Part shown: in pieces, positions 1-64,000 of the stretch | Layout of the letters: each line of letters opens with the position of its first letter | How positions within the stretch are numbered: position 1 is the first letter of the stretch | Assembly: GCA_963827655.1 (NCBI GenBank) | Contig: CAWHCF010000023.1 | Coordinates: 160,001-224,000 of the forward strand | Reading direction: 5' to 3' | DNA length: 64,000 nt | Origin: an uncultured Acidobacteriota bacterium | GTDB lineage: Bacteria; Acidobacteriota; UBA6911 | The notes under the pieces: generated by a model | What the model was told of the DNA's origin: nothing | The model's database searches: none | What the model saw: only the letters and a program-made list of their open reading frames with translations | Position numbers and translations under genes: made by a program

Positions 1-2
1 CC

Positions 3-251
3 CCGACCTATTTCGGCAATCTCTCGTTCACCATTGAATCCAGGATCTCCGAAGGACTGATTCGAGCCACAATCAGACCTCCGGCGCGCGACGCCTACAG
101 GAACATCGTGATTTCTGTGCGTCACCCCGGGAAGATCGCCATGCGCGAAGTCAAGGTCAATGGCAAGCCACACCGCGATTTCGATTCACGGGAGGGGTGG
201 GTGCGGCTCCCTTCCGGGTCCAAAGAATTCGCCGTCGAAGCTTTCTTTTAA
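3..251 (+). CDS. C-terminal end of a protein truncated by the window start (possibly glycoside-hydrolase-like)
   Basis: Open frame PTYFGNLSFTIESRISEG...VRHPGKIAMREVKVNGKPH...VEAFF ending at TAA 249-251; not in the ORF track because it has no start. Confidence 0.55.
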   Translation, partial: PTYFGNLSFTIESRISEGLIRATIRPPARDAYRNIVISVRHPGKIAMREVKVNGKPHRDFDSREGWVRLPSGSKEFAVEAFF

Positions 252-270
252 CCCGTTCTGAAGCGCTTCA

Positions 271-628
271 TGGAGTGCGGTAGCTTGCTCTGAACTTTAC
301 ACGCATCTTTGTATTCGTCAGAACAAATGGTTACGCCAGCTCGCGCCCTGAAAGGGCGAAAGAAATTAGCCGGGGGCAAGCGGAGCGCTGCCCCCCGGTC
401 ACACACAACCAAAGAGACGCGCCCCGGAGGGGCGCTGGACGCTGCCCTTCAATGCTCCTGCGCCCCTTCAGGGCGCATCGACTATAAACTCCAAACCCCG
501 GGCTGCGCTTCGCTTGCCCGGGCTAATTTCCGTCGCCCCCTCCGGGGCGAAATCGCCGAGAGCGATGAGATGCGTGTAAGGTTAAGAGCTTGCTACCGCC
601 TTGGAATGGCGAAGCTTGCTTCGCCATT
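271..628. repeat. REP-like palindrome doublet (TGGAGTGCGGTAGCTTGCTACCGC...GGCGAAGCTTGCTTCGCC) interrupted by a MITE
   Basis: Removing 290-586 and one AGCTTGCT copy restores the hairpin GCGGTAGC-TT-GCTACCGC after a GGAG foot. Homologous copies at 23761-23788 (reverse) and 42227-42275. Confidence 0.8.
290..586. mobile_element. MITE family 1, copy 1 (297 bp)
   Basis: TIRs CTGAACTTTACACGCATCT / AGATGCGTGTAAGGTTAAG (17/19 complementary). 8-bp direct repeat AGCTTGCT at 282-289 and 587-594. Internal GCCCTGAAAGGGC-type hairpins. Second copy at 58577-58880. Confidence 0.85.
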
Positions 629-649
629 CCCGCAGCGACCGGCCTGATG

Positions 650-760
650 AGGGAGCCGGACCGGCTTGATAGCCCGTCCGCACATGAACCGGGCGAGTTT
701 CTGCAACAGTCTCGAATGACCCGCGCCACAAGGAGCAAGCAAGCTTGCCGAGTGGGTTGA
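650..760. repeat. Partial copy (right half) of MITE family 2 with REP arm
   Basis: GCTTGATAGCCCGTCCGCACATGAACC...TGCAACAGTCT...GACCCGCGCCACA matches 23650-23720. Confidence 0.7.
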
Positions 761-779
761 TAGCCGTCCCTACTGTCCG

Positions 780-1603
780 TCAAGCTGGCGCAAGGCATAT
801 TGAGGTGAGTTCGAGCTCGACTTGATCCGGCAGGTCCACCTTCGGTAGCTCGCGATTGAGCCAGTTGAGGGCCTGCCCTGACAGCCGTTGACGCTCGTAC
901 CTGAGTTGCTCCGGATGGAGGGGTGGGTATACCGCCGGTGATGCGACGAGAACCATGCTGCAGAAGAGCGACGGGATGAGTTCCGGCAATTTGTCGTTGT
1001 CTTGAAGTAGTCGCGAATCGTCAGAGCGAGCAGCAGCTTGTCGCTGAGAAAGCGAATTCTCGGGTCCCATTCAGGACGCAGCGGGCACGGAATGCTAAAC
1101 AGCAATTGTTTTCGAAACCACGGTCCCGGCGACAGGAAGTGAGCCAGACTACCGAGCCCGCAATACTTCAGAATTTCTTCGAAATCCTGGAATCGGTCCC
1201 AAAGGTCCATAGACCACAGCACGCTGGCCCAACTTTGAACCAGGTCCCGGTTTTCTGCGCGGTACAGGTAAGGGCCAAACCGGCGCGCGCATTCGATAAG
1301 CGTCGCTTCGGCAAACACCCTGATAAAAGCGTGCAGATCGGAAGCAGCGGCCCTGTTGTGTACCGCCAAAAGAAGAGCCGACCGCTTATCGGGATATTGC
1401 AGATCGCTGTAGTTGAGCCAGATGTTTGGGTCCTTGTGAAATTCAGTCACTTTCCGGTCGTAATAGTTCCCGCCTGATTCATCCGGTGTCTTGGGTCCGG
1501 GTGGCACGGGTACAGTCACCTGAAGGAACGGATTCTCGGGAGGCCGCATCTCTCCTGTAGGAACCGGGCCCAGTCCGCCCGCAAGGTAGGCTCTTCGAAT
1601 CAC
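780..1603 (-). CDS. Hypothetical protein, probably one gene with a frameshift near 1021
   Basis: ORF 770..1603 is protein-like up to ...LSDKLLLALT and then low-complexity; ORF 780..1070 continues plausibly (DDSRLLQDNDKLPELIPSLF...). Start overlaps the stop of the upstream ORF. Confidence 0.55.
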
Positions 1604-1848
1604 CTCCCGAATCTGATCGAGGTTTGCGAATGCGAACTCGTCGCCATTCGCGTCGCGGAAGCCGTCCTGGAAGTTCGCGCGATTGGCGCGAAGCGCCGTG
1701 GAAATCCGCCGACAGGAACCGCTTCAAGATCAGGAACGGTGAGGAACACAGTGGCGGCGCTCGCAATGCTGTCGGCAGGGCGCTGCGACACAAAAGCCAG
1801 CCCGTCTCTCACTGCCCACGCATCGAAGTACCACTGGCTTATCTCCAC
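1600..1848 (-). CDS. Small hypothetical protein (~82 aa)
   Basis: GTG start (VEISQWYFDAWAVRDG...) overlaps the 3' end of the upstream gene, and its stop overlaps the next start; operon-like packing. Confidence 0.4.
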   Translation of the reverse strand: MEISQWYFDAWAVRDGLAFVSQRPADSIASAATVFLTVPDLEAVPVGGFPRRFAPIARTSRTASATRMATSSHSQTSIRFGR

Positions 1849-2672
1849 TGATACCCCCGGCCATGTAGCGTCACGATTCGATACCGGATGCCCCAATCTT
1901 CGAGCGCCCTGATCACACGCTCGCGTTGCTGACACCATCGAAGCTCTACTGCGGTTAACGGGAAACCCTCCTGGCTCCTGTTGATGATGCGAGATTCCAA
2001 GGCTACTTCATCCGGAGATTGCCGTACCTCCTCGAGGAGCTTGGGCGTGATCGTGCCAGGACGATGGACTTCGACAAACTCCTGGTCGTGCAGCGTAAGC
2101 TCGGATACGGTTCCGGTGGTAATCAACCGGTTCGCGTAGCGCAATTCGGGCAGCAGCTTCAACACCAGCATGTCGATAACATCCTTGGCCCATGTCCCTC
2201 CAAGCTGGCTCACCAGCTTCTTCGAATCCAGGCCGGACAATGGAGCCATGAGGAGATCATAAGAATCGCGATCGAAGAGTCTCGTGTCTGGCGGGATCTG
2301 GTCGGGCGCGAGCACCATGCAGTACTCACCGTAAAAGCGGACGCCGGTTCCTCCGAGCGCCACCGCTCCAAAGTAAGTGTCTCGGGCCTGTGCGCCAAAA
2401 CCTAAAAGACTGTCGACCTTCACACGATCCGGCGAAGGCGTTCGGCGTTTGCCGCCAATCACAGGCTCTTCATAAAGATTTCTGTAACGACCATCGGCCA
2501 GGAAACTCAGGAGAGCATCTGAAGAAATGTTAATGACCACGCGCAGCCCGGTCTCGGGATGCTCCATGATCTGTCGGATGATCTGAACGTTCCCCTCGAG
2601 AAACGGATTGGCGTTGCCGTCCTCTTTCTCTCTTTGAAGCCATTGCTCAACGCGCTCTTTCCAGTCGGTCAT
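1839..2672 (-). CDS. DUF3626-like / ADP-ribosyltransferase-fold hypothetical protein
   Basis: Motifs RVVINI, DGRYRNLYE, YFGAVAL, FYGEYCMVL, FDRDS and QEFVEVH parallel the DUF3626 pattern as I recall it; family call is by eye. Confidence 0.5.
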   Translation of the reverse strand: MTDWKERVEQWLQREKEDGNANPFLEGNVQIIRQIMEHPETGLRVVINISSDALLSFLADGRYRNLYEEPVIGGKRRTPSPDRVKVDSLLGFGAQARDTYFGAVALGGTGVRFYGEYCMVLAPDQIPPDTRLFDRDSYDLLMAPLSGLDSKKLVSQLGGTWAKDVIDMLVLKLLPELRYANRLITTGTVSELTLHDQEFVEVHRPGTITPKLLEEVRQSPDEVALESRIINRSQEGFPLTAVELRWCQQRERVIRALEDWGIRYRIVTLHGRGYQWR

Positions 2673-2735
2673 GAGAAAAGTAGAGATCGTCCATAGGTTA
2701 CTTCGCGTCTTCGAGTCTTCGCGGTGAGTTTGATC

Positions 2736-4514
2736 CTATCCGACCCCTGCCGCGCCTGAATTCCCGCCCGACCGAACCTTCCGCTCGCGCTTGAGAAACT
2801 CGGCGCCGTGCGCCCCCATTACCAGCCCGGGAACCGGCTTCAATTCGTGCCCCATGGAAACCAATTCCTTGACGATGGAAGGTTCGAGAGAGTTGGCTAC
2901 TTCTCCAGGTTCTTTCGCCTGTATCACGAGTCGCGGCGCCGCTGTCGCCTCGGAGACCGTCGACTTGAAGTCGATGATCCGTTGAGCAAGCTGGGCGCTG
3001 ACGTTGACAATCCGGCGGCCGCCGCGCAAGCCCAGCGCGACATCCCGGTCTGGGAGGCGCACGATCGTGGGAGACACATTGTTGAGCGGCCGTTTGCGCG
3101 CTCCCACAGAATTGACCAGACCCGGATGAGGATCAAACCGGCACATTCCATGACCCAGCGTGATTCCGGTCCCTGGAACCGTAAGGCAGGAACCGAATAA
3201 GCCTCCGTGCGAAATTGTTATCGCAACCAGGTTCCCGGTCTTATCCGCCGCCGAGACATGCATGGTCCCGTGTGGAGAGGGCTCAGGGAGAGCCGGGACA
3301 AGCCGGTCCACATGATTCGGAAACTGCCGGATCGTCTCAGTGCGGCCGGCTGCGTACTCCTTGTTCAACAGCCGGGCAACCGGCACTGTCGCGAAATCGG
3401 GATCCCCGACGTATGAGAGGCGATCACGCCAGGCGAGTTTGAGAATCTCGGCGAGCCGGTGCCAGTACGCCGCGGTCCTGTCCGGGACCGGTTCGAAGCA
3501 TTCCAGCATGTTGAGGATCTGGAGGCTCGACAATCCACCGTTAGGAAGAATAGCCCCGAAGACCTTCGCATCCCGGTAAACGATCTGATAAGGCTCGCTC
3601 ACCCGTGGGTCGAAGCGGGACATATCCTTTCGGGTCAAGATGCCGCCCAGACCCGCAACGTAGTCGGCAATCTTCTGTCCGATCTCCCCCTCGTAGAAGT
3701 CACGCCATCCCGAGGCTGAAATTCGCTCCAGGGTCTTTTTCATATCCGGCCTGTGCCAGATCTGGTCCTTCCCCGGGACCTTCCCGTCGGGCAAGAGGTG
3801 GCGGACACTGGGTTCGTAGCGCCGGATCATGGGCTCCTTTTGCTTGATGGCCTCTGCCGTGGGGCCGAAGGCAAAGCCATTTTCCAGCAGCGTGAGCGAC
3901 GGGGCGACAATCTCAGACCACTTCAAGCTGCCCCATCGCTCCCAGAGTCGGCCAACTCCACCCAGGGTTCCGGGGACGCCCACTGCCAGCGGACCGTACA
4001 CATTGGCGTTGTTTTCGATCCGGCATCCATACTCGTTTTCATTGATGTCTCGAGGCCCTTCCGCCAGCGGGAGCACCTTGAACATGCGTTCGTGAGCGGC
4101 TTCCGGCGCCACGGAGTTCGAGTCCAGCGACCAGACTCGATCCGCCTTGGCCTCCAGCACAACTGCACAGCAGACATATCCTCCGAGGTCCGACAGGTGC
4201 GGCTGCATTATGCAGCCTGCCAGACAGGCCGCCGCCGCTGCATCCATGGCGTTTCCGCCGCGTTCCACGATGCCGGCGCCCACACGAGCGACTTCCTCGA
4301 GCTCGGTGGCGACAGCTCCGGCGCCCGAGATCACCTCCTGCGCCCAGACGACCGATGGCGACGCCAGGGCTCTCGCTCTGGGCAAGCTGGAGATAAGTGC
4401 CGCGCCCGCCACGGTGGCGCCGACGCGGGAAGAGCTCTGCACAAATTCACGACGCGTCAGGCCAGTTCTCTTCTCGCTCCTCTTTGATTTCATGCCATCT
4501 CCCCGATTTGACAT
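2736..4514 (-). CDS. Gamma-glutamyltransferase family (Ntn-hydrolase), Tat-exported
   Basis: TRREFV Tat motif, GGNAMDAA, VGVPG, autoprocessing site HG|TMHVSAADKTGN, KRPLNNVSP. Confidence 0.9.
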   Translation of the reverse strand: MSNRGDGMKSKRSEKRTGLTRREFVQSSSRVGATVAGAALISSLPRARALASPSVVWAQEVISGAGAVATELEEVARVGAGIVERGGNAMDAAAAACLAGCIMQPHLSDLGGYVCCAVVLEAKADRVWSLDSNSVAPEAAHERMFKVLPLAEGPRDINENEYGCRIENNANVYGPLAVGVPGTLGGVGRLWERWGSLKWSEIVAPSLTLLENGFAFGPTAEAIKQKEPMIRRYEPSVRHLLPDGKVPGKDQIWHRPDMKKTLERISASGWRDFYEGEIGQKIADYVAGLGGILTRKDMSRFDPRVSEPYQIVYRDAKVFGAILPNGGLSSLQILNMLECFEPVPDRTAAYWHRLAEILKLAWRDRLSYVGDPDFATVPVARLLNKEYAAGRTETIRQFPNHVDRLVPALPEPSPHGTMHVSAADKTGNLVAITISHGGLFGSCLTVPGTGITLGHGMCRFDPHPGLVNSVGARKRPLNNVSPTIVRLPDRDVALGLRGGRRIVNVSAQLAQRIIDFKSTVSEATAAPRLVIQAKEPGEVANSLEPSIVKELVSMGHELKPVPGLVMGAHGAEFLKRERKVRSGGNSGAAGVG

Positions 4515-4525
4515 AACGAAAACAC

Positions 4526-4541
4526 GTTCAGTAAAATGAAC
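4526..4541. promoter_or_regulatory. Putative IclR operator
   Basis: Palindrome GTTCA-N6-TGAAC in the short divergent region between the GGT-like gene and the IclR gene. Confidence 0.45.
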
Positions 4542-4612
4542 ACAGTGTTTGCGGGATGTCGTCGGTCAAGTTTACTTAATCTCCTGTCGCCGCGAGGCAT
4601 AAAAAAGCGGGC

Positions 4613-5404
4613 GTGCTCAAGACGCGAAAGCCCAAAACCTATTCGGTTCCGGCGCTCAACCGCAGTCTCGACATCATAGAACGACTGGTCACTGAGGAGC
4701 GAGGATTGAGTATCACCGAGGTGAGCCACCGGTTCAAAATCCCTAAAAGCTCTGCCTTCGGAATCCTGCAGACCCTGAAGGCGCGGGGCTATGTCGAAAA
4801 AGACAGCGATGATCGCTATTCCCTCACATTGAAGATCTTCGGCCTGGGGAGCGCGCTCATTGATGCGCTCGATTTGCGAAAACAGCTCTACCCTCTGCTC
4901 AAGGAACTGACCGATAAGAGCAGGATCACGGGACACATCGCCGTTCTCGACCAGGGTTACGCCGTGTACGTCGAGAAGGTCGAGGTATTAGGAGCCGTTC
5001 GACTGACCACTGGAATCGGAAAACGGATGCAGGTTCACTCGACGTCGATAGGCAAGGCGTTGATCGCCTACCAACCCGCCTCTGAAGTCGACCGCATTAT
5101 CGCGGAGCGCGGTCTTCCTCGCCAGACCGGCAGAACCGTTTCCAGTGTCCAGGAGTTGAAAAACGAACTGGTCCGGGTGAGGAACCTGGGATATGCGGTC
5201 AGCAACGAGGAAAATGAAGAAGGGGTGCGGGCCGTGGCGGCGCCGATCTTTAACCACTCGGGCAAAGTGGCTGCCGCGGTGAATCTCGGGGGGTCGACGC
5301 TCCAGATCAAGATGAAGGATGTTCCCTCCCTGGGTGAGCTGGTTCGTTCTTACGCTGGCCAGATGTCGCGCAAACTCGGCTACCGGCCGACGGTGGGCGC
5401 CTAG
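4613..5404 (+). CDS. IclR family transcriptional regulator
   Basis: YSVPALNRSLDII N-terminal HTH, HSTSIGKALIA, GYAVSNEENEEGVRAVAAPI. Confidence 0.93.
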   Translation: MLKTRKPKTYSVPALNRSLDIIERLVTEERGLSITEVSHRFKIPKSSAFGILQTLKARGYVEKDSDDRYSLTLKIFGLGSALIDALDLRKQLYPLLKELTDKSRITGHIAVLDQGYAVYVEKVEVLGAVRLTTGIGKRMQVHSTSIGKALIAYQPASEVDRIIAERGLPRQTGRTVSSVQELKNELVRVRNLGYAVSNEENEEGVRAVAAPIFNHSGKVAAAVNLGGSTLQIKMKDVPSLGELVRSYAGQMSRKLGYRPTVGA

Positions 5405-5545
5405 TACTTCGGGTCTTTGCGTCTTGGAGAAGAAGCCCTGGCCCGCTGGATTCGACGGCACAGTTTCCCAGCCTCGACGACTTCGAATCGCGAACAGCCA
5501 GGCTCACCTGCCGATATGAATAGCGGCCTGGGGCGCGCTTTCTTA

Positions 5546-5778
5546 GGGTTCGCGCAGAAATAAGTTCGCATTCTGCTGCAGGCCCCCAGGCCCGCTGGCG
5601 AGGCGCGAGCGACGATGCGTACCCGGTGCGGTACGTGAGGAGCGAGCAACAAAGCCAGCGGGCCTGCGGGCCGCAGCCCGAAGGGGCGCGATCCTCAGCG
5701 TGCGTAGCTAACAAAAACCGGTTCATGATTGACCGCCGCCTCTCGCGCCAGAATGTGAAGTTATTTTTGCGCGAGTCC
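5546..5778. mobile_element. MITE family 3 (233 bp), IS5-like ends
   Basis: 30-bp TIRs GGGTTCGCGCAGAAATAAGTTCGCATTCTG vs GGACTCGCGCAAAAATAACTTCACATTCTG (25/30). TTA on both sides (5543-5545, 5779-5781). Internal palindrome CAGGCCCGCTGGC...GCCAGCGGGCCTG. Confidence 0.75.
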
Positions 5779-6759
5779 TTAAGTGCCGTTACTATGGTCA
5801 ACGGTTAATACGACTTTCCCTCGCGCATGTCGTTCTTCAAGATAACGTAGAGCATCGGCTGCGCCGCTCAACGGATAACGTCTATCTATGACAGGCGACA
5901 CTTTTCCCGCGGCAAGAAGATCTTTCAGAAAAACCAAATCCTTCTGGTTTGCTTTCCCTATAAAGAAACACGTTTTCTTGCTCCCGATCAGTGACAGTAA
6001 TGGTCCCACTAACATAGCTTGGAAAACTTGAACCAAACCACCTCCGACCAGGACATAAATTCCTTCCTGACTCAGCGCGCGCCTGTAATCGAAAATCGAA
6101 TGATGGGCATTCACACCCATGATCAGATCGTAACGCTGCCCGCTCTGCGTGAAATCTTCTCGAGTGTAATCAATGACATGGTCTGCGCCAATCGATCGCG
6201 CCGTGTCCATATTCCTCGTGCTGCACACGGCAGTGACTTCAGCCCCGAACGATTTGGCAATCTGGACCGCAAACGTACCCACACCACCAGACGCGCCATC
6301 AACCAGAACCTTCTGGCCTTGCTGGATCCGTCCCTTATCACGAAGGCCCTGAAGGGCGGTGATTGCCGCCACTGGTACGGCTGCTGCGTCCTCAAGCGAT
6401 ATGTTGGCTGGCTTCAGTGCCAACTTATCTTCAATAGCACACACATACTCGGCAAACCCTCCCCCATCGAAACCTGTTACCCCGAACACCTCGTCGCCTG
6501 GCTGAAACTGCTTTACGTGTCCGCCAACCGCTTCCACTCGCCCTGCGATATCACAGCCGAGGACCTGGTGTTTTGGTGTGCGCAGTCCCGGGATCAGGCG
6601 GATCAACGGCGCACCTCTCATGGAGAACAAATCCAGTGGATTTACCGATGCCGCGTAGAGCTTTATCAAGACCTCATTGTCCTTGGGGGTAGGTTTTTCT
6701 ACCTCCGTGAACTGCAGCACCTCCGGTGGTCCGTATTGTGTGCGTACAATTGCTTTCAT
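5779..6759 (-). CDS. NAD(P)-dependent MDR-family alcohol dehydrogenase / quinone oxidoreductase
   Basis: MKAIVRTQYGPPEVL, AASVNPLD, LGCDIAG, GASGGVG, HARGKVVL. Confidence 0.93.
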   Translation of the reverse strand: MKAIVRTQYGPPEVLQFTEVEKPTPKDNEVLIKLYAASVNPLDLFSMRGAPLIRLIPGLRTPKHQVLGCDIAGRVEAVGGHVKQFQPGDEVFGVTGFDGGGFAEYVCAIEDKLALKPANISLEDAAAVPVAAITALQGLRDKGRIQQGQKVLVDGASGGVGTFAVQIAKSFGAEVTAVCSTRNMDTARSIGADHVIDYTREDFTQSGQRYDLIMGVNAHHSIFDYRRALSQEGIYVLVGGGLVQVFQAMLVGPLLSLIGSKKTCFFIGKANQKDLVFLKDLLAAGKVSPVIDRRYPLSGAADALRYLEERHARGKVVLTVDHSNGT

Positions 6760-6882
6760 GAGTGCTCTCCAAGAGTGCTTCCGTCGGATCGTGCCGCGTT
6801 CTTGTGGACGTACAACTGGCGGAGCATCCGCAGGGAACGGGCCCAGTTCCTCCCCTTCTCGGGTAAGCCGTCGAACGACGCT

Positions 6883-7777
6883 CTACTCGACTATCTTTCC
6901 GATGAGCCACATATGCCCGAAGGGGTCCACCAGGGCACCTTGCAGCATCTTCTTGATCGGGCGCGGTCCAGTCATAGAGTGCTTGTGTTCGCTCACCGGA
7001 CTTCGCTCGACAGCTCCGGCGGCCAAAGCGCGCCTGTGCACCGGCGACGGGGTCGTCAACGAAGAGCTCGATCCTGACGGTCGTGAAGCCGGCGGCGGCT
7101 GGCCCTCGTGTCCCGTGAGGGGGCGACTCGTGCGCGATGAAGAATTTGGCGCCGTGAACCGAAAGTCCAGCGACGACGTGTCCACCGCTTTCCAGGTGCC
7201 ACAGGACGGATGCGCCGAATGCGGCTTTGTAGAACTCGATGGCAGCGCTCCCGTCGCCGACGGCCAACATGGGAGAGATTTGAGGCGTCATGACCGCGGG
7301 CTGGGAAACCGTGGCTCCCCACTCGTCAGGGCTCACGTCGCGAGCATGCCGCGAAAACAGCCAATGATGGCCAGCGAGATCCTCGGCTCCGTATTGTCGC
7401 TCACCGTACACGGTTTCGTTGAGATCCTCCACGATCTTGGCGCCTGCGGATTTCGCCTTTTGGAAATGGGCATCCACATCGTCGAGGAACACACTCAGAC
7501 TCTGGGTTCCGTATCCCATTTGCGCCGGACTTGCGCTGCCTGGCCCGGCTCTTTTGAGCATGATCCATGCGTTGCCGAGATGCATTTGTGCTCCGCTGAC
7601 CGGTCCACCAGGTTCGCCGTACCGATAGTGTTCGCTGAACCCGAATGTCTTGGTCAGCCAAACAATAGCCTCGACAACGTCCTGATAAACGACGTGCGGC
7701 AGCAAAGTGTCGGTGGGCACGGAGCGATTCGATATCACTAGACTTGCCTCCTGATGAGGATTCGGAAAAGCCCTCAT
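6883..7777 (-). CDS. Two-domain VOC/glyoxalase protein (frameshift near 7045)
   Basis: Domain 1 ...YGERQYGAEDLAGHHWLFS. Domain 2 starts in ORF 6674..7777 and ends in ORF 6883..7185 (LVDPFGHMWLIG). Confidence 0.8.
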
Positions 7778-7924
7778 CCTAGTTCAGATTTCAGCCGTTC
7801 ACGATACGAGGGCTGTCACAAATCCACAATACGGCGCGTGGACGGTATCCACAGCGCATCCTGAATTCCGGTTGACGTACTTTAATAGCGTGCTCTCGGG
7901 CCTCGCGACCTCAGCGGTCGATCA

Positions 7925-8728
7925 TTAGACTGTCGGCACGGTGCCGCCGTCGATGACGTATTCCGTGCCGGAGATCGAGCCGGCGCGCGGGGAGACGAGA
8001 AAGGCAATCAGATCCGCTACTTCCCCGGGTTGGGCCGGGCGGCCGATCGGGATGCCGCCGAGCGAGTCCATCAAAGCTTTCCGGGCGCCATCGTAGTCAG
8101 TGCCTTTGTTTGCCGCCAACTCATTGACCAGGCCCACGGCAGCTTCTGTCTCGACCCAGCCAGGGGAAACCCGGACCACGCGAATGCCCTTCGGGCTCAC
8201 CTCCTTGGACAGACCCTTGCTGTAGTTCGCGAGTGCCGCCTTCGCCGCTGCATAGGCGATGGTGGCTTCGGGCAGCGGCATCACGCGCTGGATGGAAGTG
8301 ATATGAATAATCACGCCAGAGCCCTGATTGAGCATCATCGGCAAGAGCGCCCGATCCAGACGGACAGCCGGGAACAGATTTAGCGAGAGTGCGCGATGCC
8401 ACTCGTCATCGTCCAGTACCGAGAAGCCGCCAGCGGGCGCTGACGATCCCCCGACGACATGGACAATGATGTCAACGCCGCCGAGGCGTTTGCGAACCGC
8501 ATCGGCCACGGCCGCGCATCCTTCGGCAGTGGTGATATCCGTCGCGACGAATAAATCCGTATCGGTAAGATCGCGGGGTTGCCTGCGGGCGGTGATGAGG
8601 ACCGTCGCACCGCCCTCGCGCAGTCGGGCCGCCACCGCCTGGCCGATCCCTTTGGTGCCACCCGTTACGAGAACTCGCTTGCCTTCAAACTCGTGGGCAT
8701 CGACAGTGAATTCATGTGGATTGGGCAT
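7925..8728 (-). CDS. SDR family oxidoreductase
   Basis: [17 protein letters not shown]; GGAG RBS before ATG 8728. Confidence 0.93.
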
Positions 8729-8856
8729 CAATGTATCTCCAGAGGTGCAATTTTGCCGGCTGCAAGACCAAAGCGCCATCGAAGGCCTGACCGCCATCAA
8801 GGAATGGAAGGCTGAAACCCAGGCGAAATACTCAGTATGGAGGTTAAGCTTAGCTC

Positions 8857-9243
8857 ATGGCAAGAACACACAAAAAAGTAAGGTACTCACCTAAAGGTAA
8901 GCGAGCTGACCTGACACCGACCTCCGCGGCTGAAGGTGTTGAGGACGCTCTCAAGATTCTGGAAGGCAGGTGGAAGCTGGTAATCTTGTTTCACCTGTTC
9001 GGTGGCAAGGTGCTCCGCTTTTCGGAACTCGAACGGGCGATCCCGGCAGTGTCTCAGAAGATGCTCATCCAGCAGCTTCGCCAGATGGAAGCCGATGGAA
9101 TTGTCCGGCGCATCCTCCACCCGCAGGTTCCGCCCAAAGTCGAGTATTGTCTTACAACGTGGGGACAAGCGTTGTGCCCGGCGCTCGATGCCCTGCTGAA
9201 ATGGGCGGCGCTGCGCGACAAGATGCCTGGTGCTACCGATTGA
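8857..9243 (+). CDS. HxlR family wHTH transcriptional regulator
   Basis: LEGRWKLVIL, RFSEL, VSQKMLIQQLRQME, QVPPKVEYCLT; divergent from the SDR gene. Confidence 0.93.
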   Translation: MARTHKKVRYSPKGKRADLTPTSAAEGVEDALKILEGRWKLVILFHLFGGKVLRFSELERAIPAVSQKMLIQQLRQMEADGIVRRILHPQVPPKVEYCLTTWGQALCPALDALLKWAALRDKMPGATD

Positions 9244-9500
9244 GCGAAGATGCGGCCGAGCAAGGAAGTCACTATTCCGTTTTATTCCATGAAGACGGCC
9301 GGCAGAATCGGAGTCGAGGAATCAGTGGTTTAGTTGCCACGTATCAACCGTCTTAGACGCGTAAGTAACCTGCCCTGGCAAAGCAAACGGCGAGGTTCTG
9401 GCAAGGTACAAGTGAAGGCAAATTAAGCGGTCGGAAAGATGCAAGTCCCGCCACCTGGTGTAGCACTACGGAACTGAACTCTCCGGTTGCTCGTCTGTAA

Positions 9501-10787
9501 TCACGGGAGTATCCTAAGCTCTAATGTGGAAGACGCCGAACCATAAATCTTGCCGGCTTTCACGGTAGCGACCGGGACCAGCTTGAGATTCCCGGTCCGC
9601 TTCTGATTCATCGCATCTACGAATTCAAATTTCCCCTCGGTCAGCGAGAATACCGCCACGTCGGCCTCGGCCCCCTCGCGCAAGGTGCCCAGCCCGTCTG
9701 GAAAGCCAAAGGTGCGGGCAGGGTTGGTCGCGGCACGCTCGATCACCTGATCCAGAGTCAATCCCATGAGCATAAACTTCGAGAGCGTCGTTGCCAGATC
9801 ATACACAGGACCGTTCACGTTAAACTGATGCACGTCGCTCGAGATGGTGCCGGGAAGCAGATCCTGCTTGATCGCCTTCTCCGCCACATCGAAGGCGAAG
9901 CTTCCGCGCCCGTGCCCGACGTCGAGTCGCACACCGCGGCCGACCGCGGCGCGTACTTCGGGCAATACACGGCCGCCTGAATCCAGAATGCCGCCTTGGT
10001 TTCCGTGAAAGGTGTGGGTAATAACGTCCCCCTTGGTCATTACCGGAAGAATGTCGCTGAGCTGCGTGCTGGTGTTGCCGATGTGCACCATCAGAGGAAG
10101 TTTGACGGCATCGGCTGCCTCCTTGGCCAACCGGAGGGCGGAAAGATCATGTTCACCGGCAATCTGTCGCGAGAGCCTGACTTTGACTCCCAGGATCACG
10201 TCCCGGTTCTGCTCTATGGTTCGGATCGCGAGTTTGGGGTTGGCATAGCGCAGATCGAGCAGCTCGCCGTGCGGGTTGTCGTCGGACAGCGTCGATTGAC
10301 CGACCACCGAAATATTCAGCAACGCGTAAACCCGGGTGTCGACTACGTTGATCACGTATTTGCGCAGGCCCGGAAATGTGTGGGCTCCGGCTGAGCCGGC
10401 ATCGAGTACGGTGGTAACTCCCTTCGCGATGCAGTTCGGGTCGGCCGGAATGCCCAGCGGCGCCACACCGTCGTAAACGTGGACATGAACATCGATCAGC
10501 CCCGGAGTCACGACCTTGCCGCGGGCGTTCAGCACATGGCGCGCCTCCGTCTCCTGGATCCCGGCGGCAACCCGGGCGATCTTCCGGCCCGAAACGGCGA
10601 TATCCAGCTCGCCGGAAAGTTGCTGGGACGGATCTATCACCCGCCCCCCCTTGACCACCAGATCGTAGCGCGGCGCGGGCTGGGCTTGAGCCGCAAGCAG
10701 ATCGCGCCCGGCTTCCGCCAGGCTGCACACCAGCCAGGATCCGATGGCTGTTTGGTGCAAGAATTCTCGCCGGGTAACATGGTGCAT
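9501..10787 (-). CDS. Amidohydrolase/deacetylase family metallohydrolase (dihydroorotase-like), Tat signal
   Basis: TRREFL, PGLIDVHVH, GVTTVLDAGSAG, DVGHG, ISSDVH. Confidence 0.9.
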   Translation of the reverse strand: MHHVTRREFLHQTAIGSWLVCSLAEAGRDLLAAQAQPAPRYDLVVKGGRVIDPSQQLSGELDIAVSGRKIARVAAGIQETEARHVLNARGKVVTPGLIDVHVHVYDGVAPLGIPADPNCIAKGVTTVLDAGSAGAHTFPGLRKYVINVVDTRVYALLNISVVGQSTLSDDNPHGELLDLRYANPKLAIRTIEQNRDVILGVKVRLSRQIAGEHDLSALRLAKEAADAVKLPLMVHIGNTSTQLSDILPVMTKGDVITHTFHGNQGGILDSGGRVLPEVRAAVGRGVRLDVGHGRGSFAFDVAEKAIKQDLLPGTISSDVHQFNVNGPVYDLATTLSKFMLMGLTLDQVIERAATNPARTFGFPDGLGTLREGAEADVAVFSLTEGKFEFVDAMNQKRTGNLKLVPVATVKAGKIYGSASSTLELRILP

Positions 10788-10881
10788 GATGACAGCCTCC
10801 TTCGCGTCTTCGTGGTTGTGTGATTCTGTAACACATTAACCGCGAAGCGGCAAAGACGCCAAGAGATCTTCGAAACTTTTT

Positions 10882-10909
10882 GGAACTTTAAGGCGCCGCC
10901 GGAGGAATA
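10882..10909 (+). promoter_or_regulatory. Possible ECF-sigma promoter
   Basis: GGAACT-N17-GAATA directly upstream of the ECF sigma gene; ECF autoregulation is common. Confidence 0.3.
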
Positions 10910-10934
10910 ACATATGGATCGCACATAACAGACA

Positions 10935-11543
10935 ATGACAGCACTAGCCGACGCCAGCACCAACCATCTCCTGAGCCGGATGCAAGCCGGGGACGAGGCG
11001 GCCTTCGCCGAGCTTTACCGGCGGCTGCAAGGGAAAATTTACTGTTTTGCCCTTCAGATGAGCGGATCCGCCAGTATTGCCGAGGAGGTCACACAGGAAG
11101 TCTTTCTCACGCTGATCCGAGATCCGCGGCGCTACGATGCGCGGCGTGGACCTGTATCTGGATACCTCTACGGCATCGCCCGAAACTGCGTTCTTCGCTC
11201 ATTACAAACGAGGCGATCGGATACGCCGATCGAGGAAGAGGGCTGCGCCGAGTTCCTGATGGTTCAGGAGAACCCGCTCGGCGATCTGACGCGAAAAGAA
11301 ACGATCGAAGAGGTGCGCCGAGCCGTGCTGAGTCTGCCCGGGCATTATCGCGAGGTCGTCGTCCTCTGTGATTTGCATGAAATGGATTACGCCGAAGCAA
11401 GCAATGTGCTTTCCTGCTCGGTGGGGACCGTTCGCTCGCGCCTGCACCGCGCGCGCAAGCTGCTACTCGATAAACTCAAATCGAGAAGCGCCAGCTCCCC
11501 AGCCGGAGTGACGCTTCAACATCTGGCGAGGTGTACACGATGA
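10935..11543 (+). CDS. ECF RNA polymerase sigma factor
   Basis: GDEAAFAELY, AEEVTQEVF, YLYGIARN, CSVGTVRSRLHRAR. Confidence 0.93.
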   Translation: MTALADASTNHLLSRMQAGDEAAFAELYRRLQGKIYCFALQMSGSASIAEEVTQEVFLTLIRDPRRYDARRGPVSGYLYGIARNCVLRSLQTRRSDTPIEEEGCAEFLMVQENPLGDLTRKETIEEVRRAVLSLPGHYREVVVLCDLHEMDYAEASNVLSCSVGTVRSRLHRARKLLLDKLKSRSASSPAGVTLQHLARCTR

Positions 11544-12300
11544 ACTGCCAGGAATTCGATGCCATCGTCCTCGACCTGGTCCGCGGGAATCTGAAGGCGA
11601 CTGCCGCCCGCCGGGACGGCATGGCCCACGCATCGAATTGCCGTGGGTGTGCCGAACGGCTTTCCCAGGAACGTGTTTTAAGCGCCGGGCTCCAGGCCTG
11701 GGCCGAAAGTTCAGGCCGCGAGCCAGGCGCCGGAGCGGCTCGAAGCCGCGCTGCTCGCTGCCTTCCGGGCTCAGGCGCCGCTGCGTGCCGCCCACAGAGA
11801 CACGGAGAGCCGTCCGGCAAGGTTGAAGCTCGCCGCAGCCGGCATCCTGATACTCCTGGGAGCGACTCTGGCATTCCTCGAGAATGGCAGAGTCCGCGGC
11901 CCTTCACCATCCGCCGGCCGGAAAACTCTCTGCCGGCCCTGTCGGGGCTGCGCCACAGATCGAGTCTGAATCCGAGCGCAGGCCTGTCAAGGAGACTGCG
12001 CAACCCCGACCGGCAGCTCAGGCGAAACGCCAGATCGCCCGGCCTGCCGGCGCGCGTGTGGCGTCGAATCGGGTTGAGGAAATCACCACAGGCTTCATTC
12101 CTTTACCGTATGGAAGCGGTTTGAATCTGTGGGAAGACGGCCCTGCGGCAAAGATCCATCTCATACGGATGCGGCTTCCCCGCTCGGCGCTGCTTACGAC
12201 AGGTTTGCCCATGAACGAAGAGCGCGCCGATGAACCGGTCCTGGCCGACGTACTCTTCACGGAGGATGGCCTGGCGCGAGGAATCCGCTTTGTTAATTGA
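11540..12300 (+). CDS. Putative zinc-binding anti-sigma factor (frameshifted)
   Basis: ATGA overlap with the sigma gene; MNCQEF...HASNCRGC (HxxxCxxC). C-terminus in another frame: FIPLPYG...RMRLPRSAL...ADVLFTEDGLARGIRFV. Confidence 0.75.
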
Positions 12301-12346
12301 ATGACCGGTCTTAACATAAACACTTAAACAACGAGGAGAAGGAGAA

Positions 12347-13277
12347 ATGAATACTCCGAAAACCATGATGATGGCCGCACTCGCCATACTGAGCGGCGCG
12401 GGCGGTATGTTCGCGCAGAAGGTCGAGGTAGCCGGACCCGAGGCCGACTTCACCTTGATGAAGGAGAAGGTCTGGATGGCTGCCGAACTGAGCTATGGGA
12501 CCAAACCCATCAAGGGCGCCCCTTATTCGGCGCAGGCGGTCAAAGAAATTGAACAGGTGCTCATCGATGGCAATCGCATCTACCGCCGAACCGCGTCATC
12601 GATCTACCGCGACAGCGAGGGACGGACGCGGCACGAGCAAAGCCCGATCGGGATCGGACCCTTCGCGGCCGGTGACGAAACTCTCGTCTTTATCAACGAC
12701 CCCGTTACGAGTGTCACCTATGTCCTGGAACCGCGGAGCCACACAGCGCGAAAATCAACTCACGTGGTGCTTGCCGGGCCGCCGGGAGAGCGAGCTGGTA
12801 TGGCTGTGTTCGGCGCGGTCGGGTCTAGCGCGGTCGGCGTCTGGCGCGGTCGCGTCTGGTGTGGCGTTTGGCGGGCAGCCGGGAGAGCTGCCGCGAGCGC
12901 ATTTCAAGGCACGTCTGGAGGGCGGCCCGAGTAATGTTCGACGCGAATCGCTTGGGAAGCAGATGGTCGAAGGCGTGGAGGCGGAAGGAACTCGGACGGT
13001 GATTACGATTCCCGCCGGACAAATCGGCAACGAACGAGCGATTGAGATAATTTCCGAGCGTTGGTACTCCGATGAACTGGCGGCCGTCATCATGAGCCGC
13101 GAGCTCGATCCACGCTCCGGCGAGACTCGCTATCGCCTCACCAACCTCAGCCGCGCCGAACCTCCGCGCGCGCTCTTCGAAGTCCCCTCGGACTACACGA
13201 TCGAGGATGGCGGCAGCCATCCGGGACACTTCCAGATGTTTGTTCCGCCCGTCAAGTTCGCCGGCCCGAAGCCTTGA
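12347..13277 (+). CDS. Secreted hypothetical protein with GAPYSA / YRDSEGRTR motifs (frameshift near 12840)
   Basis: Signal peptide, then KGAPYSAQAV...IYRDSEGRTRHE; continues in ORF 12495..13277 (ESLGKQMVEGVEAEGTR...LFEVPSDY). Confidence 0.75.
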
Positions 13278-13315
13278 ATGTTCAGTATATTTGGCGGGAG
13301 TAAGGCGCTCTCTTG

Positions 13316-13395
13316 ATAGGGGCAGGGGCGGGCGTTCGCCGCCCCTCCCTCCGAACCGTGCAGGCGGTTTTCCCGCACACGGCTCTCCAAAGCAC
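13316..13395 (-). ncRNA. Group II intron 3' remnant (domains V-VI)
   Basis: Minus strand reads GGAGAGCCGTGTGCGGGAAAACCGCCTGCACGGTTCGGAGGGAGGGGCGGCGAACGCCCGCCCCTGCCCCTAT; AGC triad, ends in AT. Confidence 0.85.
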
Positions 13396-13399
13396 GAAA

Positions 13400-13620
13400 A
13401 CTGCTTCATTTCCTCGTCTGTCACTTTGATCCCTGTGCTGTATTTCTTTCTGATCAGGCAAGCGGTCACTGTCAGTCCCTGCTCGGTGTTCGTGCGCCGG
13501 ATGTAGTTCAGCCGTACCATAGCGGTCGAGCGGGCGGCCCGCCCATTCCTTGCTGATTTCGCTGAAGAGCCGGTGCTCGATGATATTCCACTTGGATGCA
13601 CCGGTGGGATAGTGTCGCAT
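13400..13620 (-). pseudogene. ISAzo13-family transposase C-terminal fragment
   Basis: HYPTGASKWNIIEHRLFSEISKEWAGRPL, then in another frame LNYIRRTNTEQGLTVTACLIRKKYSTGIKVTDEEM. Confidence 0.85.
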
Positions 13621-13720
13621 TCAGTCCGCTGACCGAGCAGGCATTGACAACCAACGCGTTTGGCCATAGAATGCCCGTTCCTCAAACCGAAGTTTCTCCA
13701 TCCTGAAAGGAAAGTTGCGC

Positions 13721-14398
13721 ATGCAAAGAGCTTTGATGTTGTTTGCCTTGGTGTGCCTCGCCTTGACTCCCGCGTTGGCCCAGGATCCCGTGAAAGTGGC
13801 GGCGAAGCAATGCAAGGTGGCGCTCGAAAACGAATACGTACGAATTTTGCATTGGACCGTCAGCGCGAACCAAAAGACCCCCATGCACGAGCACCCCGCT
13901 CTGGTGTCGATTTCGCTGTCCTCCGGCAAGACTCGCTTTGCGACTCCCGACGGAAAGACAACGGAAGTGGAGACCAAGGCCGGTCAAGCGACGTGGAGCG
14001 ATTCGGAAAAACATTCAAGTGAGGAATTGAGCGGCAAGGCGGGCGAAGTCATTCAAGTAGAACTGAAGAAGAAACCGTCTGCCGCCATGACGGCCGTCCC
14101 AGCCTCCGAAGATTCCCTCAAGGTGGATCCAAAACACTACAAAGTTGAATTCCAGAATGACCAGGTCCGCGTCCTACGGATCAAATACGGGCCGAAAGAA
14201 AAGTCCGTAATGCATTCGCATCCGGCAAACGTTGCCGTTTTTCTCACGGACGGACAGGGGAAATTCACCTTAGCCGACGGCAAGACACAGGAGGAGAGTT
14301 TCAAAGCGGGGCAGTCGCGGTGGGCGGACAAAGATAAACACCTGCCGGAGAATCCCACCGCCAAACCGTTTGAAGTGATTCTGGTCGAGTTGAAATAG
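13721..14398 (+). CDS. Secreted tandem cupin-domain protein
   Basis: Signal peptide ending ALA-QD; two homologous halves (ENEYVRIL...PMHEHP and QNDQVRVL...VMHSHP). Confidence 0.8.
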   Translation: MQRALMLFALVCLALTPALAQDPVKVAAKQCKVALENEYVRILHWTVSANQKTPMHEHPALVSISLSSGKTRFATPDGKTTEVETKAGQATWSDSEKHSSEELSGKAGEVIQVELKKKPSAAMTAVPASEDSLKVDPKHYKVEFQNDQVRVLRIKYGPKEKSVMHSHPANVAVFLTDGQGKFTLADGKTQEESFKAGQSRWADKDKHLPENPTAKPFEVILVELK

Positions 14399-14659
14399 AA
14401 GTTTCGAACAATCAACACGAGGCTGGGGGGAAGGGCAATCCATCTTTCGCCACAGTTGGGTACTTGGAGGCCGGCCCGGCCCAGTCGCTACTTGCTCGGG
14501 GATGGAGCGCGTCGTGGCAGCACTTCATATCGAATCCTGCTTCATTCCCTGGAGCTTGAGGATCGGAATAACGTGTCGCGGGGCGCTCAGGCAGTCCGCT
14601 GGGCGGCCGCGGAGAATATCGCACTCGACGATCCTGCGGCCAACGGTTAGAATCTGATC

Positions 14660-14869
14660 ATGCGCATCACACAAGGCAAAGTAACGGGTGGGCATATCGT
14701 CGTGGAAGGTGAGTCTCTAAGGGAGGGGTCGACCGTTACGATCCTGGTACCCGATGAAGGTAGCTTCACCCTGAGCAAAGAGGACGAAGCTGCCCTTCTC
14801 GAATCGATCGCTGAGGCGGATCGGGATGAGTTACTCGACGGTAGAGATGTCCTGAACCAGCTTCCCTAA
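14660..14869 (+). CDS. Putative type II antitoxin
   Basis: 69 aa with acidic C-terminus (EDEAALLESIAEADRDELLD), 6 bp upstream of a ParE-like gene. Confidence 0.65.
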   Translation: MRITQGKVTGGHIVVEGESLREGSTVTILVPDEGSFTLSKEDEAALLESIAEADRDELLDGRDVLNQLP

Positions 14870-14875
14870 CCGGCA

Positions 14876-15170
14876 ATGCTGCCGATCAAGGTCACCCGCC
14901 GTGCTGCTGCCCAGATACGAGAGGCGGCAATCTGGTGGTTGACAAACAGGCCGGCGGCTCCGGAAACTCTCAAGGAAGAGATTCGACGAGTGTTCGACCT
15001 CATAGCCCAGCAGCCTGCCATTGGGGCTCGCGCTACGAACATCAGGTTAACGGGAATTAGACGAATCCATCTCAGCCGGGTTCACTATCACTCTACTATC
15101 GGGTTCGGTCGACCCGCATCGAAGTTGTGGCATTGTGACATACAAGCCGCGCGATCGGTCCGTACGTGTA
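14876..15170 (+). pseudogene. RelE/ParE family toxin, disrupted
   Basis: IKVTRRAAAQIREAAIWW...QQPAIG...GIRRIHLSRVHYH, then frameshift to LYYRV...IEVVAL*HTSR; TGA stands where Trp is expected. Confidence 0.75.
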
Positions 15171-15689
15171 AAGCCTGCCGAACGCCGTTTCGGATCGTCT
15201 GCTCCGTGCTGCATCGCATCGTGCTTTACACGGCTTTGCTGAGCCGCTTATAATCGCCTCTGTTGCCGGGTGGTTGCCGCCCCTCTGGAAATCGCGCTCG
15301 CACCCGTACCACACAATTGAACAAAGAAACTGCTACCCTGGCTTCCTGTGAGAGGCACAGCGGTGTCAATTTCTGCCACTCTCGTTCATATCGGCGCCTC
15401 CCTCCCCCGGGATGCTGGCCACGGCGCTCAATAGCAGAGGGTTGGTCCCGGCCGTCGAAGCTTTCGATTGCGCTAAGGGCGCTTTCATCTCGTCACGATC
15501 AAATGTGTCGAAGCCGATCATGCCGCCGCGCCTCAACAGGCTGATCTTGGATCGGGAATCGGAAGCCCGGCCGCACCGAGCGGCTTTCGAAGATGAACCT
15601 CCCATCTCCGGCATTGTGGGCCAGACCATGCGCTGGGTTTTGGGGTACGATCGCCCCTACATCGCACCCAAGACCGGGAATCAGTGACC

Positions 15690-16023
15690 ATGTCCAACCC
15701 TTTCTTCGACCACCCGATCCTGAACTCCCCTTACGATAACCCGCAACGGCACTGGGAGTTGGACTCTTCCGGGCAGCCGACACAGCGCATCATCGAACGG
15801 CGCCGTCGTGCAGAGTTCATTACGCCGATTCCGAAGCCCAAGAAGCGAAAATCCAAGGGGGCACAGCCAGGACTGGTCTTCGACGAAGGAAAAGGGCTCT
15901 CGACAAAGGAGCAGCAATACGAATCCTACCTCCATCATCAACGACGTGCGCGGGCAGGTCGCCACCTGGCGAGAGTTGCCTCGCAGCTCATGGCAAGTTA
16001 CGCCTGAATCCGCCCGGCTGCTT
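15690..16023 (+). pseudogene. N-terminal fragment of a type III restriction (Res) subunit
   Basis: MSNPFFDHPILNSPYDNPQRHWELDSSGQPTQRIIERRRRAEFITPIPKPKKRK...IINDVRGQVATWR...WQVTPESARLL. Confidence 0.75.
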
Positions 16024-16673
16024 ATCCGCGGGCGAGCCAGGACCCTACGCATCAACTACCGCACCTCCCACCAGATACGGCAACAGGCCGACCGCCTGCT
16101 CGGTCCGGAAATGACCGATGTGGACGGCAACGTGGAGTACCGCAGCGACGCCATTTCCGTCTTCAACGGCCCGGCGCCCATCATAAGCGTCGTCGGGAAC
16201 GAGGGTGAAGAAATCAGAGTCGTCGGAGGATGGCTTTCCGAACAGGCGAAAGCCGGAATTCAGCCGCATGAATTCGGCGTGTTCGTGCGCTCAACCGGGC
16301 AACTGGAGCGCGCCCAGGACGCCGTTAAGGAAGCCGGGTTGCCGTTCAAGATTCTCGACGAGCGCGTTGAGACGACCAGCGGTCATGTTTCCATCAGCAC
16401 GATGCACGTAGCCAAAGGGTTGGAATTCCGCAGCGTGGCGGTGATGGCCTGCGACGACGAAATCATTCCCCTGCAGGAGCGTATCGAGGCGTGGGCGACG
16501 ATGCGGACCTACAAGAAGTTTACGACACGGAGCGCCACCTCCTCTACGTCGCATGCACACGCGCGAGAGATCATCTGCTTGTGACGGGCGTCATACCCGC
16601 GTCTGAGTTCTTGGATGACTTGAAGACGAAACCCTCCAGGCTCGCTAACAGCTTGCCGACCCCTGATTCTTAG
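16024..16673 (+). pseudogene. C-terminal fragment of a UvrD/SF1 helicase
   Basis: LRINYRTS, STMHVAKGLEFRSV and (after a frameshift) ERHLLYVACTRARD; no Walker A/B part. Confidence 0.8.
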
Positions 16674-16840
16674 CGTTTCTTCGTGTCTTTGCGTCTTTGT
16701 GGTGGCTTTTGGTTTTTCCGTCCTTCCCATCGAAAATTCAAAATTCAACGTCTGACCTCTCGCTTGTTGGCGTACAATCTCCCGCACTAGTCGGTAGCGG
16801 GTCATTTTCACGGACAGCCTAATCCGAAGGGGAATACTGT

Positions 16841-19800
16841 ATGAGAATGCGACCTTTCCTGTGCGCCCTCACGACTCTCTTTTGCCTGGCAACTTCGGCT
16901 CTCGCGCAAGTCGACACCGGGACCATCACCGGCACCGTCACGGATCCCTCGGGCGCCGTGCTTGCCGGCGCCAGCGTGATCCTCACTCACGAAGAGAGCA
17001 AGACTTCCCGGACGATTCTGACCAACGAGGTCGGGTATTACGCCGCCCCCAATCTTCACGCTGGCTCGTACTCGATCAGGGCCGAGCTCTCCGGATTCAA
17101 AACCCAGGAACAGAGAGGAATCGTGCTCCGCCTCCAGGATCGGCTGCGCGTCGATTTCCGATTGCAGATTGGCGAGCTGGCCGAGGTGGTGTCGGTGACC
17201 GGCACGCCTCCGATTCTAGAAACAGAGACTTCGAACCTGGGGCAGGTGGTGGAGCAGAAGACAGTCGAAAACCTCCCGTTGAATGGGCGCAACTTCGTGC
17301 AGCTTGCGCTCCTTTCGGCCGGAGTGACCCCTTCACACCGCACGGTTCAGCGCGACACATTCGTATCGAACGGGATGCGGCCGATCCAGAACAGTTACAT
17401 CGTGGACGGCATGGAGAACAAGACCCACGTGACGGGTTTTGACGATTCAAGCGCCCAGGCCCATCGCCCTTCGATCGACGCCATTCAGGAGTTCAAAGTT
17501 CAGACCAGCACATTTTCTGCGGAGTACGGGCAGGGCGCAGGGGCGGTCTTGACCGCGACCATCAAGTCAGGCACCAACGGCTTTCATGGCAGCGCCTTTG
17601 AGTTTCACCGCAATGCCGTGCTCGACGCCACGCCCTTCTTTCAGCCGCCGGATACAGACAAACCCCAATTCATCGAAAACCAGTTTGGCGGAACGTTAGG
17701 CGGGCCGATCCGGAAAAACTCCGCATTCTTTCTTTTTCAGCTATGAGGGGACGCGTATTGTGAGCGGCGCTCCCCGCATCGGGACCGTCCCGACTGCGGA
17801 CATGCGCGAGGGGCGCTTCGGCACCCGCCAGATTTACGATCCGGCCACTGTCCGCCCGAACCCGACCGGCACGGGTTCTATTCGAGACCTCTTTCCCAAT
17901 AACTCCATTCCCGCCGCGCGCTGGGATCCGGTCGCCGTGAAGGTGCTTCAGCTGGCTCCGCTCCCCAACCTGCCCGGCGCGGTCAACAATCACTTCTACA
18001 ATCCGAGGCAAACGGTGATCGAGGATAGCGTGGACGCCCGAGTGGACCTCAAGCTCGGGACCAACGACAGCTTGTTCGGGCGCTTCAGTCTGTCCAATGG
18101 CGAAAACCTTCTCCCGCCTCCTCTGCCGGCGCCGGCCAATGACCCTTCGACGGCGTATCCCACGGGTCGCTCGTTCGTCATGGCTTATACCAGAACCCTC
18201 AGCTCGAAGGTTGTGAATGAGACTCGCTGGGGATTCAATCGCAGCCTTCTGGTGCAAGACATCGAGACCCCGCGGCTCTTCGAGGAGTTTGGCATCAATG
18301 AACCGGCGAAGGACCCGGCGGTCAAGGGACTCCCCGAGTTTGCTATTTCAGGCTTCTCCACGCTCGGCACCGCAGCTCCTGCCGCGGGCCTTCCGCTGCA
18401 GGTGACCGGCAGCGGCTAATCTCCCGATAAAGAAGGCCGGCATGGGAACGACTCTGTCCGACGTCGTCTCGATTCTTCACGGCAATCATTCTTTCAAGCT
18501 CGGTGCGGAAGTCTGGTGGAACCAGCTCAACGCCAACGTCACTCTGACGGCCCGTCCCAATTTCAACTTCAATGGCGTCTATACCCAGAATCCCCAGAAT
18601 CGCACGGGCAACGGGCACGCATTCGCCGATTTTCTGCTCGGGCTGGCGAATAACGCCACGACGAGCACCCGCGGGATAAGCGGACTGCGGAATCGCAACT
18701 ATCTCTTCTTCCTCCAGGATGACTGGAAGCTCACCCGCCGCTTCACACTCAACCTGGGCATTCGTTACGAGCTGGTGACCCCTTACTATGAAGTGAACAA
18801 CCGGCAGAGCCAGATCCTGTTCGAAGGCTCCGCGCTTCGCCTGGTTACGGCCGGGTCGGGCGGAGATTCGCTCTTCGATCGCGCCTTTGTGCGGCTGGAT
18901 CGGAACAACTTTGCGCCCCGTATCGGCCTGGCCTACCAGGCGCGGGAGAAGACCGTCGTGCGTGCCGGCTTTGGCGTGTTTTACGGACGCGACGAAGACA
19001 TCGGCGTATCGCGTCGTCTGGTCAGCAATCCCCCCTGGTTCGTGCGCACCACTTTCCCCAGCGATCAGATCAATCCCAGTATCAAACTTTCCACCGGCAT
19101 ACCCGACGGCACCCTCGATCCGAGCAGCGTGCGCAACCCCGAGGTCAATCATTATCCGGAAGAATCTCCGCTTCCCTATGTTCTGCAATGGTCGCTCAAC
19201 ATCCAGCAGGAGCTTCCCCACGACTTCCTCTTCCACGTCGGCTATACCGGCTCCGTTTCCCAGAAGCTTTATTTACCGGTGAACATCAATCGACCTCTTC
19301 CAGGTCCCGGAGCCGTTGACCCGCGCAGACCTTACCAGGGCTACAGCAACATCTTCGTCTACGGACCCGGCGTGCGCGGAAACTACCATTCTCTTTTCGT
19401 CCGCGCGCGAGCGCCGGTTCTCGGGCGGCTACAGTCTCCTCACGAGCTATACTCTGGGCCACAGCATCGATACAGGGAAGTTTCAGAACGAGGGGGGCGC
19501 CGACATCCAGGACTACCTTGACAGCAACGCCGAGCGCGCCAGTTCAAACAACGACATCCGTCACCGCCTGGTCGCGAGCTTCATTTACGAGTCCCCGTTC
19601 GGTCGAGGGCGGAAATGGGCCCAGTCAGGTCCGGCGGCCGTGCTTCTCGGAGGCTGGCGATGGACCGGCATCTCCAGCCTGAACAGCGGCCTACCCTTCA
19701 GCATCACGATGCAGACCGATACCTCGAACTCGCTGGCTCCGCTGCGTCCCAATCGCGTGGGAGACGGTAATCTCTCCCGTTCCGAGCAAACCCTGGAGCG

Positions 19801-20092
19801 TTACTTCGATCTGGACGCCTTCGTAGCGCCGGCGCCATTCACGTTCGGTAACGCGGGGAGGAATATCTTGCGCGGACCCGGCACCGTCAACTTCGACTTT
19901 GGGGTTCATCGAGACTTCCGAATCACCGAGGGAGTTTCCTTTCAATTCCGCGCCGAGCTCTTCAACGCCTTCAATACGCCTCAGTTCAATGACCCTGCTT
20001 CAGTGCTGGGTAACGCTCAGGCGGGAGTGATTGGATCGCCGACGCGGGGGACGGAGCGGCAGATCCAGTTCGGGGCACGACTCGCTTTTTGA
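16841..20092 (+). CDS. TonB-dependent receptor (Oar-like, carboxypeptidase-regulatory N-domain) with several frameshifts
   Basis: Pieces 16841..17746, 17760..18419, 18442..19521 and 19316..20092. GTITGTVTDPSGAV, LPLNGRNF, KSGTNGFHGS, QDDWK, FRAELFNAFN, terminal F. Confidence 0.88.
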
Positions 20093-20134
20093 TCTCTTAG
20101 TGTTTCTTCGAGTCTTCGACGCCTTAGTGGTTTT

Positions 20135-21601
20135 TTATTTCCGGAGCCAGTAGGAGTTCGGACCGCTCATCTTCGTCACGCGCCCGTCCGGACCGACGGT
20201 GAACGTGACCAGTTCGCCTACCGCCCCATAGCTCGCCCCGGGACTTGTCATGCGAAAGGTGTGCAGGCCCACCGGTTCGAGCACGGAGCGGGATTCCCAG
20301 GGGTTATCCGTTTCCGGAACAATCACCATCAGGATGCCATTCAGAATCCGGACCTCGACGTCCGAATGCTTCCACGTGTATGTGCCGGTATATTTCTCCC
20401 AGGCCGGATCCGGAGCCGCTGTCACCTTCGGCGGCGCGGTCGCCTGTTTGACGGCGGGGGTCAGGATTGTGAATGCCTGGTCGACGTAGCGAATCGGATC
20501 GCCGTCATTGGCATTGGTCAACACGATGATGCCGAGCTTGTCGGCGGGCGCGATCTCGATCTGGGTGCGATGGCCGGGAAGACTGCCGCCGTGTCCGACT
20601 CTGACCTGCTCGCCGGACCGCCGGACCGAGAAGCCCAGTCCCCAGCCGCTGCGCCAATCCGGGCGCAGCCACTGCACGCGGTGCATCTCACGCAAGGTCG
20701 ACGTTTTCAAAATCTGGTTGCCGCCCAGCGGCTTATCCCGCAGCTGAAGCGAAACGAACTTCGCCAGGTCCTCAACGTTCGAGGCCAGGTTTCCCGCGGG
20801 ACGGACTCCATCAATATCGACGAAAGGTTCCAGGTCGCGCGCAGCGCCGGGCACACGCCGTCCATAACCGAGGGCCAGCCCGGGCGTGTCCGCCTTCGGG
20901 AGCGCAAGGGTAGCGGTCATCCCGAGGGGCTGGAGAATATGCTTGTCAACGTATTGAGGCCAGGGCTCCCCTGAGACTGCGGCAACCACTTCGCCGGCGA
21001 GTGAGAGCGCGAGGTTCGAGTACTTCCACTCCGTCTCGGCTGGAAAAACCGTCTCCTGCTCGGCCAGACGGCGGACCATCTCGTCGCGCGTCGGAAAGGT
21101 GAGGTCACTCCAGTTGGTACCCCACGCCTCGCGCGGCAGTCCTGAAGTATGGGTAATTAGGTGCCTGATGGTAATCACAGGACCCGCATGTGTCTGGCGG
21201 AGCTTGAACCAGGAAAGGTGCTTCGCAACCGGGTCATCGAGTTGCAGCTTGCCTGAATCTCGCAGCTGCATGATTGCGGTCGAAGTGAAGAGCTTTGAAA
21301 TCGAGGCGATGCGATAGAGCGTCGCAGGCGTGGCCGGGGTCTTCTTCTGCAAGTCGGCAAACCCGTATCCTTTGGCCCAGATCAGATCCTGGTCGTGAAC
21401 GACGCCGATAGAGAGTCCGGGTTGCTCGCGAGTTGCGGCGGTAGCCACAACCCAGGAATCCAGCACCTGCAGCGCCGCCGACACTTCGGGCCGCTGCGCG
21501 AGTCCCCTGCCCGCCGGTTCGTCGGCCTTTCCCGGACGCAACCCGGGAGAAAGGGCCGCTACCAGGATGGCGCCTGCAAAGAATCGAGAAAGATGTGCCA
21601 T
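20135..21601 (-). CDS. Serine hydrolase, beta-lactamase family
   Basis: Signal peptide; SISK (SxxK), LITHTSGL, YSN, HGG. Confidence 0.92.
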   Translation of the reverse strand: MAHLSRFFAGAILVAALSPGLRPGKADEPAGRGLAQRPEVSAALQVLDSWVVATAATREQPGLSIGVVHDQDLIWAKGYGFADLQKKTPATPATLYRIASISKLFTSTAIMQLRDSGKLQLDDPVAKHLSWFKLRQTHAGPVITIRHLITHTSGLPREAWGTNWSDLTFPTRDEMVRRLAEQETVFPAETEWKYSNLALSLAGEVVAAVSGEPWPQYVDKHILQPLGMTATLALPKADTPGLALGYGRRVPGAARDLEPFVDIDGVRPAGNLASNVEDLAKFVSLQLRDKPLGGNQILKTSTLREMHRVQWLRPDWRSGWGLGFSVRRSGEQVRVGHGGSLPGHRTQIEIAPADKLGIIVLTNANDGDPIRYVDQAFTILTPAVKQATAPPKVTAAPDPAWEKYTGTYTWKHSDVEVRILNGILMVIVPETDNPWESRSVLEPVGLHTFRMTSPGASYGAVGELVTFTVGPDGRVTKMSGPNSYWLRK

Positions 21602-21790
21602 AGAATCCTCCCTTATCCGGCAGGCAATATACCACTCCTTGTGCCTGAGGGTCTCCCGAGGCTCAAAGATTATGGTGTACGCTGCATAGTGGATGGCCTA
21701 CAATCCGCCGGACGCCTGAAGCTTGGACGCGATCCTCTTAATGGTTAACGCCATTCTCACGAAAAATTGGAGGAACAAAGTTTAGCGAAT

Positions 21791-23503
21791 ATGGGAATAA
21801 GCAACAATCATGCGATCTGGAAAGCAGAGGCCGAAGGGATCGATCTCCTGAATACAACGATCGGCGATCTCCTCGATCAGCAGGCGGCGGCGATTCCCGC
21901 CAAGGAAGCGCTGGTCTACAACTATCCCGAATTGGGCCTGAATCTCCGCCTTACCTATCACCAATATCGCGAAGAAGCCGATCGGCTGGCGAAGGGGCTC
22001 CTGGCACTCGGCATCGAAAAAGGCGAGCACGTAGCCGTGTGGGCGACCAATCTTCCGGAATGGGCGCTGCTCGAGATGGCCGTCGCCAAGATCGGCGCGG
22101 TGCTGGTGACGATCAATACCAATTACCGAACCGCCGAACTGGAGTATGTGCTGCGGCAGGGGGACATCACGACCCTGTTCATGATCGAGGAGTTTCGCGG
22201 CAACTCTTACCTTGATGCGATCTACAGCCTGCTGCCAGAACTGAAGAGCCTGGGAGACCCGGTTCACGAGCCGGTTCTGAGCGCCAGCCTGCCCTGCTTG
22301 AAGCGAGTGATCCTGATCGGCGAGCGTCTGCAGCCCGGTCTTCTTCCTTATTCGCAGGTTGCCGCGCTGGGGGAGAATCTTCCGGACGAAGCGCTGAGAC
22401 GGCGTCAGAAGAGCGTGGAGCCCCAGGATGTCGCCCAGATGCAGTACACGAGCGGGACGACCGGTTTCCCCAAGGGCGCCACGCTGACTCATCACAGCCT
22501 CGTCAACAACGTGTTTCTGTTTGCAACGCGAGGAAACATCGGTTCCGAGGAGCGTTACCTGACTGCGATGCCGTTCTTCCACACGGCCGGGTGTGTCATG
22601 GGCGTTCTGGCGGCTCTGGTCACGGGAAGCACCTTGATTCCCTTGATTGCCTTCGACCCGGTCAAGGAACTCGAGCTGATTGCGGCCGAGAAGGCGACGT
22701 TTTCTCTTAACGTGCCGACGATGTTTGCGGCCATGCTTAATCATCCTCGCTTTCTTGCCGGTGAGTTCGATACTTCTTCGCTGCGCCACCTGGCTTGCGG
22801 CGGCTCGCCGGTGCCTGTGGCCTTGATGGAGCAGGTCAAGAACCGAATGGGCGCCGACACCTGGGTCGCGTATGGTCTCACGGAAGCCAGTCCGATCATC
22901 ACCCAGGCGATCCCAGCCGACAGTTTCGAGCTGCGATCCGCTACGGTTGGCTTGCCCCTCCCTCACACGGATGTCAAGATCATCAACCCGCAAACGGGCG
23001 AACCGGCACTCCTGGGCGAAGCCGGCGAGCTGCTGACTCGCGGCTATCTGGTGATGCAAGGGTATTACAAGATGCCGGAGAAAACCGCCGAGTCGATAGA
23101 TGCCGAAGGCTGGCTGCGCACCGGAGACCTGGCCACCATGAACGCGCAAGGCTATATCAATATCGTCGGGCGAGTGAAAGACATGATTATTCGAGGCGGC
23201 GAGAATCTATTCCCGGCCGAGATAGAAGCATTTCTGATGCGCTATCCCAAGGTCGCCGAGGCTCAGGTCGTGGGTGTGCCGGACAGCCGTATGATCGAAG
23301 AGGCCGCAGCGCTGTTGAGACTCAAACCCGAAACCAGCGCCGACGAGAACGAAATTCGGGAATACTGCCGGAAGGGCATCAGCCGACACAAGATTCCAAA
23401 GTACATCAGGTTCGTGACCGAGTTTCCGCTCACTGCCAGCGGCAAGGTAAAAAAGTTTGAACTGCGGGCACAGCTCATCCGGGAGCTTGGACTGGAGCAC
23501 TGA
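21791..23503 (+). CDS. AMP-binding acyl-CoA synthetase
   Basis: YTSGTTGFPKG, YGLTE, GWLRTGD, GRVKDMIIRGGEN, TASGK. Confidence 0.94.
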   Translation: MGISNNHAIWKAEAEGIDLLNTTIGDLLDQQAAAIPAKEALVYNYPELGLNLRLTYHQYREEADRLAKGLLALGIEKGEHVAVWATNLPEWALLEMAVAKIGAVLVTINTNYRTAELEYVLRQGDITTLFMIEEFRGNSYLDAIYSLLPELKSLGDPVHEPVLSASLPCLKRVILIGERLQPGLLPYSQVAALGENLPDEALRRRQKSVEPQDVAQMQYTSGTTGFPKGATLTHHSLVNNVFLFATRGNIGSEERYLTAMPFFHTAGCVMGVLAALVTGSTLIPLIAFDPVKELELIAAEKATFSLNVPTMFAAMLNHPRFLAGEFDTSSLRHLACGGSPVPVALMEQVKNRMGADTWVAYGLTEASPIITQAIPADSFELRSATVGLPLPHTDVKIINPQTGEPALLGEAGELLTRGYLVMQGYYKMPEKTAESIDAEGWLRTGDLATMNAQGYINIVGRVKDMIIRGGENLFPAEIEAFLMRYPKVAEAQVVGVPDSRMIEEAAALLRLKPETSADENEIREYCRKGISRHKIPKYIRFVTEFPLTASGKVKKFELRAQLIRELGLEH

Positions 23504-23527
23504 AAGAAATGAGGACTGCGTAAGACT

Positions 23528-23790
23528 TGAAGTGCGCTAGCTTGCTTAGAGGATGTGAAAAAATTCGGTCTGTGGCGCGGGTCATCAGACCCGTCGCAAG
23601 TAACGTGATCGGGAGGATTTAAAGTTCTTTTGTGCCACTAGGGGGCCGGACGGGCTTGATAGCCCGTCCGCACATGAACCAGGCGAGTTTTGCAACAGTC
23701 TCAATCAGACCCGCGCCACAAAAGCCAAAGGGTTGGCGTTCAATCGAGAGCGCAACACAAGGCGCAAGCAAGCTTGCGCACTCCAAGGGG
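23528..23790. repeat. Nested REP/MITE composite
   Basis: In order: half REP AGTGCGCTAGCTTGCT; IS1182-end-like 18-mer (23548-23565); REP arms TGTGGCGCGGGTC (23571-83) and GACCCGCGCCACA (23708-20) enclosing MITE-2 (23587-23701); intact reverse REP GGCGCAAGCAAGCTTGCGCACTCCA. Confidence 0.7.
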
Positions 23791-23891
23791 AGTGCTTCGC
23801 GAGTTCCAATTCAGGTGTTACACTTCACTAGCCAAGCCGCGCGATATCGCGGGTGATTGACGAGTCGAAGAAACCAGGAGGTTCGATTGCG

Positions 23892-26800
23892 ATGAAAAGG
23901 AACCTTGTCCTTCCTGCGCTCATCCTGGCTGCGGGATTCTCGATCTTGACGTTCAAGGTCAGCTCCCAGGGGCCGGCAGTACTCGAACTCAAGAAAGGGG
24001 ACAACATCTGCATCGTCGGCAACACGCTGGCCGACCGGATGCAACACTCGGGCTGGTTCGAGTCGCTGGTTTACTCCGCGTTTCCCGGTTACGATCTCGT
24101 CTTCCGCAATCTGGGCTTCGCGGGCGATGAGCTGACGGTGCGGCAGCGGTCCGAGGGCTTCGGCTCAACCGACGATTGGCTCAAGCATGAGAAGGCGGAC
24201 GTCGTCCTCGCGTTCTTCGGTTACAACGAATCGTTCAAAGGGGCCGCTGGTGTGGCGGCGTTCAAGAAAGACCTCGAGAAGTTCGTCAAGGAGACACAGA
24301 AGCAGAATTACAGCGGGAAGGGAGCGGCGCGCGTCGTGCTCTTTTCCCCCATCGCCGCCGAGAAACATACCGATCCGAATTTCCCCGATCCGGCGCCGCT
24401 CAACCGCAATCTAGAGCTCTACACCGCCGCAATGTCAGAGACGGCCAAATCATGCGGCGTGCCGTTCGTTGACCTCATGGCGCCGTCGGCCGCCGCCTAT
24501 GCGAAGTCAGGAGAGCCGCTGACGGTCAACGGCGTCCACCTGACCGACGAGGGTTACCGGGCGCTTGCGCCGGCGATGTTCGAGGCCCTTGTCGGCAAGA
24601 GCGCGCCCCCGATGAAGGGAGAGGCTTTCGAGAAGCTCCGCGCGGCAGTTAACGCAAAGAATTGGGTATGGCACTCGCGCTACCGCACCATGGACGGTTA
24701 CAACGTATATGGCGGGCGGTCGCACCTGAAATACGAAGGCGTGAAAAACCGTGACACGATGCAGCGCGAGATGGAGATGCGCGACGTGATGACGGCCAAC
24801 CGCGACAAGCGCGTCTGGGCCGTCGCGCAAGGGAGAGACATCGAGGTCAGGGACGACAACCTCCCGCCGCCCGTCGAGGTAAAGACGAACAAGCCGGGGC
24901 CCAATCCCGACAAGACGTTTCCGTTTCTGGGCGGTGAAGAGGCGATCAAGCGCATGAAGCTTCCGCCTGGCTGCAAGGTGAACCTCTTCGCCTCCGAGGA
25001 GCAGTTCCCCGACCTGGAAAAACCCGTTCAGATGGCGTTCGACACGCGCGGGCGGCTCTGGGTGGCGGTGTGGCCCAACTACCCGGAGCGCACGCCACAA
25101 AGCACGAAGGGTGACAGCCTGCTCGTTTTCGAGGACACCAACGGCGACGGCCGGGCCGACAAGGCCACGCCTTTCATCACGGACCTGAATTGCCCGACGG
25201 GATTCCAGTTTTACAAGGACGGCGTGCTGCTTGTGCAGGCCCCTAACCTGTGGTTCCTGCGCGACACGGACGGCGATGGCCGCGCGGACTCGAAGCAAGT
25301 CGTGCTCAACGGGCTGGACTCGGCCGACTCGCACCACACCTCCAATTCGGTCGTGCTCGATCCGGGCGGGGCGATCTACTTGAGCGACGGAGTCTTCCAC
25401 CGCACCCAGGTCGAAAGCCCCTGGGGGCCGCCCATCCGAAACATCGACGCCGCGATCTTCCGCTACGAGCCACGCGCGGGCAAGTTCGAGACGTACGTTG
25501 CCTACGAATTCGCCAATCCCCACGGGCGCGTGTTTGATTACTGGGGCAACGACCTGGTCACCGACGCGACGGGAAACCACACCTATTTCGGCCCCGCCTT
25601 CAGTGGCCGCATTGACTTCCCGGCGAAGCATGCCGCCTTGCGCCAGTTCTGGGAGCGCCCCATGCGTCCCTCCCCCGGGACCGGTATCCTGTCGAGCCGC
25701 CATTTTCCCGAGGATTTCCAGAACAATTTTCTCAACCTCAACGTCATCGGCTTTCAGGGTATTTATCGCGTTCGCATGCGGGAAGAGGGATCCGGGCTCT
25801 GGGGCGACATGATCCAGCCCCACCTGGTTGAATCCGACGATCCCAACTTCCGGCCTGCTGCCATTGACGTCGCGCCCGACGGATCGCTCTACTTTCTCGA
25901 CTGGCAGAACCCGATTATCGGCCACATGCAGCATCACCTGCGCGACCCGAACCGGGACCACAGCCACGGCCGCATTTACCGCATCACGTATGAAGGACGG
26001 CCGCTGCTCACCCCCGCGCCCATCGCGGGGCAGCCGGTCGACAAGCTGCTCGAACTGCTCAAGGAACCGGAAAACGGCGTCCGCACGCGGGCCAAGATCG
26101 AGCTGGGAGCGCGAGACCCGGGCGAGGTCATCGCCGCAGTAAAGAAGTGGTCGCGCCAGTTCGACGCCGCGAAGCTTGAAGACCAGCATCATCTGCTCGA
26201 GGCCCTGTGGGTCCATCAGTGGCACAACGTGGTGGATGAATCGTTGCTGCGGCAGATGCTCAAGTCGCCCGAACCACGCGCGCGGGCGGCGGCGGTGCGC
26301 GTGCTTTGCTACTGGCGCGACCGCGTGAGCGACTCGCTCGCGCTCGTGCGACTCGCGGTCAACGACCCGTCCCCGCGAGTCCGGCTCGAGGCGATCCGCG
26401 CGGCCAGTTTCTTCCAGGGGACGCCCGCCATCGAGGCGGCCTGCGATGTCCTGAAACACGAAATGGACTACTACCTCGATTACACCTTCAAGGAAACAAG
26501 GGAGCAGTTGCAGAAGTCGGTCAAGGGAGTTTTCCTTCCCAGCGATCCCAAAGCGCTTACCGCGCTTCCGTCCCGCCTGTCGGACAAGGACCTGCTCGAT
26601 GCTCCCGGCGTGGAGCCGGTTCTCATCGAGCGTCTGGAGCGCCCATTCCTGGACATCAAGGTCCGTACGGCCTCGCTGACGGCCCTGGCGGAAAGCCGCA
26701 AGAGCAACCCGACACTCGAGGCGATTGCGATTCTCAAGCGCCTCGACGCCGGACAGCGCTCTGCCTCGGCGGCCGAGAACATCGGCTATCTTCTGGCTGC

Positions 26801-27893
26801 GCTGCCCCCCGCCGACCTGGCGAAGTCACGCTCGACGTTGGGGGGTCTTGCGGCAGGCGGGAAGAAGATTCCGGTCCGCCGGGCGGCCTACGCCGCGCTT
26901 GTGGCTGCGGACGGCAAACCGGATGCAGTCTGGGCCGACACGGCGAAGGATCCCGCCTCGCGGGTTGTGCTGATTGATTCCATCGGGCTTCACCCGGATG
27001 CCGACTTCCGTGCCGCCTTCGGACCGCTTTTGGACCAGTCGGCCGCGGACGCCTCGACGCCCGCCCGCGTCCGCACTTCGGCGCTGCTCGCCCTGCCCCT
27101 CATGGGACCGAAACGCGCGAGCGCGGCCTTCCGAGTGCTCGCGGAGAATCTTCGCACCGGACGCGACCTGGCTGCTTCCTCGCGCGCGATCATGCAGCTA
27201 CCCCGCGCTTCCTGGTCCTCCCAGGCGGCCGGACCGGCGGCCGGCGGCATTCTTGCCTGGGCCAAAACCGTTCCGGCAAACAAACGCATGAACGACGATT
27301 TCGTGGTGACCGTGCAGGCGGGGCGCGAACTGGCGGCCCTGCTTCCGCCAGTCGAATCGCTCCGGCTGCGCAAGGAGCTCCTCGCCCTCGGCGCCCAGGT
27401 CTTTTCGCTGCGCGCCGTTCGTGAGCAGATGCGCTATGACGTGGCGCGCATCATCGTAGAGGCGGGCAAGCCGTTCCAGATTATGTTCGAGAATTCCGAC
27501 ATGATGCCGCACAACGTGGCGGTTGTGGAGCCGCGCGCGCGTGAGGATATCGGCCGGAAGGCCGACGCGATGCCCGCTGTGGCCGACAGACGGGGCCGCC
27601 TCTTCGTGCCCGACGACAAGCGCATCCTGGCCGCGACCGAGATGGTCGAGCCCGGCCGCATCGCGACCCTCAAGCTGGTCGCGCCGCAGAAGCCCGGCGA
27701 CTACGAATACGTCTGCACGTATCCCGACCACTGGAAAACGATGTTCGGGCAACTTCTGGTAGTGGATGACCTGGAGGCCTTCATGAAGAGCCCGAAGGCC
27801 ATGGAGCCGCCGCGTCAGACCGCGGCCGCGGCTCACGGGAAGAACCATGCCGCGCCTGCCGACTCGCCTCGGCCCGCCAATACTCCACGGTGA
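23892..27893 (+). CDS. PVC-type multidomain protein: SGNH-like + beta-propeller dehydrogenase-like + HEAT repeats + cupredoxin
   Basis: GNTLAD...GYNE...NGVH (SGNH-like); VNLFASEEQFP, DTNGDGRADK, DHSHGRIYRI; HEAT region; C-terminal PHN...CTYPDHWKTM type-1 copper motif. Confidence 0.85.
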   Translation: MKRNLVLPALILAAGFSILTFKVSSQGPAVLELKKGDNICIVGNTLADRMQHSGWFESLVYSAFPGYDLVFRNLGFAGDELTVRQRSEGFGSTDDWLKHEKADVVLAFFGYNESFKGAAGVAAFKKDLEKFVKETQKQNYSGKGAARVVLFSPIAAEKHTDPNFPDPAPLNRNLELYTAAMSETAKSCGVPFVDLMAPSAAAYAKSGEPLTVNGVHLTDEGYRALAPAMFEALVGKSAPPMKGEAFEKLRAAVNAKNWVWHSRYRTMDGYNVYGGRSHLKYEGVKNRDTMQREMEMRDVMTANRDKRVWAVAQGRDIEVRDDNLPPPVEVKTNKPGPNPDKTFPFLGGEEAIKRMKLPPGCKVNLFASEEQFPDLEKPVQMAFDTRGRLWVAVWPNYPERTPQSTKGDSLLVFEDTNGDGRADKATPFITDLNCPTGFQFYKDGVLLVQAPNLWFLRDTDGDGRADSKQVVLNGLDSADSHHTSNSVVLDPGGAIYLSDGVFHRTQVESPWGPPIRNIDAAIFRYEPRAGKFETYVAYEFANPHGRVFDYWGNDLVTDATGNHTYFGPAFSGRIDFPAKHAALRQFWERPMRPSPGTGILSSRHFPEDFQNNFLNLNVIGFQGIYRVRMREEGSGLWGDMIQPHLVESDDPNFRPAAIDVAPDGSLYFLDWQNPIIGHMQHHLRDPNRDHSHGRIYRITYEGRPLLTPAPIAGQPVDKLLELLKEPENGVRTRAKIELGARDPGEVIAAVKKWSRQFDAAKLEDQHHLLEALWVHQWHNVVDESLLRQMLKSPEPRARAAAVRVLCYWRDRVSDSLALVRLAVNDPSPRVRLEAIRAASFFQGTPAIEAACDVLKHEMDYYLDYTFKETREQLQKSVKGVFLPSDPKALTALPSRLSDKDLLDAPGVEPVLIERLERPFLDIKVRTASLTALAESRKSNPTLEAIAILKRLDAGQRSASAAENIGYLLAALPPADLAKSRSTLGGLAAGGKKIPVRRAAYAALVAADGKPDAVWADTAKDPASRVVLIDSIGLHPDADFRAAFGPLLDQSAADASTPARVRTSALLALPLMGPKRASAAFRVLAENLRTGRDLAASSRAIMQLPRASWSSQAAGPAAGGILAWAKTVPANKRMNDDFVVTVQAGRELAALLPPVESLRLRKELLALGAQVFSLRAVREQMRYDVARIIVEAGKPFQIMFENSDMMPHNVAVVEPRAREDIGRKADAMPAVADRRGRLFVPDDKRILAATEMVEPGRIATLKLVAPQKPGDYEYVCTYPDHWKTMFGQLLVVDDLEAFMKSPKAMEPPRQTAAAAHGKNHAAPADSPRPANTPR

Positions 27894-27960
27894 CTTCGCG
27901 CGCAGCCGGAGATGCGGGAGTTGCATATGATATTGGCTCAGACATGTTTCGCGAGCACCC

Positions 27961-28103
27961 TGTGGCGACGGGCCATTGGCCCGTTGCAAGTAACGTAATC
28001 GGCATGCCTTAACCTTAAAAAGTTCAGTTTGTGCCCCTCGGGGCGCAGGACTTGATAGCCCGTCCGCACATATCGGGGTGCGTATCTTCGGCCTGTCCCA
28101 CAC
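27961..28103. repeat. Diverged REP + MITE family 2 copy
   Basis: TGTGGCGACGGGCC...CCCGTTGCAAGTAACGT...CCTTAAAAAGTTCA...CTTGATAGCCCGTCCGCACAT matches 40382-40500. Confidence 0.7.
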
Positions 28104-28306
28104 AAGTCAAAGGTCTTCCGGTCAATGGAGGCCATTCGCGCAATTTCTTTCACACCCTTTGAGCGGCGGCGCCTTTTGTGCATTTCGTATCCGGCAGACG
28201 CATCGGCCGGACCGTCTTGTGACCCGTAAAGGACCGGGCTATCCTTGCCGCCATCTTACACACTGGGAGACTCAGTGCATCGGACTCGAGAATCGGAGTT
28301 ACCGTT

Positions 28307-29052
28307 ATGAGCGAAATCGGGTTGACGCGCCGTGAGATTCTGCGGCTCATGGGCGCGCCGTTTCTGGTGAATCTTTGGTTGGGGGAAGATCCATGGCTGC
28401 GCCTGAAAAACTGATATCCGCGACCAATGCCGTGGATCATCTTCTGCTCGGGGCTTCCGATCTCGATCAAGGCATTGCCTGGGTCGAGAAGACAACCGGC
28501 GTAAAGGCCGTTGCCGGCGGCAGCCATCCCGGCGTCGGCACGCGCAATGCGCTGTTATCGCTGGGCGGAAAACAGTATCTCGAAATCATCGCGCCTGATC
28601 CGGCGCAGACCGCGTTCAACTTTCAGATTGATGTCAGGAAGCTGGCTGTGCCTCGATTGATCACCTGGGCGGCGGTTACCACAGACGTCAACGCGGTTGC
28701 CAAAATCGCGCGAGAGGCGGGCCATCAAATCTTCGGGCCGCGCGACGGTTCGCGCGCAAGACCAGATGGAAAAACCCTCAAATGGAAGACGATGGGAGTG
28801 ATGAATACTCTCGGCGTTCAGGGTGTCGAACCGGTTCCATTCTTTATCGAATGGGCTGCGGACTCGCTCCATCCGTCCCAGGATTCATCAAAAGGATGCC
28901 GGCTGAGTTCGATTGAGTTGGAACATCCTGACCCTGCTGCCGTGCGGGAGATGCTGGGGAAACTCGGCATCGAGATCGAGGTGAAACCGGCGAAGGAAGC
29001 GCGCCTGAAAGCCGCGCTCGATACGCCCAAAGGGAGAGTCGTACTGAGCTGA
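28307..29052 (+). CDS. VOC family (glyoxalase_3-like) protein, probably Tat-exported, frameshift near 28375
   Basis: VDHLLLG, GGSHPGVGTRNAL, YLEIIAPDP, PFFIEW. Upstream out-of-frame leader MSEIGLTRREILRL with GGAG RBS. Confidence 0.8.
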
Positions 29053-29104
29053 TTTTAAACAACTACCACCAGGACACCAAGACACGAAGAAACAAGCGCA
29101 CGCT

Positions 29105-29909
29105 TCACCGCCCGGGGTCCCGCCGGGCCTTGCGTCCGTAGCCCAGTTCCGCGCCGCCCGAAAGAATGTGATCCACGCCCGTGGTAAAGGTCGCCTCCGC
29201 CGCAATGAAGAGGCACAGCCTGCCGGCCTCCTCGATGGTGCCCATCCGACCGAACAGCTGGGCCGCATCACCATCGGCGCGGCACTTTGCCGGATCGGGC
29301 GCGGCATCGATCGCTTCCTGCCACAACGGCGTATAGATATTCCCCGGCGACACTGAATTGACGCGCACCCCGTGGATGGCTTCATCGATTGCGAGAGCCT
29401 TGGTGAAACCCGTGATCGCGCCCTTGGTCGCGACATAGGTTGTGGCATGGAGCTGGCCCATGGCTTCCTACCAGGCTCGACATATTGATGATGTTGCCTT
29501 TGGATTTGCGCAGGTGCGGGAGGGCGAATTTGCACGCGGCAAAGAGGCTGACCAGGTTGAGCTCGAGAAGATCTCGAAAATCCTGGATCGAGAATTCATC
29601 AATCGCTTTGTGGGGCGGGTGCCAGCCGGCATTGTTGACCAGACAGTCGATGCGCCCGAATCGGGCGACCGTTGAATCGATCAGGTTGCGAACATCCTCC
29701 ACCTTCGAGACATCGCATTGGACGAAGTGGGCCTGGCCGGGACCTCTGGCGTTCAGCTCTTCCGCCAGGGCGTCCCCTTCGTCCTTCCCCCGCGAGCAGA
29801 ACACCACTTTCGAGCCCGCCTCGACAAACACCTGCACGCAACCCTTGCCAATCCCCTTGCTGCCGCCGGTGATGACTGCGACCTTGTCCTGATACCGCAT
29901 GCCCTTCAT
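29105..29909 (-). CDS. SDR oxidoreductase (HSD17B14/L-fucose dehydrogenase-like), frameshift near 29460
   Basis: TGGSKGIG, NNAGWHPPH, NMSSLVG, then YVATK and SPGNIYTPLW in the second frame. Confidence 0.85.
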
Positions 29910-30079
29910 CTTCGCAGACCCTCTCAGCAACGTAAACGCCGATTCGGAGCCCAACCACACCCCGACGCAGTTTGAAGAATTAGCGACGGCGTCATTGTTG
30001 TCGGTGGATGCAAGCATACACGAAGGGCCCACTGCGAATCGCATCTTATCGTGCCATCTCGCTTGCGAATTCCTGGGTA

Positions 30080-30345
30080 CTCAGTAAAGCCGATCGATAC
30101 GGCGCCCTTCTACGCGGCCCAGTTCTTTCCCATCACGCGCAAGAGCATGGGCGGGGTCGACGTGGATCTCGACTGCCGCGTGCTGGACATATCGGGCAAG
30201 ATGATTCCTGGTTTCTACGCTGTGGGCGAGGTCACCGGCTTCGGCGGGATCAACGGAAGGGCGGCGCTCGAGGGCACGCTCCTGGGCCCGGGCATCTACA
30301 TGGGTTGGATTGCCGGGCGCAGGATTGCACAGGGGCTCGCGTCGC
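30080..30345 (+). pseudogene. C-terminal fragment of an FAD-dependent dehydrogenase (KstD/flavocytochrome-like)
   Basis: PFYAAQF...KSMGGVDVD...IPGFYAVGEVTGFGG...LEGTLLGPGIYMG; no N-terminus. Confidence 0.7.
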
Positions 30346-30439
30346 GCCCGCCTCCTCAGCCGCCTTTTTCCGACAGAACCGCCCGGACCGGCGCCGGCGG
30401 GCTCCGCCGTCGAGCCGGTGGTTCCCGCCGGGTGGGACC

Positions 30440-30662
30440 ACGACCGCGCGGCGGCCGCCGTCTCGACCTTGCGCGCAAACTCCGCGGGGTCGGCGCGGAT
30501 CAGGTCGAACGTGTCGTAGTGCATCAGGATGTTCACGCGCGCGCCATGAGGAACTCCGTCGCCTTGACCGCGTCGTCGATCCCCATCGTGAAGTTGTCGC
30601 CGATCGGCAACAGCGCTGCGTCGAGCGGGCCGCAGGTCTCGGCGATCAGCTTCATGTCGTCT
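30440..30662 (-). pseudogene. C-terminal fragment of an MBL-fold metal-dependent hydrolase (UPF0173-like)
   Basis: Minus-strand [37 protein letters not shown]...MHYDTFDLIRADPAEF. Confidence 0.7.
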
Positions 30663-30663
30663 T

Positions 30664-30770
30664 GAGCTGGAAATCCAAATCGATGCGCTGGATGCTGCCC
30701 ACGCGCAGGGCATCATCACGGCCACGGCGACCTCAAGCCGGCGGACATCTTTGTTACCCAGCGCGCCGCC
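30664..30770 (+). pseudogene. Ser/Thr kinase catalytic-loop fragment
   Basis: Degenerate [29 protein letters not shown], resembling HRDLKPANIFVT. Confidence 0.55.
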
Positions 30771-32271
30771 GCGCAACGATCAGATCGACCGGAATACCTC
30801 CAGCATCCACTCTTCGGGTGGAGACGATCTTCAGACCGTGAATTCCCGAAAGACCTGGGGGCCGGAAGACGACCAGCCACCCGTCATCGAGCAATACGTA
30901 GAGAGCCAGAGAATTCAATGCGGCATGGAGTCTGCGGGCCGTAGCGACGTTAGCCACGCGTCGTCCGTAGGGAGGATTTGTCAGGATAATATTCACGCGC
31001 CGACTTAGCCATTGCCGGCCGGCATCGGCCTGGGTCAGGATCACCCGGTTGAACCCCCGAAGGTTCTGACTTGCTGCTTCGAGCGCTGTCACGTCAATGT
31101 CGCCGCCAATGAGTCGGTCATAAGGACCACGAAGGGCGCGCTCGGCGAGCAGAACGCCGCTGCCGCAGAACGGGTCCAGGACGATATCCGTCGCATCCAC
31201 AGGCACACAGCGCGCCGCCGCTGCCGCCAATGTAGGGTGAAGGGAAGCAGGAATGTCGGCCTCTCGATAAAGGAATCGATCATCTTTCACCATCGGTCGG
31301 CAACCCAACAAAATGCCTCGTTTGTACCGTCGAACAATGATTTCCCAGGAGTAGCCAGTCGCCGCATTCACCAAGCCGCGACACGCAGCGGCAAATTGTG
31401 AAATCCAATCCCGCTTCCGAGGCCGCCCAGGAAGTACGTTCTGCAGCGTGAGTCGGTAACGCGGAGTGTCCGATCCGGTTAGTCTGGCAAGTTCTTTGGC
31501 GGCAGATGATGAAGAAAAATGCTGACCTAGAACCGAGGGGTCGAGAGCATCATCTTCGAAGGTGATTACTGGGAAGAGCGCAGTTCGAATCGGCAGAAGC
31601 TGAGCCAGAGTTGGCGCGCCACCGATCACGACTCTATCGACTCCAGTCGCCCTCACTTGGAGACTTCGGTCGACAACTTCCTCTGCCACCAGATTGCCGA
31701 GTCCGCTACGACACCATAGTTCCACACCGGCTCCTAACTTGATGGCGATCTGGGTATCTATAGGGTCGGCCACACCAGCCGCACCGCGGAAACGGTCGAA
31801 TACCTTCTGAACGGCGGCCTTTTCACTTTGCGTGTCGAAATCGATCGACTTCAGAATCGTGACATCTTCCGCTAATGCGACCTTTCCGAACGCCAGGACC
31901 AACGATACTCTGACTCGCTCGTCAGTTTCCTTGTTCAGTGCCTCGACAATATGGGCTAGCGATGCTCGATCTTCCAGTTTTCCCAGACCTACCGCCGCAT
32001 TGCGGCGAACTTTCCAATCTGCATCTTGGAGAGCTTCTTCCAAGGCACCTTCAATTTCCGATTCAGACACCTCTTTCGTAGAAGCGATTTCCCCGAGCAG
32101 AAACGCGGCCCGGCGGCGGATCGGTGCCGGTGATTCGCCAATTGCGCGTATCAGGGAAGGCACTGCCCGAGATCTTTTTTGCAGAAGTAAAAGCCCGGCA
32201 GAGTTCGCGGTTTCGGGATTGGTGCTGCCAAGTTCTAAAAGAAGCCGTTGAATATCCTGATCGTCTTGCAA
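30754..32271 (-). CDS. HEAT-repeat + SAM-dependent methyltransferase (RlmL/TrmN/Trm14-like amino-MTase)
   Basis: N-terminal HEAT repeats (RRRAAFLLGEI, WKVRRNAAVGLGKL, RVRVSLVLAFG); C-terminal PASLHPTLAAA, LDPFCGSG, TNPPYG. Confidence 0.8.
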   Translation of the reverse strand: MQDDQDIQRLLLELGSTNPETANSAGLLLLQKRSRAVPSLIRAIGESPAPIRRRAAFLLGEIASTKEVSESEIEGALEEALQDADWKVRRNAAVGLGKLEDRASLAHIVEALNKETDERVRVSLVLAFGKVALAEDVTILKSIDFDTQSEKAAVQKVFDRFRGAAGVADPIDTQIAIKLGAGVELWCRSGLGNLVAEEVVDRSLQVRATGVDRVVIGGAPTLAQLLPIRTALFPVITFEDDALDPSVLGQHFSSSSAAKELARLTGSDTPRYRLTLQNVLPGRPRKRDWISQFAAACRGLVNAATGYSWEIIVRRYKRGILLGCRPMVKDDRFLYREADIPASLHPTLAAAAARCVPVDATDIVLDPFCGSGVLLAERALRGPYDRLIGGDIDVTALEAASQNLRGFNRVILTQADAGRQWLSRRVNIILTNPPYGRRVANVATARRLHAALNSLALYVLLDDGWLVVFRPPGLSGIHGLKIVSTRRVDAGGIPVDLIVARRRAG

Positions 32272-32504
32272 ATCTTGGAAGCCCCTTTTGTTCTGTCGCT
32301 ACGGATCCGCAACGGATACTACCAAAGTGGAGCCAGGCTGTTTGGGTCGGACGACTTGCGCAACATTATTTTGAAACATAGTCCGGGAAGATCCTACTCC
32401 AGACTGATAGCCCTCTCCACGGAGAGGATGCGCTTCGCAATAGGCCATCCGGGTCCAACTATGTTATTCTCCCAACGGCACCGAAAAGCAATTTCCCATT
32501 CCTA

Positions 32505-32621
32505 GGAAAGGTGATGCAAAAGATGAACGCCGACTCTGTCGCCGACCTTGTGAAAATGGCAATGAGACTCGGCCTCATATCCGCGCGGAATCCGTGGCAC
32601 GCCTCACACGAGCACGACTGA
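32505..32621 (+). pseudogene. FixJ/LuxR response regulator C-terminal fragment
   Basis: GKVMQKMNADSVADLVKMAMRLGL. Confidence 0.6.
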
Positions 32622-32669
32622 GCTGTTCAATTGGCAGGGCTACATCGAGTCCTCTAGGGTTGCGTCACC

Positions 32670-33020
32670 GCTTGGGAAGGGGTCCAGCGACCACCTGCTG
32701 CTGTTGAACGAATCGAGAGCGCCCGGTCGCCCGCCTCGTCCCCGCTTCCGAAGAGAAGGACACGCTGCGCATCCGAAAGCCTTTGAAAGATCCGGCCGGG
32801 TTGGTCGGTCTGCTGAACGTTCCGCCAGTGAAAGGCCGGCGAGCCGATAGTCTCAAGCTGTGCTCGAAGACCGACGGAAGCGCTAGGTGCCTCGTTTCCC
32901 GAGGCGGGAAAATCTCGCCTGCTCTCTCTGGCAATGCTTCAGGCGGTGTCTGGCTGGCGCTCGCTTCAGCGCCGGACCGATTACGCTTCGCGATCCGCTT
33001 CACCGCCGAGCAAAGCAGGG
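32670..33020 (+). pseudogene. Possible degraded Phd/YefM antitoxin, perhaps with a toxin remnant
   Basis: Fragment NRERPVARLVP...LRIRKP...DSLKL resembles Phd-type antitoxins; broken by stops and frameshifts. Confidence 0.3.
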
Positions 33021-33284
33021 ATGCTCTTCGGCGGCCGGGAGGATCACGGCGATCGTGCCGAATCCCTGCCGGAACGGCCATCATAGGCGTGCCGCAATGC
33101 GCTTTGGCGCCCTGCCCGACCATCAGGGTTTGAGTCCGAGGTGTAATCATCGAGCGTATCTTGAAGAGGGCGCCGCCAGGAGCCGATCTCAAGAGCTGGC
33201 GCTATTGATTCTGCGCGTGTGACACATGCCAGGCCCAACCGAAACTTGGAAAATCCAAGCTCACCGGAGATGCAGGAGGTTCAG

Positions 33285-35774
33285 ATGAAAACCAGAACGC
33301 TCGCCTTCACCGTCGCGCTTATCCTCGCCGCAGCGGCGGTGCAATTCGGACAGACACTCCCGCAAGACCCGAACGCATCGCGCTACCTGACGCCGCCGAG
33401 AGTCATCGTCGACATTCTGGACGCGCCCCCGACGCCGGGGGTGATCGTCTCCCCCGACCGTCATACGATCGCTCTGCTCGACCGGCGCAGCATGCCCACG
33501 ATTGCCGAGCTTGCGCAGCCGATTCACCGCATCGCGGGCGCGCGCATCAATCCGAAAACCAACGGGCGCCAGCAACGCAGCGGGGGCATCGTCGCCATCA
33601 CGTTGAGATCGATTTCCGGCGGGACGGAAAGGAAAGTCAACGTGCCGCCAGATCCGAATATTGGCGGCGTGAGCTTCGCTCCCGACGGTAAGCGGCTCGC
33701 CTTCACCAACACGAAAGAGAACGGCATTGAGCTGTGGGTCGCTGACACGGCGACGGGACAGTCGAAGCTCTTGAGCGGAACGGATCGACTGAACGGAGCT
33801 ACCGGTGATCCGTGTGACTGGCTGGAAGACAGCGTCACCCTGTTGTGCCAGTTCGTTGCCCGCAGGCCGCGGATCGGCTCCAGCCGAGCCGAGCGCGCCC
33901 ACCGGCCCCAATGTTCAGGAGAATCACGGCAAGGCGGCGCCGGCGCCGACCTACGAGGATCTGATCAAGACCAGTCATGACGAGAACCTCTTCGAGCACT
34001 ACTTCACCGGCCAGCTCGCGACCATCGACGCCGTTAGCGGGCGCAAGACCGCGATCGGCGTGCCGGCAATCCTGGAAAACGTTTCGGCATCGCCGAGCGG
34101 CGAATATCTCCTCGTGTCGAGAATCAAGCGGCCGTTCTCGCGGCTGGTGCCGATGAGCGGGTTCCCCAAAGACATCGAGATCTGGAACCGCCGAGGGGAC
34201 GCCGTGAAGAAGATCGCTGACCTGCCGTCCAGCGAAGGCACGCCCATCAACGGCGTGCAGCCGGGACCGCGCGGCTTTCGCTGGCGTCCGGATCAGCCCG
34301 CGACTGATCACGTGGGTCGAGGCCCTGGACGAGGGAAATCCCAGGAACAACGTGCCGTTCCGCGACAGGATCGTCGCGCTCGCGGCGCCGTTCTCGGGCA
34401 CGCCGGTCGAGCTCGCCAGGACGGAATGGCGTTTCGGCGGGCTTTCATACACCGAGAAGGGCATCGGTCTGCTGACCGAATCCGATCGCCGGACGCGCCA
34501 CACCCGGACCTGGATCGTCGAGGCCGGTGCGCAGCCTCGCAAAGCTGTGGGACCGCAGGCAGCAGGACGCCTATGGCAACCCCGGCTCCCCCATCTTCAG
34601 GAGGGACAGCGGCGGTGGCGGCGGCGGCGGGGGCGGACGGCGGCGGCGGAGGCCGGGGCGTGATTCTGCAGCATGGGGACTATATCTATCTGACCGGAAC
34701 GGGCGCGTCGCCGGGGGGCGATCGGCCGTTCCTCGATCGGCTCGACCTGAAGACACTCAAGACCGAGCGGCTCTTCCGCTGCGCCGAGAAAACTTACGAG
34801 TCGGTCATCGCGCCGCTCGATGACGAAGCGAAAACCCTGCTCACCGAATACGAGACGCCGGCGGATCCGCCGAACTACTACGTGCGCAACCTCGCTGCCG
34901 GGACAAAGCGCGCCATTACGCAGTTCAAAGATCCGGCGCCGCAGCTCGCCGGCGTCGCAGAAACAGTTCGTCACCTACCAGCGAAAGGACGGCGTGAAGC
35001 TTTCGGGCACGCTGTACCTGCCGCCCGGCTACAAGAAGGGCGAGCGGCTGCCGCATGCTGATGTGGGCGTACCCGCGCGAGTTCACCGACACGGACACGG
35101 CCAGCCAGGTCACGGGCTCGCCCTATCGCTTCACCCGGGTGAGCGGCACGTCGCACCTGTTCCTGCTGACCCAGGGCTACGCTATCTTCGACAATCCCAC
35201 CATGCCGATCGTGGGAGCGGGCGAGACCGCGAACGATACTTACGTCGAGCAGCTGGTCGCGAGCGCCGAAGCCGCGGTCAACCAGGTCGTGGACATGGGC
35301 GTCGCCGACCGCGACCGCATCGGCGTCGGCGGCCACAGCTACGGCGCTTTCATGACCGCCAATCTGCTGGCGCACTCGGACCTGTTCCGCGCCGGTATCG
35401 CGCGCAGCGGCGCGTACAACCGCACGCTCACGCCGTTCGGTTTTCAGAACGAGCGGCGCACATTCTGGGAGGTGCCGGAGATCTACGCGAAGATGTCGCC
35501 GTTCTGGCATGCCAACAAGATCAACGAGCCGATCCTGCTGATCCACGGCGAAGCTGACGACAACTCGGGCACGTTCCCGATTCAGTCCGAGCGGCTCTAC
35601 ATGGCTCTGAAGGGCCACGGCGCGACTGTGCGGTACGTGACGCTTCCGCACGAGGCGCACGGTTATGCGGCGCGCGAATCGGTGCTCCACACGCTGGCCG
35701 AGATGATCAACTGGATGGACAAGTACGTCAAGAACGCCGGTCCCAGGCAGCAGACAAGCGCGGCCTCAAAATAA
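33285..35774 (+). CDS. S9 prolyl-oligopeptidase-family peptidase (several frameshifts)
   Basis: Signal peptide, beta-propeller pieces, GGHSYG nucleophile, IHGEADDN, HEAHGY. Confidence 0.88.
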
Positions 35775-36340
35775 GGATCGCAATTGAGCAACCTGTACGG
35801 GTCCGTGCTTCAAAAGGCTGGTTGACAGGCCCGCATGGGCATCGCCAAGCCGGCGACATCTCTGTCCAGACCTTGACGAAAAAAATCGGCCGTTCAAGCG
35901 CATAGCCTTGGCCGTGATGAAAGGGGGGCGCCGACGTTAGCCCGCCGTCGTTGGTGAAGGGCTTATGAGAAAAAAATCCCAATTCCCGGGCCGCGTTCGC
36001 CGTCGGCTGGAGCCTCGGGGTCGAACTTCAGCCGTCGCGTCTGGTGCGGCTCGAAGACCCGTGGCTCGGGACGACGCGGACGATGAACGTCTGACGCCTG
36101 CGGCAGTTCGCAAGCTTCGCCGGGAGGTCCTTTCCACATGCGCCGGCGTAGTGAGTAGCCGCGCCTCAATCGGTCTGCTGCCGTCTCTTTGCGTCCTGGC
36201 GGTGGTTTTGTTGTCTGACCACCAAGCCTCGAAGAAACACTTCGACTAATCGCTTGACAAGCCGAAAAGCATCCGAATATCCTCCGACCAATACTAGATT
36301 TGCATGACTCAAAGCAGTGCCTCTTCGAAGGAGGGCTACC

Positions 36341-39300
36341 ATGAGATTGATCCACGTCCGCTCAACGTGTCGTTGCACCCTATCGCTTCTTACGCTTCTC
36401 GCGGCTTTCGGTGGCCGTGTGTACGGCCAGGAGGTGAACGCCTCCGTTCACGGAATCGTGCAGGACAACAGCGGTTCTGTGATCCCGGGAGTCGAGGTCC
36501 AGGTGCGCAGCCTCGACACCAACCGGGTCTTCCGGGCGCTGACCGACGAGTCGGGGAACTACAACATCACCCAGGTGCCCATCGGCCGCTACGAGGTTGG
36601 GGCCGAGCTCCAGGGGTTCAAGAAAGCGGTTGTGACCGACATCGTGCTGCGCGTTAACGACCGGCGCCGGGTCAACTTCACCCTCGAGGTCGGAGGCATC
36701 ACCGAGATAGTCACGGTGGCGGCCTCGCTGGTTGCGGTCGACACCGCCTCGGGCACGACCAGCAGCATCATGGGGAGTGAAGACCTGCTGCAGCTCCCGT
36801 CCTCGGGACGCCAGGTCATGCCCTTCTCGATGATCATGCCCGGCGTGACCGGCAGGAACACCGACACGCGGACCAGCCAGCAGCAAGCAGTCAACGGCGT
36901 CCGGCCGACGCACAACGCCTGGCTGCTCGACGGCGGCTACAACATCGACACGGGCGGAAACTGGGGCATGCCGATGGCTCCGAACATGGAGACCGTGGCC
37001 GAGTTCCGCGCCATTCGCGGCAACTACAGCGCCGAGTTCGGCATCGGCGGCGGGAGCCAGTTCAATGTCGTCACGCGCGGCGGGAGCAACGAGTTCCACG
37101 GCGCCCTCTCGTGGTACCACCGCGCCGACTGGATCAACGCCCGCAACTTCTTCTCCCCCACCAAAGAGCCCTTCCGGAACAACGATTTCGGCGGTTCAAT
37201 CGGCGGTCCCGTCATCATCCCGGGACTCTACCACGGGCGCGACAAGACCTTCTTCTTCGCCTTCTTCGGCGCGCGGACCGAGCGCAGGGAGGAGCGCTTC
37301 ACGTCCAAGGTTCCCGAGATGGCCTACCGCACCGGTGATTTCAGTACGCTGGGAACGGTCATCCGCGATCCGGCGACGGGTGAGCCTTTCCCGGGCAACA
37401 TCATCCCCGCCAACCGCATCGACACCTTCGCCAAGAACTATACGGCGGTCTATCCGGCGCCGAACTTCAGGGACAGCCTGGGCAACAACTACACGGTCTT
37501 ACAGCCGCGCAGTTTCAACCTCCCGCAGCAAAACTACCGGATCGATCACCACTTCAACGAGCGGCACCGGATCTTCGGGCGCTATGCGCGGGAGTTTCAG
37601 GAATCCGAATACTTCACCGGTCCGGGATTCGATAACTTCCTGCGCCGCGACGAGGTGCCGGTCAACAACACGGTGATCAATTTCTACTCGACCTTCAGCC
37701 CGACGCTCCTCAACGAGGTGAGCTTCACGCGCAGCCACAACCGGATCATGCAGTTCCCGCCGGAGTTCCCGCGCGACCAGTACGGTCTCAACATCCCGGA
37801 GCTGGTCCCGCAGACCGAGGAGAATTACCCGCTGGACAGCCTGAACCTGAGCACGATTCCCGACAAGGCACCCAACATCACGATCACGAACTACAGGGCC
37901 ATTGACCCGGCGGCGCCATGGAGCAACTACCAATCGATCTTCGACTTCAAGGACAACCTCACCTGGGTGCGGGGGCGGCACACGCTGAAAACCGGCTTTG
38001 ACTACGCCTACGAGAAGAAGTTCGAGCCCGCGGACACGAATGTCTTCGGCGCGTTTAACTTCGACGGCCGCTTCAGCGGCGATGGCTACTCGGACTTTCT
38101 CCTGGGCCGGGCCGTCAGCTACAACGAGTCGAGCTCCGTTTCGTTCAACGACAACCGGCGTCACGCGCTCGAGCTCTATCTCGACGACAGCTGGAAAACG
38201 AGCCGCCGTCTCACCCTCAACCTGGGTGTGCGCTACTCGTACTTCCCTCCCTCCGGCGAGCCCGACGAACGCTACCGTTTCTTCCTTCCCTCCGCCTACG
38301 ATCCCTCCAAGGCCGTGACGGTGCTGCCAAACGGCCAGATTCCGCGGACTGGCGGCGACCGTTTCAACGGCCTCGCCAACCCAAAGGACTACTGGGATTA
38401 TACTGCCTGGAACTTCGCGCCGCGCTTCGGCTTCGCTTACGACCTCTTCGGCAACGGCGTGACGGCCGTCCGGGGCGGCTACGGGATCTTCTACAGCCGC
38501 GAGATCCTGGGGGCATTCATACTGATCGCTTCGAACCCGCCCTTCCAGGAGCGGTTGGAGATCGAGAACACAAGCCTCAGCAACCCCGGCGGAGGCTCGA
38601 CCCGCAATTTCGACCTGCCGATCAATCTGAGCTCGATGGACACGAAGCAGCACACGCCGTACACGCAGCAGTGGAACCTTAACATCCAGCAGTCGCTGAC
38701 CAGGGGGACCGTGCTGGAGGTCGGATATGCCGGCTCGCGGGCGCTGCACATGATGCGTTCCCGCGACCTCAACCTGGGGCCGTTAAGCGCGGACGTTGCC
38801 GCCGGCCGGATCAACGCCGCCGCGCTCCGTCCGTACAGCGGCTGGGGGTCGATTTCGCACCGCGAACAGAGCTACGGCTCGGTGTATCACGGGCTTCAGA
38901 TCGGGTTGGACCGTCGCTTCCACGCCGGCCTGGGCATCAAGGCTGCGTACACCTGGTCGAAGGCCATCGACGACGCCGAGTTCACGGGCGGGATCTATGG
39001 TCTTTCCGCGTACTATCCCACCCACCTGAACGGGCAGAGAGGGCCGGCCACTTACGACACCCCTCACCGCTTTGTGGCAAGCTACATCTACCAGTTGCCC
39101 GGGTTTTCGAACCACAACGCCCTGGTCCGGGGCGTCCTGGGCGGGTGGTCAATCTCAGGGATCACCGTGTTCGAGACCGGATACCCGTTCACGCCGACGA
39201 TCGGACGAGACCTGGCCGGCCTGGGCGGAGCGCTCGATCAGCGGCCGCTGGTCGCCGGCAATTGGAAGATGGAGGAGCGGATCGGGACCCTGTACTTCAG

Positions 39301-39577
39301 CCCCGACGCATTCGTCCTGCCGGCAGCCGGCACGCTCGCGCCCACGGGGCGCAACTTCATGCGTCTCCCCGGTACCCATAACTGGGACCTCTCGCTGGCG
39401 AAGGACTTCTCGCTCCACGAGCGATCCAAGCTCGAGTTCCGCGCCGAGGCCTTCAACGCGTTCAACCACACCCAGTTCTCCGCGGTAGGGACGAACATGA
39501 ACGCCGCCAACTTCGGGCACGTCACCACGGCAAGGTCGCCCCGGACCATGCAGCTCAGCATGCGGATAACGTTTTAG
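36341..39577 (+). CDS. TonB-dependent receptor (Oar-like), intact
   Basis: HGIVQDNSGSVIPG, NYSAEFG, RGGSNEFHG, LDDSWK, FAPRFG, FRAEAFNAFNH, terminal F; GGAGG RBS. Confidence 0.92.
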   Translation: MRLIHVRSTCRCTLSLLTLLAAFGGRVYGQEVNASVHGIVQDNSGSVIPGVEVQVRSLDTNRVFRALTDESGNYNITQVPIGRYEVGAELQGFKKAVVTDIVLRVNDRRRVNFTLEVGGITEIVTVAASLVAVDTASGTTSSIMGSEDLLQLPSSGRQVMPFSMIMPGVTGRNTDTRTSQQQAVNGVRPTHNAWLLDGGYNIDTGGNWGMPMAPNMETVAEFRAIRGNYSAEFGIGGGSQFNVVTRGGSNEFHGALSWYHRADWINARNFFSPTKEPFRNNDFGGSIGGPVIIPGLYHGRDKTFFFAFFGARTERREERFTSKVPEMAYRTGDFSTLGTVIRDPATGEPFPGNIIPANRIDTFAKNYTAVYPAPNFRDSLGNNYTVLQPRSFNLPQQNYRIDHHFNERHRIFGRYAREFQESEYFTGPGFDNFLRRDEVPVNNTVINFYSTFSPTLLNEVSFTRSHNRIMQFPPEFPRDQYGLNIPELVPQTEENYPLDSLNLSTIPDKAPNITITNYRAIDPAAPWSNYQSIFDFKDNLTWVRGRHTLKTGFDYAYEKKFEPADTNVFGAFNFDGRFSGDGYSDFLLGRAVSYNESSSVSFNDNRRHALELYLDDSWKTSRRLTLNLGVRYSYFPPSGEPDERYRFFLPSAYDPSKAVTVLPNGQIPRTGGDRFNGLANPKDYWDYTAWNFAPRFGFAYDLFGNGVTAVRGGYGIFYSREILGAFILIASNPPFQERLEIENTSLSNPGGGSTRNFDLPINLSSMDTKQHTPYTQQWNLNIQQSLTRGTVLEVGYAGSRALHMMRSRDLNLGPLSADVAAGRINAAALRPYSGWGSISHREQSYGSVYHGLQIGLDRRFHAGLGIKAAYTWSKAIDDAEFTGGIYGLSAYYPTHLNGQRGPATYDTPHRFVASYIYQLPGFSNHNALVRGVLGGWSISGITVFETGYPFTPTIGRDLAGLGGALDQRPLVAGNWKMEERIGTLYFSPDAFVLPAAGTLAPTGRNFMRLPGTHNWDLSLAKDFSLHERSKLEFRAEAFNAFNHTQFSAVGTNMNAANFGHVTTARSPRTMQLSMRITF

Positions 39578-39612
39578 TCACGGACGTCAGAACGTGTGAA
39601 GAAATTGGTCTG

Positions 39613-40381
39613 ATAGGGGTAGGGAGGATCGATTGAGTTCGATCCCCCCTCCCTCCGAACCGGACGTGCGGATCTCCCGCATCCGGCTCTCCAGTCGGTG
39701 GTTCACCTCGAAGAGGGAAGACGTGCCATTCAGAGGCGTTGGTCAGGATCCCACACCTGCGAATGTAACTGAAAACTTTCGCGATTGGTTTCCAGTTGCC
39801 CGGATGACCAAGGCTGTCAACATGCATCTCACGTGCGCTGCCAGTTCCGGCCACGGGGTTCAACCCGTCGCTCTCTCCGACTCGCATAGCCCTTGGGCAT
39901 TAGCGTCGGTTCGTCTTCTGTCAGTCACGCATCCATGCATCCACCTCCCTGCGCTCCTTTGCTCCAGGCCCATTACGGCCCTTCCCCGCTCTTATGAGCG
40001 CTCTGACTCTGCCCGCCTGGCTCTTCGGCTCTTCCGAGCATGAACTCCGGCTCCTGCTACGAGCAGGTCTCCCTGATTCACGCACTTGATCTTCCGATCC
40101 CTCCGTCTCCAACCACCAGTCAGTCCCCCAACGTCGCTTTCGCACGCTACCCCTCAGCTCGTCGAGTCTCCCGCTTTTGCGGGTCTAGGTTTTGCCTTAC
40201 GCCAGCAGGCTCGCCGATACAGACCGGCCGAATCGAGTTCGTTATCCTACGGATGGATCGTTCACCTCCTGCTGCTCCCCACCCCGCCTCACGGCGACGC
40301 AGTTGCATTCGGTTTCAGGCCGGAGAGCGTATGCCTGGAGAGGACTTTCACCTCTCTGATCATGTGCGCTTTAAGGCGCAC
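39613..40381 (-). ncRNA. ORF-less group II intron A (769 nt)
   Basis: 5' GTGCG at 40381. Domain V GAGCCGGATGCGGGAGATCCGCACGTCCGGTTC, domain VI, ends CCCCTAT at 39613. No RT ORF. Removal restores the repeat seen intact at 23548-23610. Confidence 0.9.
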
Positions 40382-40532
40382 TGGCGACGGGTCATAGACC
40401 CGTCGCAAGTAACGTGATAGCTGAGACTTAGCCTTAAAAAGTTCATTTGTGCTACTAGGGGGCCGGACGGGCTTGATAGCCCGTCCGAACATGTATCGGG
40501 TCGTTCTGCGACGGTCTCTAATGACCCGCGCC
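40382..40532. repeat. REP-like hairpin containing MITE family 2 (40396-40517)
   Basis: Arms TGGCGACGGGTCA / TGACCCGCGCC. Inner ends AGACCCGTCGCAAG...CTGCGACGGTCT. Inner hairpin GGACGGGCTTGATAGCCCGTCC. Confidence 0.72.
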
Positions 40533-40548
40533 TCGGAACCGCCAGGAA

Positions 40549-41430
40549 ATGAGGACCAACCCCATGACTAAACTCTCAAGACTGATTCTCCTCTCCCTGC
40601 TGCTGCCGGCCGGGACAATTACGGCCGACCGGCCCGCGGAAATCCCGCTCTGGCCGAGCGGCGCACCCGGCTCGGAGGGTAAGGCGACGCGGGAGGTCGT
40701 AGCTACCTCGGAAACGGGTGAGCTGCGCGTCTCGAGCATCCACAATCCGAGCATCACGCCGTATCTCCCCGCGAAGGACAAGGCCACCGGCGCCGCAGTG
40801 CTCGTCATCCCGGGGGGCGGTCACCGGCTGCTCGCGATAACCCACGAGGGTTACAACGTGGCGGAGTGGCTGGCCGAGCGCGGCATCGCCGCTTTCGTCC
40901 TCAAACACCGTCTGGCGCGCGAGCCGGGCTCGACCTATCAGGTGGAGGTCCACTCGCTCCAGGACACGCAGCGCGCCCTTCGTCTCATCCGCAGCCGCGC
41001 CGCGGAGTGGGGGGTGGATGCCGCGCGCCTGGGCGTGATGGGCTTCTCGGCCGGCGGCGAGCTCGCGGCGCTCGCCAGCATGCGCTTCGACAATGGCATC
41101 GAAGGCGCCGCCGACGCTGTCGACCGGCAGGGCTCAAAGCCCGCCTTCCAGGCGCTGATCTATCCCGGCGCCTCGAGCAAGATCGTTCCCGCCAAGGACT
41201 CGCCACCGGTGTTCCTGGCGTGTGGCTATGGTGACCGGCCCGACATCTCCGAAGGCCTGGCGACCGTGTATCTCGCGTTCAAGAAGGTCGGCGTTCCGGC
41301 GGAGCTCCACATCTACGCCGGCGCCGGACACGGCTTCGGCTTGCGCGCGTCCAATCGCACTCCGGCCGCGAGCTGGCCGGAGCGCTTCAAGGATTGGCTG
41401 GCGGACCGCGGGTTCTTGGGCAAGTCCTGA
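40549..41430 (+). CDS. Alpha/beta hydrolase (carbohydrate esterase-like), secreted
   Basis: IPLWPSGAPG, PGGG, GFSAGG, ELHIYAGAGHGFG. Confidence 0.9.
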   Translation: MRTNPMTKLSRLILLSLLLPAGTITADRPAEIPLWPSGAPGSEGKATREVVATSETGELRVSSIHNPSITPYLPAKDKATGAAVLVIPGGGHRLLAITHEGYNVAEWLAERGIAAFVLKHRLAREPGSTYQVEVHSLQDTQRALRLIRSRAAEWGVDAARLGVMGFSAGGELAALASMRFDNGIEGAADAVDRQGSKPAFQALIYPGASSKIVPAKDSPPVFLACGYGDRPDISEGLATVYLAFKKVGVPAELHIYAGAGHGFGLRASNRTPAASWPERFKDWLADRGFLGKS

Positions 41431-41458
41431 GCCTCAATCGGCGGATCGGCTGACTTTG

Positions 41459-42226
41459 ATAGGGGTAGGGAGGACCGATTGAGTTCGATCCCCCCTCCCT
41501 CCGAACCGGACGTGCGGATCTCCCGCATCCGGCTCTCCAGTCGGTGGTTCACCTCGATGAGGGTTGACATGCCATTCGGAGGCAGTGGTCAGGATCCCAT
41601 ACCTGCAAATGGAACTGAAAACCTTCGCGACTGGTCTCCAGTTGCTCTGATGACCAAGGCTGTCAACATGCATCTCGCGTGGGCTGCCAGTTCACGCCAC
41701 GGGTTGAACCCGTGGTTCTCTCCGACTCGCTTAGCCCTTGGGCACTCGCATCGGTTTGTCTTCTGTCAGTCCCGCGTCCATGCATCCACCTCCCTGCGCC
41801 CCTTTGCTCCAGGCCCATTACGGCCCTTCCTCGCTCCTATGGGCGCTCTGACTCCTGCACGCCCGGTTCTTCGGCTCTTGCGAGCATGAACACCGGCTCC
41901 TGTTACGGACAGGTCTCCCTGATTCACGCACTTGATCTTCCGATCCCTCCGTCTCCAACCACCGGTCAGGCCCCGACGTCGCTTTCGCACGCTACCCCTC
42001 AGCTCGTCGAGTCTCCCGCTCTCGCGGGTCTAGGCTTCGCCATTCGCTCGCAGGCTCGCCGACACAGACCGGCCGAATCGAGTTCGTTATCCTACGGATG
42101 GATCGTTCACCTCCTGCTGCTCCCCACCCCGCCTCACGGCGACGCAGTTGCAGTCGGTTACAGGCCGGAGAGCGTTTACCTGGAGAGGACTTTCACCTCT
42201 CTGATCATGTGCGCTTACAGGCGCAC
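41459..42226 (-). ncRNA. ORF-less group II intron B (768 nt)
   Basis: Colinear with and highly similar to intron A. 5' GTGCG at 42226, 3' CCCCTAT at 41459. Removal restores TTGGAGTGCGCAAGCTTGCTTGCGCC, identical to the reverse complement of 23761-23786. Confidence 0.9.
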
Positions 42227-42280
42227 GAGTGCGCAAGCTTGCTTGCGCCTTGGATTGCGGCAGCTTGCTGCCGCACCCGC
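42227..42280. repeat. REP doublet (GAGTGCGCAAGCTTGCTTGCGC...GCGGCAGCTTGCTGCCGC)
   Basis: Two hairpins with an AGCTTGCT core; same layout as 271-628. Confidence 0.75.
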
Positions 42281-42439
42281 GAAATGGCCAACTCGTGCCC
42301 CTCACGGGCGGGCCTGGCGAAGCAACGCCAGACTAAGGCGGTTGGTTCATGAATACGTTAACGTATTGGCCAGAGCGGTAGGAGTCGGCGGTGTTGTCGC
42401 CCAGGGCCAAAGGCCCGGCAGGGAGTAGCCCCGCCCGAC

Positions 42440-44131
42440 AGAAAGTGTGAGAAAATTAGTGTCTGTGAGCGCTATATATTTAACATCTTTTTTTTCTCTT
42501 TGCGGGAGTAGCGAGACAGAGATGAGGGTCAGACAGCCGCAGCGTTGAGGGAAGGTTCAGCATAGAAGAACGGTGATAACCGTGGTCGGTAGAGCTGAGG
42601 CTTCTTAAGCTGCGTACAACCTGCTGGACTCTCCAGCGCAGCCGAATCCACTGCTGAATGTTGTAGGTCAGACAAGCCACATCCCTTCGATCGTGACTTT
42701 GATTAGCCACGCAAGCGGAATTGCCGCAGACCAATTTGCTCTTCAACCATGCATTGGGAACTCGCACTGGGCCGTTGACGGTAAATCGTTTTGCTCCGTC
42801 CATTGCCTAAAGCAGCGACTGCAGGAGCCAGTTCAGTGCGCTAATAGCGCGCCCTCGCTGAGCCTCGGGACAACACTGTTTTAAAAGCACAAGTTAGACG
42901 ATCGATGCCACAGCCTGATAGCTATAGCGTATCCTTCCCCGGTTCCTTCAAAGGTAGGTTAGAGTCTTACCCGCTGGGCAAATGTAACGATCGCTGGATG
43001 CTTCATAAATGAAAAACTCTGGCAGAAATTCCGGAGCATGCCGCGTGTTCAAAGTGTCCCGCAGAAACTCTTGTCTGCGCAAACGCTCCGATCAAATCGA
43101 TCCCTTTGTCGCTCATCGCCAGGATCGTTTCTCCGGTCGTAAAAGCCCCGTCCACAACCACCTGTGTCGGTAAGTTGCGTACGTTTTCTTGATCGCTCGA
43201 TGGCTTTAACCGACTGCCCTGATGACTGCCCTTGTCACCCCCACCCCCACGATAACCCGGCGGCAGCATCGGTCAAACTGTACGTGATAGCACGGCGCTA
43301 ATCCTCCGTCTGATTGCTACATGATCCGCGCCTCGGGGTCGCTCTCGCTCACTCTGGCTTCCTTCTTAGCTTCCGCTCCCTCCTTACGTGCCCGAATCTT
43401 TTCCAGTTCCTCTACGGCCGACTCCAAATGCGCCTGCGCCTCTTGCGCTCGGTGCGCGCTTTTACCACGCGAACCGTCATCTCCTCTTCCGACACTTCCT
43501 CCAGCGCCTTCACTTGTGCCCGAGCTAATCGTAGATGGGTCTGGACCCGCGACTGTCGGCGAAAACTCTGCCCGGATGCGCGGGCTATCATTCGTCCCGT
43601 CATGCATCACTCGTTGCAACGTGACTAGCCCTTCCGAGCTTAGTACTCCCGAAACCTGCACAAATAGCTCTCTCAAGGCCTCCTGATGGTCCACCGGAAA
43701 ATCCGACAAGCTGTGGTAATTGACGGGCTCCATGGCCGTCAGCCATTGATACGCCGGATGGTAGCTGCATAACCGTGAGATCTCTCGCGCCGAACTCACC
43801 CCTTCGCTGTAGCCATAGAACCACAGACTGATCATTAAAATTGGATCCAGAGCCGGTCGCCCGGCTACCCCTGCCACGGCTTCTATCTCTCGGTAGAACC
43901 GGCTCAGATCCAATCGCCCTACCAAGTGCCAAAGCGCTCGCACTGGGTGATCCGCTTCCACCAACTCCTCCACGTTTACTGGTCGCATCAACATTTGTCG
44001 GCGATTAATTACCTTCATCCTCGGCGTGCCGCGAGATTCTTCGCTCAATTCCTCCTCCCTCATTGCGGTTGTTAATCAATGAGAGATATATTCCTTCAGT
44101 GTGCATTCGTTTGAATTTTTTAACAGCTTCT
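42440..44131 (-). mobile_element. Degenerate IS1182-family insertion sequence
   Basis: Transposase pieces INRRQ...LVEADHPVR...GRPALDP...SSAREISRLC...NYHSLSDF (43317-44063), VVVDGAF and ACLTYNIQQWIRL. Imperfect TIRs AGAAAGTGTGAGAAAATT / AGAAGCTGTTAAAAAATT (14/18). Confidence 0.85.
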
Positions 44132-44300
44132 CAGGGCGGGGTTTGCGAAACGCCCCGGCCACGAGGTCCGAAGGACCGGCACTCCGGTTGAGTCGCACCT
44201 TCGGCGCTCCTTCTTAATGCACGCCTAATCCCGGCCTTACGGCCGGGCCTGCGCTCTGTCGGCCTTTCAGGCCTCAACTTCATCACCTGCCCCCGGCCGC
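44132..44300. repeat. REP-like hairpin cluster
   Basis: GGTCCGAAGGACC, GCACCTTCGGCGC, CCCGGCCTTACGGCCGGG, GGCCTTTCAGGCC palindromes. Confidence 0.6.
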
Positions 44301-44373
44301 CAGGACCCGGCAACGTACTCCTTTAGGAATCTTCATCAATCTGCTATAAATGGAATTTTCGAGGTCTGAGACT

Positions 44374-45642
44374 ATGGTTTCCAGACGTGTATTTCTCGGC
44401 ATTGCGGTGACTGCGCTCAACCGAAGAGTCCTAGCCGCGCAGAGCCCGAACAACCAGATCGTTCTGGGAATGATCGGCGTGGGCGGCATGGGAACGGCTC
44501 GGCTGAAGGAGTTCATGAAGCAGCAGGACGTTCGGATCGCGGCCGTCTGCGACGTGGACCGGCGCCATCTCGACCGCGCCGCGGCCGCCGTTGAAAAATC
44601 GGGCCGGCCAAAGCCGAAGGACTTCGGTGACTACCGCCGCCTGCTCGATTTGAAAGAAGTCGACGCGGTCGTAATCGTCACTCCGGACCACTGGCACGCG
44701 ATCCCGGCGGTTCACGCCTTCAAGGCCGGCAAAGACGTATTCGTCGAGAAACCGCTCAGCTACAGCGTCGCCGAAGGGCGCGCAATGGCCGACGCGTCGC
44801 TCCAGTACAAGCGCGTCAGCCAGATGGGTAACCACATCCACAACGACTTGCCGAACTATCGCCGCGCCGTCGAACTGGTGAAATCCGGAAAGCTGGGCAA
44901 GATTACGCGCGTCCAGTGCTGGAAAACGTCGCCGACGCGGTCTTCCAGCAGGGAGGCACCGGCGAACTGTCCGCCGGAGCTCGACTACGACTTCTGGCTC
45001 GGGCCAGCTCCGAAGCGACCTTACCATCCACTCCGCAGCCACAGTACTTTCCGCCAGTTCTGGGACTATTCGGGCGGGACGTTCATCGACTTCTGGTGCC
45101 ACATCGTCGACGTGGCCATGTGGGCACTCGACCTGAAGGCGCCGCTCAGCATGTCGGCAGTGGGCGGGCGCTTTTTTCTCACGGACGAGACCGAGACACC
45201 GGATACTCTGGAAGCGACTGTCGAATACCCAAACCTGGTCTTTACGTTCAGCTTCCGTCCGACGCCGCTACCCGGATTCGAGCACATGGGGCAAATCGGG
45301 TGCCTGTTCGAAGGAACCGAGGCGTCGCTGGTGGTCAACTACGAGAAGCAGGAGGTGTGGGTGCGCGGCAAGCGGGCCGACGATTTCCCGCGGCCCGATC
45401 GATCGATTCCCGATTCACCCGGCCATATCCGCGAGTTCCTCGAAGCCATCAAGACGCGAAACCTCGAGACGACCTGCAACGTGCGCTACGGTCACAGATT
45501 GACCAAGGTCGGACTCCTGTGCAACATCGCCTTTCGCACCGGCAGCCGCATCACCTGGGACGACGAACAGGAGCGCATCGTCGGCAACAGCAGCGCGAGC
45601 CCCTATCTGAGCCGCGACTTTCGCAAGCCGTGGACGCTCTAA
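44374..45642 (+). CDS. Gfo/Idh/MocA family oxidoreductase, Tat signal
   Basis: SRRVFL, IGVGGMG, TPDHWH, VFVEKP, LDYDFWLGPAP. Confidence 0.92.
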   Translation: MVSRRVFLGIAVTALNRRVLAAQSPNNQIVLGMIGVGGMGTARLKEFMKQQDVRIAAVCDVDRRHLDRAAAAVEKSGRPKPKDFGDYRRLLDLKEVDAVVIVTPDHWHAIPAVHAFKAGKDVFVEKPLSYSVAEGRAMADASLQYKRVSQMGNHIHNDLPNYRRAVELVKSGKLGKITRVQCWKTSPTRSSSREAPANCPPELDYDFWLGPAPKRPYHPLRSHSTFRQFWDYSGGTFIDFWCHIVDVAMWALDLKAPLSMSAVGGRFFLTDETETPDTLEATVEYPNLVFTFSFRPTPLPGFEHMGQIGCLFEGTEASLVVNYEKQEVWVRGKRADDFPRPDRSIPDSPGHIREFLEAIKTRNLETTCNVRYGHRLTKVGLLCNIAFRTGSRITWDDEQERIVGNSSASPYLSRDFRKPWTL

Positions 45643-45663
45643 CCGCGAAAAAAGGGAGCGAGC

Positions 45664-46332
45664 ATGAAACGCAATCTCCTGTCCCTTATCCTCACACTCG
45701 GCGGCCTGGTCCTCGCCGTTCCTCCCGCCCCTGGCAAGGACAACACTCCGCCGCCCGGGTTCAAGGCTCTATTTAATGGCAAGGACCTCCAGGGATGGCA
45801 GGGCCTGGTCGAACTGCCGCAGCGCGCGAAACTCACCAAGGAGGAATTCGAGGTCAAACAGAAGGAGGCCAACGAAAAGTACCTCCCGCACTGGACGGTG
45901 CGCGACGGCGTGCTCTACTACGACGGCAAGGGACAGAGCCTCCAGACTGCCCGGGACTACGACGACTTCGAGCTCTGGGTCGACTGGAGAATTGGCCCGA
46001 AGGGCGACACCGGGATCTATCTGCGCGGCAATCCCCAGGTGCAGATCTGGGATCGTCCGGTCGGCTCCGGCGGGCTCTTCAATAACCAGAAGAATCCTAA
46101 GGACCCGCTCAAAAATGCCGACAAACCGGTAGGCGAGTGGAACACTTTCCGGATTACGATGCGTGGAGACACGGTGAGCATCTGGCTCAATGGCGAGCTG
46201 GTGGTCGATAAGGTGACTATGGAGAACTACTGGGAGCGCGGCAAGCCGCTGCCGTCCCAGGGCCCGATCGAGCTGCAGCACCACGGCAATCCAATCGAGT
46301 TCAAGAACATCTACATCAAAGAGCTCAAGTAA
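45664..46332 (+). CDS. DUF1080 (3-keto-disaccharide hydrolase family) protein
   Basis: LFNGKDLQGW, GDTGIYLRG, KPVGEWN, IELQHHG, FKNIYIKEL. Confidence 0.9.
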   Translation: MKRNLLSLILTLGGLVLAVPPAPGKDNTPPPGFKALFNGKDLQGWQGLVELPQRAKLTKEEFEVKQKEANEKYLPHWTVRDGVLYYDGKGQSLQTARDYDDFELWVDWRIGPKGDTGIYLRGNPQVQIWDRPVGSGGLFNNQKNPKDPLKNADKPVGEWNTFRITMRGDTVSIWLNGELVVDKVTMENYWERGKPLPSQGPIELQHHGNPIEFKNIYIKELK

Positions 46333-46334
46333 AC

Positions 46335-47459
46335 ATGAGAGGGTCGATTCAGGCATTCCGCCTGGGGACCATGGTCGCAGCCTTGTCGTTCGCCGAGGCC
46401 GGCCTGCGCGCAGACGACTTTGCGCCCTTGTTTAACGGACGGGACCTGTCGGGGTGGGTCGAGATGGGAAAGCCCGGCGGGTTTGTGGTTGAGGAGGGCA
46501 CGCTGCTCCTCAAGACGCCGCAGAACTACCCCAACTGGCTCCGCACCGAGAAGGAATACGAGAACTTCGTCCTCCGGCTCGAATACCGGATGAGCGGGTG
46601 GTGCGAGACCGGCCTTTTCCTGCACGCTCCCCTTTACGGCGACCTCGCCGAGAGCGGCCTTCGCATCCACTTGCGGCACGACCGCACCGAGGAGGGGAGT
46701 CGCTCGACCGGCGGGATCTACGACGTCGCGCCGCCGCTTACCCTGGCGAATAAACCGATCAATGAATGGAATGCTCTCGAAATCCACATGGACTGGCCAG
46801 TCCTTCGGGTCAAGCTGAACGACGTGCTGATCCAGGACGTGAACCTCGAGGTCTCGGATGCCCTGCGGGGGAAGGCCCGGCGCGGCTACATCGGGCTCGA
46901 CGATCTGAACTGCCGCATCCGGTATCGTAACCTTCAAATCCGCGAACTCCCCAACAAGGATCGGAAGTGGACTTCGCTGTCCAATGGGAAGGACCTGAAG
47001 GGCTGGACGAGCGAGGGGAAGGTCCAATGGTTAGTAGAAGACGGAAAGATCGTCGGGAGCAACGGCGACGGGTTTCTGTTCACCGAGGAGTCGTTCGGCG
47101 CGTTCGAGTTCAAAACTTACTTCCGCACCACCGTCCATGCCAACGGCGGCGTGCTCTTTCGACGGTCGAGCGCGAACCGCGGGGGCTACGAGATCCAGAT
47201 CTACAATCAGCCGGGCGCAACCAACCCCACCGGCAGTATCTATGGGCGCGCGGGCGCCACGGCGGTCCCGTGCCGCGACGGTGAGTGGTGCGAGCTGCGG
47301 TTCATTTCCGACGGCGCCTACACGGGCGTGTGGGTCAACGGGAAAAAGGTCGCGGAATCGCACAGCCTCCAGCTGCCCGACCAGGGTCGAATCGGATTCC
47401 AGATGCACAGCGAGGGTCGGGTCGAGTACCTCGACCCGAAGATCCGCTCGCTGCGCTGA
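46335..47459 (+). CDS. Tandem DUF1080 protein
   Basis: Two copies: LFNGRDLSGW...YRNLQIREL and NGKDLKGW...YEIQI...GFQMH. Confidence 0.88.
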   Translation: MRGSIQAFRLGTMVAALSFAEAGLRADDFAPLFNGRDLSGWVEMGKPGGFVVEEGTLLLKTPQNYPNWLRTEKEYENFVLRLEYRMSGWCETGLFLHAPLYGDLAESGLRIHLRHDRTEEGSRSTGGIYDVAPPLTLANKPINEWNALEIHMDWPVLRVKLNDVLIQDVNLEVSDALRGKARRGYIGLDDLNCRIRYRNLQIRELPNKDRKWTSLSNGKDLKGWTSEGKVQWLVEDGKIVGSNGDGFLFTEESFGAFEFKTYFRTTVHANGGVLFRRSSANRGGYEIQIYNQPGATNPTGSIYGRAGATAVPCRDGEWCELRFISDGAYTGVWVNGKKVAESHSLQLPDQGRIGFQMHSEGRVEYLDPKIRSLR

Positions 47460-47487
47460 TCGCTTCAACGCGGAGAAGGAGATTGAT

Positions 47488-47934
47488 ATGATCATCGGCG
47501 CGCATTCGATCATCTACAGCACGAATCCCGACGCCGACCGCGCATTCCTGCGCGATGTGCTCAAGCTGACCAACGTCGATGTGGGCGGAGGATGGCTGAT
47601 CTTCGGATTGCCGCCGGCGGAGGTTGCCGTACATCCGTCCGACGAGAACGACGTGCACGAGTTCTATCTGATGTGCGATGACGTCCAGTCGCTCACCGCG
47701 GAAATGCAGAAACACGATATCGTTTGCAGCCCGGTGCAGGAGCAGGACTGGGGTTTGCTCACGCAGATCACGCTGCCGGGCGGTGGCAAGCTCGGCATCT
47801 ACCAGCCGCGCCACGCGCGGCCGAAGTCGATGAGCGCGGGAAAGACGGCGACGAGACCTGCGAAGCGCGCGACGGCCAGACGCGCGAAAAAAACCGCCAG
47901 AAAGACACCGAAGAAGAAGGCAAGACGACGGTAA
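47488..47934 (+). CDS. VOC/extradiol-dioxygenase-like protein with Lys/Arg-rich tail
   Basis: MIIGAHSIIYS...GGGWLIFGLPPAEVAVHP...LPGGGKLGIYQPRH, then AKRATARRAKKTARKTPKKKARRR; AGGAG RBS. Confidence 0.8.
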   Translation: MIIGAHSIIYSTNPDADRAFLRDVLKLTNVDVGGGWLIFGLPPAEVAVHPSDENDVHEFYLMCDDVQSLTAEMQKHDIVCSPVQEQDWGLLTQITLPGGGKLGIYQPRHARPKSMSAGKTATRPAKRATARRAKKTARKTPKKKARRR

Positions 47935-48030
47935 TTCTGCCTGCGATTGACGGAATCGGTATCGCCGTGACTTGGCGTCTTCGTGGTATTTGTTTCTCAG
48001 CGCTAACCACGAAGACTCGAAGACGCTACT

Positions 48031-49215
48031 TCAACGATTGGCCGACATCACGATCAGTGTGGCATCGTCGTGAAACTTGCCTCCACTGAATTCGACCACG
48101 TCTGCCATGACCCTCTTCCGCAGGTCGATCGCTCGAAGATGCTTGTTTTCTTCCAGGAAGGCCATCAGACGCTCTTCTCCGAACTCCTCTTCCATAACAT
48201 TGGTGGCCTCCGTTACGCCGTCGGTGAAGAGCACGATCCGGTCGCCAGGTAAGAGGTCTACCTCCCGCTGCTCGTAGTTCCATTCTCTGAATACTCCGAG
48301 CACAGATCCACCTTCCTGCAGGCGGCTGTGAGCGCTCGTACGCCTGAGAACCACGGGTGCATTGTGGCCGGCATTGGTGTAAACCAGTTTCCTCCTTTTC
48401 GAATCGTAGAGGCCGTAGAAAAACGTGATGAACCGGTTGGCTGAAATGTTGCTGCAAATGACCCGATTGACCTTGGAGCAGAGTTCTTTGGGCTGCATCA
48501 ATTCCGACGCAAAAGCTTTGACCGCAGCTTGAAGATTAGACATCAGTAACGCCGCGGGCATCCCTTTGCCGGCAACGTCCGCAACGCACAGCGCAACGGC
48601 GCTCGAACCGAACTTCAGCACATCAAAGTAGTCGCCGCCCACCGCGCTGGCCGGCTGCCATGCGCCGGATATTTCATGATCAGGAATCTGAGGAATATCC
48701 TTGGGCAGCAGCCCCAGCTGGATCTCCCGCGCCTCCTGATACTCGCGTTCCTGCCAGAACTTTTTCTCCTTTTCCAGCCGAAGTCTTTCTCTCAGAGCGC
48801 GGCCTTCTTCGACGTGAGTTCGGAGCAGAACGAGAAGTTTTTCGTTCTCCCAGGGCTTCTGAACGAAATCACGCACGCCGCGCTGCATGGCTTCCACCGC
48901 GAGTTCTACGCTACCCCAACCTGTCATCACTATTATGGGAAGCGCGCGGTCCAGGACCTGGATATGGGAGAGCAGATCCAGCCCTTCCTGGCCCGACGTC
49001 GTATCTCGAGCGTAGTTGAGGTCCATCAAAAGGAGATCGAACTGCTTCGACTTCAGGGCCTCGAGCAGCGCGGCCGGAGAAGTGACCCCTTCCGTTTGAT
49101 AGCCTGCGCCCTTGAGTAAGAGGCGAAGGGCTTCCAATACTTCCGGCTGGTCATCGGCGATGAGTGTTCGTGGCGCCGTAGAAGAAGAGCTCCTGAGTTC
49201 AATCGTTTCCATCAT
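48031..49215 (-). CDS. Response regulator receiver + PP2C (SpoIIE/RsbU) phosphatase
   Basis: LIADD, LMDLN, FVQKPW; VGGDYFD, VADVAGKG, NAGH, FTDGVTE, DDATL. Confidence 0.93.
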   Translation of the reverse strand: MMETIELRSSSSTAPRTLIADDQPEVLEALRLLLKGAGYQTEGVTSPAALLEALKSKQFDLLLMDLNYARDTTSGQEGLDLLSHIQVLDRALPIIVMTGWGSVELAVEAMQRGVRDFVQKPWENEKLLVLLRTHVEEGRALRERLRLEKEKKFWQEREYQEAREIQLGLLPKDIPQIPDHEISGAWQPASAVGGDYFDVLKFGSSAVALCVADVAGKGMPAALLMSNLQAAVKAFASELMQPKELCSKVNRVICSNISANRFITFFYGLYDSKRRKLVYTNAGHNAPVVLRRTSAHSRLQEGGSVLGVFREWNYEQREVDLLPGDRIVLFTDGVTEATNVMEEEFGEERLMAFLEENKHLRAIDLRKRVMADVVEFSGGKFHDDATLIVMSANR

Positions 49216-49288
49216 CCCAATCCCTGGGTCCGACCCGCGTTTCTCTGCCTCCGCGCGACCTGGCGGAGAGGTGAACGCGCGCCGGAAT

Positions 49289-51772
49289 TTACTGGTAGCG
49301 CAGGGCGATCATCGGATCGACCCTGGTGGCTCTTCGGGCCGGGACGTAGCACGCCGCGAGCGCCACACCGGTGAGCAGCAGCGCCACGGCGGCAAATATC
49401 GCAGGGTCGGTCGGCTTCACTCCGAACAGCAGATTCGCCACCAGGCGCGTCAGCGCGAGCGCGGCCGCCAGACCGGCGGCGACGCCAATGAGCGTCAACG
49501 TCAATCCGCGGACGAGGACAAGCCGCAGAATGTCCCGCTCGCCGGCGCCCAGCGCCATGCGGACGCCGATCTCGTGTGTGCGCTGGGCTACACTGTAAGC
49601 AATTACTCCGTAGAGGCCGACTGTTCCCAGCGCCAGTGCCAGCGCCGCGAACAGTCCGATCAGCAAAGCATTGAAGCGCGGCGTCGCCACTGCCCTCGAC
49701 AGGACGTCGGTCATCGTGCCGGCGTTCAAGATGGCCTGTTCCTTGTCCAGGTCTGACACGGCGCGCCGCACCCCACCAATCAAGCTCGTCGGATCAGACG
49801 ACGCCCGGATCACCAGAGCCAGGTCGCGGACAGGCCGCTGCAGGAACGGAGTGAACATCTCCGGCAGGGGCGCTGCTTCGAGTCCCAGATGCTTGACATC
49901 AGCCACAACCCCGACAATCTCGCGCAGACCCTGTGCGATGTCGACCTCCGGCGGACGGTTGGGGAAAAACCGCAACGACTCGAATACCAGCGCAACGCGC
50001 TTGCCGATGGGGTCCTCCGCCGGCCAGTAACGCCGCGCCATCGTTTCATTGATGATCGCCACGCGCGGAGCTTCTCTACTATCGCGCTCGGTGAATGCGC
50101 GGCCCTTCACGAGTGGAATGCCCAGCGCGCGGAAATAGTCGGACGTCACCGAACGATAATGCGCACGCCGATCGTCCTCGGCGCCGGGCGGCTTTCCTTC
50201 GATATGGATAAAGCCGCTGCTATCGAATCCGCTGAGCGGCAAGAATTCAACCGCTCCTGCGGCCTGCGCTCCCGGAAGAGTTTGAATGCGTTTCAGAAGT
50301 TCATCATAAAAAGCCGTGACTTGCTCGTTCCGGGCGTATTTCGTGCGCGAGAGATTGAGATCCACCGTGAGCACATTCTCCGGGCGGTGGAATCCCAGGC
50401 CCACATCGAGCAGGCGCAAGAAGCTCTTTCCCATCAGTCCGGCGCCGATGAGCAGGACCACGGCCAGCGCCACTTCGGAGACAACCAGCAGGTTGCGCCC
50501 CGGCGTGCGGTCCTGACGGCCTGCTGAGGGCGTTCCTTCCCTCAGCGCGTCCTGCAGATCGCGGCGCGCGCCAGCCCAGGCCGGCACAAGGCCAAAGACC
50601 AAGCCGGTTAAGAGCGACAGCCCGAATGCGTACCCCAGCACGACCCCGCTCACACCAATCTGCTCCCGCGGAACGGTGTAAACGGTGGAGAAATCCGGCG
50701 TCTGGTACGGCAAAGCGGCGAGAAAGTCCACACCCCAGAACGCCAGGATGATTCCCACGCCACCGCCCAGAAGTGAGAGCACGACGCTTTCAGTCAGCAG
50801 TTGACGCGCCAGCCGGAAACGTCCTGCGCCCAGCGCGGCGCGGATGGCAATCTCCCGGTACCTCGCTGCCGCGCGGGCCAGCAGAAGGTTCGCCACGTTG
50901 GTACAAGCAATCAGCAGGACAAAGCCGACCGCGCCAAGCAGCACCCACAATGCCATGCGCACGTTTTTCACTACCTGGTCTTTCAGCAGCACCACGCGTA
51001 TGCGCCGGCCACGATTCTCAGGATATTGTTGCTCCAGACGGCGGGCTAACACGTCCATCTCCGCCTGAGCCTGCGCCAGCGCCACCCCGGGCTTCAATCT
51101 TGCAATGACACCGAGCGAATGGACGGCTCGAGCGTAACGCCGATCGCGGAAATGATCGAGTCCCAGTGGAATCCACACCTCGGTCGGCTTGGGGAAGCTG
51201 ATGAACCGAAACTCAGGCGGAAGGACGCCGACGAGTTCGTAGCTCTCGCTGTCAAGCGAAATCGTCCTGCCAACCAATTCGGGATCGGCGTTGAACCGGC
51301 GCTTCCACAGGCTATGGCTGATTACCGCGATCCGCGGGGTGTCCGGCTCATCTTCCTCAGGCCGGAACCCGCGCCCGATGATGGGCTTGACTCGAAAAAC
51401 ATCGAAGAAGTTCGAAGAGACCAATGCCGACTGCAACTGCTCCGGTTCATCCCCCTGCGAGAGACTGACCCGGCCTGGATTTACTACAGACATGCCTTCG
51501 AAGACCTGGTTCTGACTGCGGATGTCGTTAAAGTTCGGCAGAGAGAATTGAAGCTGTTCGCGGCCCTGCTGCGGCATACTTCCCCAGAGCAACGCGAGCC
51601 GATCCGGTTCGCTGAACGGCAGCGGCCGCAGCAAGACAGCGTGCACGACACTGAACAAGGAAGTGTTGGCGCCAACCCCCAGCGCCAGCGTCACCACAGC
51701 CGCCGCGGTAACGCCGGGACTTTTCGCCAGCATGCGCACACCGTATTTCAGATCTTGCCAAAAGTTTTCCAT
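49289..51772 (-). CDS. ABC-type permease, ADOP (duplicated MacB/FtsX) family
   Basis: WQDLKYGVRML.KSPG, LALGVGANT, LLIACTNVANLLLAR, RTHEIGVRMALGA, PARRATRVDPMIALR. Confidence 0.93.
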   Translation of the reverse strand: MENFWQDLKYGVRMLAKSPGVTAAAVVTLALGVGANTSLFSVVHAVLLRPLPFSEPDRLALLWGSMPQQGREQLQFSLPNFNDIRSQNQVFEGMSVVNPGRVSLSQGDEPEQLQSALVSSNFFDVFRVKPIIGRGFRPEEDEPDTPRIAVISHSLWKRRFNADPELVGRTISLDSESYELVGVLPPEFRFISFPKPTEVWIPLGLDHFRDRRYARAVHSLGVIARLKPGVALAQAQAEMDVLARRLEQQYPENRGRRIRVVLLKDQVVKNVRMALWVLLGAVGFVLLIACTNVANLLLARAAARYREIAIRAALGAGRFRLARQLLTESVVLSLLGGGVGIILAFWGVDFLAALPYQTPDFSTVYTVPREQIGVSGVVLGYAFGLSLLTGLVFGLVPAWAGARRDLQDALREGTPSAGRQDRTPGRNLLVVSEVALAVVLLIGAGLMGKSFLRLLDVGLGFHRPENVLTVDLNLSRTKYARNEQVTAFYDELLKRIQTLPGAQAAGAVEFLPLSGFDSSGFIHIEGKPPGAEDDRRAHYRSVTSDYFRALGIPLVKGRAFTERDSREAPRVAIINETMARRYWPAEDPIGKRVALVFESLRFFPNRPPEVDIAQGLREIVGVVADVKHLGLEAAPLPEMFTPFLQRPVRDLALVIRASSDPTSLIGGVRRAVSDLDKEQAILNAGTMTDVLSRAVATPRFNALLIGLFAALALALGTVGLYGVIAYSVAQRTHEIGVRMALGAGERDILRLVLVRGLTLTLIGVAAGLAAALALTRLVANLLFGVKPTDPAIFAAVALLLTGVALAACYVPARRATRVDPMIALRYQ

Positions 51773-51994
51773 CACTCTAACGTCCGCCTTGCCTCGAACG
51801 AATACCACCAGGACACGAAGACACGAAGAAACACCAAGGCAAGAGACGTACCAGGCTGATGTCTTGTCAACTGTCCGGGTTTGCGAAAGTTACCAAACGC
51901 CGCAACGCTCCTGCTTCCACCGGGTGTCCGGCTCTGGGACCGCTTTGTCCAGAATCGCACACAGCGGCCGCAAGACTCCGGGCGTCTTTACACC

Positions 51995-53119
51995 TTAGCG
52001 TTGGCTTTCGCGGGAAGTTTCTGACCGAAAGGCACGGCCCGCAGCATCTGCGGCCAGAATCGCGTCCGCCACCATATCCGGTCTCACCTCGAAAGGCTCA
52101 TTGTGAATGGTTTCGCCCTGGGCGGTGGCACGCGCGGAGATCCCGGCCAGGACCGCAGCCGGGATTTGCGCAAGTCCCACCTGGGCCAGAGTGACCGGGA
52201 GGCCGACATCCGTTGAGAAGCGAAGAACTTCCTCTATCACGGCCCTGGGCCTTCCTTCCATTACCAGCTGGACCAGGGTCCCGAAAGCGACTTTTTCCCC
52301 GTGGAAGAAGCCATGAGTAGCCTGGGCGACGGTCAAGCCATTATGGATGGCGTGAGCCGCCGCCAGACCTGAAGATTCGAAGCCCAGGCCGGAGAGCAGA
52401 GTGTTCGCCTCCACCAATCGCTCGAGAGCCGGCGTCACTGCCTGAACCTCGACCGCTCGCAGGGCAGCCGTGCCGTCGGCCAGGAGCGTGCGATAGCACA
52501 GCTCCGCCAGCGCCAGGGCGCTCTGAGTTGAGCCTCCCCCGCGCATGTTTTTGACATGTCCTTCGACGCATGTCCTGGCCTCGAACAGGGTAGCCAGAGC
52601 ATCTCCCATGCCGGCCACCAGGAGACGAGCCGGGCTACGGGCGATGACGGCAGTATCGACCAGAACCAGATCAGGGTTTTTTCGGTAGAAGCGGTACTGC
52701 TGAAAGACGCCCTCCTCGGTGTAAATAACCGAGAGGGCGCTGCAGGGGGCGTCGCTGGAAGCGATCGTCGGGCAGTTCACCGCCGGCAGGTCCAGGTCAG
52801 CTGCGGCAGCCCGGCCGGTATCGAGAGCCTTGCCGCCGCCGGCGGCGATAATGACCCGCGCGCCGCATGCTTTCGCCGAGACTTTGACCCGCTCGATCTC
52901 AGGCAGCGAGCACTCTCCGCCAAAGGTGTGCACATTGTAAGAGATGTCCGCCTGGGACAGGGTCCTGCGCCATGCTTCCGCCAGGATCTTGATGGCCGTC
53001 TTCCCGGCCACAATCAAGGCCGGCCCCTTCAAGCCCAGGGTTGCCATCTCCTGTCCTAAATTGTCTGTGGCGTTCTTTCCCTGCGTATAGCGGCTGGGGC
53101 AACAGAATACCGACAACAT
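51995..53119 (-). CDS. gldA: Glycerol dehydrogenase
   Basis: PSRYTQG, GGGKALD, PTIASSDAPCSALSVIY, GMGDALAT, GLAAAHAIHNG, HGEKVAFG. Confidence 0.9.
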   Translation of the reverse strand: MLSVFCCPSRYTQGKNATDNLGQEMATLGLKGPALIVAGKTAIKILAEAWRRTLSQADISYNVHTFGGECSLPEIERVKVSAKACGARVIIAAGGGKALDTGRAAAADLDLPAVNCPTIASSDAPCSALSVIYTEEGVFQQYRFYRKNPDLVLVDTAVIARSPARLLVAGMGDALATLFEARTCVEGHVKNMRGGGSTQSALALAELCYRTLLADGTAALRAVEVQAVTPALERLVEANTLLSGLGFESSGLAAAHAIHNGLTVAQATHGFFHGEKVAFGTLVQLVMEGRPRAVIEEVLRFSTDVGLPVTLAQVGLAQIPAAVLAGISARATAQGETIHNEPFEVRPDMVADAILAADAAGRAFRSETSRESQR

Positions 53120-53127
53120 AAGGCCCT

Positions 53128-53303
53128 CGATTTACGATTGACGATTACGATTGACGATTGAAACTGCATTCGTCATTACGAACTGCTGCGCCCGTTATCC
53201 ACATGGATCTGGCTACGATTGACGATTTACGATTGAAACTGCATCGCGAACGGTTAGTCACCGAGCCCAATCGTAAATCGTAAATCGTAAATCGTAAATC
53301 GAA
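53128..53303. repeat. Heptamer tandem repeats (ACGATTK)n and inverted (AATCGTA)n
   Basis: Tracts at 53128-53160 and 53215-53235, and an inverted tract at 53269-53303, in the gldA/polB divergent region. Confidence 0.85.
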
Positions 53304-55619
53304 ATGCGGGCATTCATCCTGAATCCCACCTATCGCGTCGTCCGGGGTACTCCGGAAGTCCATCTGTATAGCGTACTCGAGTCCGGCGAGCCCTGCGTGA
53401 TCATCGACGATCGCATGCGCCCTTACTTCTTTGTCCGCGAGGTCGACGAACCGAAGGTTCGAAAGCTGGCACCGTCTGCTGCGCTGGAACCCTGTAACTT
53501 GCGCAGCTTTGCCGGGGAAGCTGTTTTGCGGCTGGAAGTCTCTGTTCCCGGGGAGGTGCCGGCGTTACGGCAACGCCTGGAAGACGCAAGCGTGGAATGT
53601 TTCGAAGCGGATGTTCGCTTCGCCTATCGTTACATGATGGACCGGGGCATTCGTGGCTCATTCGAGGTGGAGGGTCCTTCCGCGCATAGCGGATCTCTCG
53701 GGCGCATCTATCGCAATCCGGTGCTGCATCCGTGTCCATGGGTCCCGCATCTCAAGGTACTATCGATCGATCTCGAAACAAGTCCCGATGGAGCAAGGCT
53801 GTACTCGGTCGCGTTTCACAGCCCTGACTTCAGCCGCGTACTTATCCTCCACGACTCGGTTCGGAAACAGGCCGATGTGGAAATCGTTCACTCCGAACCG
53901 GAGCTCATCCTGCGCTTTCTCCAACACGTCAGCCGGCAGGATCCCGACATCCTTACGGGGTGGAACGTCGTCGATTTCGATCTGGTCATGCTGGCACGCG
54001 CGGCCCGACGGCACGGGATGCGCTTCGCCATCGGACGCACGGACGACGATTTCGATTCCAGGCGGGAAGCGTCCTACACGCGCGAGTCACGAGCCCTGAC
54101 GTATGGACGCCTCGTGCTTGACGCCCAATCATTGATGCGAGGCGCCTTCATTCGACTTCAGGACTACAGGCTTGAGACCGCGGCGCAAAACATCCTCGGG
54201 CGCGGCAAACTGATCAAAGGCGCGGATCGCCGCTTCGAGATCGAGCGCCTTTATCGCAGCGATCCGCAGAGTCTGGTGCAATACAACCTGGAAGACGCCC
54301 GCCTGGTCACCGAGATTCTGGACCGGACCGGTCTGATCAATCTCGCCATCGAGCGGAGTCTACTCACCGGCATGCCGCTCGACCGGGTGAGCGCCGCTAT
54401 CGCTTCGATCGATTCGCTCTATCTTCGCGCCCTGAGGAGCCGGGGCGTGGTGGCGCCCTCGGTCGGCCGGGACGTCCGGCAAGCCAGCATCACAGGCGGC
54501 TACGTAATGGACGCCCAACCGGGACTCTATCGCAACGTCCTGGTCTTCGATTTCAAGAGCCTCTACCCCAGCATCATTCGGACCTTCAATCTCGATCCCC
54601 TGACGCTGGTTTCGAACGGCGCAGCGGCTGCAGACGCACTGGCCGCGCCTAACGGCGCGCGCTTCCGGCGCGACGTGCAGGGGATTCTGCCCGATCTGGT
54701 GGCAAAGGTTGCCGAGGAGCGCGAACAGGCCCGGAAGGCAGGCCAACACGTCAAGGCTTATGCGATGAAGATCTTGATGAACTCCCTCTATGGGGTCCTG
54801 GGTTCCGGCGCTTCCCGGCTGTTCTTTCCCTCGGTGGCCAATGCCATCACTTATTTCGGTCAGCTATTGATTCGGACCGCCGCCGAATTCGCATCGGGTT
54901 CAGGGTATCGCGTCATCTACGGCGATACCGACTCCCTGTTCGTCGATTCCGCCGAGGATGATTCGGAGCGCGCGCTCGCCGTCGCGCACCGCTTGCGCGT
55001 CAATATCGGGGACGCCGTAGCGGCTTTCGTGCGCGAACGATTCGCCTGCGAGAGCTATCTGGAACTCGAATTCGAGAAACTGTACGCGCGCTTTTTCCTG
55101 CCCGAGGTGCGCGGCGGAAAGATCGGGAGCAAGAAACGATACGCGGGCCTTGTGATCGAGGCGGACGGCAGCGAACGTCTCGAGTTCGTCGGCCTGGAGT
55201 ATGTGCGCCGGGACTGGAGCGATGCCAGCAAGAAATTTCAAAAGGAATTGTTGAACCTGGTCTTTCACGACCGGCCCGTCGCGGACCTGGTTCGAAGCTT
55301 TGTCGCGGATTTGCGCGCGGGCGGTCTTGATGGGCAGCTGGTCTATCGAAAGGCCGTACGCAAGGATCTGGAGGACTACACAAAAACCACGCCGCCGCAC
55401 GTTCAGGCGGCGCGCCGGCAGCGTCATCCGGGCAGCCGCCTGGTCGAGTATGTGATGACCCATCATGGCCCGGAACCGGTCGGAGAGGAGACGGCGCCGC
55501 TCGACTACGAGCACTACATCGAGCATCAGATCAAACCCGTCGCCGACGCGATTCTCCGGTTCCTCGGAACCAGCCTTGACGGCATATTGGATGCCAGGCG
55601 GCAGCTGAGCCTTTTCTGA
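53304..55619 (+). CDS. polB: DNA polymerase II (family B)
   Basis: Exonuclease motifs SIDLET, GWNVVDFD, YNLED; polymerase motifs DFKSLYPSII, KILMNSLYG, YGDTDS, SKKRYAG; C-terminal QLSLF clamp-binding motif. Confidence 0.95.
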   Translation: MRAFILNPTYRVVRGTPEVHLYSVLESGEPCVIIDDRMRPYFFVREVDEPKVRKLAPSAALEPCNLRSFAGEAVLRLEVSVPGEVPALRQRLEDASVECFEADVRFAYRYMMDRGIRGSFEVEGPSAHSGSLGRIYRNPVLHPCPWVPHLKVLSIDLETSPDGARLYSVAFHSPDFSRVLILHDSVRKQADVEIVHSEPELILRFLQHVSRQDPDILTGWNVVDFDLVMLARAARRHGMRFAIGRTDDDFDSRREASYTRESRALTYGRLVLDAQSLMRGAFIRLQDYRLETAAQNILGRGKLIKGADRRFEIERLYRSDPQSLVQYNLEDARLVTEILDRTGLINLAIERSLLTGMPLDRVSAAIASIDSLYLRALRSRGVVAPSVGRDVRQASITGGYVMDAQPGLYRNVLVFDFKSLYPSIIRTFNLDPLTLVSNGAAAADALAAPNGARFRRDVQGILPDLVAKVAEEREQARKAGQHVKAYAMKILMNSLYGVLGSGASRLFFPSVANAITYFGQLLIRTAAEFASGSGYRVIYGDTDSLFVDSAEDDSERALAVAHRLRVNIGDAVAAFVRERFACESYLELEFEKLYARFFLPEVRGGKIGSKKRYAGLVIEADGSERLEFVGLEYVRRDWSDASKKFQKELLNLVFHDRPVADLVRSFVADLRAGGLDGQLVYRKAVRKDLEDYTKTTPPHVQAARRQRHPGSRLVEYVMTHHGPEPVGEETAPLDYEHYIEHQIKPVADAILRFLGTSLDGILDARRQLSLF

Positions 55620-55721
55620 GCAACTCGAGCTTCGACAAGGTTCTTAGGGTTTCTTCGTGTCTTGGTGTCTTAGTGGTATTTTTTCCTCGCGGCTCTAACC
55701 ACGAAGACACGAAGGAGTAGA

Positions 55722-57092
55722 GTGAATCCCAGTCAAATCAACCCCTCGGCCCCATCGCGCGTCGTCGATCTGGGCCAGATTCTGGATGAAGGGCGTTGGG
55801 GAGGCAGGCAGAAACTGTTCGTGTTTCTGACCGCCCTCGCCATCGTCTTCGACGGCGTCGACAATCAACTGATCGGCATTGCCGTTCCCTCGCTGATGAA
55901 GGACTGGTCGCTCGCCCGCGGCGCATTCGCGCCCATTCTCGCCAGCGGCATGATCGGCATGATGCTCGGCGGGGCAATCGCCGGCATCATCGGTGATCGG
56001 ATCGGACGCAAGTTTGCTCTGATCGGCAGCGTACTGGTGTTCGGCCTCCTCACGACGTCTGTTGCGATCGCGGACAATCTCTGGACTCTTGGAGTGCTGC
56101 GTTTCCTGGCGGGACTCGGCCTCGGGGGCGCTCTGCCCAACGCGGCGGCGCTCGCATCGGAATACGTCCCACGGCGCCATCGTCCTTTTGCCGTCACGCT
56201 GACTATCGTCTGCGTCCCGCTCGGCGGCACGCTCGCCGCTCTCCTGGGCGGACGCGTGCTCCCGGTTCTGGGATGGCGGTGGCTCTTCGCCATTGGCGGA
56301 GTGCTTCCGCTCGCCGCCGCCGTCGTTCTGATGCGCTACTTGCCGGAGTCTCCGCGCTATCTGGCGCGCTATCCCGAACGCTGGCCGGAGCTGGCGGGAG
56401 TTCTCAGACGCATCGGCCACAATGTCCTGCCCGACGCCACCTTCGTCGATCCGGGAGAGAAGGCCGGGTCCCGCGCGTCGGTCGGCGCGCTCTTCACGAC
56501 TGACTTGCGCCACGACACGCTGGCGCTGTGCGGCGCGTTCTTCTCCTGTCTGCTCGCAGTCTACACGGCGTTCAACTGGGTGCCTTCGGTGCTGGCGGGG
56601 GCTGGTCTGGGTCTTGCCGTCGCCAGTAACGGTCTGGCCGCGTTCAACCTCGGCGGCGTCGCAGGCGCGATTTGCGGAGGGCTGGTGATCGCCCGCTACG
56701 GCTCGAGACCCACGATGCTGGGGATGTCCGCGGGCGCCATTGCCGGCGCGCTGGGACTGGCGGCGATGCCAATCGTGGCCTTATCGGATGCCTTCCCGAT
56801 TATCGCGCTGCTGGGGATTACCGGGGGACTGATCAACGCTGTGCAGACAACGATGTATGCGCTGGCGGCTCATGTTTACCCGACATCGGTTCGCGCCACC
56901 GGTGTGGGCACGGCGGTCGCCGTCGGCCGCTCCGGAGGCGTCCTGAGTACGTACGCAGGGGCCTGGGCGCTCGAGTTGGGAGGGAGTGGAGCGTTCTTCG
57001 GCCTGATGGCCGCCGCCATGACACTGGTGTTGGGCTGCCTGGCTGCCGTGCGGCGACACGTTCCTCGAACGCCGGCCACCGAAATTCGGTGA
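55722..57092 (+). CDS. MFS aromatic acid:H+ symporter (PcaK/BenK-like)
   Basis: DGVDNQLIG, GDRIGRK, RFLAGLGLGG, EYVP, PES, YPTSVRATG; converges on pcaB. Confidence 0.85.
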   Translation: MNPSQINPSAPSRVVDLGQILDEGRWGGRQKLFVFLTALAIVFDGVDNQLIGIAVPSLMKDWSLARGAFAPILASGMIGMMLGGAIAGIIGDRIGRKFALIGSVLVFGLLTTSVAIADNLWTLGVLRFLAGLGLGGALPNAAALASEYVPRRHRPFAVTLTIVCVPLGGTLAALLGGRVLPVLGWRWLFAIGGVLPLAAAVVLMRYLPESPRYLARYPERWPELAGVLRRIGHNVLPDATFVDPGEKAGSRASVGALFTTDLRHDTLALCGAFFSCLLAVYTAFNWVPSVLAGAGLGLAVASNGLAAFNLGGVAGAICGGLVIARYGSRPTMLGMSAGAIAGALGLAAMPIVALSDAFPIIALLGITGGLINAVQTTMYALAAHVYPTSVRATGVGTAVAVGRSGGVLSTYAGAWALELGGSGAFFGLMAAAMTLVLGCLAAVRRHVPRTPATEIR

Positions 57093-57169
57093 CAGGCACC
57101 AAATTGCGCGGTGATTGCGGTCAAAAGACCGATGTTTTGCCACGCAATTTTGGAGCCTGTCACCGAATT
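57083..57169. repeat. Long inverted repeat between convergent genes (possible bidirectional terminator or REPIN-like element)
   Basis: AATTCGGTGACAGGCACCAAATTGCG...CGCAATTTTGGAGCCTGTCACCGAATT. Confidence 0.7.
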
Positions 57170-58520
57170 ACTTCTTCGAGTCTTCGCGGTCATGGGACAG
57201 GAGCACGCGATCGATCAGCGCCTCGACCACCCCCAGATACTGTCGCGGGTCGAAGAGCCGGTCAAGTTGCTCCCGGCTCAGATGCTTCATCACTGCCGCG
57301 TCATCCTCGAGAACTTCACGCAGATGCCGCCTCCCCGCGCGCGCCCGTTCGCATGCCGCCCCAACCAGTTCGTGGGCCGCCATCCGGCCCATCACGCTCC
57401 CCAGAGCCATTTGAACCGCTTCCGAGAAAATCAACCCATGGGTCAGGTCGAGATTGGCTCGCATCCTGGCAACGTCGATCTCGAGTTCGACTATTGTGCG
57501 GGTCAAGTGGTGTAGCGCGCCTCCGGCCAGCCCGATGATCTCCGGCATGGTTTCCCACTCCGCATGCCAGCCGCCCAGCCCTCGTTCCTGTTGCTGCACC
57601 ATCGCGCCGAGCATCGCGCCGACCAGGCCGGGCATGCGTGCCGCGGCCGCCAGCACCACGGCTGACACGATCGGGTTGCGTTTGTGGGGCAAGGTCGAGG
57701 AGCCGCCGCGGCCTGCTCCCGCCGGCTCGAATACTTCCCCAACCTCGGTTTGCATTTGCAAGGCAACGTCGAGGGCAATCTTTCCCATCGTGCCGGTGCA
57801 CAGCCCCAGGGTGGCGGCCACCTCGACCCAACGATCCCGGTGAACGTGCCACGGAACATCGGGCACGGCGAGGTGCAGCTCTTCGCCGAGGGCTTTCGCA
57901 ACATCCAATCCGCTGCTCCCCAGCGCCGCAAGCGTCCCGACCGCTCCGCCAAATTGCACTACCAGCGCCCGGCGACCCGCATCGCGGAGCCGCTCGCGGT
58001 GACGATTGACCGCATCCAGCCATCCCGCCGCCTTAAACCCGAACGTCGTCGGCAACGCCTGCTGCATCAACGTTCGCCCGGCCACCGGAGTGGCTCGGTG
58101 CTTTTTAGACAGCTCCGCCAATGCACCCGAAAGAATTTCGAACTCCGCCTCGATCCGCCCCAGCGCACTGCGCAACTGCAGCGTGAATCCGGTGTCGATC
58201 GCATCCTGGCTCGTTGCTCCCCAGTGCACAAACCGCATGGCTTCATCGTCGTCTTTTCCGACCAGGGCGGTGAGCTGCTCAACCATCGGAATTGCGGGAT
58301 TGCCCGCCCACGCGGTTGCGCGCGCGAGCGAATCCATGTCGAAGAGCTCGGCCCGGCACCTGGCTGCGATGGCGATTGCGGCGGACGCGGGAATCACGCC
58401 TGCGCGCGCTTCGGCGCGCGCCAGCGCCGCCTCGAAATCCAGCATGCCTTGCAGACGGGCGCGGTCAGAAAACAGCTCTTCGATGTTTTCCCAGCGGAAC
58501 AACGGTTCCAGTAGGCGCAT
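57168..58520 (-). CDS. pcaB: 3-carboxy-cis,cis-muconate cycloisomerase
   Basis: MLDFEAALARA, HWGATSQD, GRTLMQQA, GGSSTLPHKRNP, GGWHAEW; downstream of pcaHG. Confidence 0.9.
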   Translation of the reverse strand: MRLLEPLFRWENIEELFSDRARLQGMLDFEAALARAEARAGVIPASAAIAIAARCRAELFDMDSLARATAWAGNPAIPMVEQLTALVGKDDDEAMRFVHWGATSQDAIDTGFTLQLRSALGRIEAEFEILSGALAELSKKHRATPVAGRTLMQQALPTTFGFKAAGWLDAVNRHRERLRDAGRRALVVQFGGAVGTLAALGSSGLDVAKALGEELHLAVPDVPWHVHRDRWVEVAATLGLCTGTMGKIALDVALQMQTEVGEVFEPAGAGRGGSSTLPHKRNPIVSAVVLAAAARMPGLVGAMLGAMVQQQERGLGGWHAEWETMPEIIGLAGGALHHLTRTIVELEIDVARMRANLDLTHGLIFSEAVQMALGSVMGRMAAHELVGAACERARAGRRHLREVLEDDAAVMKHLSREQLDRLFDPRQYLGVVEALIDRVLLSHDREDSKK

Positions 58521-58576
58521 GGACACCAATCTCAACCGGACAACGGGTGAGCTCCGGATGACTGCGCCAGCAAGCT

Positions 58577-58880
58577 CTGAACCTTACACGCATCTTGTAT
58601 TGGCCCAGAACGAATGGTTACGTCAGCCGGCCCTGAAAGGGCGAAGGAAATTAGCCGGGGGCAAGCGGAGCGCGGCCCCCGGTCACGCACAAACAAAGAG
58701 ACGCGCGCCCCGGAGGGGCGCTGGACGCTGCCCCTCGTTGCTCCGGCGCCCCTTCAGGGCGCATTGACTATTAACCCCTAGACCCCGGGCTGCGCTTCGC
58801 TTGCCCGGGGCTAATTTCCGTCGCCCCTCCGGGGGCAAGCAAACTTGCCGACACCAATGAGATGCGTCGTAAGGTTAACG
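58577..58880. mobile_element. MITE family 1, copy 2 (304 bp)
   Basis: Colinear with 290-586, same TIRs. 8-bp direct repeat AGCAAGCT at 58569-58576 and 58881-58888. Lies between pcaG and pcaB. Confidence 0.85.
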
Positions 58881-58928
58881 AGCAAGCTTGCGAATGTCCG
58901 ACAAGGCTGCGACCGTATTGCGTCCATT

Positions 58929-59498
58929 TCAGCAGTCAAAGAAAACCGTCTCCTCAGGCCCCTGCAGGATCACGTCCCACGCGAGTAGCCGGCTCTGTTC
59001 GTCCGCCTTCCTCGCAATCAGGGTGCCGCGTCGCGCCGGTTCGACCAGATTGAGGGCAAAATCCTCGTCGTTGCCCGGCTCATCGGGAAAATAGATCCGC
59101 GTAATCAGCCGGCGCAACAAACCACGCGCAAACACGGAAACGATGAGGTGCGGCGCCTGCGGCTTTCCATCCGGTCCCGGCACCGGGCCCGGTTTTATCG
59201 TGACAAAGCGGAACCTTCCTTTGTCATCGGTAGGAATCCGCCCGTACCCTGTGAAACCCGCTTCGAGCCGTTCGGCCCTTTTGTCCTCCGGGTGGGCGTA
59301 CCTTCCATGCGTGTCCGCTTGCCAGATCTCGATCAGCGCATCCGGCACCGGCTCGCCGTCGCCATCGAGCACCCGCCCGCCGATGGTCACGCGCTCCCCC
59401 GGGATGCCCGGTCCCGCCAGGTTATCTCGGTTCAGCCATGCGAGACCGATGGTGAAGAACGGACCCACGGTTTGTGACGGCGTCGCCGGGAGGCTCAT
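58929..59498 (-). CDS. pcaG: Protocatechuate 3,4-dioxygenase alpha subunit
   Basis: TPSQTVGPFF, EIWQAD, QAPH...FARGLL...TRIYF, LQGPEETVFFD. Confidence 0.93.
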   Translation of the reverse strand: MSLPATPSQTVGPFFTIGLAWLNRDNLAGPGIPGERVTIGGRVLDGDGEPVPDALIEIWQADTHGRYAHPEDKRAERLEAGFTGYGRIPTDDKGRFRFVTIKPGPVPGPDGKPQAPHLIVSVFARGLLRRLITRIYFPDEPGNDEDFALNLVEPARRGTLIARKADEQSRLLAWDVILQGPEETVFFDC

Positions 59499-59499
59499 A

Positions 59500-60204
59500 T
59501 CATGCCTCCATCGGCGTGGCTTCGCGGCCGCTGAGGATGATGTCAAATCGGTAGCCCAGCGCCTGTTCCGGTATCGTGCAGTCCCAGTCGAAAAGGCAAA
59601 TCAGCCGGTCGCGCGCCTTCTCATTGGCCGTGCTGTTGAAAATCGGATCGTATGGCAGCAGCGGATCGCCGGGAAAATACATTTGCGTGACCAGGCGCGT
59701 CGCAAACGCCGGGCCAAAGAGCGAAAAATGAATGTGCGCCGGCCGCCACGCATTGTGATGGTTGCGCCAGGGATATGCGCCCGGCCGGATGGTCACGAAG
59801 CGGTACCAGCCGCCGGCGTCGGTCAGCGTACGACCGCAACCCGTGAAGTAAGGGTCGAGGGGCGCGTCGTGCTGATCCCGCTCATGCAGATATCTCCCAG
59901 CCGCGTTCGCTTGCCAGATCTCGACCAAGGTATGCGGCACCGGTCGCCCGTCCTGGTCCAGCACCCGCCCGCTCACGACGATACGCTCTCCCGACGGCTC
60001 TCCGGAAGCCTGCTTCGTCAAGTCAAACAAAGCCAGGCCGACGGTCTCCTCCTCGAATACGGGTCCGGTTACCTCGGAAACCGTGTGCGGGAGATAGACC
60101 AACGGCTTGGTCGGCGCGCGCTTGAGGGATGAGAGATACTGGGGATGCAGGTGATTCGGCTGAGTCCCCGGAATCGGCCTCCGGTAGCCGGCGATGTTCG
60201 TCAT
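59500..60204 (-). CDS. pcaH: Protocatechuate 3,4-dioxygenase beta subunit
   Basis: EIWQANAAGRY, PGAYPWRNH..AWRPAHIHFS, TQMYFPGDP. Confidence 0.95.
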   Translation of the reverse strand: MTNIAGYRRPIPGTQPNHLHPQYLSSLKRAPTKPLVYLPHTVSEVTGPVFEEETVGLALFDLTKQASGEPSGERIVVSGRVLDQDGRPVPHTLVEIWQANAAGRYLHERDQHDAPLDPYFTGCGRTLTDAGGWYRFVTIRPGAYPWRNHHNAWRPAHIHFSLFGPAFATRLVTQMYFPGDPLLPYDPIFNSTANEKARDRLICLFDWDCTIPEQALGYRFDIILSGREATPMEA

Positions 60205-60397
60205 AAAGCGCTAATCCTTCATGTATCGCGACTCCTTTGTGCAGCCGCGACTTCGGGCCGGGGGCGGCTCAACTCTAAACTGTCCTGGCGGCGAGAGGCG
60301 CCGAAAATCCAGCGCGAGGTTGTCGTGCCATCGCCGAGACGCCGGTAGATTATACTGTAAATGATCCGCTGCTCGAGCTGTCGCGGCAACTCTGGCA

Positions 60398-61507
60398 TTG
60401 AGTGACGCAAGAAGGAAAACAGTCATGCACCGAAGTGATGTGGTGGGCAGTCTGTTGCGTCCGGCCTACCTGAAGGAGGCGCGAGAGCGCCACGACTCGG
60501 CTGAACTCACCGATACGGTCTTCAAGCGCATCGAGGACCGAGCCGTTGACGAAGCGGTGGCTCTGCAAGAGAGAGCCGGGATCGACGTGGTCAGCGATGG
60601 CGAGATGCGGCGCTACGCATTCTATGGTCACCTCATCGAGGCCGTGGAGGGGTACGACAAGTTTGGGGGCTGGGCCATCCCGTTCCGGAATGAAGAGGGA
60701 GAGGAAATTATTCTAAGACGCCCCGTGGTCGTCTCACGCTTGCGCCGCAAGCGTCATCTGTGCGCGGAGGAATTCACCTACTTGCGCGCGCGAACCAACC
60801 GCGCCGCCAAGACTACGCTGATCAGCGCGCAACAGGCGGCGGCCTACTACGACCGCAAGAAGTCGAGCGCCGCCTACATCACGATTGATGCCTACCTGGC
60901 GGACCTGGTCGACATCCTGCGCGGAGAAGTAGAGGAGTTGATCCGTCTGGGCTGCACTTACATCCAGATTGACTCCCCGCAATACGCCGCGCTGCTGGAT
61001 TCCGACCTGCGCGAAGGATACCGCAAGCGCGGCAACGACCCGGATCGGCTGCTGGATCTGTCGATTGAGATGGATAATGCGGTGATCGGCGATCATCCGG
61101 GCATTACCTTTGGCCTGCATCTGTGCCGGGGCAATAACCAGAGCAAGTTCTATGCCCGCGGAGACTATGGACCGATCACCCGGGTCTTTCGCAACACAAA
61201 GTTCCAACGCTTCCTGCTGGAATTTGACGATGAACGCTCCGGGGGCTTTGAGCCGCTCGGCCAGATGCCGGAAGACAGAACCGTCGTGCTGGGACTGGTG
61301 AGCTCAAAGCAGGGAGCGCTGGAAAGCAAAGAAGAGTTGAAACGCCGCGTCCAGGAAGCCGCGGCCATTATTCCGCAGGAAAGACTGGCACTGAGTCCAC
61401 AGTGCGGATTCGCGTCAACCATGGAGGGCAACCTGTTAACGCCGGATGATCAGGAAGCCAAACTGCGCCTGGTGGCAGAAACCGCTCGAGAGCTGTGGGG
61501 CGCATGA
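60398..61507 (+). CDS. Cobalamin-independent methionine synthase II family protein
   Basis: DVVGSLLRP, SDGEMRR, HLCRGN, LEFDDERSG, LSPQCGFAS. Confidence 0.92.
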   Translation: MSDARRKTVMHRSDVVGSLLRPAYLKEARERHDSAELTDTVFKRIEDRAVDEAVALQERAGIDVVSDGEMRRYAFYGHLIEAVEGYDKFGGWAIPFRNEEGEEIILRRPVVVSRLRRKRHLCAEEFTYLRARTNRAAKTTLISAQQAAAYYDRKKSSAAYITIDAYLADLVDILRGEVEELIRLGCTYIQIDSPQYAALLDSDLREGYRKRGNDPDRLLDLSIEMDNAVIGDHPGITFGLHLCRGNNQSKFYARGDYGPITRVFRNTKFQRFLLEFDDERSGGFEPLGQMPEDRTVVLGLVSSKQGALESKEELKRRVQEAAAIIPQERLALSPQCGFASTMEGNLLTPDDQEAKLRLVAETARELWGA

Positions 61508-61511
61508 CCCG

Positions 61512-61598
61512 ACTTAGTGTTTCTTCGTGCCTTCGTGTCTTCGTGGTTAGAATTGTCTAACGAATACCACTAAGACTCAAAGACGCGAAGAAACACGA
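61512..61598. repeat. Inverted pair of the ~35-bp octamer-based dispersed repeat (representative copy)
   Basis: TTAGTGTTTCTTCGTGCCTTCGTGTCTTCGTGGT...ACCACTAAGACTCAAAGACGCGAAGAAACAC. Other copies near 2701, 5407, 10799, 16670, 20095, 29063, 47971, 51801, 55641 and 57171. Confidence 0.8.
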
Positions 61599-61677
61599 TG
61601 TATACTCTCTCTCAATCAACACGGATCCGGACTATGCGGAAGTATTTGCTCGGACGTCGCAACCTGCCACAAGGGGG

Positions 61678-63057
61678 TTGACCATCGCAGAATCGAGCAT
61701 TTTCTGGGACACGCTGCTCCAGCTGATAGAGGAAGGCAAGGTCGTTCCGATCGCGGGGCAGGATCTTTTGACCATCGACACGCCGGCGGGTTCGAAGCTG
61801 CTCTATGCCTACCTCGCCGAGCAGCTGGCCGGATATCTTGGAATCTCCGGTGACAGCTTGCCGGCGGGCAACGAACTCAACGAAGTCGCCTACCGTTTCC
61901 TGGCGCAAGGCAACCAGCTGGAGGATATCTATCCCGCGCTGAAAGCAGTCGCCTCCAAAGTCGAGGCTTTACCGGTCCCAGAACCACTGCTCCAGCTGGC
62001 CGACATCCGTCCGTTGCAGTTGTTTGTCACTACCACCTTCGATTCCTTCTTGACACGAGCGATCAACCAGAAACGCTTCGGAGGCAACGCGACGACCAGA
62101 GTAATCGCCTATTCGCCCACCGAGCTGGCAGACCTGCCCGGCGACATGAAGAGTTTGAATTCGCCCATCGTCTATCACCTGCTTGGCAAGCTGTCGTCTA
62201 CTCCGGCCTATGCCGTCACCCAGGAAGACTTCGTTGAGTTCTTCCACTCGCTGCAATCGGGGACGCGGCAGCCTCCGCTGCTGTTCGACGAGTTGAATCG
62301 GCAAAGCTTGATGGTTCTTGGCAGCCGCTTCAGCGGCTGGCTGGCACGTTTCTTCATGCGCATGCCCAAGCGGCAGCGTCTTTCGGCCGGAGGCAAGAGT
62401 GATTATGTCGTCGATGCAGAGGTGAGCAACGACGGCAATCAGGTGCTGTTCCTTAAGAACTTCAGCAAGGCGACAAAAATCTATCGCAGCGGGGGAGTTC
62501 TCGAGTTCGTCCGTGAACTCCATGGCCGCTGGAGGGAACGTCACCCCGAAAACACTGAGGTTGTTGCCGCGCCCTTGGATTCCTCCCTGGCACCTCAACT
62601 GAGACCCGGTGCCGTATTTCTGAGCTACGCCAGCGGCGACGCCGAAGCGGCGGAAAAGCTCAAGATGGGCCTGGAAGGAGCCGGCGTTGACGTATTCTTC
62701 GATCGGGAGCAGCTGGAACCTGGAGACGATTGGGAGGCAAAACTGCGGCGCAGCATCCACCACTGTTCGCTGTTCCTTCCGATCATCTCGCAGCACACTT
62801 TGACTCCCGAGCGCCGCTTCTTCCGCATGGAATGGAACCTCGCCCTCGAAGAGGCCCAAAAAGCTTCCTTCTCTGATGACGAAGCATTCCTGCTCCCCGT
62901 CGTAATCGATGATACGAAAATCGACGACCCTGCAATTCCATCCAGGTTTCGCGCCACCCAATGGAAATCACTCCCCGGCGGCCAACCGACACCGGATTTC
63001 GTCAGCCGCGTGCAGCAGCTCTATCGAAAGTACCTGAAATCCCGAGCGAGGACCTGA
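61678..63057 (+). CDS. SIR2-like domain + C-terminal TIR domain protein
   Basis: SIR2-like: VVPIAG, FVTTTFD, VYHLLG, LMVLGSRF. TIR: VFLSYASGD, VDVFFD...LEPGDDW, FLPIIS, FFRMEW, LLPVVID. Confidence 0.85.
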   Translation: MTIAESSIFWDTLLQLIEEGKVVPIAGQDLLTIDTPAGSKLLYAYLAEQLAGYLGISGDSLPAGNELNEVAYRFLAQGNQLEDIYPALKAVASKVEALPVPEPLLQLADIRPLQLFVTTTFDSFLTRAINQKRFGGNATTRVIAYSPTELADLPGDMKSLNSPIVYHLLGKLSSTPAYAVTQEDFVEFFHSLQSGTRQPPLLFDELNRQSLMVLGSRFSGWLARFFMRMPKRQRLSAGGKSDYVVDAEVSNDGNQVLFLKNFSKATKIYRSGGVLEFVRELHGRWRERHPENTEVVAAPLDSSLAPQLRPGAVFLSYASGDAEAAEKLKMGLEGAGVDVFFDREQLEPGDDWEAKLRRSIHHCSLFLPIISQHTLTPERRFFRMEWNLALEEAQKASFSDDEAFLLPVVIDDTKIDDPAIPSRFRATQWKSLPGGQPTPDFVSRVQQLYRKYLKSRART

Positions 63058-64000
63058 TGCACGTCGAAGAGGGGGTCCCGCAAGCTCCATCCGGCTCGTC
63101 AACCGTCAGCACCGACAATCCTTGGCCGGGACTGCTGGCCTTTCGCGAAGCGGATCAAGGTTATTTCCAGGGCCGCAAAGCCGAGACCGAGGAACTGTTT
63201 CGCCTGGTGATGCGCGAACGCCTGAGCGTTTTGTTCGGTCTTTCCGGCCTGGGCAAGTCCTCGTTGCTGCAGGCCGGTCTCTTTCCCTTGCTGCGCCGCG
63301 AAACCGTTTTCCCGGTCTATATCCGCCTGGACTTCTCTGACCCAGAGCCCGAGCTGGTCGGCCAGGCAAAGGCCGATATTGCCCGCGAAGCGTCGGCGGC
63401 GCACATCGAAGCTCCACCGGCCAAAGCCGGCGATACGCTCTGGGAATACTTTCACCGCCAGGACAACGACTTCTGGAACGCCCGCAACCAGCCCGTGATT
63501 CCTCTCCTGGTTTTCGACCAGTTCGAGGAGATCTTCACCCTTGGCCGCGTAGACCCAAACCGCACGCGAGCCACGGAAGCGCTGATCGAGCAACTCGCTG
63601 ACCTGGTCGAAGGCCGGCCTCCTGCAAGACTCAAAGCCAGACTTGACGAGCATCCCGAGGAAACCAAGGAATTCTTGTTCTCACATCACGATTACAAGAT
63701 TCTCCTCAGCATCCGTGAAGACTTCTTGCCGGACCTGGAAGCCTTGCGCACCCGCATGCCGGCTCTGTCACTGAACCGATTCCGCCTCCGGCGAATGAAC
63801 GGCGAGGCTGCCGTTCTGGTAGTGAATCAAGCCCGGCACCTGATCGATCCCGATGTCGCCGAACAGGTGGTGCGCTTCGTTGCCGCCGACCAGCGCCGCC
63901 TTCCGCTTGCCGATCTCGAGGTGGAACCCGCGCTCCTGAGCGTCGTCTGCCGGGAACTGAACAACAAGCGTCGAGCCCTGGGTGCGCCGAAGATCACCGC
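63057..64000 (+). CDS. nSTAND1-type STAND NTPase, N-terminal part (runs off the window)
   Basis: ATG overlaps the upstream TGA (TGATG). My translation gives NPWPGLLAF...FQGR, Walker A GLSGLGKSS, Walker B LLVFDQFEE, ILLSIREDFL. Absent from the ORF track because it has no stop. Confidence 0.85.
   Translation, partial: MHVEEGVPQAPSGSSTVSTDNPWPGLLAFREADQGYFQGRKAETEELFRLVMRERLSVLFGLSGLGKSSLLQAGLFPLLRRETVFPVYIRLDFSDPEPELVGQAKADIAREASAAHIEAPPAKAGDTLWEYFHRQDNDFWNARNQPVIPLLVFDQFEEIFTLGRVDPNRTRATEALIEQLADLVEGRPPARLKARLDEHPEETKEFLFSHHDYKILLSIREDFLPDLEALRTRMPALSLNRFRLRRMNGEAAVLVVNQARHLIDPDVAEQVVRFVAADQRRLPLADLEVEPALLSVVCRELNNKRRALGAPKIT

What the first reader, a model, noticed from the sequence alone, without database searches (positions are those of the whole stretch)
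39613..42226. Two ORF-less group II introns inserted at the same register in two different REP-like repeats, with putative EBS1 tracking each target
Seen: two colinear ~770-nt group II ribozymes (GTGCG...domain V with AGC triad...CCCCTAT) with no RT ORF. Removing A restores GGTCTG|TGGCG..., matching the empty repeat at 23567-23610. Removing B restores TTG|GAGTGCGCAAGCTTGCTTGCGCC, matching the empty repeat at 23761-23786 (reverse). Both insert after the first G of the hairpin's tetranucleotide foot (G|TGG, G|GAG), 2-4 nt downstream of a stem-loop on the intron strand, with C as the first 3'-exon base. At one homologous loop the introns differ. A has TGGCG (40204-40200), fully complementary to its 5' exon end CGCCA. 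B has GAGCG (42049-42045), 4/5 complementary to its exon end CACTC. Established: EBS1-IBS1 pairing sets target choice, and insertion next to hairpins is the hallmark of class IIC, whose domain V normally has a CGC triad. Inference: a non-autonomous, apparently non-IIC intron lineage mobilised in trans that has been retargeted between REP families by EBS1 change.
Basis: partly seen in the sequence, partly recalled or inferred. Interest (0 to 1): 0.88.

Follow-up and report, generated by a model that had tools for sequence, protein, structure and literature searches.

The report
ORF-less hairpin-targeting group II introns
Two protein-less copies of a self-splicing mobile RNA element sit just after DNA hairpins of two different intergenic repeat families, and the five-base guide loop that picks the insertion site differs between them as their targets do; they belong to a widespread hairpin-seeking intron lineage that behaves like class IIC but is not a standard member.

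Summary
Window 39613-40381(-) and 41459-42226(-) are 769- and 768-nt group II introns with intact domains V-VI and no RT gene. Both empty repeat sites exist.

Over 30 distinct EBS1/5'-exon pairs from relatives, 24 pair at 5 of 5 positions and 5 at 4 of 5.

RT-bearing relatives (about 1.85-1.95 kb, En-less RT) occur in Acidobacteriota, Planctomycetota and other phyla. Of 68 distinct insertion sites, 57 lie 0-8 nt (mode 3) after a perfect hairpin of at least 6 bp. Recognition is hairpin, 5-bp EBS1 and 1-bp EBS3, with no EBS2. That is IIC-like behaviour.

The ribozyme has an AGC triad and a 5-nt domain V loop, and matches no Rfam D1-D4 model. Its RT clade is separate from canonical IIC; the relation between them is unresolved.

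A and B share one internal ORF deletion. The genome holds four full copies and one fragment, and no cognate RT as assembled. Spread after ORF loss with an RT in trans is therefore inferred, not shown.

Given IIC, HYER ribozymes and a 2022 survey of terminator-adjacent C-related introns, this is a new variant of a known kind.

The parts
39613..40381 (-). Intron A, ORF-less group II intron, 769 nt
   Evidence: RF00029 57.9 bits at 39613-39691. Ends GTGCGCC...CTACCCCTAT. Full-length match to the lineage 5' profile.
41459..42226 (-). Intron B, ORF-less group II intron, 768 nt, 91.8% identical to A
   Evidence: RF00029 57.5 bits at 41459-41537. Alignment to A.
40200..40204 (-). EBS1 of A (UGGCG, intron positions 178-182)
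   Evidence: Pairs 5 of 5 with the 5' exon end CGCCA. The column covaries across relatives.
42045..42049 (-). EBS1 of B (GAGCG)
   Evidence: Pairs 4 of 5 with CACUC, with a C-A mismatch at position 4.
40382..40386 (-). IBS1 of A (CGCCA, last 5 nt of the 5' exon)
42227..42231 (-). IBS1 of B (CACUC)
40384..40406 (.). Target hairpin of A (REP-like family 1, GCGACGGG...CCCGTCGC). It ends 2 nt before the insertion site.
   Evidence: There are 78 both-strand hits of this palindrome in the genome, about 39 copies.
42231..42248 (.). Target hairpin of B (REP-like family 2, GCGCAAGC..GCTTGCGC). It ends 4 nt before the insertion site.
   Evidence: There are 22 both-strand hits, 11 copies.
40113..40113 (-). 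EBS3 of A (G, intron position 269). It pairs with the first 3'-exon base C (window 39612).
   Evidence: This is the column that best pairs with the first 3'-exon base, 93% of 45 distinct introns with 3 base types.
41959..41959 (-). EBS3 of B (G). It pairs with the 3'-exon C at 41458.
   Evidence: coordinate read.
40326..40330 (-). alpha of A (ACGCU, positions 52-56, in a hairpin loop)
   Evidence: A 5-bp long-range helix with positions 234-238, 4 of 5 pairs covarying.
40144..40148 (-). alpha' of A (AGCGU, positions 234-238), predicted to lie in a terminal loop of the Id3 region
   Evidence: with the RNAalifold consensus. Placement in a terminal loop is a prediction.
39656..39689 (-). Domain V of A: AGC triad and a 5-nt loop GAGAU
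39717..39936 (-). Domain IV remnant of A (positions 446-665). It keeps about the first 47 codons of the RT gene, up to MLTAL, and the gene's 3' end.
   Evidence: Colinear with B at 86.5%.
23567..23610 (-). Unoccupied family 1 repeat (...CGCCA|CAGACC)
23761..23786 (+). Unoccupied family 2 repeat (GCGCACTC|CAAGG)

Best explanation
A and B are internal-deletion (ORF-less) derivatives of a retroelement lineage of group II introns.

The lineage chooses DNA targets as class IIC introns do. It inserts a few nucleotides downstream of a DNA hairpin. It reads the last five exon bases with a 5-nt EBS1 and the first downstream base with a 1-nt EBS3. It has no EBS2.

One ORF-less ancestor lost about 1.1 kb of the RT gene and kept the ribozyme. 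Its descendants then inserted at several hairpin-bearing intergenic repeats of this genome. That needs reverse splicing by the ribozyme and cDNA synthesis by a reverse transcriptase supplied in trans. This cognate RT is not in the present assembly.

Subfamily A (EBS1 UGGCG) sits in three copies of repeat family 1 (...CGCCA|C). Subfamily B (EBS1 GAGCG) sits in one copy of family 2 (...CACUC|C), a near-cognate site.

Shown: the anatomy, the EBS1/EBS3 assignments, the hairpin rule, the shared deletion and the independent insertion sites. Inferred: mobility after ORF loss, the RT in trans, and present ribozyme activity.
For: (1) Identity as group II introns.

(2) EBS1:
- 30 distinct EBS1/IBS1 pairs from 68 distinct sites: 24 at 5 of 5, 5 at 4 of 5, 1 at 2 of 5. 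The mean is 4.73, against 2.6 in permutations.
- Pairing is confined to positions 1-5 (44-47 of 47 paired) and drops to 5 of 47 at position 6.

(3) Hairpin rule:
- 57 of 68 sites have a perfect stem of at least 6 bp ending 0-8 nt (mode 3) before the site, against 203 of 1360 shuffles.
- One relative genome (G005) has 14 distinct sites for one 1873-nt intron. Its copies read there are 99.9-100% identical. All 14 follow hairpins whose arms differ in sequence. The exon ends CCTA in 13 sites and CCTG in 1, and the next base is C in 14 of 14.

(4) EBS3 covaries with the first 3'-exon base.

(5) Deletion derivative: D1-D3 and D5-D6 align with RT-bearing relatives. The D4 remnant keeps the ORF start up to MLTAL and the ORF's 3' end.

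(6) One deletion, then spread:
- A, B, C36:239848-240617, C5:19899-20666 and the fragment at C13:1188-1690 share the same D4 remnant.
- A and the C36 copy are 99.1% identical, while their host repeats are 80% (5' flank) and 52% (3' flank) identical.

(7) Constraint after ORF loss: A against B differs by 7.2% in D1-D3, 1.9% in D5-D6 and 13.5% in the D4 remnant. Core against remnant gives Fisher p = 0.0014. At least one compensatory pair is seen, 385/427 U-A to C-G.

(8) An independent ORF-less copy (761 nt) lies beside an RT-bearing copy in another phylum's MAG (L086).
Against: - No cognate RT is present in the assembly (8.18 Mb, 53 contigs, 90% complete). PF00078 and PF08388 find only a canonical IIC RT on C22 and a fragment on C49. 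tblastn with 44 lineage RTs finds nothing else. The C22 RT is spread over three frames as assembled.
- The C5 copy has a damaged domain V, and one copy is a fragment truncated at both ends.
- About 31 family 1 sites with the right tail remain empty.
- Subfamily A carries GGCAAAACC where nearly all relatives have GGCGAAGCC in the EBS1 stem.
- B's EBS1 mismatches its site at one position.
- Both introns are antisense to their neighbouring genes, so there is no obvious transcription.
- No splicing or expression evidence was obtained.
Confidence: 0.72

Rival explanations
1. The copies are dead relics. The ORF-less element, or an RT-bearing parent followed by repeated gene conversion of the deletion, spread long ago. 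Nothing is mobile or catalytic now, and the EBS1 difference is only inherited history.
For: No cognate RT in the assembly. One copy has a broken domain V and one is a fragment. Many target sites are empty. The A-type D4 remnant was found in only 2 of 137 genomes of the class. Metagenome contigs gave 0 hits with two junction patterns.
Against: A, the C36 copy and the fragment are 99% identical, while their host repeats are 52-80% identical. This points to recent insertions. The ribozyme core is about twice as conserved as the D4 remnant. Domains V-VI of A and B score as high as those of RT-bearing relatives.
Confidence: 0.15
2. The ORF-less copies are kept as stand-alone ribozymes of the HYER kind. 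HYERs are ORF-less IIC-type introns that cut DNA or RNA hydrolytically, guided by the EBS1-type site. On this reading the copies are not merely non-autonomous parasites.
For: ORF-less group IIC introns with DNA and RNA hydrolysis activity and a short reprogrammable recognition site are published (Liu et al. 2024). I saw this work only as described in passages of PMC11754743 and PMC12990946. A and B keep an intact catalytic core under constraint.
Against: Nothing here bears on catalysis. The copies still had to be inserted by a retroelement mechanism. They retain RT-gene remnants typical of recent deletion derivatives. The family is nearly confined to one genome.
Confidence: 0.1
3. The helper is the resident canonical IIC intron's RT (contig C22), not a cognate RT.
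For: That intron sits in the same repeat family 1, 6 nt further from the hairpin. It is the only full-length group II RT gene in the assembly.
Against: The C22 RT is 39% identical to a lineage RT over 252 residues and belongs to another clade. It is split over three frames as assembled. Group II RTs normally bind their own intron's domain IV (established knowledge, recalled).
Confidence: 0.05

Closest known systems
Group IIC (bacterial class C) introns, e.g. those of Bacillus halodurans, Oceanobacillus iheyensis, GsI-IIC and the Eubacterium rectale intron
   Same: Insertion just downstream of a DNA hairpin, short EBS1-IBS1, EBS3-IBS3 and no EBS2. The RT of about 450 aa lacks an endonuclease domain. 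The best solved-structure hits of a lineage RT are IIC RTs: 7uim_D 236 bits, 6ar1 227 bits, against 173 for a IIB RT and 151 for a IIA RT.
   Different: - The triad is AGC, not CGC, and domain V has a 5-nt loop.
- No Rfam D1D4-3/-1 match, unlike 10 of 10 canonical IIC loci in the phylum sample.
- Separate RT clade.
- EBS1 is 5 bp, against the 3-4 bp cited for IIC (PMC7923331 passage).
- Targets are GC-rich hairpins without the T-run seen before canonical IIC copies.
HYER ribozymes (ORF-less group IIC introns; Liu et al., Science 2024, known to me only through PMC11754743 and PMC12990946)
   Same: Natural ORF-less introns of a hairpin-type lineage, about 640-770 nt, with a short guide site.
   Different: No activity data here. 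A and B keep recognisable RT-gene remnants, have non-canonical domain V features, and sit in REP-like repeats.
ORF-less derivatives mobilised or spliced in trans in Thermosynechococcus elongatus (PMC2882425, search listing and abstract only) and Trichodesmium (as described in PMC12584367, introduction read)
   Same: Deletion derivatives that multiply or splice with an RT from a related intron, with divergence of target specificity.
   Different: Those are chloroplast-like IIB introns with ordinary sequence homing, and the helper intron is in the same genome. Here targeting is hairpin-based and no cognate helper is assembled.
Classes E and F (IIE/IIF; PMC3753933, introduction and three results/discussion sections read)
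   Same: A 5-nt domain V loop, alpha' in a terminal loop of Id3, a compact ribozyme (450-700 nt without ORF) and an En-less RT. The host phyla overlap those of the class F core (So.us.I2, Ge.ur.I1, c-Ku.st.I1, as named in PMC4244168).
   Different: E and F introns are described with EBS2-IBS2 and without hairpin dependence. The lineage here shows no EBS2. Membership in the RT clade could not be tested.
IEP types g6, U1 and U2 of Miura et al. 2022 (PMC8919778, passages read)
   Same: Reported to lie near class C on the IEP tree and to sit immediately after predicted terminators.
   Different: g6 is said to have IIC RNA structure (PMC4244168), which this lineage does not show.

Membership tests
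Group II intron (Rfam RF00029) | Domains V and VI matching the covariance model above the gathering score | tested here: met
   57.9 and 57.5 bits against a gathering score of 40.
Group II intron | 5' GUGYG, a bulged A near the 3' end of D6, a 3' AY, and EBS1-IBS1 pairing | tested here: met
   GTGCG...CTACCCCTAT. EBS1. The branch A is inferred from the model alignment.
Class IIC | Insertion directly downstream of a stem-loop (terminator or attC) | tested here: met
   57 of 68 distinct sites, against 203 of 1360 shuffles. A is 2 nt and B 4 nt after a hairpin.
Class IIC | No EBS2-IBS2 | tested here: met
   Identical intron copies sit after hairpin arms of differing sequence. The best complement to exon -6..-16 is little above shuffles: 14 of 80 against 59 of 800 with runs of 7 or more.
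Class IIC | Shortened EBS1-IBS1 (3-4 bp, as cited in PMC7923331) | tested here: inconclusive
   Exactly 5 bp here. This is shorter than the 6 bp cited for IIA and IIB but longer than 3-4.
Class IIC | CGC catalytic triad in domain V (as cited in PMC7923331; 'for some introns' in PMC4424553) | tested here: not met
   AGC in 36 of 36 distinct lineage domain V sequences. CGC in the three canonical IIC loci inspected and in the C22 intron.
Class IIC | IIC-type D1-D4 RNA (Rfam D1D4-3/-1, as carried by the canonical terminator-targeting introns of this phylum) | tested here: not met
   No hit at gathering in the window or in 15 lineage loci. Hits in 10 of 10 canonical loci. That D1D4-3 equals IIC is my inference from those loci's CGC triad and terminator exons.
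Class IIC | RT inside the class C clade | tested here: inconclusive
   The lineage RTs form their own clade (SH-aLRT 100) beside the canonical clade (99). Lineage plus IIC as one clade is not rejected (p-AU 0.507). Lineage plus the D1D4-4 type is not rejected either (0.554). No class-labelled reference sequences were on hand.
Classes E/F (IIE/IIF) | 5-nt loop in domain V | tested here: met
   29 of 35 fold with a 5-nt loop (GAGAU, GAGAA, GAAAU or GAAAA). In 5 of the other 6 RNAfold adds a closing pair, leaving a 3-nt loop; the sixth gives an 8-nt loop. The feature is as stated in PMC3753933.
Classes E/F (IIE/IIF) | alpha' at the end of a stem-loop in Id3 | tested here: met
   A covarying 52-56/234-238 helix, with 234-238 inside a predicted 17-nt terminal loop. 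The loop context is a prediction.
Classes E/F (IIE/IIF) | EBS2-IBS2 pairing upstream of IBS1 | tested here: not met
Classes E/F (IIE/IIF) | RT inside the class E or F clade | not testable with these tools
   No labelled E or F sequences were available. The supplements of PMC3552965 and PMC4244168 are closed.
HYER | ORF-less IIC-type intron | tested here: inconclusive
   ORF-less: yes. IIC-type: see the rows above.
HYER | Protein-free hydrolytic cleavage of DNA or RNA | not testable with these tools
   Needs a biochemical assay.

The most novel reading that the evidence does not exclude
DNA-hairpin-guided targeting is not confined to class IIC. A separate, widespread clade has a IIB-like (E/F-type) ribozyme: AGC triad, 5-nt domain V loop and alpha' in a terminal loop. 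This clade uses hairpin plus a 5-bp EBS1 plus EBS3.

The clade has spawned a SINE-like ORF-less family. That family kept moving and re-aiming between REP families in a genome that no longer carries its RT. The family may also act as a stand-alone DNA- or RNA-cutting ribozyme.

This would mean that hairpin recognition arose twice or predates the split of C and F. It would also mean that the 'EBS2' drawn for some class F introns is not used.
Probability: 0.3. Interest if true: 0.75.

Novelty: new variant of a known kind. Interest (0 to 1): 0.55.

Why it matters
Hairpin targeting is what lets IIC introns spread with little harm. It is also the basis of recent structural work and of the HYER tools. 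[quoted passage not shown]

This is a clade with different ribozyme features and the same target logic. It offers dozens of natural EBS1 variants and multi-copy genomes. That gives a comparative handle on how hairpin recognition is built, and on whether it lies in the RT or the RNA.

The ORF-less family adds a bacterial case of a non-autonomous group II element. It multiplied in REP-like repeats, and its guide changed between subfamilies. Such ORF-less elements are called rare in bacteria (PMC4424553).

Tried and rejected
- Rfam at permissive threshold on 39500-42400 gave only a 19-bit sub-threshold D1D4-4 match in B. It was not used as evidence of class.
- An RT-bearing parent in the own genome was not found.
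- Sequencing runs. Only Logan contigs were available, with no run holding more than 0.56 of the sampled words. Contigs laid mostly on the conserved domain V and on pieces of domain I. No contig joined the exons across the intron, and no expression or splicing can be read from this. The one joint listed (40158 to 40226, one RNA-library contig, side 27) is too weak to use.
- Two junction patterns for the A-type deletion in metagenome contigs: 0 matches each.
- A-type D4 remnant across 137 genomes of the class: own genome, plus a weak 72% match over 93 nt in G007.
- G007's contigs C243 and C165 do not reconstruct an ORF-less copy. C165 holds only a 5'-truncated 3' part, homologous to A positions 558-769.
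- RT phylogeny could not place the lineage relative to IIC or to the D1D4-4 type.
- A sequence profile of D1-D3 against other intron types gave only weak hits: 18 and 15 bits to two basal D1D4-3 loci, and 12.5 bits to one D1D4-4 locus. I draw no conclusion from this.
- Simon et al. 2008 (RNA 14:1704) is not held. The supplementary lists of PMC8919778, PMC3552965 and PMC4244168, which could name the IEP type, are closed.
- In the held library, searches found no report of hairpin-dependent targeting by class E/F or IIB introns. [quoted passage not shown]
Full report
WHAT IS THERE

Rfam's group II intron model (domains V-VI) matches the - strand at 39613-39691 (57.9 bits) and 41459-41537 (57.5 bits). 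A third, shorter match lies at 13316-13387 (47.3 bits).

Read on the - strand, the first two elements run from GTGCGCC to CTACCCCTAT. They are 769 nt (A, 39613-40381) and 768 nt (B, 41459-42226) long. They are 91.8% identical.

The whole genome (8.18 Mb, 53 contigs, 90% complete) holds two more full copies and a fragment:
- C36:239848-240617, 99% identical to A.
- C5:19899-20666, 97% identical, with a mutated domain V.
- A fragment truncated at both ends at C13:1188-1690, covering intron positions 98-599.

INSERTION SITES

A and the C36 and C5 copies all lie in one repeat family. The site reads ...cacgttacttGCGACGGG(loop)CCCGTCGC-CA | intron | CAG.... That palindrome occurs about 39 times, as 78 both-strand hits. 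About 31 copies carry an unoccupied CAC(A/T)-type tail, and 3 are occupied.

B lies in a second family: GCGCAAGCAAGCTTGCGC-ACTC | intron | CAA. That family has 11 copies.

A and the C36 copy are 99.1% identical. Their host repeats are only 80% (5' flank) and 52% (3' flank) identical. These are therefore separate insertions, not duplicated segments.

Both introns lie between + strand genes and are antisense to them. The genes are an outer-membrane beta-barrel protein (36317-39577) and an alpha/beta hydrolase (40549-41430).

RELATIVES

A DNA search of 51 genomes of the same family found related introns in which positions 1-445 and 666-769 of A are separated by about 1.3 kb.

In G005 the element is 1873 nt and encodes a 448-aa RT/maturase (TIGR04416, 404 bits) with no endonuclease domain. 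I read 14 distinct insertion sites for it. Ten copies were checked against a reference: nine are 100% identical and one is 99.95%.

An RT-seeded scan of one genome per species returned 80 loci with RTs 60-68% identical to the G005 RT, apart from G005's own copies at 100%. They come from Acidobacteriota, Planctomycetota, Desulfomonilaceae and others. A profile of the 5' part found 82 full-length starts.

EBS1, EBS3 AND THE HAIRPIN RULE

EBS1. In the alignment, the loop after the invariant CCUGC varies while its flanks (GGCGAGCC...GGCGAAGCC) do not. The loop is A positions 178-182, window 40204-40200. It matches the last bases of each 5' exon.
- Over 30 distinct loop/exon combinations, 24 pair at 5 of 5, 5 at 4 of 5 and 1 at 2 of 5.
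- The mean is 4.73, against 2.6 (maximum 3.57) in 2000 permutations.
- Pairing covers exactly five positions: 44-47 of 47 are paired at positions 1-5, and 5 of 47 at position 6.

EBS3. The first 3'-exon base pairs with A position 269 (GGUG-N-UUGG). It is G with C in most introns. It is A with T in three lineages and U with A in two. There is one wobble case and one mismatch.

Hairpin. Of 68 distinct sites, 57 have a perfect hairpin of at least 6 bp ending 0-8 nt (mode 3) before the site, against 15% of shuffled exons. By eye, several of the remaining 11 have imperfect hairpins.

No EBS2. The G005 copies sit after hairpins whose arm sequences differ, while the exon end CCTA (CCTG in one site) and the following C are kept. 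So the stem is read as structure and there is no EBS2-IBS2. A search for complementarity to exon -6..-16 was little above shuffles.

A and B. A has UGGCG against CGCCA (5 of 5). B has GAGCG against CACUC (4 of 5). The two EBS1 changes between A and B (positions 178 and 179) are the ones that track exon positions -1 and -2.

WHICH KIND OF GROUP II INTRON

In behaviour the lineage matches class IIC. It does not carry the canonical IIC marks.
- Domain V has AGC in 36 of 36 distinct sequences. It folds with a 5-nt loop in 29 of 35.
- None of Rfam's D1-D4 models reaches threshold in the window or in 15 lineage loci.
- For comparison, ten other introns from the phylum sample match D1D4-3. This count includes the own genome's RT-bearing intron on C22.
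- Where I inspected those D1D4-3 introns, they have CGC triads, and their 5' exons are hairpins followed by T-runs.
- A covarying long-range helix (52-56 with 234-238) fits alpha-alpha', with alpha' in a predicted terminal loop.

Nagy et al. 2013 list the 5-nt domain V loop and the terminal-loop alpha' as idiosyncrasies of classes E and F (PMC3753933, introduction). The D1D4-4-type introns of the phylum share the AGC/5-nt-loop domain V. By eye they show no upstream hairpin.

For the proteins:
- A lineage RT scores best against solved IIC RTs (236 and 227 bits). It scores 173 bits against a IIB RT and 151 bits against a IIA RT.
- A bona fide IIC RT (C22) discriminates much more sharply: 395 and 256 bits against 74-93.
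- In a 47-row tree the lineage, with L130 and L132, is one clade (SH-aLRT 100). The D1D4-3 group is another (99). Their order is unresolved.
- Forcing lineage plus IIC (p-AU 0.507), or lineage plus the D1D4-4 type (0.554), is not rejected.

I therefore file the lineage as IIC-like in mechanism and not shown to be a member of class C.

What the literature says:
- Miura et al. 2022 report that the IEP types g6, U1 and U2, close to C on their tree, also sit right after predicted terminators (PMC8919778).
- g6 is said to have IIC RNA structure (PMC4244168).
- The class F core named there comes from an acidobacterium, a planctomycete, a Geobacter and a Pelotomaculum. This overlaps the hosts seen here.
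- Without labelled sequences I cannot say which type this lineage is.

THE ORF-LESS STATE

D1-D3 and D5-D6 of A and B align with RT-bearing relatives. The closest is L053, at 83-85% over D1-D3.

The 220-nt interior keeps the start of the RT frame up to the conserved MLTAL, and the last part of the gene. About 1.1 kb is missing.

All five copies in the genome carry the same remnant. So one deletion preceded the split into subfamilies A and B, and preceded the later insertions.

Since that split, D1-D3 changed by 7.2%, D5-D6 by 1.9% and the remnant by 13.5%. Core against remnant gives p = 0.0014. A compensatory U-A to C-G change is seen in the D3 stem. This fits continued selection on the ribozyme.

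A second ORF-less copy arose independently. It is 761 nt and has a different remnant. It lies back to back with an RT-bearing copy in a betaproteobacterial MAG.

THE MISSING HELPER

The assembly has no lineage RT.

Its only long group II RT belongs to the canonical IIC intron on C22. That intron sits in the same repeat family 1, six bases further from the hairpin. Its reading frame is spread over three frames as assembled.

Mobilisation in trans is thus the simplest account of one deletion at five places. Neither the helper nor present activity is shown.

Public read sets gave only fragments. One contig from an RNA library covers 40134-40255 with four changes in the EBS1 loop. They give GAGUGA, a perfect match to B's CACUC. 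This is a lead, not evidence.

COMPARISON AND VERDICT

The closest known systems are:
- class IIC introns;
- the ORF-less IIC-derived HYER ribozymes (known to me only through PMC11754743 and PMC12990946);
- the ORF-less derivatives served in trans in cyanobacteria (PMC2882425 abstract; PMC12584367 introduction);
- classes E and F, for ribozyme details.

The main correction is that hairpin-side insertion and EBS1 tracking are ordinary properties of a whole, widespread lineage, not a peculiarity of these two copies.

What is new is modest:
- a hairpin-targeting clade with non-canonical ribozyme features;
- a defined 5-bp EBS1 with a mode-3-nt hairpin spacing;
- a multi-copy ORF-less family in REP-like repeats of a genome with no cognate RT assembled.

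Noticed in passing
window 13316-13387 (-) and 13520-13620 (-): A third domain V-VI match (47.3 bits, AGC triad, 5-nt loop GAAAA) has no 5' part of an intron. It lies directly downstream of a frameshifted fragment of an ISAzo13-type transposase (PF07592, E 5e-11).
   Followed up: partly
G000 C22:191506-193457 (-) (loci L001, L002, L146): A single-copy canonical IIC intron of 1952 nt. It matches Rfam D1D4-3 at 129 bits and has a CGC triad. It is inserted in the same repeat family 1 as intron A but 6 nt further from the hairpin. Its RT reads in three different frames as assembled.
   Followed up: partly
L086 (betaproteobacterial MAG), + copy 1038-2929 and - copy 3346-4106 in oriented coordinates: An RT-bearing (1892 nt) and an ORF-less (761 nt) member of the lineage sit back to back. 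Each follows one of two adjacent hairpins on opposite strands. The ORF-less one pairs with its exon through a G-U wobble.
   Followed up: partly
L067:3040-3084 and L054:3097-3143: Acido-Lenti-1 RNA motif (RF01687, 46.8 and 39.8 bits) lies about 130-210 nt downstream of lineage introns in two MAGs. It may be a repeat-type hairpin of the kind these introns target.
   Followed up: no
window 40187-40195 (A positions 187-195); the same in the C36, C5 and C13 copies: Subfamily A has GGCAAAACC where B and nearly all relatives have GGCGAAGCC, in the stem and internal loop below EBS1. These are two changes at otherwise near-invariant positions, shared by all A-type copies.
   Followed up: no
run X15, record 13, laid on window 40134-40255: A 124-nt contig from a rhizosphere RNA library is about 94% like intron A. 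It carries an EBS1 loop reading GAGUGA, which would pair perfectly with the family 2 exon end CACUC where B sits.
   Followed up: no
window 23560-23790, 40384-40540, 42231-42300: The target hairpins are parts of larger composite intergenic repeat arrays. Several different hairpin units recur in the same order, for example ...GGGGCCGGACGGGCTTGATAGCCCGTCCG... and CGGCAGCAAGCTGCCG next to the family 2 hairpin.
   Followed up: partly
L126 (G129:C2): Two D1D4-3 matches lie 640 nt apart. The second intron's start follows the CGC domain V and domain VI of the first, so this looks like tandem or nested canonical IIC introns.
   Followed up: no
window 43320-44063 (-): ORF with a DUF772 transposase domain (E 7e-11), about 1 kb from intron B.
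   Followed up: no

Follow-up and report, generated by a model that had tools for sequence, protein, structure and literature searches.

A SIR2-like/TIR protein and an nSTAND1 NTPase from an uncultured Acidobacteriota bacterium as a candidate two-gene NLR-like module with a putative extracytoplasmic sensor

At the end of a 64,000-nucleotide stretch of DNA from an uncultured soil bacterium of the Acidobacteriota (the window), a gene for a SIR2-like/TIR fusion protein runs directly into a gene for a STAND NTPase, which continues past the last base. What might two such proteins do together, and which of them would sense and which would act? A first-pass annotation had proposed a split sensor/effector immune system of the NLR type. 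The features on which the answer depends are collected in Table 1.

Table 1. Coordinates of the gene pair and its key motifs, counted from the first letter of the window.
Feature	Position	Strand	Basis or description
Gene 1	61678..63057	+	ORF: TTG start, TGA stop, 459 aa; SIR2-like/TIR fusion
SIR2-like domain, residues 1-290	61678..62547	+	Defence-type SIR2 fold without catalytic Asn and His
Thr120 codon, position of the catalytic Asn in TTNYD	62035..62037	+	Profile alignment, BLASTP, family column
Leu169 codon, position of the catalytic His in KLHG	62182..62184	+	SeThsA profile alignment, family column
TIR domain, residues 309-454	62602..63039	+	TIR_2 profile, VIA, profile matches
Glu385 codon, predicted catalytic Glu of TIR	62830..62832	+	Conservation, SPARTA alignment
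TGATG stop/start overlap	63055..63059	+	Direct reading of the sequence
Gene 2, first 314 of 639 codons	63057..64000	+	Predicted nSTAND1 NTPase; remainder past the window
Walker A, GLSGLGKSS, residues 61-69	63237..63263	+	Alignment of 10 NTPases
Walker B region, DQFEE, residues 154-158	63516..63530	+	Alignment of 10 NTPases

The gene layout agreed with the first-pass annotation in every point that it had named. The 459-residue fusion was recovered as an open reading frame with Pfam SIR2_2 and TIR_2 matches, and direct reading of the overlap showed that the TGA of gene 1 (63055-63057) and the ATG of gene 2 (63057-63059) have one base in common. The sequence GAGGA at 63048-63052 lies 4 nt upstream of this ATG. 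A second possible start of gene 2 is an in-frame ATG at 62961; the start at 63057 is favored because of the spacing in a paralogous pair, in which the NTPase gene starts 2 nt after the stop of its partner, and because of the alignment of ten NTPases. The rest of gene 2, which the annotation had placed beyond the window, was read from the genome (C23:224001-224976, corresponding to L004:8002-8977), and the full reading frame ends 976 bases after the window.

The GC content of the gene pair (0.56-0.61) was compared with that of the flanks (0.55-0.67), and no clear sign of recent transfer was evident. A scan of the locus for promoters and terminators gave no score exceeding those of shuffled sequences. 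Short pieces of both genes occurred on contigs from three metatranscriptome runs, for which DNA carry-over is possible, and no contig from these runs bridged the junction of gene 1 and gene 2. PADLOC matches at E 1e-05 were absent for 21 of the 22 flanking ORFs, the remaining one being partial. The locus lies outside any defence island and is surrounded by metabolic genes.

The C-terminal part of the gene 1 protein was assigned to the TIR family by the Pfam profile TIR_2 (residues 313-433, E 5.2e-20, 72.6 bits against a cut-off of 28). VIA structural comparison retrieved the SPARTA TIR-APAZ chain 8ifl_A (Z 16.2, rmsd 2.5, 135 residues aligned, identity 21-22%), and profile matches were obtained to PdTIR, SPARTA, AbTIR, and SARM1. 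The motif FFRMEW, for which a catalytic-type Glu had been claimed, occupies residues 381-386. The claim was strengthened by the family alignment: Glu385 is E in 121 of 121 sequences, is invariant across nine diverse TIR domains, and is matched, in the alignment with SPARTA TIR-APAZ chains, to their residue 77, Glu77 being the catalytic residue of SPARTA in the available text of PMC9097488. The profile alignment with PdTIR (3h16) runs in another register, with FFrvEW on FFKKEW after a 7-residue gap, and there Glu385 meets the first Glu. The domain has the fold, the profile, and the predicted catalytic Glu of a TIR NADase, and we infer that it cleaves NAD+.

The N-terminal domain was recognized by SIR2_2 (residues 115-236, E 8.3e-07, 29.6 bits against a cut-off of 24.5). 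A database search yielded 790 SIR2-TIR homologues of gene 1 at E ≤ 0.001, and SIR2_2 and TIR_2 occurred together in 117 of 120 homologues among the matches listed. Residues 1-290, taken from an AF2 model with a mean pLDDT of 80.7, resembled SPARSA (8y80_E, Z 19.0), DSR2 (8wyb_C, Z 18.6), KomC (9v0g_E, Z 18.6), SeThsA (7uxt_A, Z 18.3), and EfAvs5 (9jap_A, Z 16.6) in VIA searches. The profile and the fold of a defence-type SIR2 NADase were thus found, but not the Asn of TTNYD and the His of xHG, which we take to be the catalytic residues of this enzyme type. Residues 118-122 of the gene 1 protein read TTTFD and residues 166-170 read YHLLG. The former motif fell on TTNYD both in the profile alignment with SeThsA (as sttFD) and in BLASTP against a stand-alone SIR2_2 protein, and hllG was placed on KLHG in the SeThsA alignment. 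The deviations that the annotation had noticed proved to be a property of the whole family: among 121 sequences, the column of Thr120 consists of 114 T, 6 S, and 1 A, without a single N, and that of Leu169 of 57 M, 54 L, 8 F, and 2 T, without a single H. As a side observation, the titles of the structures DSR2(H171A) and KomBC(H146N) indicate that the His was mutated for NAD trapping.

The domain as a whole is still well conserved. Of 57 invariant columns among 25 sequences, 34 fall within residues 1-290, and in the pocket region G27 (119/121), D29 (116/121), D122 (120/121), and G170 (121/121) are conserved. The Gly-rich loop reads IAGQ in the gene 1 protein versus LGAG in a canonical stand-alone SIR2_2 protein. 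Judged from the Thr120 and Leu169 columns, the SIR2-like domain appears catalytically degenerate throughout the family, yet it is well conserved.

Gene 2 encodes a predicted STAND NTPase of the nSTAND1 clade, with the profile as well as both Walker motifs in place. The nSTAND1 profile (PF20703) matched residues 22-403 of the full 639-residue protein (E 6.7e-29, 102.1 bits against a cut-off of 27.1), and the part encoded in the window scored nearly the same (E 8e-29, 101.9 bits, cut-off 27.1). S63, G64, G66, K67, and S69 of Walker A and D154, Q155, F156, E157, and E158 of the Walker B region are invariant in the ten aligned NTPases. Only 21 residues precede the NTPase core, in keeping with the earlier remark that almost nothing lies N-terminal to it.

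The C terminus of gene 2, hidden beyond the window, is no cytosolic repeat sensor; a single TM-like helix leads there into a stalk that carries a YEATS-fold domain. The TM-like helix (residues 447-465) averages 2.57 on the Kyte-Doolittle scale across 19 residues and is followed on its C-terminal side by an 80-residue stalk helix running to about residue 520. One hydrophobic 19-residue window (Kyte-Doolittle mean at least 1.8) is present behind the NTPase in eight of eight partner proteins, be their sensors pYEATS, WD40, or TPR, and the same single window was found in 45 of 47 long pYEATS-bearing homologues. Lys and Arg were more abundant on the N-terminal side of the helix in 39 of 43 cases (mean 5.6 versus 2.8). 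Short relatives consist of an N-terminal anchor, a stalk, and pYEATS; in one case (P0223) a relative carries an N-terminal hydrophobic signal-like stretch together with Peptidase_C1, and further relatives of the C-terminal domain are fused to PAN. Two Cys residues of this domain, Cys609 and Cys634, are conserved (110/121 and 108/121, in either order), and a disulfide between them is our guess. The succession of TM-like helix, stalk, and YEATS-fold C terminus suggests that the sensor probably faces the periplasm and that the NTPase is cytoplasmic, a topology deduced from hydrophobicity and charge counts.

The YEATS fold of about residues 540-639 emerged from two structural searches. With the AF2 model of residues 440-639 (pLDDT 95.4), all top Foldseek matches listed were YEATS domains (best E 8.8e-06), and an independent wide VIA search placed eight YEATS domains on top (Z 8.2-10.1, 84-101 residues aligned). 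The gene 2 protein itself scored 18.4 bits with pYEATS (PF20305), below the Pfam cut-off of 26.9. Among 59 scanned homologues of the domain (from 150 listed), 22 matched pYEATS at E ≤ 0.001, 16 of them above the cut-off, and three also matched the eukaryotic YEATS profile PF03366. These transitive matches together with the fold make the C-terminal domain a putative divergent pYEATS. One of its relatives is a ParA-pYEATS protein (P0269).

The effector and the NTPase had been described as separate polypeptides, and they were found to occur together as such. The NTPase gene lies directly downstream of the SIR2-TIR gene on the same strand in nine of nine other genomes, and the same pairing recurs at three further loci of the source genome, whose four loci differ in their sensors. 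SIR2-TIR and NTPase were the only genes common to six loci, and no neighboring regulator or transport gene was conserved with the pair when these six were compared. Pairwise identities of the two proteins were correlated (r = 0.84, 28 pairs from 8 loci), a value to be read as description only, since the proteins compared are related by descent. On the constant NTPase core the sensors vary among pYEATS, WD40, and TPR, always behind the single TM-like helix; STAND immune receptors typically exchange their sensors in this way. In a search for related loci among the genome contigs, L005 was the sole true relative, and L006 and L007 were discarded as TIR-only or chance matches. For a complex of the NTPase (residues 1-430) and the full-length SIR2-TIR protein, ESMFold2 with our own alignments of the two proteins gave scores of 0.02 and 0.09, the mark being 0.32; obtained without control runs, these values are neutral on binding.

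Of 401 genomes sampled from the phylum, five contain the pair, and strong NTPase matches (E ≤ 6e-113 outside the source genome) were confined to the same five genomes as the SIR2-TIR gene. Its rarity (5/401, 6/137) fits any accessory gene and not immunity alone. Copies interrupted by insertion sequences occurred in all three genomes of one genus, and three paralogous NTPase genes of the source genome are split over frames. Because so many copies are broken, the module is deduced to be dispensable and may be costly.

In PADLOC and NCBIfam, no system model matched either protein beyond the TIR domain, and no named system was matched in full by profile searches of PADLOC-DB 2.0.0 and NCBIfam. Avs5 (AVAST type 5) is one polypeptide whose SIR2 is an active NADase; here, two genes are present, a TIR joins a SIR2-like domain that lacks both Asn and His, the NTPase belongs to the nSTAND1 clade, and the sensor lies behind a putative membrane span. 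Common to both are a defence-type SIR2 fold and a STAND NTPase (EfAvs5, 9jap, Z 16.6, residues 4-291). The separate effector gene and the lack of any match at E ≤ 1 of either protein to the Avs models of PADLOC-DB 2.0.0 led us to reject an assignment to Avs/AVAST. In Thoeris, TIR (ThsB) and SIR2 (ThsA) are separate proteins, and SIR2 is the effector. The combination of TIR and SIR2 folds is shared, and ThsA was the best whole-chain structural match of the gene 1 protein (VIA, BcThsA 8bto_A, Z 19.2, 377 residues, with an rmsd of 18.5 showing that the domain arrangement differs). Here, however, SIR2 and TIR are fused, SIR2 is apparently dead, and a STAND NTPase is obligatory. Membership of gene 1 in Thoeris was rejected on account of this fusion, the absence of a Pfam match to SLOG in gene 1, and the weak matches to the ThsB models in PADLOC (E 0.011 and 0.058); the type III Thoeris ThcB4 model of NCBIfam gave 19 bits against a cut-off of 220.

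Taken singly, the two domains of gene 1 have their closest solved relatives in SPARTA (TIR, Z 16.2) and SPARSA (SIR2, Z 19.0), and the catalytic Glu aligns. Those systems contain APAZ and Argonaute, neither of which occurs here, where the STAND NTPase is the likely organizer; SPARTA is activated by nucleic-acid-guided tetramerization, as far as the accessible text of PMC9097488 goes. TIR-ParA systems, in which pYEATS is the ligand-binding sensor (10.64898/2026.10.19.760177, available portion), similarly combine a C-terminal pYEATS sensor with an NTPase working with TIR, but the NTPase is a SIMIBI ParA there and STAND here, and a dead SIR2 is not mentioned in that portion. Also close to gene 2 are the nSTAND1 (PF20703) counter-invader systems of Kaur, Iyer, Burroughs, and Aravind (eLife 2021, PMC8195603), which, in the available text, share the NTPase clade and the logic of a constant NTPase with variable sensors and include TIR among their effectors. 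There, effectors are fused or recruited via paired effector-associated domains. No such domain is present in gene 2, which instead has a putatively dead SIR2/TIR partner and a TM-like helix between core and sensor. The words SIR2 and YEATS are absent from eight supplementary files of PMC8195603. According to the available part of PMC10907252, periplasmic lectin sensors are predicted on some DGR-diversified NTPase targets. The SIR2-TIR/nSTAND1 pair is not described in the accessible portions of PMC8195603, 10.1101/2023.09.22.558884 (published as PMC10907252), and 10.64898/2026.10.19.760177, and no description was found in the openly accessible papers and preprint texts searched.

Our preferred reading, to which we assign a probability of about 0.6, is that the two genes form an NLR-like (STAND) module for conflict or immunity, with an extracytoplasmic sensor and a TIR effector acting in trans that carries a dead SIR2. 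The gene 2 protein would be an nSTAND1 switch ATPase in the cytoplasm, anchored by one transmembrane helix, with its stalk and YEATS-fold ligand reader outside the cytoplasmic membrane, and the gene 1 protein would supply a TIR whose catalytic Glu is intact, fused to a dead SIR2-fold domain. Once the outer sensor has bound a ligand, the ATPase would oligomerize in a nucleotide-dependent manner on the cytoplasmic side of the membrane. The gene 1 protein might be docked or scaffolded on this platform by its dead SIR2, and the TIR domains thus gathered would cleave NAD+, depleting it or producing a signal, so that the attacked cell would stop growing or die. The split sensor/effector arrangement of the first-pass annotation is retained in part, namely in two separate polypeptides that travel together, a degenerate SIR2, a TIR with its Glu, and the lack of a full match to a known system.

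A more specific version, which we hold only tentatively, sees an outside-in receptor, in which a periplasmic YEATS domain would read an acylated or acetamido-bearing molecule present at the envelope under attack and signal across a single span through the cytoplasmic NLR-type ATPase to the TIR via the former enzyme SIR2 as adaptor. A cell-wall fragment or a protein of an invader may serve as examples of such ligands. Toll-like receptors offer an analogy in working logic, with a sensor outside, a single span, and TIR-based signaling inside. Their TIR sits on the receptor chain, however, and an NTPase is absent; sensor and span are without homology to those of gene 2.

Other readings of the same data were weighed. 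The SIR2-like domain might retain its nucleotide pocket and serve as a regulatory sensor, gating the TIR in response to NAD+ or to a nucleotide that a TIR has produced; the ThsB-to-ThsA logic of Thoeris would then be present in inverted and fused form. The alignment of gene 1 with BcThsA from end to end, albeit in a different arrangement (rmsd 18.5), and the conserved G27, D29, D122, and G170 are consistent with this idea, but the Gly-rich loop is degraded (IAGQ versus LGAG) and the C-terminal domain is TIR by sequence (E 5.2e-20) and not SLOG, and we regard it as unlikely. Equally improbable in our view is a function other than anti-phage defence, i.e. a transmembrane signaling or self/non-self device with TIR-driven arrest as its output, triggered by envelope damage, competitor toxins, or kin recognition. 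All characterized bacterial STAND/TIR structural neighbors found are anti-phage or anti-plasmid, and a signaling device is not favored by a pair that keeps no regulator or transport gene beside it. It would nevertheless suit the probably extracytoplasmic sensor, the four loci with differing sensors in one genome, the location amid metabolic genes outside a defence island, and the link of nSTAND1 systems to social and multicellular bacteria drawn in the available text of PMC8195603 and PMC7159879.

The remaining alternative touches the topology itself. Were the helix not a membrane span, or were the C terminus to loop back, the protein would be a cytosolic Avs-like sensor whose pYEATS reads a cytoplasmic phage protein or a modified host protein. 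Known STAND defence proteins such as Avs5 do form cytosolic filaments (titles of 9jap and 9nc9), and eukaryotic YEATS domains read acyl-lysine inside cells, as stated in the titles of structure entries. The hydrophobicity of the helix (mean 2.57), its constant position in all partner types, the positive-inside bias (39/43), and the short relatives built of N-terminal anchor, stalk, and pYEATS all argue against a cytosolic sensor, which we consider very unlikely. We retain the NLR-like module with a probably extracytoplasmic sensor as the preferred interpretation.

The STAND and NLR-like defences known from bacteria are described as sensing phage proteins in the cytosol. With a conserved clade whose sensor is separated from the core by a membrane span, NLR-type immunity would come to include sensing at the envelope, ahead of cytoplasmic infection or without it. 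If the outside-in receptor proved true, prokaryotes would possess a counterpart of Toll-like-receptor logic, and YEATS would have its first role outside chromatin. As a small soluble domain, the YEATS fold lends itself to tests of its probable role as an extracytoplasmic ligand reader, and the size of only two genes suits the module for heterologous tests. The module would also present a clean natural case of a SIR2 NADase fold retired into a non-catalytic partner of a TIR NADase fold, which bears on how TIR assemblies are nucleated.

Gene 1 and gene 2 were located on a genome assembly of 8.18 Mb (53 contigs, 90.3% complete). In Pfam, the gene 1 product matched SIR2_2 at residues 115-236 (E 8.3e-07, 29.6 bits versus a cut-off of 24.5) and TIR_2 at residues 313-433 (E 5.2e-20). 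Gene 2 follows directly, with GAGGA 4 nt upstream of its ATG, and extends beyond the window end; its in-window part matched nSTAND1 from residue 22 (E 8e-29). The three Pfam families and the TGATG overlap agreed with the first-pass annotation of a SIR2-like/TIR fusion followed by an overlapping STAND NTPase. The other details it had read, namely TTTFD, HLLG, FFRMEW and the short NTPase N terminus, were all present, and the sensor C terminus indeed lay outside the window, as the genome contig showed.

Features of the gene pair, its relatives and its surroundings (window coordinates unless a contig is named; G, genome, with G000 that of the window; C, contig; L, locus)
Feature	Location	Strand	Description
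Gene 1 ORF	61678-63057	+	TTG start, 459 aa
Stop/start overlap TGATG	gene 1 TGA 63055-63057, gene 2 ATG 63057-63059	+	A shared
Gene 2 end	C23:224976	+	on genome contig; protein 639 aa
PADLOC-matching ORF	53298-55616	+	773 aa; 'HEase' model PDLC03707, E 1.3e-43, profile positions 82-406 of 1671
Octamer repeat sites	61523-61545, 2701, 10800, 16679, 29075, 47971/48008, 51806-51828, 55653-55714, 57174
L002 (G000)	C50:180966-186312		SIR2-TIR + nSTAND1-TM-WD40
L015 (G000)	C35:92934-98007		SIR2-TIR + nSTAND1-TM-WD40; at contig end
L021 (G000)	C43:765-4315		SIR2-TIR + nSTAND1-TM-WD40; <1 kb from contig end
L032	G310:C110:26146-30402		distant nSTAND1-TM-WD40 gene, 30% identity
L020	G230		DDE_Tnp_1 element within SIR2-TIR gene
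L036	G431		two IS1595-type copies within NTPase gene
L037	G432		one IS1595-type element between NTPase and pYEATS parts; SIR2-TIR gene split
Other genomes or loci with the pair	L005, G178, G094, G070, G230, G431, G432, G403, G467
pYEATS sensor	C23, L005, G230, G431, G432
WD40 sensor	C50, C35/C43, G178, G094, G070
TPR sensor	G403, G467

Among 8000 scored candidates, 790 SIR2-TIR relatives were found at E <= 0.001, and both domains were carried by 117 of the 120 relatives listed. Language-model clusters of these relatives were named 'SIR2-like/TIR domain-containing protein' and mostly labeled Acidobacteriota. The pair is rare in genomes: it occurred in 5 of 401 genomes of the phylum sample and 6 of 137 of the class, the window genome being counted in both. 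An NTPase search of the same 401 genomes returned the same five plus a distant relative in G310 (E 3e-26). Non-conservation would have spoken against the proposed system; in all nine other genomes with a SIR2-TIR gene, an nSTAND1 gene lay directly downstream on the same strand. The pair was all that six loci had in common, and the pairwise identities of the two proteins ran parallel (r = 0.84 over 28 pairs, a descriptive value only). The pYEATS-type NTPases formed one clade (support 97/95), the remaining NTPase tree being without resolution. The additional copies on C35 and C43 look like near-duplicates.

The flanks of the window pair consist of metabolic genes. No PADLOC match was obtained for 21 of 22 flanking ORFs searched, and the one that matched only part of a model may be nothing more than a helicase-like gene or one with an intein. 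A repeat of tandem octamers, each CTTCGTG with one further base, matched 15 times with at most two mismatches (0.28 expected), frequently in inverted pairs. One copy lies in the intergenic gap ahead of gene 1 and matched many unrelated metagenome contigs whose sequence diverged beyond it; the repeat looks like a REP-like dispersed element. DNA nearly identical to window positions 61500-64000 was found in soil and rhizosphere metagenomes from many studies. Contigs from three metatranscriptome runs contained 151-369-base pieces of both genes, and none of them spanned the gene 1/gene 2 junction. These pieces are only a weak hint of expression, DNA carry-over being possible.

An AF2 model of the gene 1 protein (25 sequences) had a pLDDT of 80.7, and residues 1-290 matched defense-type SIR2 folds (SPARSA, Z 19.0; DSR2, 18.6; KomC, 18.6; SeThsA, 18.3; EfAvs5, 16.6). 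A ten-sequence SIR2-like profile aligned with SeThsA (E 0.008), placing sttFD on TTNYD and hllG on KLHG; BLASTP against one stand-alone canonical SIR2_2 protein likewise set TTTFD on TTNYD, with IAGQ in place of LGAG. The Asn of TTNYD and the His of KLHG are what we take to be the catalytic pair of defense SIR2 domains; the PDB titles DSR2(H171A) and KomBC(H146N) are consistent with a catalytic His. We aligned 121 family sequences (the window protein, two paralogues, sequences from four loci and, out of the 120 listed matches, the 114 that were 430-540 aa long). The Asn position held T in 114, S in 6 and A in 1, and the His position M in 57, L in 54, F in 8 and T in 2. The SIR2-like part is thus degenerate at both positions in every sequence aligned, as had been claimed for the window protein. 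Of 57 columns invariant in 25 sequences, 34 fell within residues 1-290, and the domain is conserved to the same degree as the TIR. Judged by sequence, it is a retained, predicted non-catalytic SIR2.

At the distant G310 locus, two tandem stand-alone SIR2_2 genes, neither with a TIR, lie upstream of the NTPase gene; the one nearer to it has TTNYD and FHLYG, the farther one FHLHG. From these genes, SIR2_2 seems to be the general partner of such NTPases, and a TIR fused to a dead SIR2 the special state of the window family. The G310 arrangement may represent the ancestral form of the module.

Residues 309-454 of gene 1 matched the SPARTA TIR-APAZ structure (Z 16.2, rmsd 2.5, 21-22% identity). In nine diverse family TIR domains, Glu385 and Ala389 were among the invariant residues, and Trp386 varied. 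Their profile placed Glu385 on residue 77 of the SPARTA TIR-APAZ chains (alignment E about 1e-09), and Ala substitution of SPARTA Glu77 is reported to abolish NADase activity (PMC9097488). Profile positions 8-87 matched residues 563-648 of SARM1 (7knq_A), so that Glu385 (position 81) would correspond to about residue 642 if the final columns are ungapped. The PdTIR alignment differed, with another register and a 7-residue gap. Because Glu385 is the sole invariant acidic residue of the TIR helix, the SPARTA register is regarded as the better one, and the TIR would keep its catalytic-type Glu, as first read.

In the whole gene 2 protein, nSTAND1 spans residues 22-403. A pYEATS match at residues 573-622 (E 0.002, 18.4 bits) stayed below the cut-off of 26.9. 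An AF2 model of residues 440-639 (53 sequences, pLDDT 95.4) showed a single helix of 80 residues that leads into a sandwich of seven strands. All Foldseek matches listed from the PDB were YEATS domains, GAS41 being best (E 8.8e-06), and an independent structure search ranked eight YEATS domains highest (Z 8.2-10.1). Residues 471-639 retrieved 269 clusters from 1.84 billion representatives (E <= 0.001). When 59 of 150 listed homologues were scanned with Pfam, pYEATS was matched by 22, in 16 cases with a score above the cut-off, and eukaryotic YEATS additionally by three; nSTAND1 was present in 23, AAA_35 in two, Peptidase_C1 in four, and ParA, canonical SIR2_2 and PAN in one each. On the basis of the structural and homologue matches, the C terminus is assigned as a divergent pYEATS. 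Database proteins P0166, P0223, P0235, P0243, P0211, P0269, P0163 and P0198 illustrate these other settings of the pYEATS-like domain: it is fused to AAA_35, Peptidase_C1, ParA, canonical SIR2_2 or PAN, or forms the end of many small proteins (about 200-260 aa) made up of anchor, stalk and pYEATS.

Between nSTAND1 and the pYEATS match, residues 447-465 are strongly hydrophobic (Kyte-Doolittle mean 2.57). With a 19-residue window and a mean of at least 1.8 as the criterion, 45 of the 47 homologues with at least 550 aa had a single TM-like stretch ahead of the pYEATS-type domain; among the 63 short ones (150-340 aa), 42 had such a stretch, mostly close to the N terminus. One hydrophobic helix immediately behind the NTPase was found in all eight partner proteins tested. 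The 15 residues on the N side were richer in Lys and Arg in 39 of 43 long one-helix homologues (mean 5.6 versus 2.8), a count that omits two proteins with two windows and two with none. Of 121 sequences, 110 retained Cys609 and 108 retained Cys634; conservation of these two, the sole cysteines of the domain, would suit a disulfide. P0223, one of the Peptidase_C1 relatives, has an N-terminal signal-like hydrophobic stretch scoring slightly under the threshold. The alternative to a membrane-spanning protein is a cytosolic topology. Because the ATPase is necessarily cytoplasmic, a sensor beyond the TM-like helix most likely faces the periplasm.

With the sensor so placed, the solved STAND and TIR systems offer an analogy for the probable sequence of events. 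The outer sensor would bind a ligand, the NTPase would oligomerize at the membrane, the dead SIR2 domain would dock or scaffold the gene 1 partner, and the TIR domains thereby brought together would cleave NAD+. Titles of PDB entries describe ThsA, DSR2 and KomC filaments, with defense SIR2 domains as the oligomerizing parts; a regulatory nucleotide-binding role of the SIR2 fold is the competing view of this step. The trigger might also be something other than phage, for example damage to the envelope or the recognition of kin. The pair is real and conserved, and its immune function is putative. All four of its domains belong to catalogued families, and nSTAND1 systems have been predicted as counter-invader systems (PMC8195603). 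By our search of literature and system models, which returned no description and no full match to a named system, the new elements are the pair, the dead-SIR2/TIR fusion as partner and the predicted membrane span between NTPase core and sensor.

Several copies of this candidate conflict module are broken. Those in all three genomes of one genus contain IS elements, and the NTPase-WD40 genes of the three additional loci in the window genome are divided over two or three reading frames, being either pseudogenes or assembly errors. The broken copies show that hosts can do without the module and perhaps bear a cost from it, a cost also suggested by its repeated, independent inactivation by IS elements within one genus.
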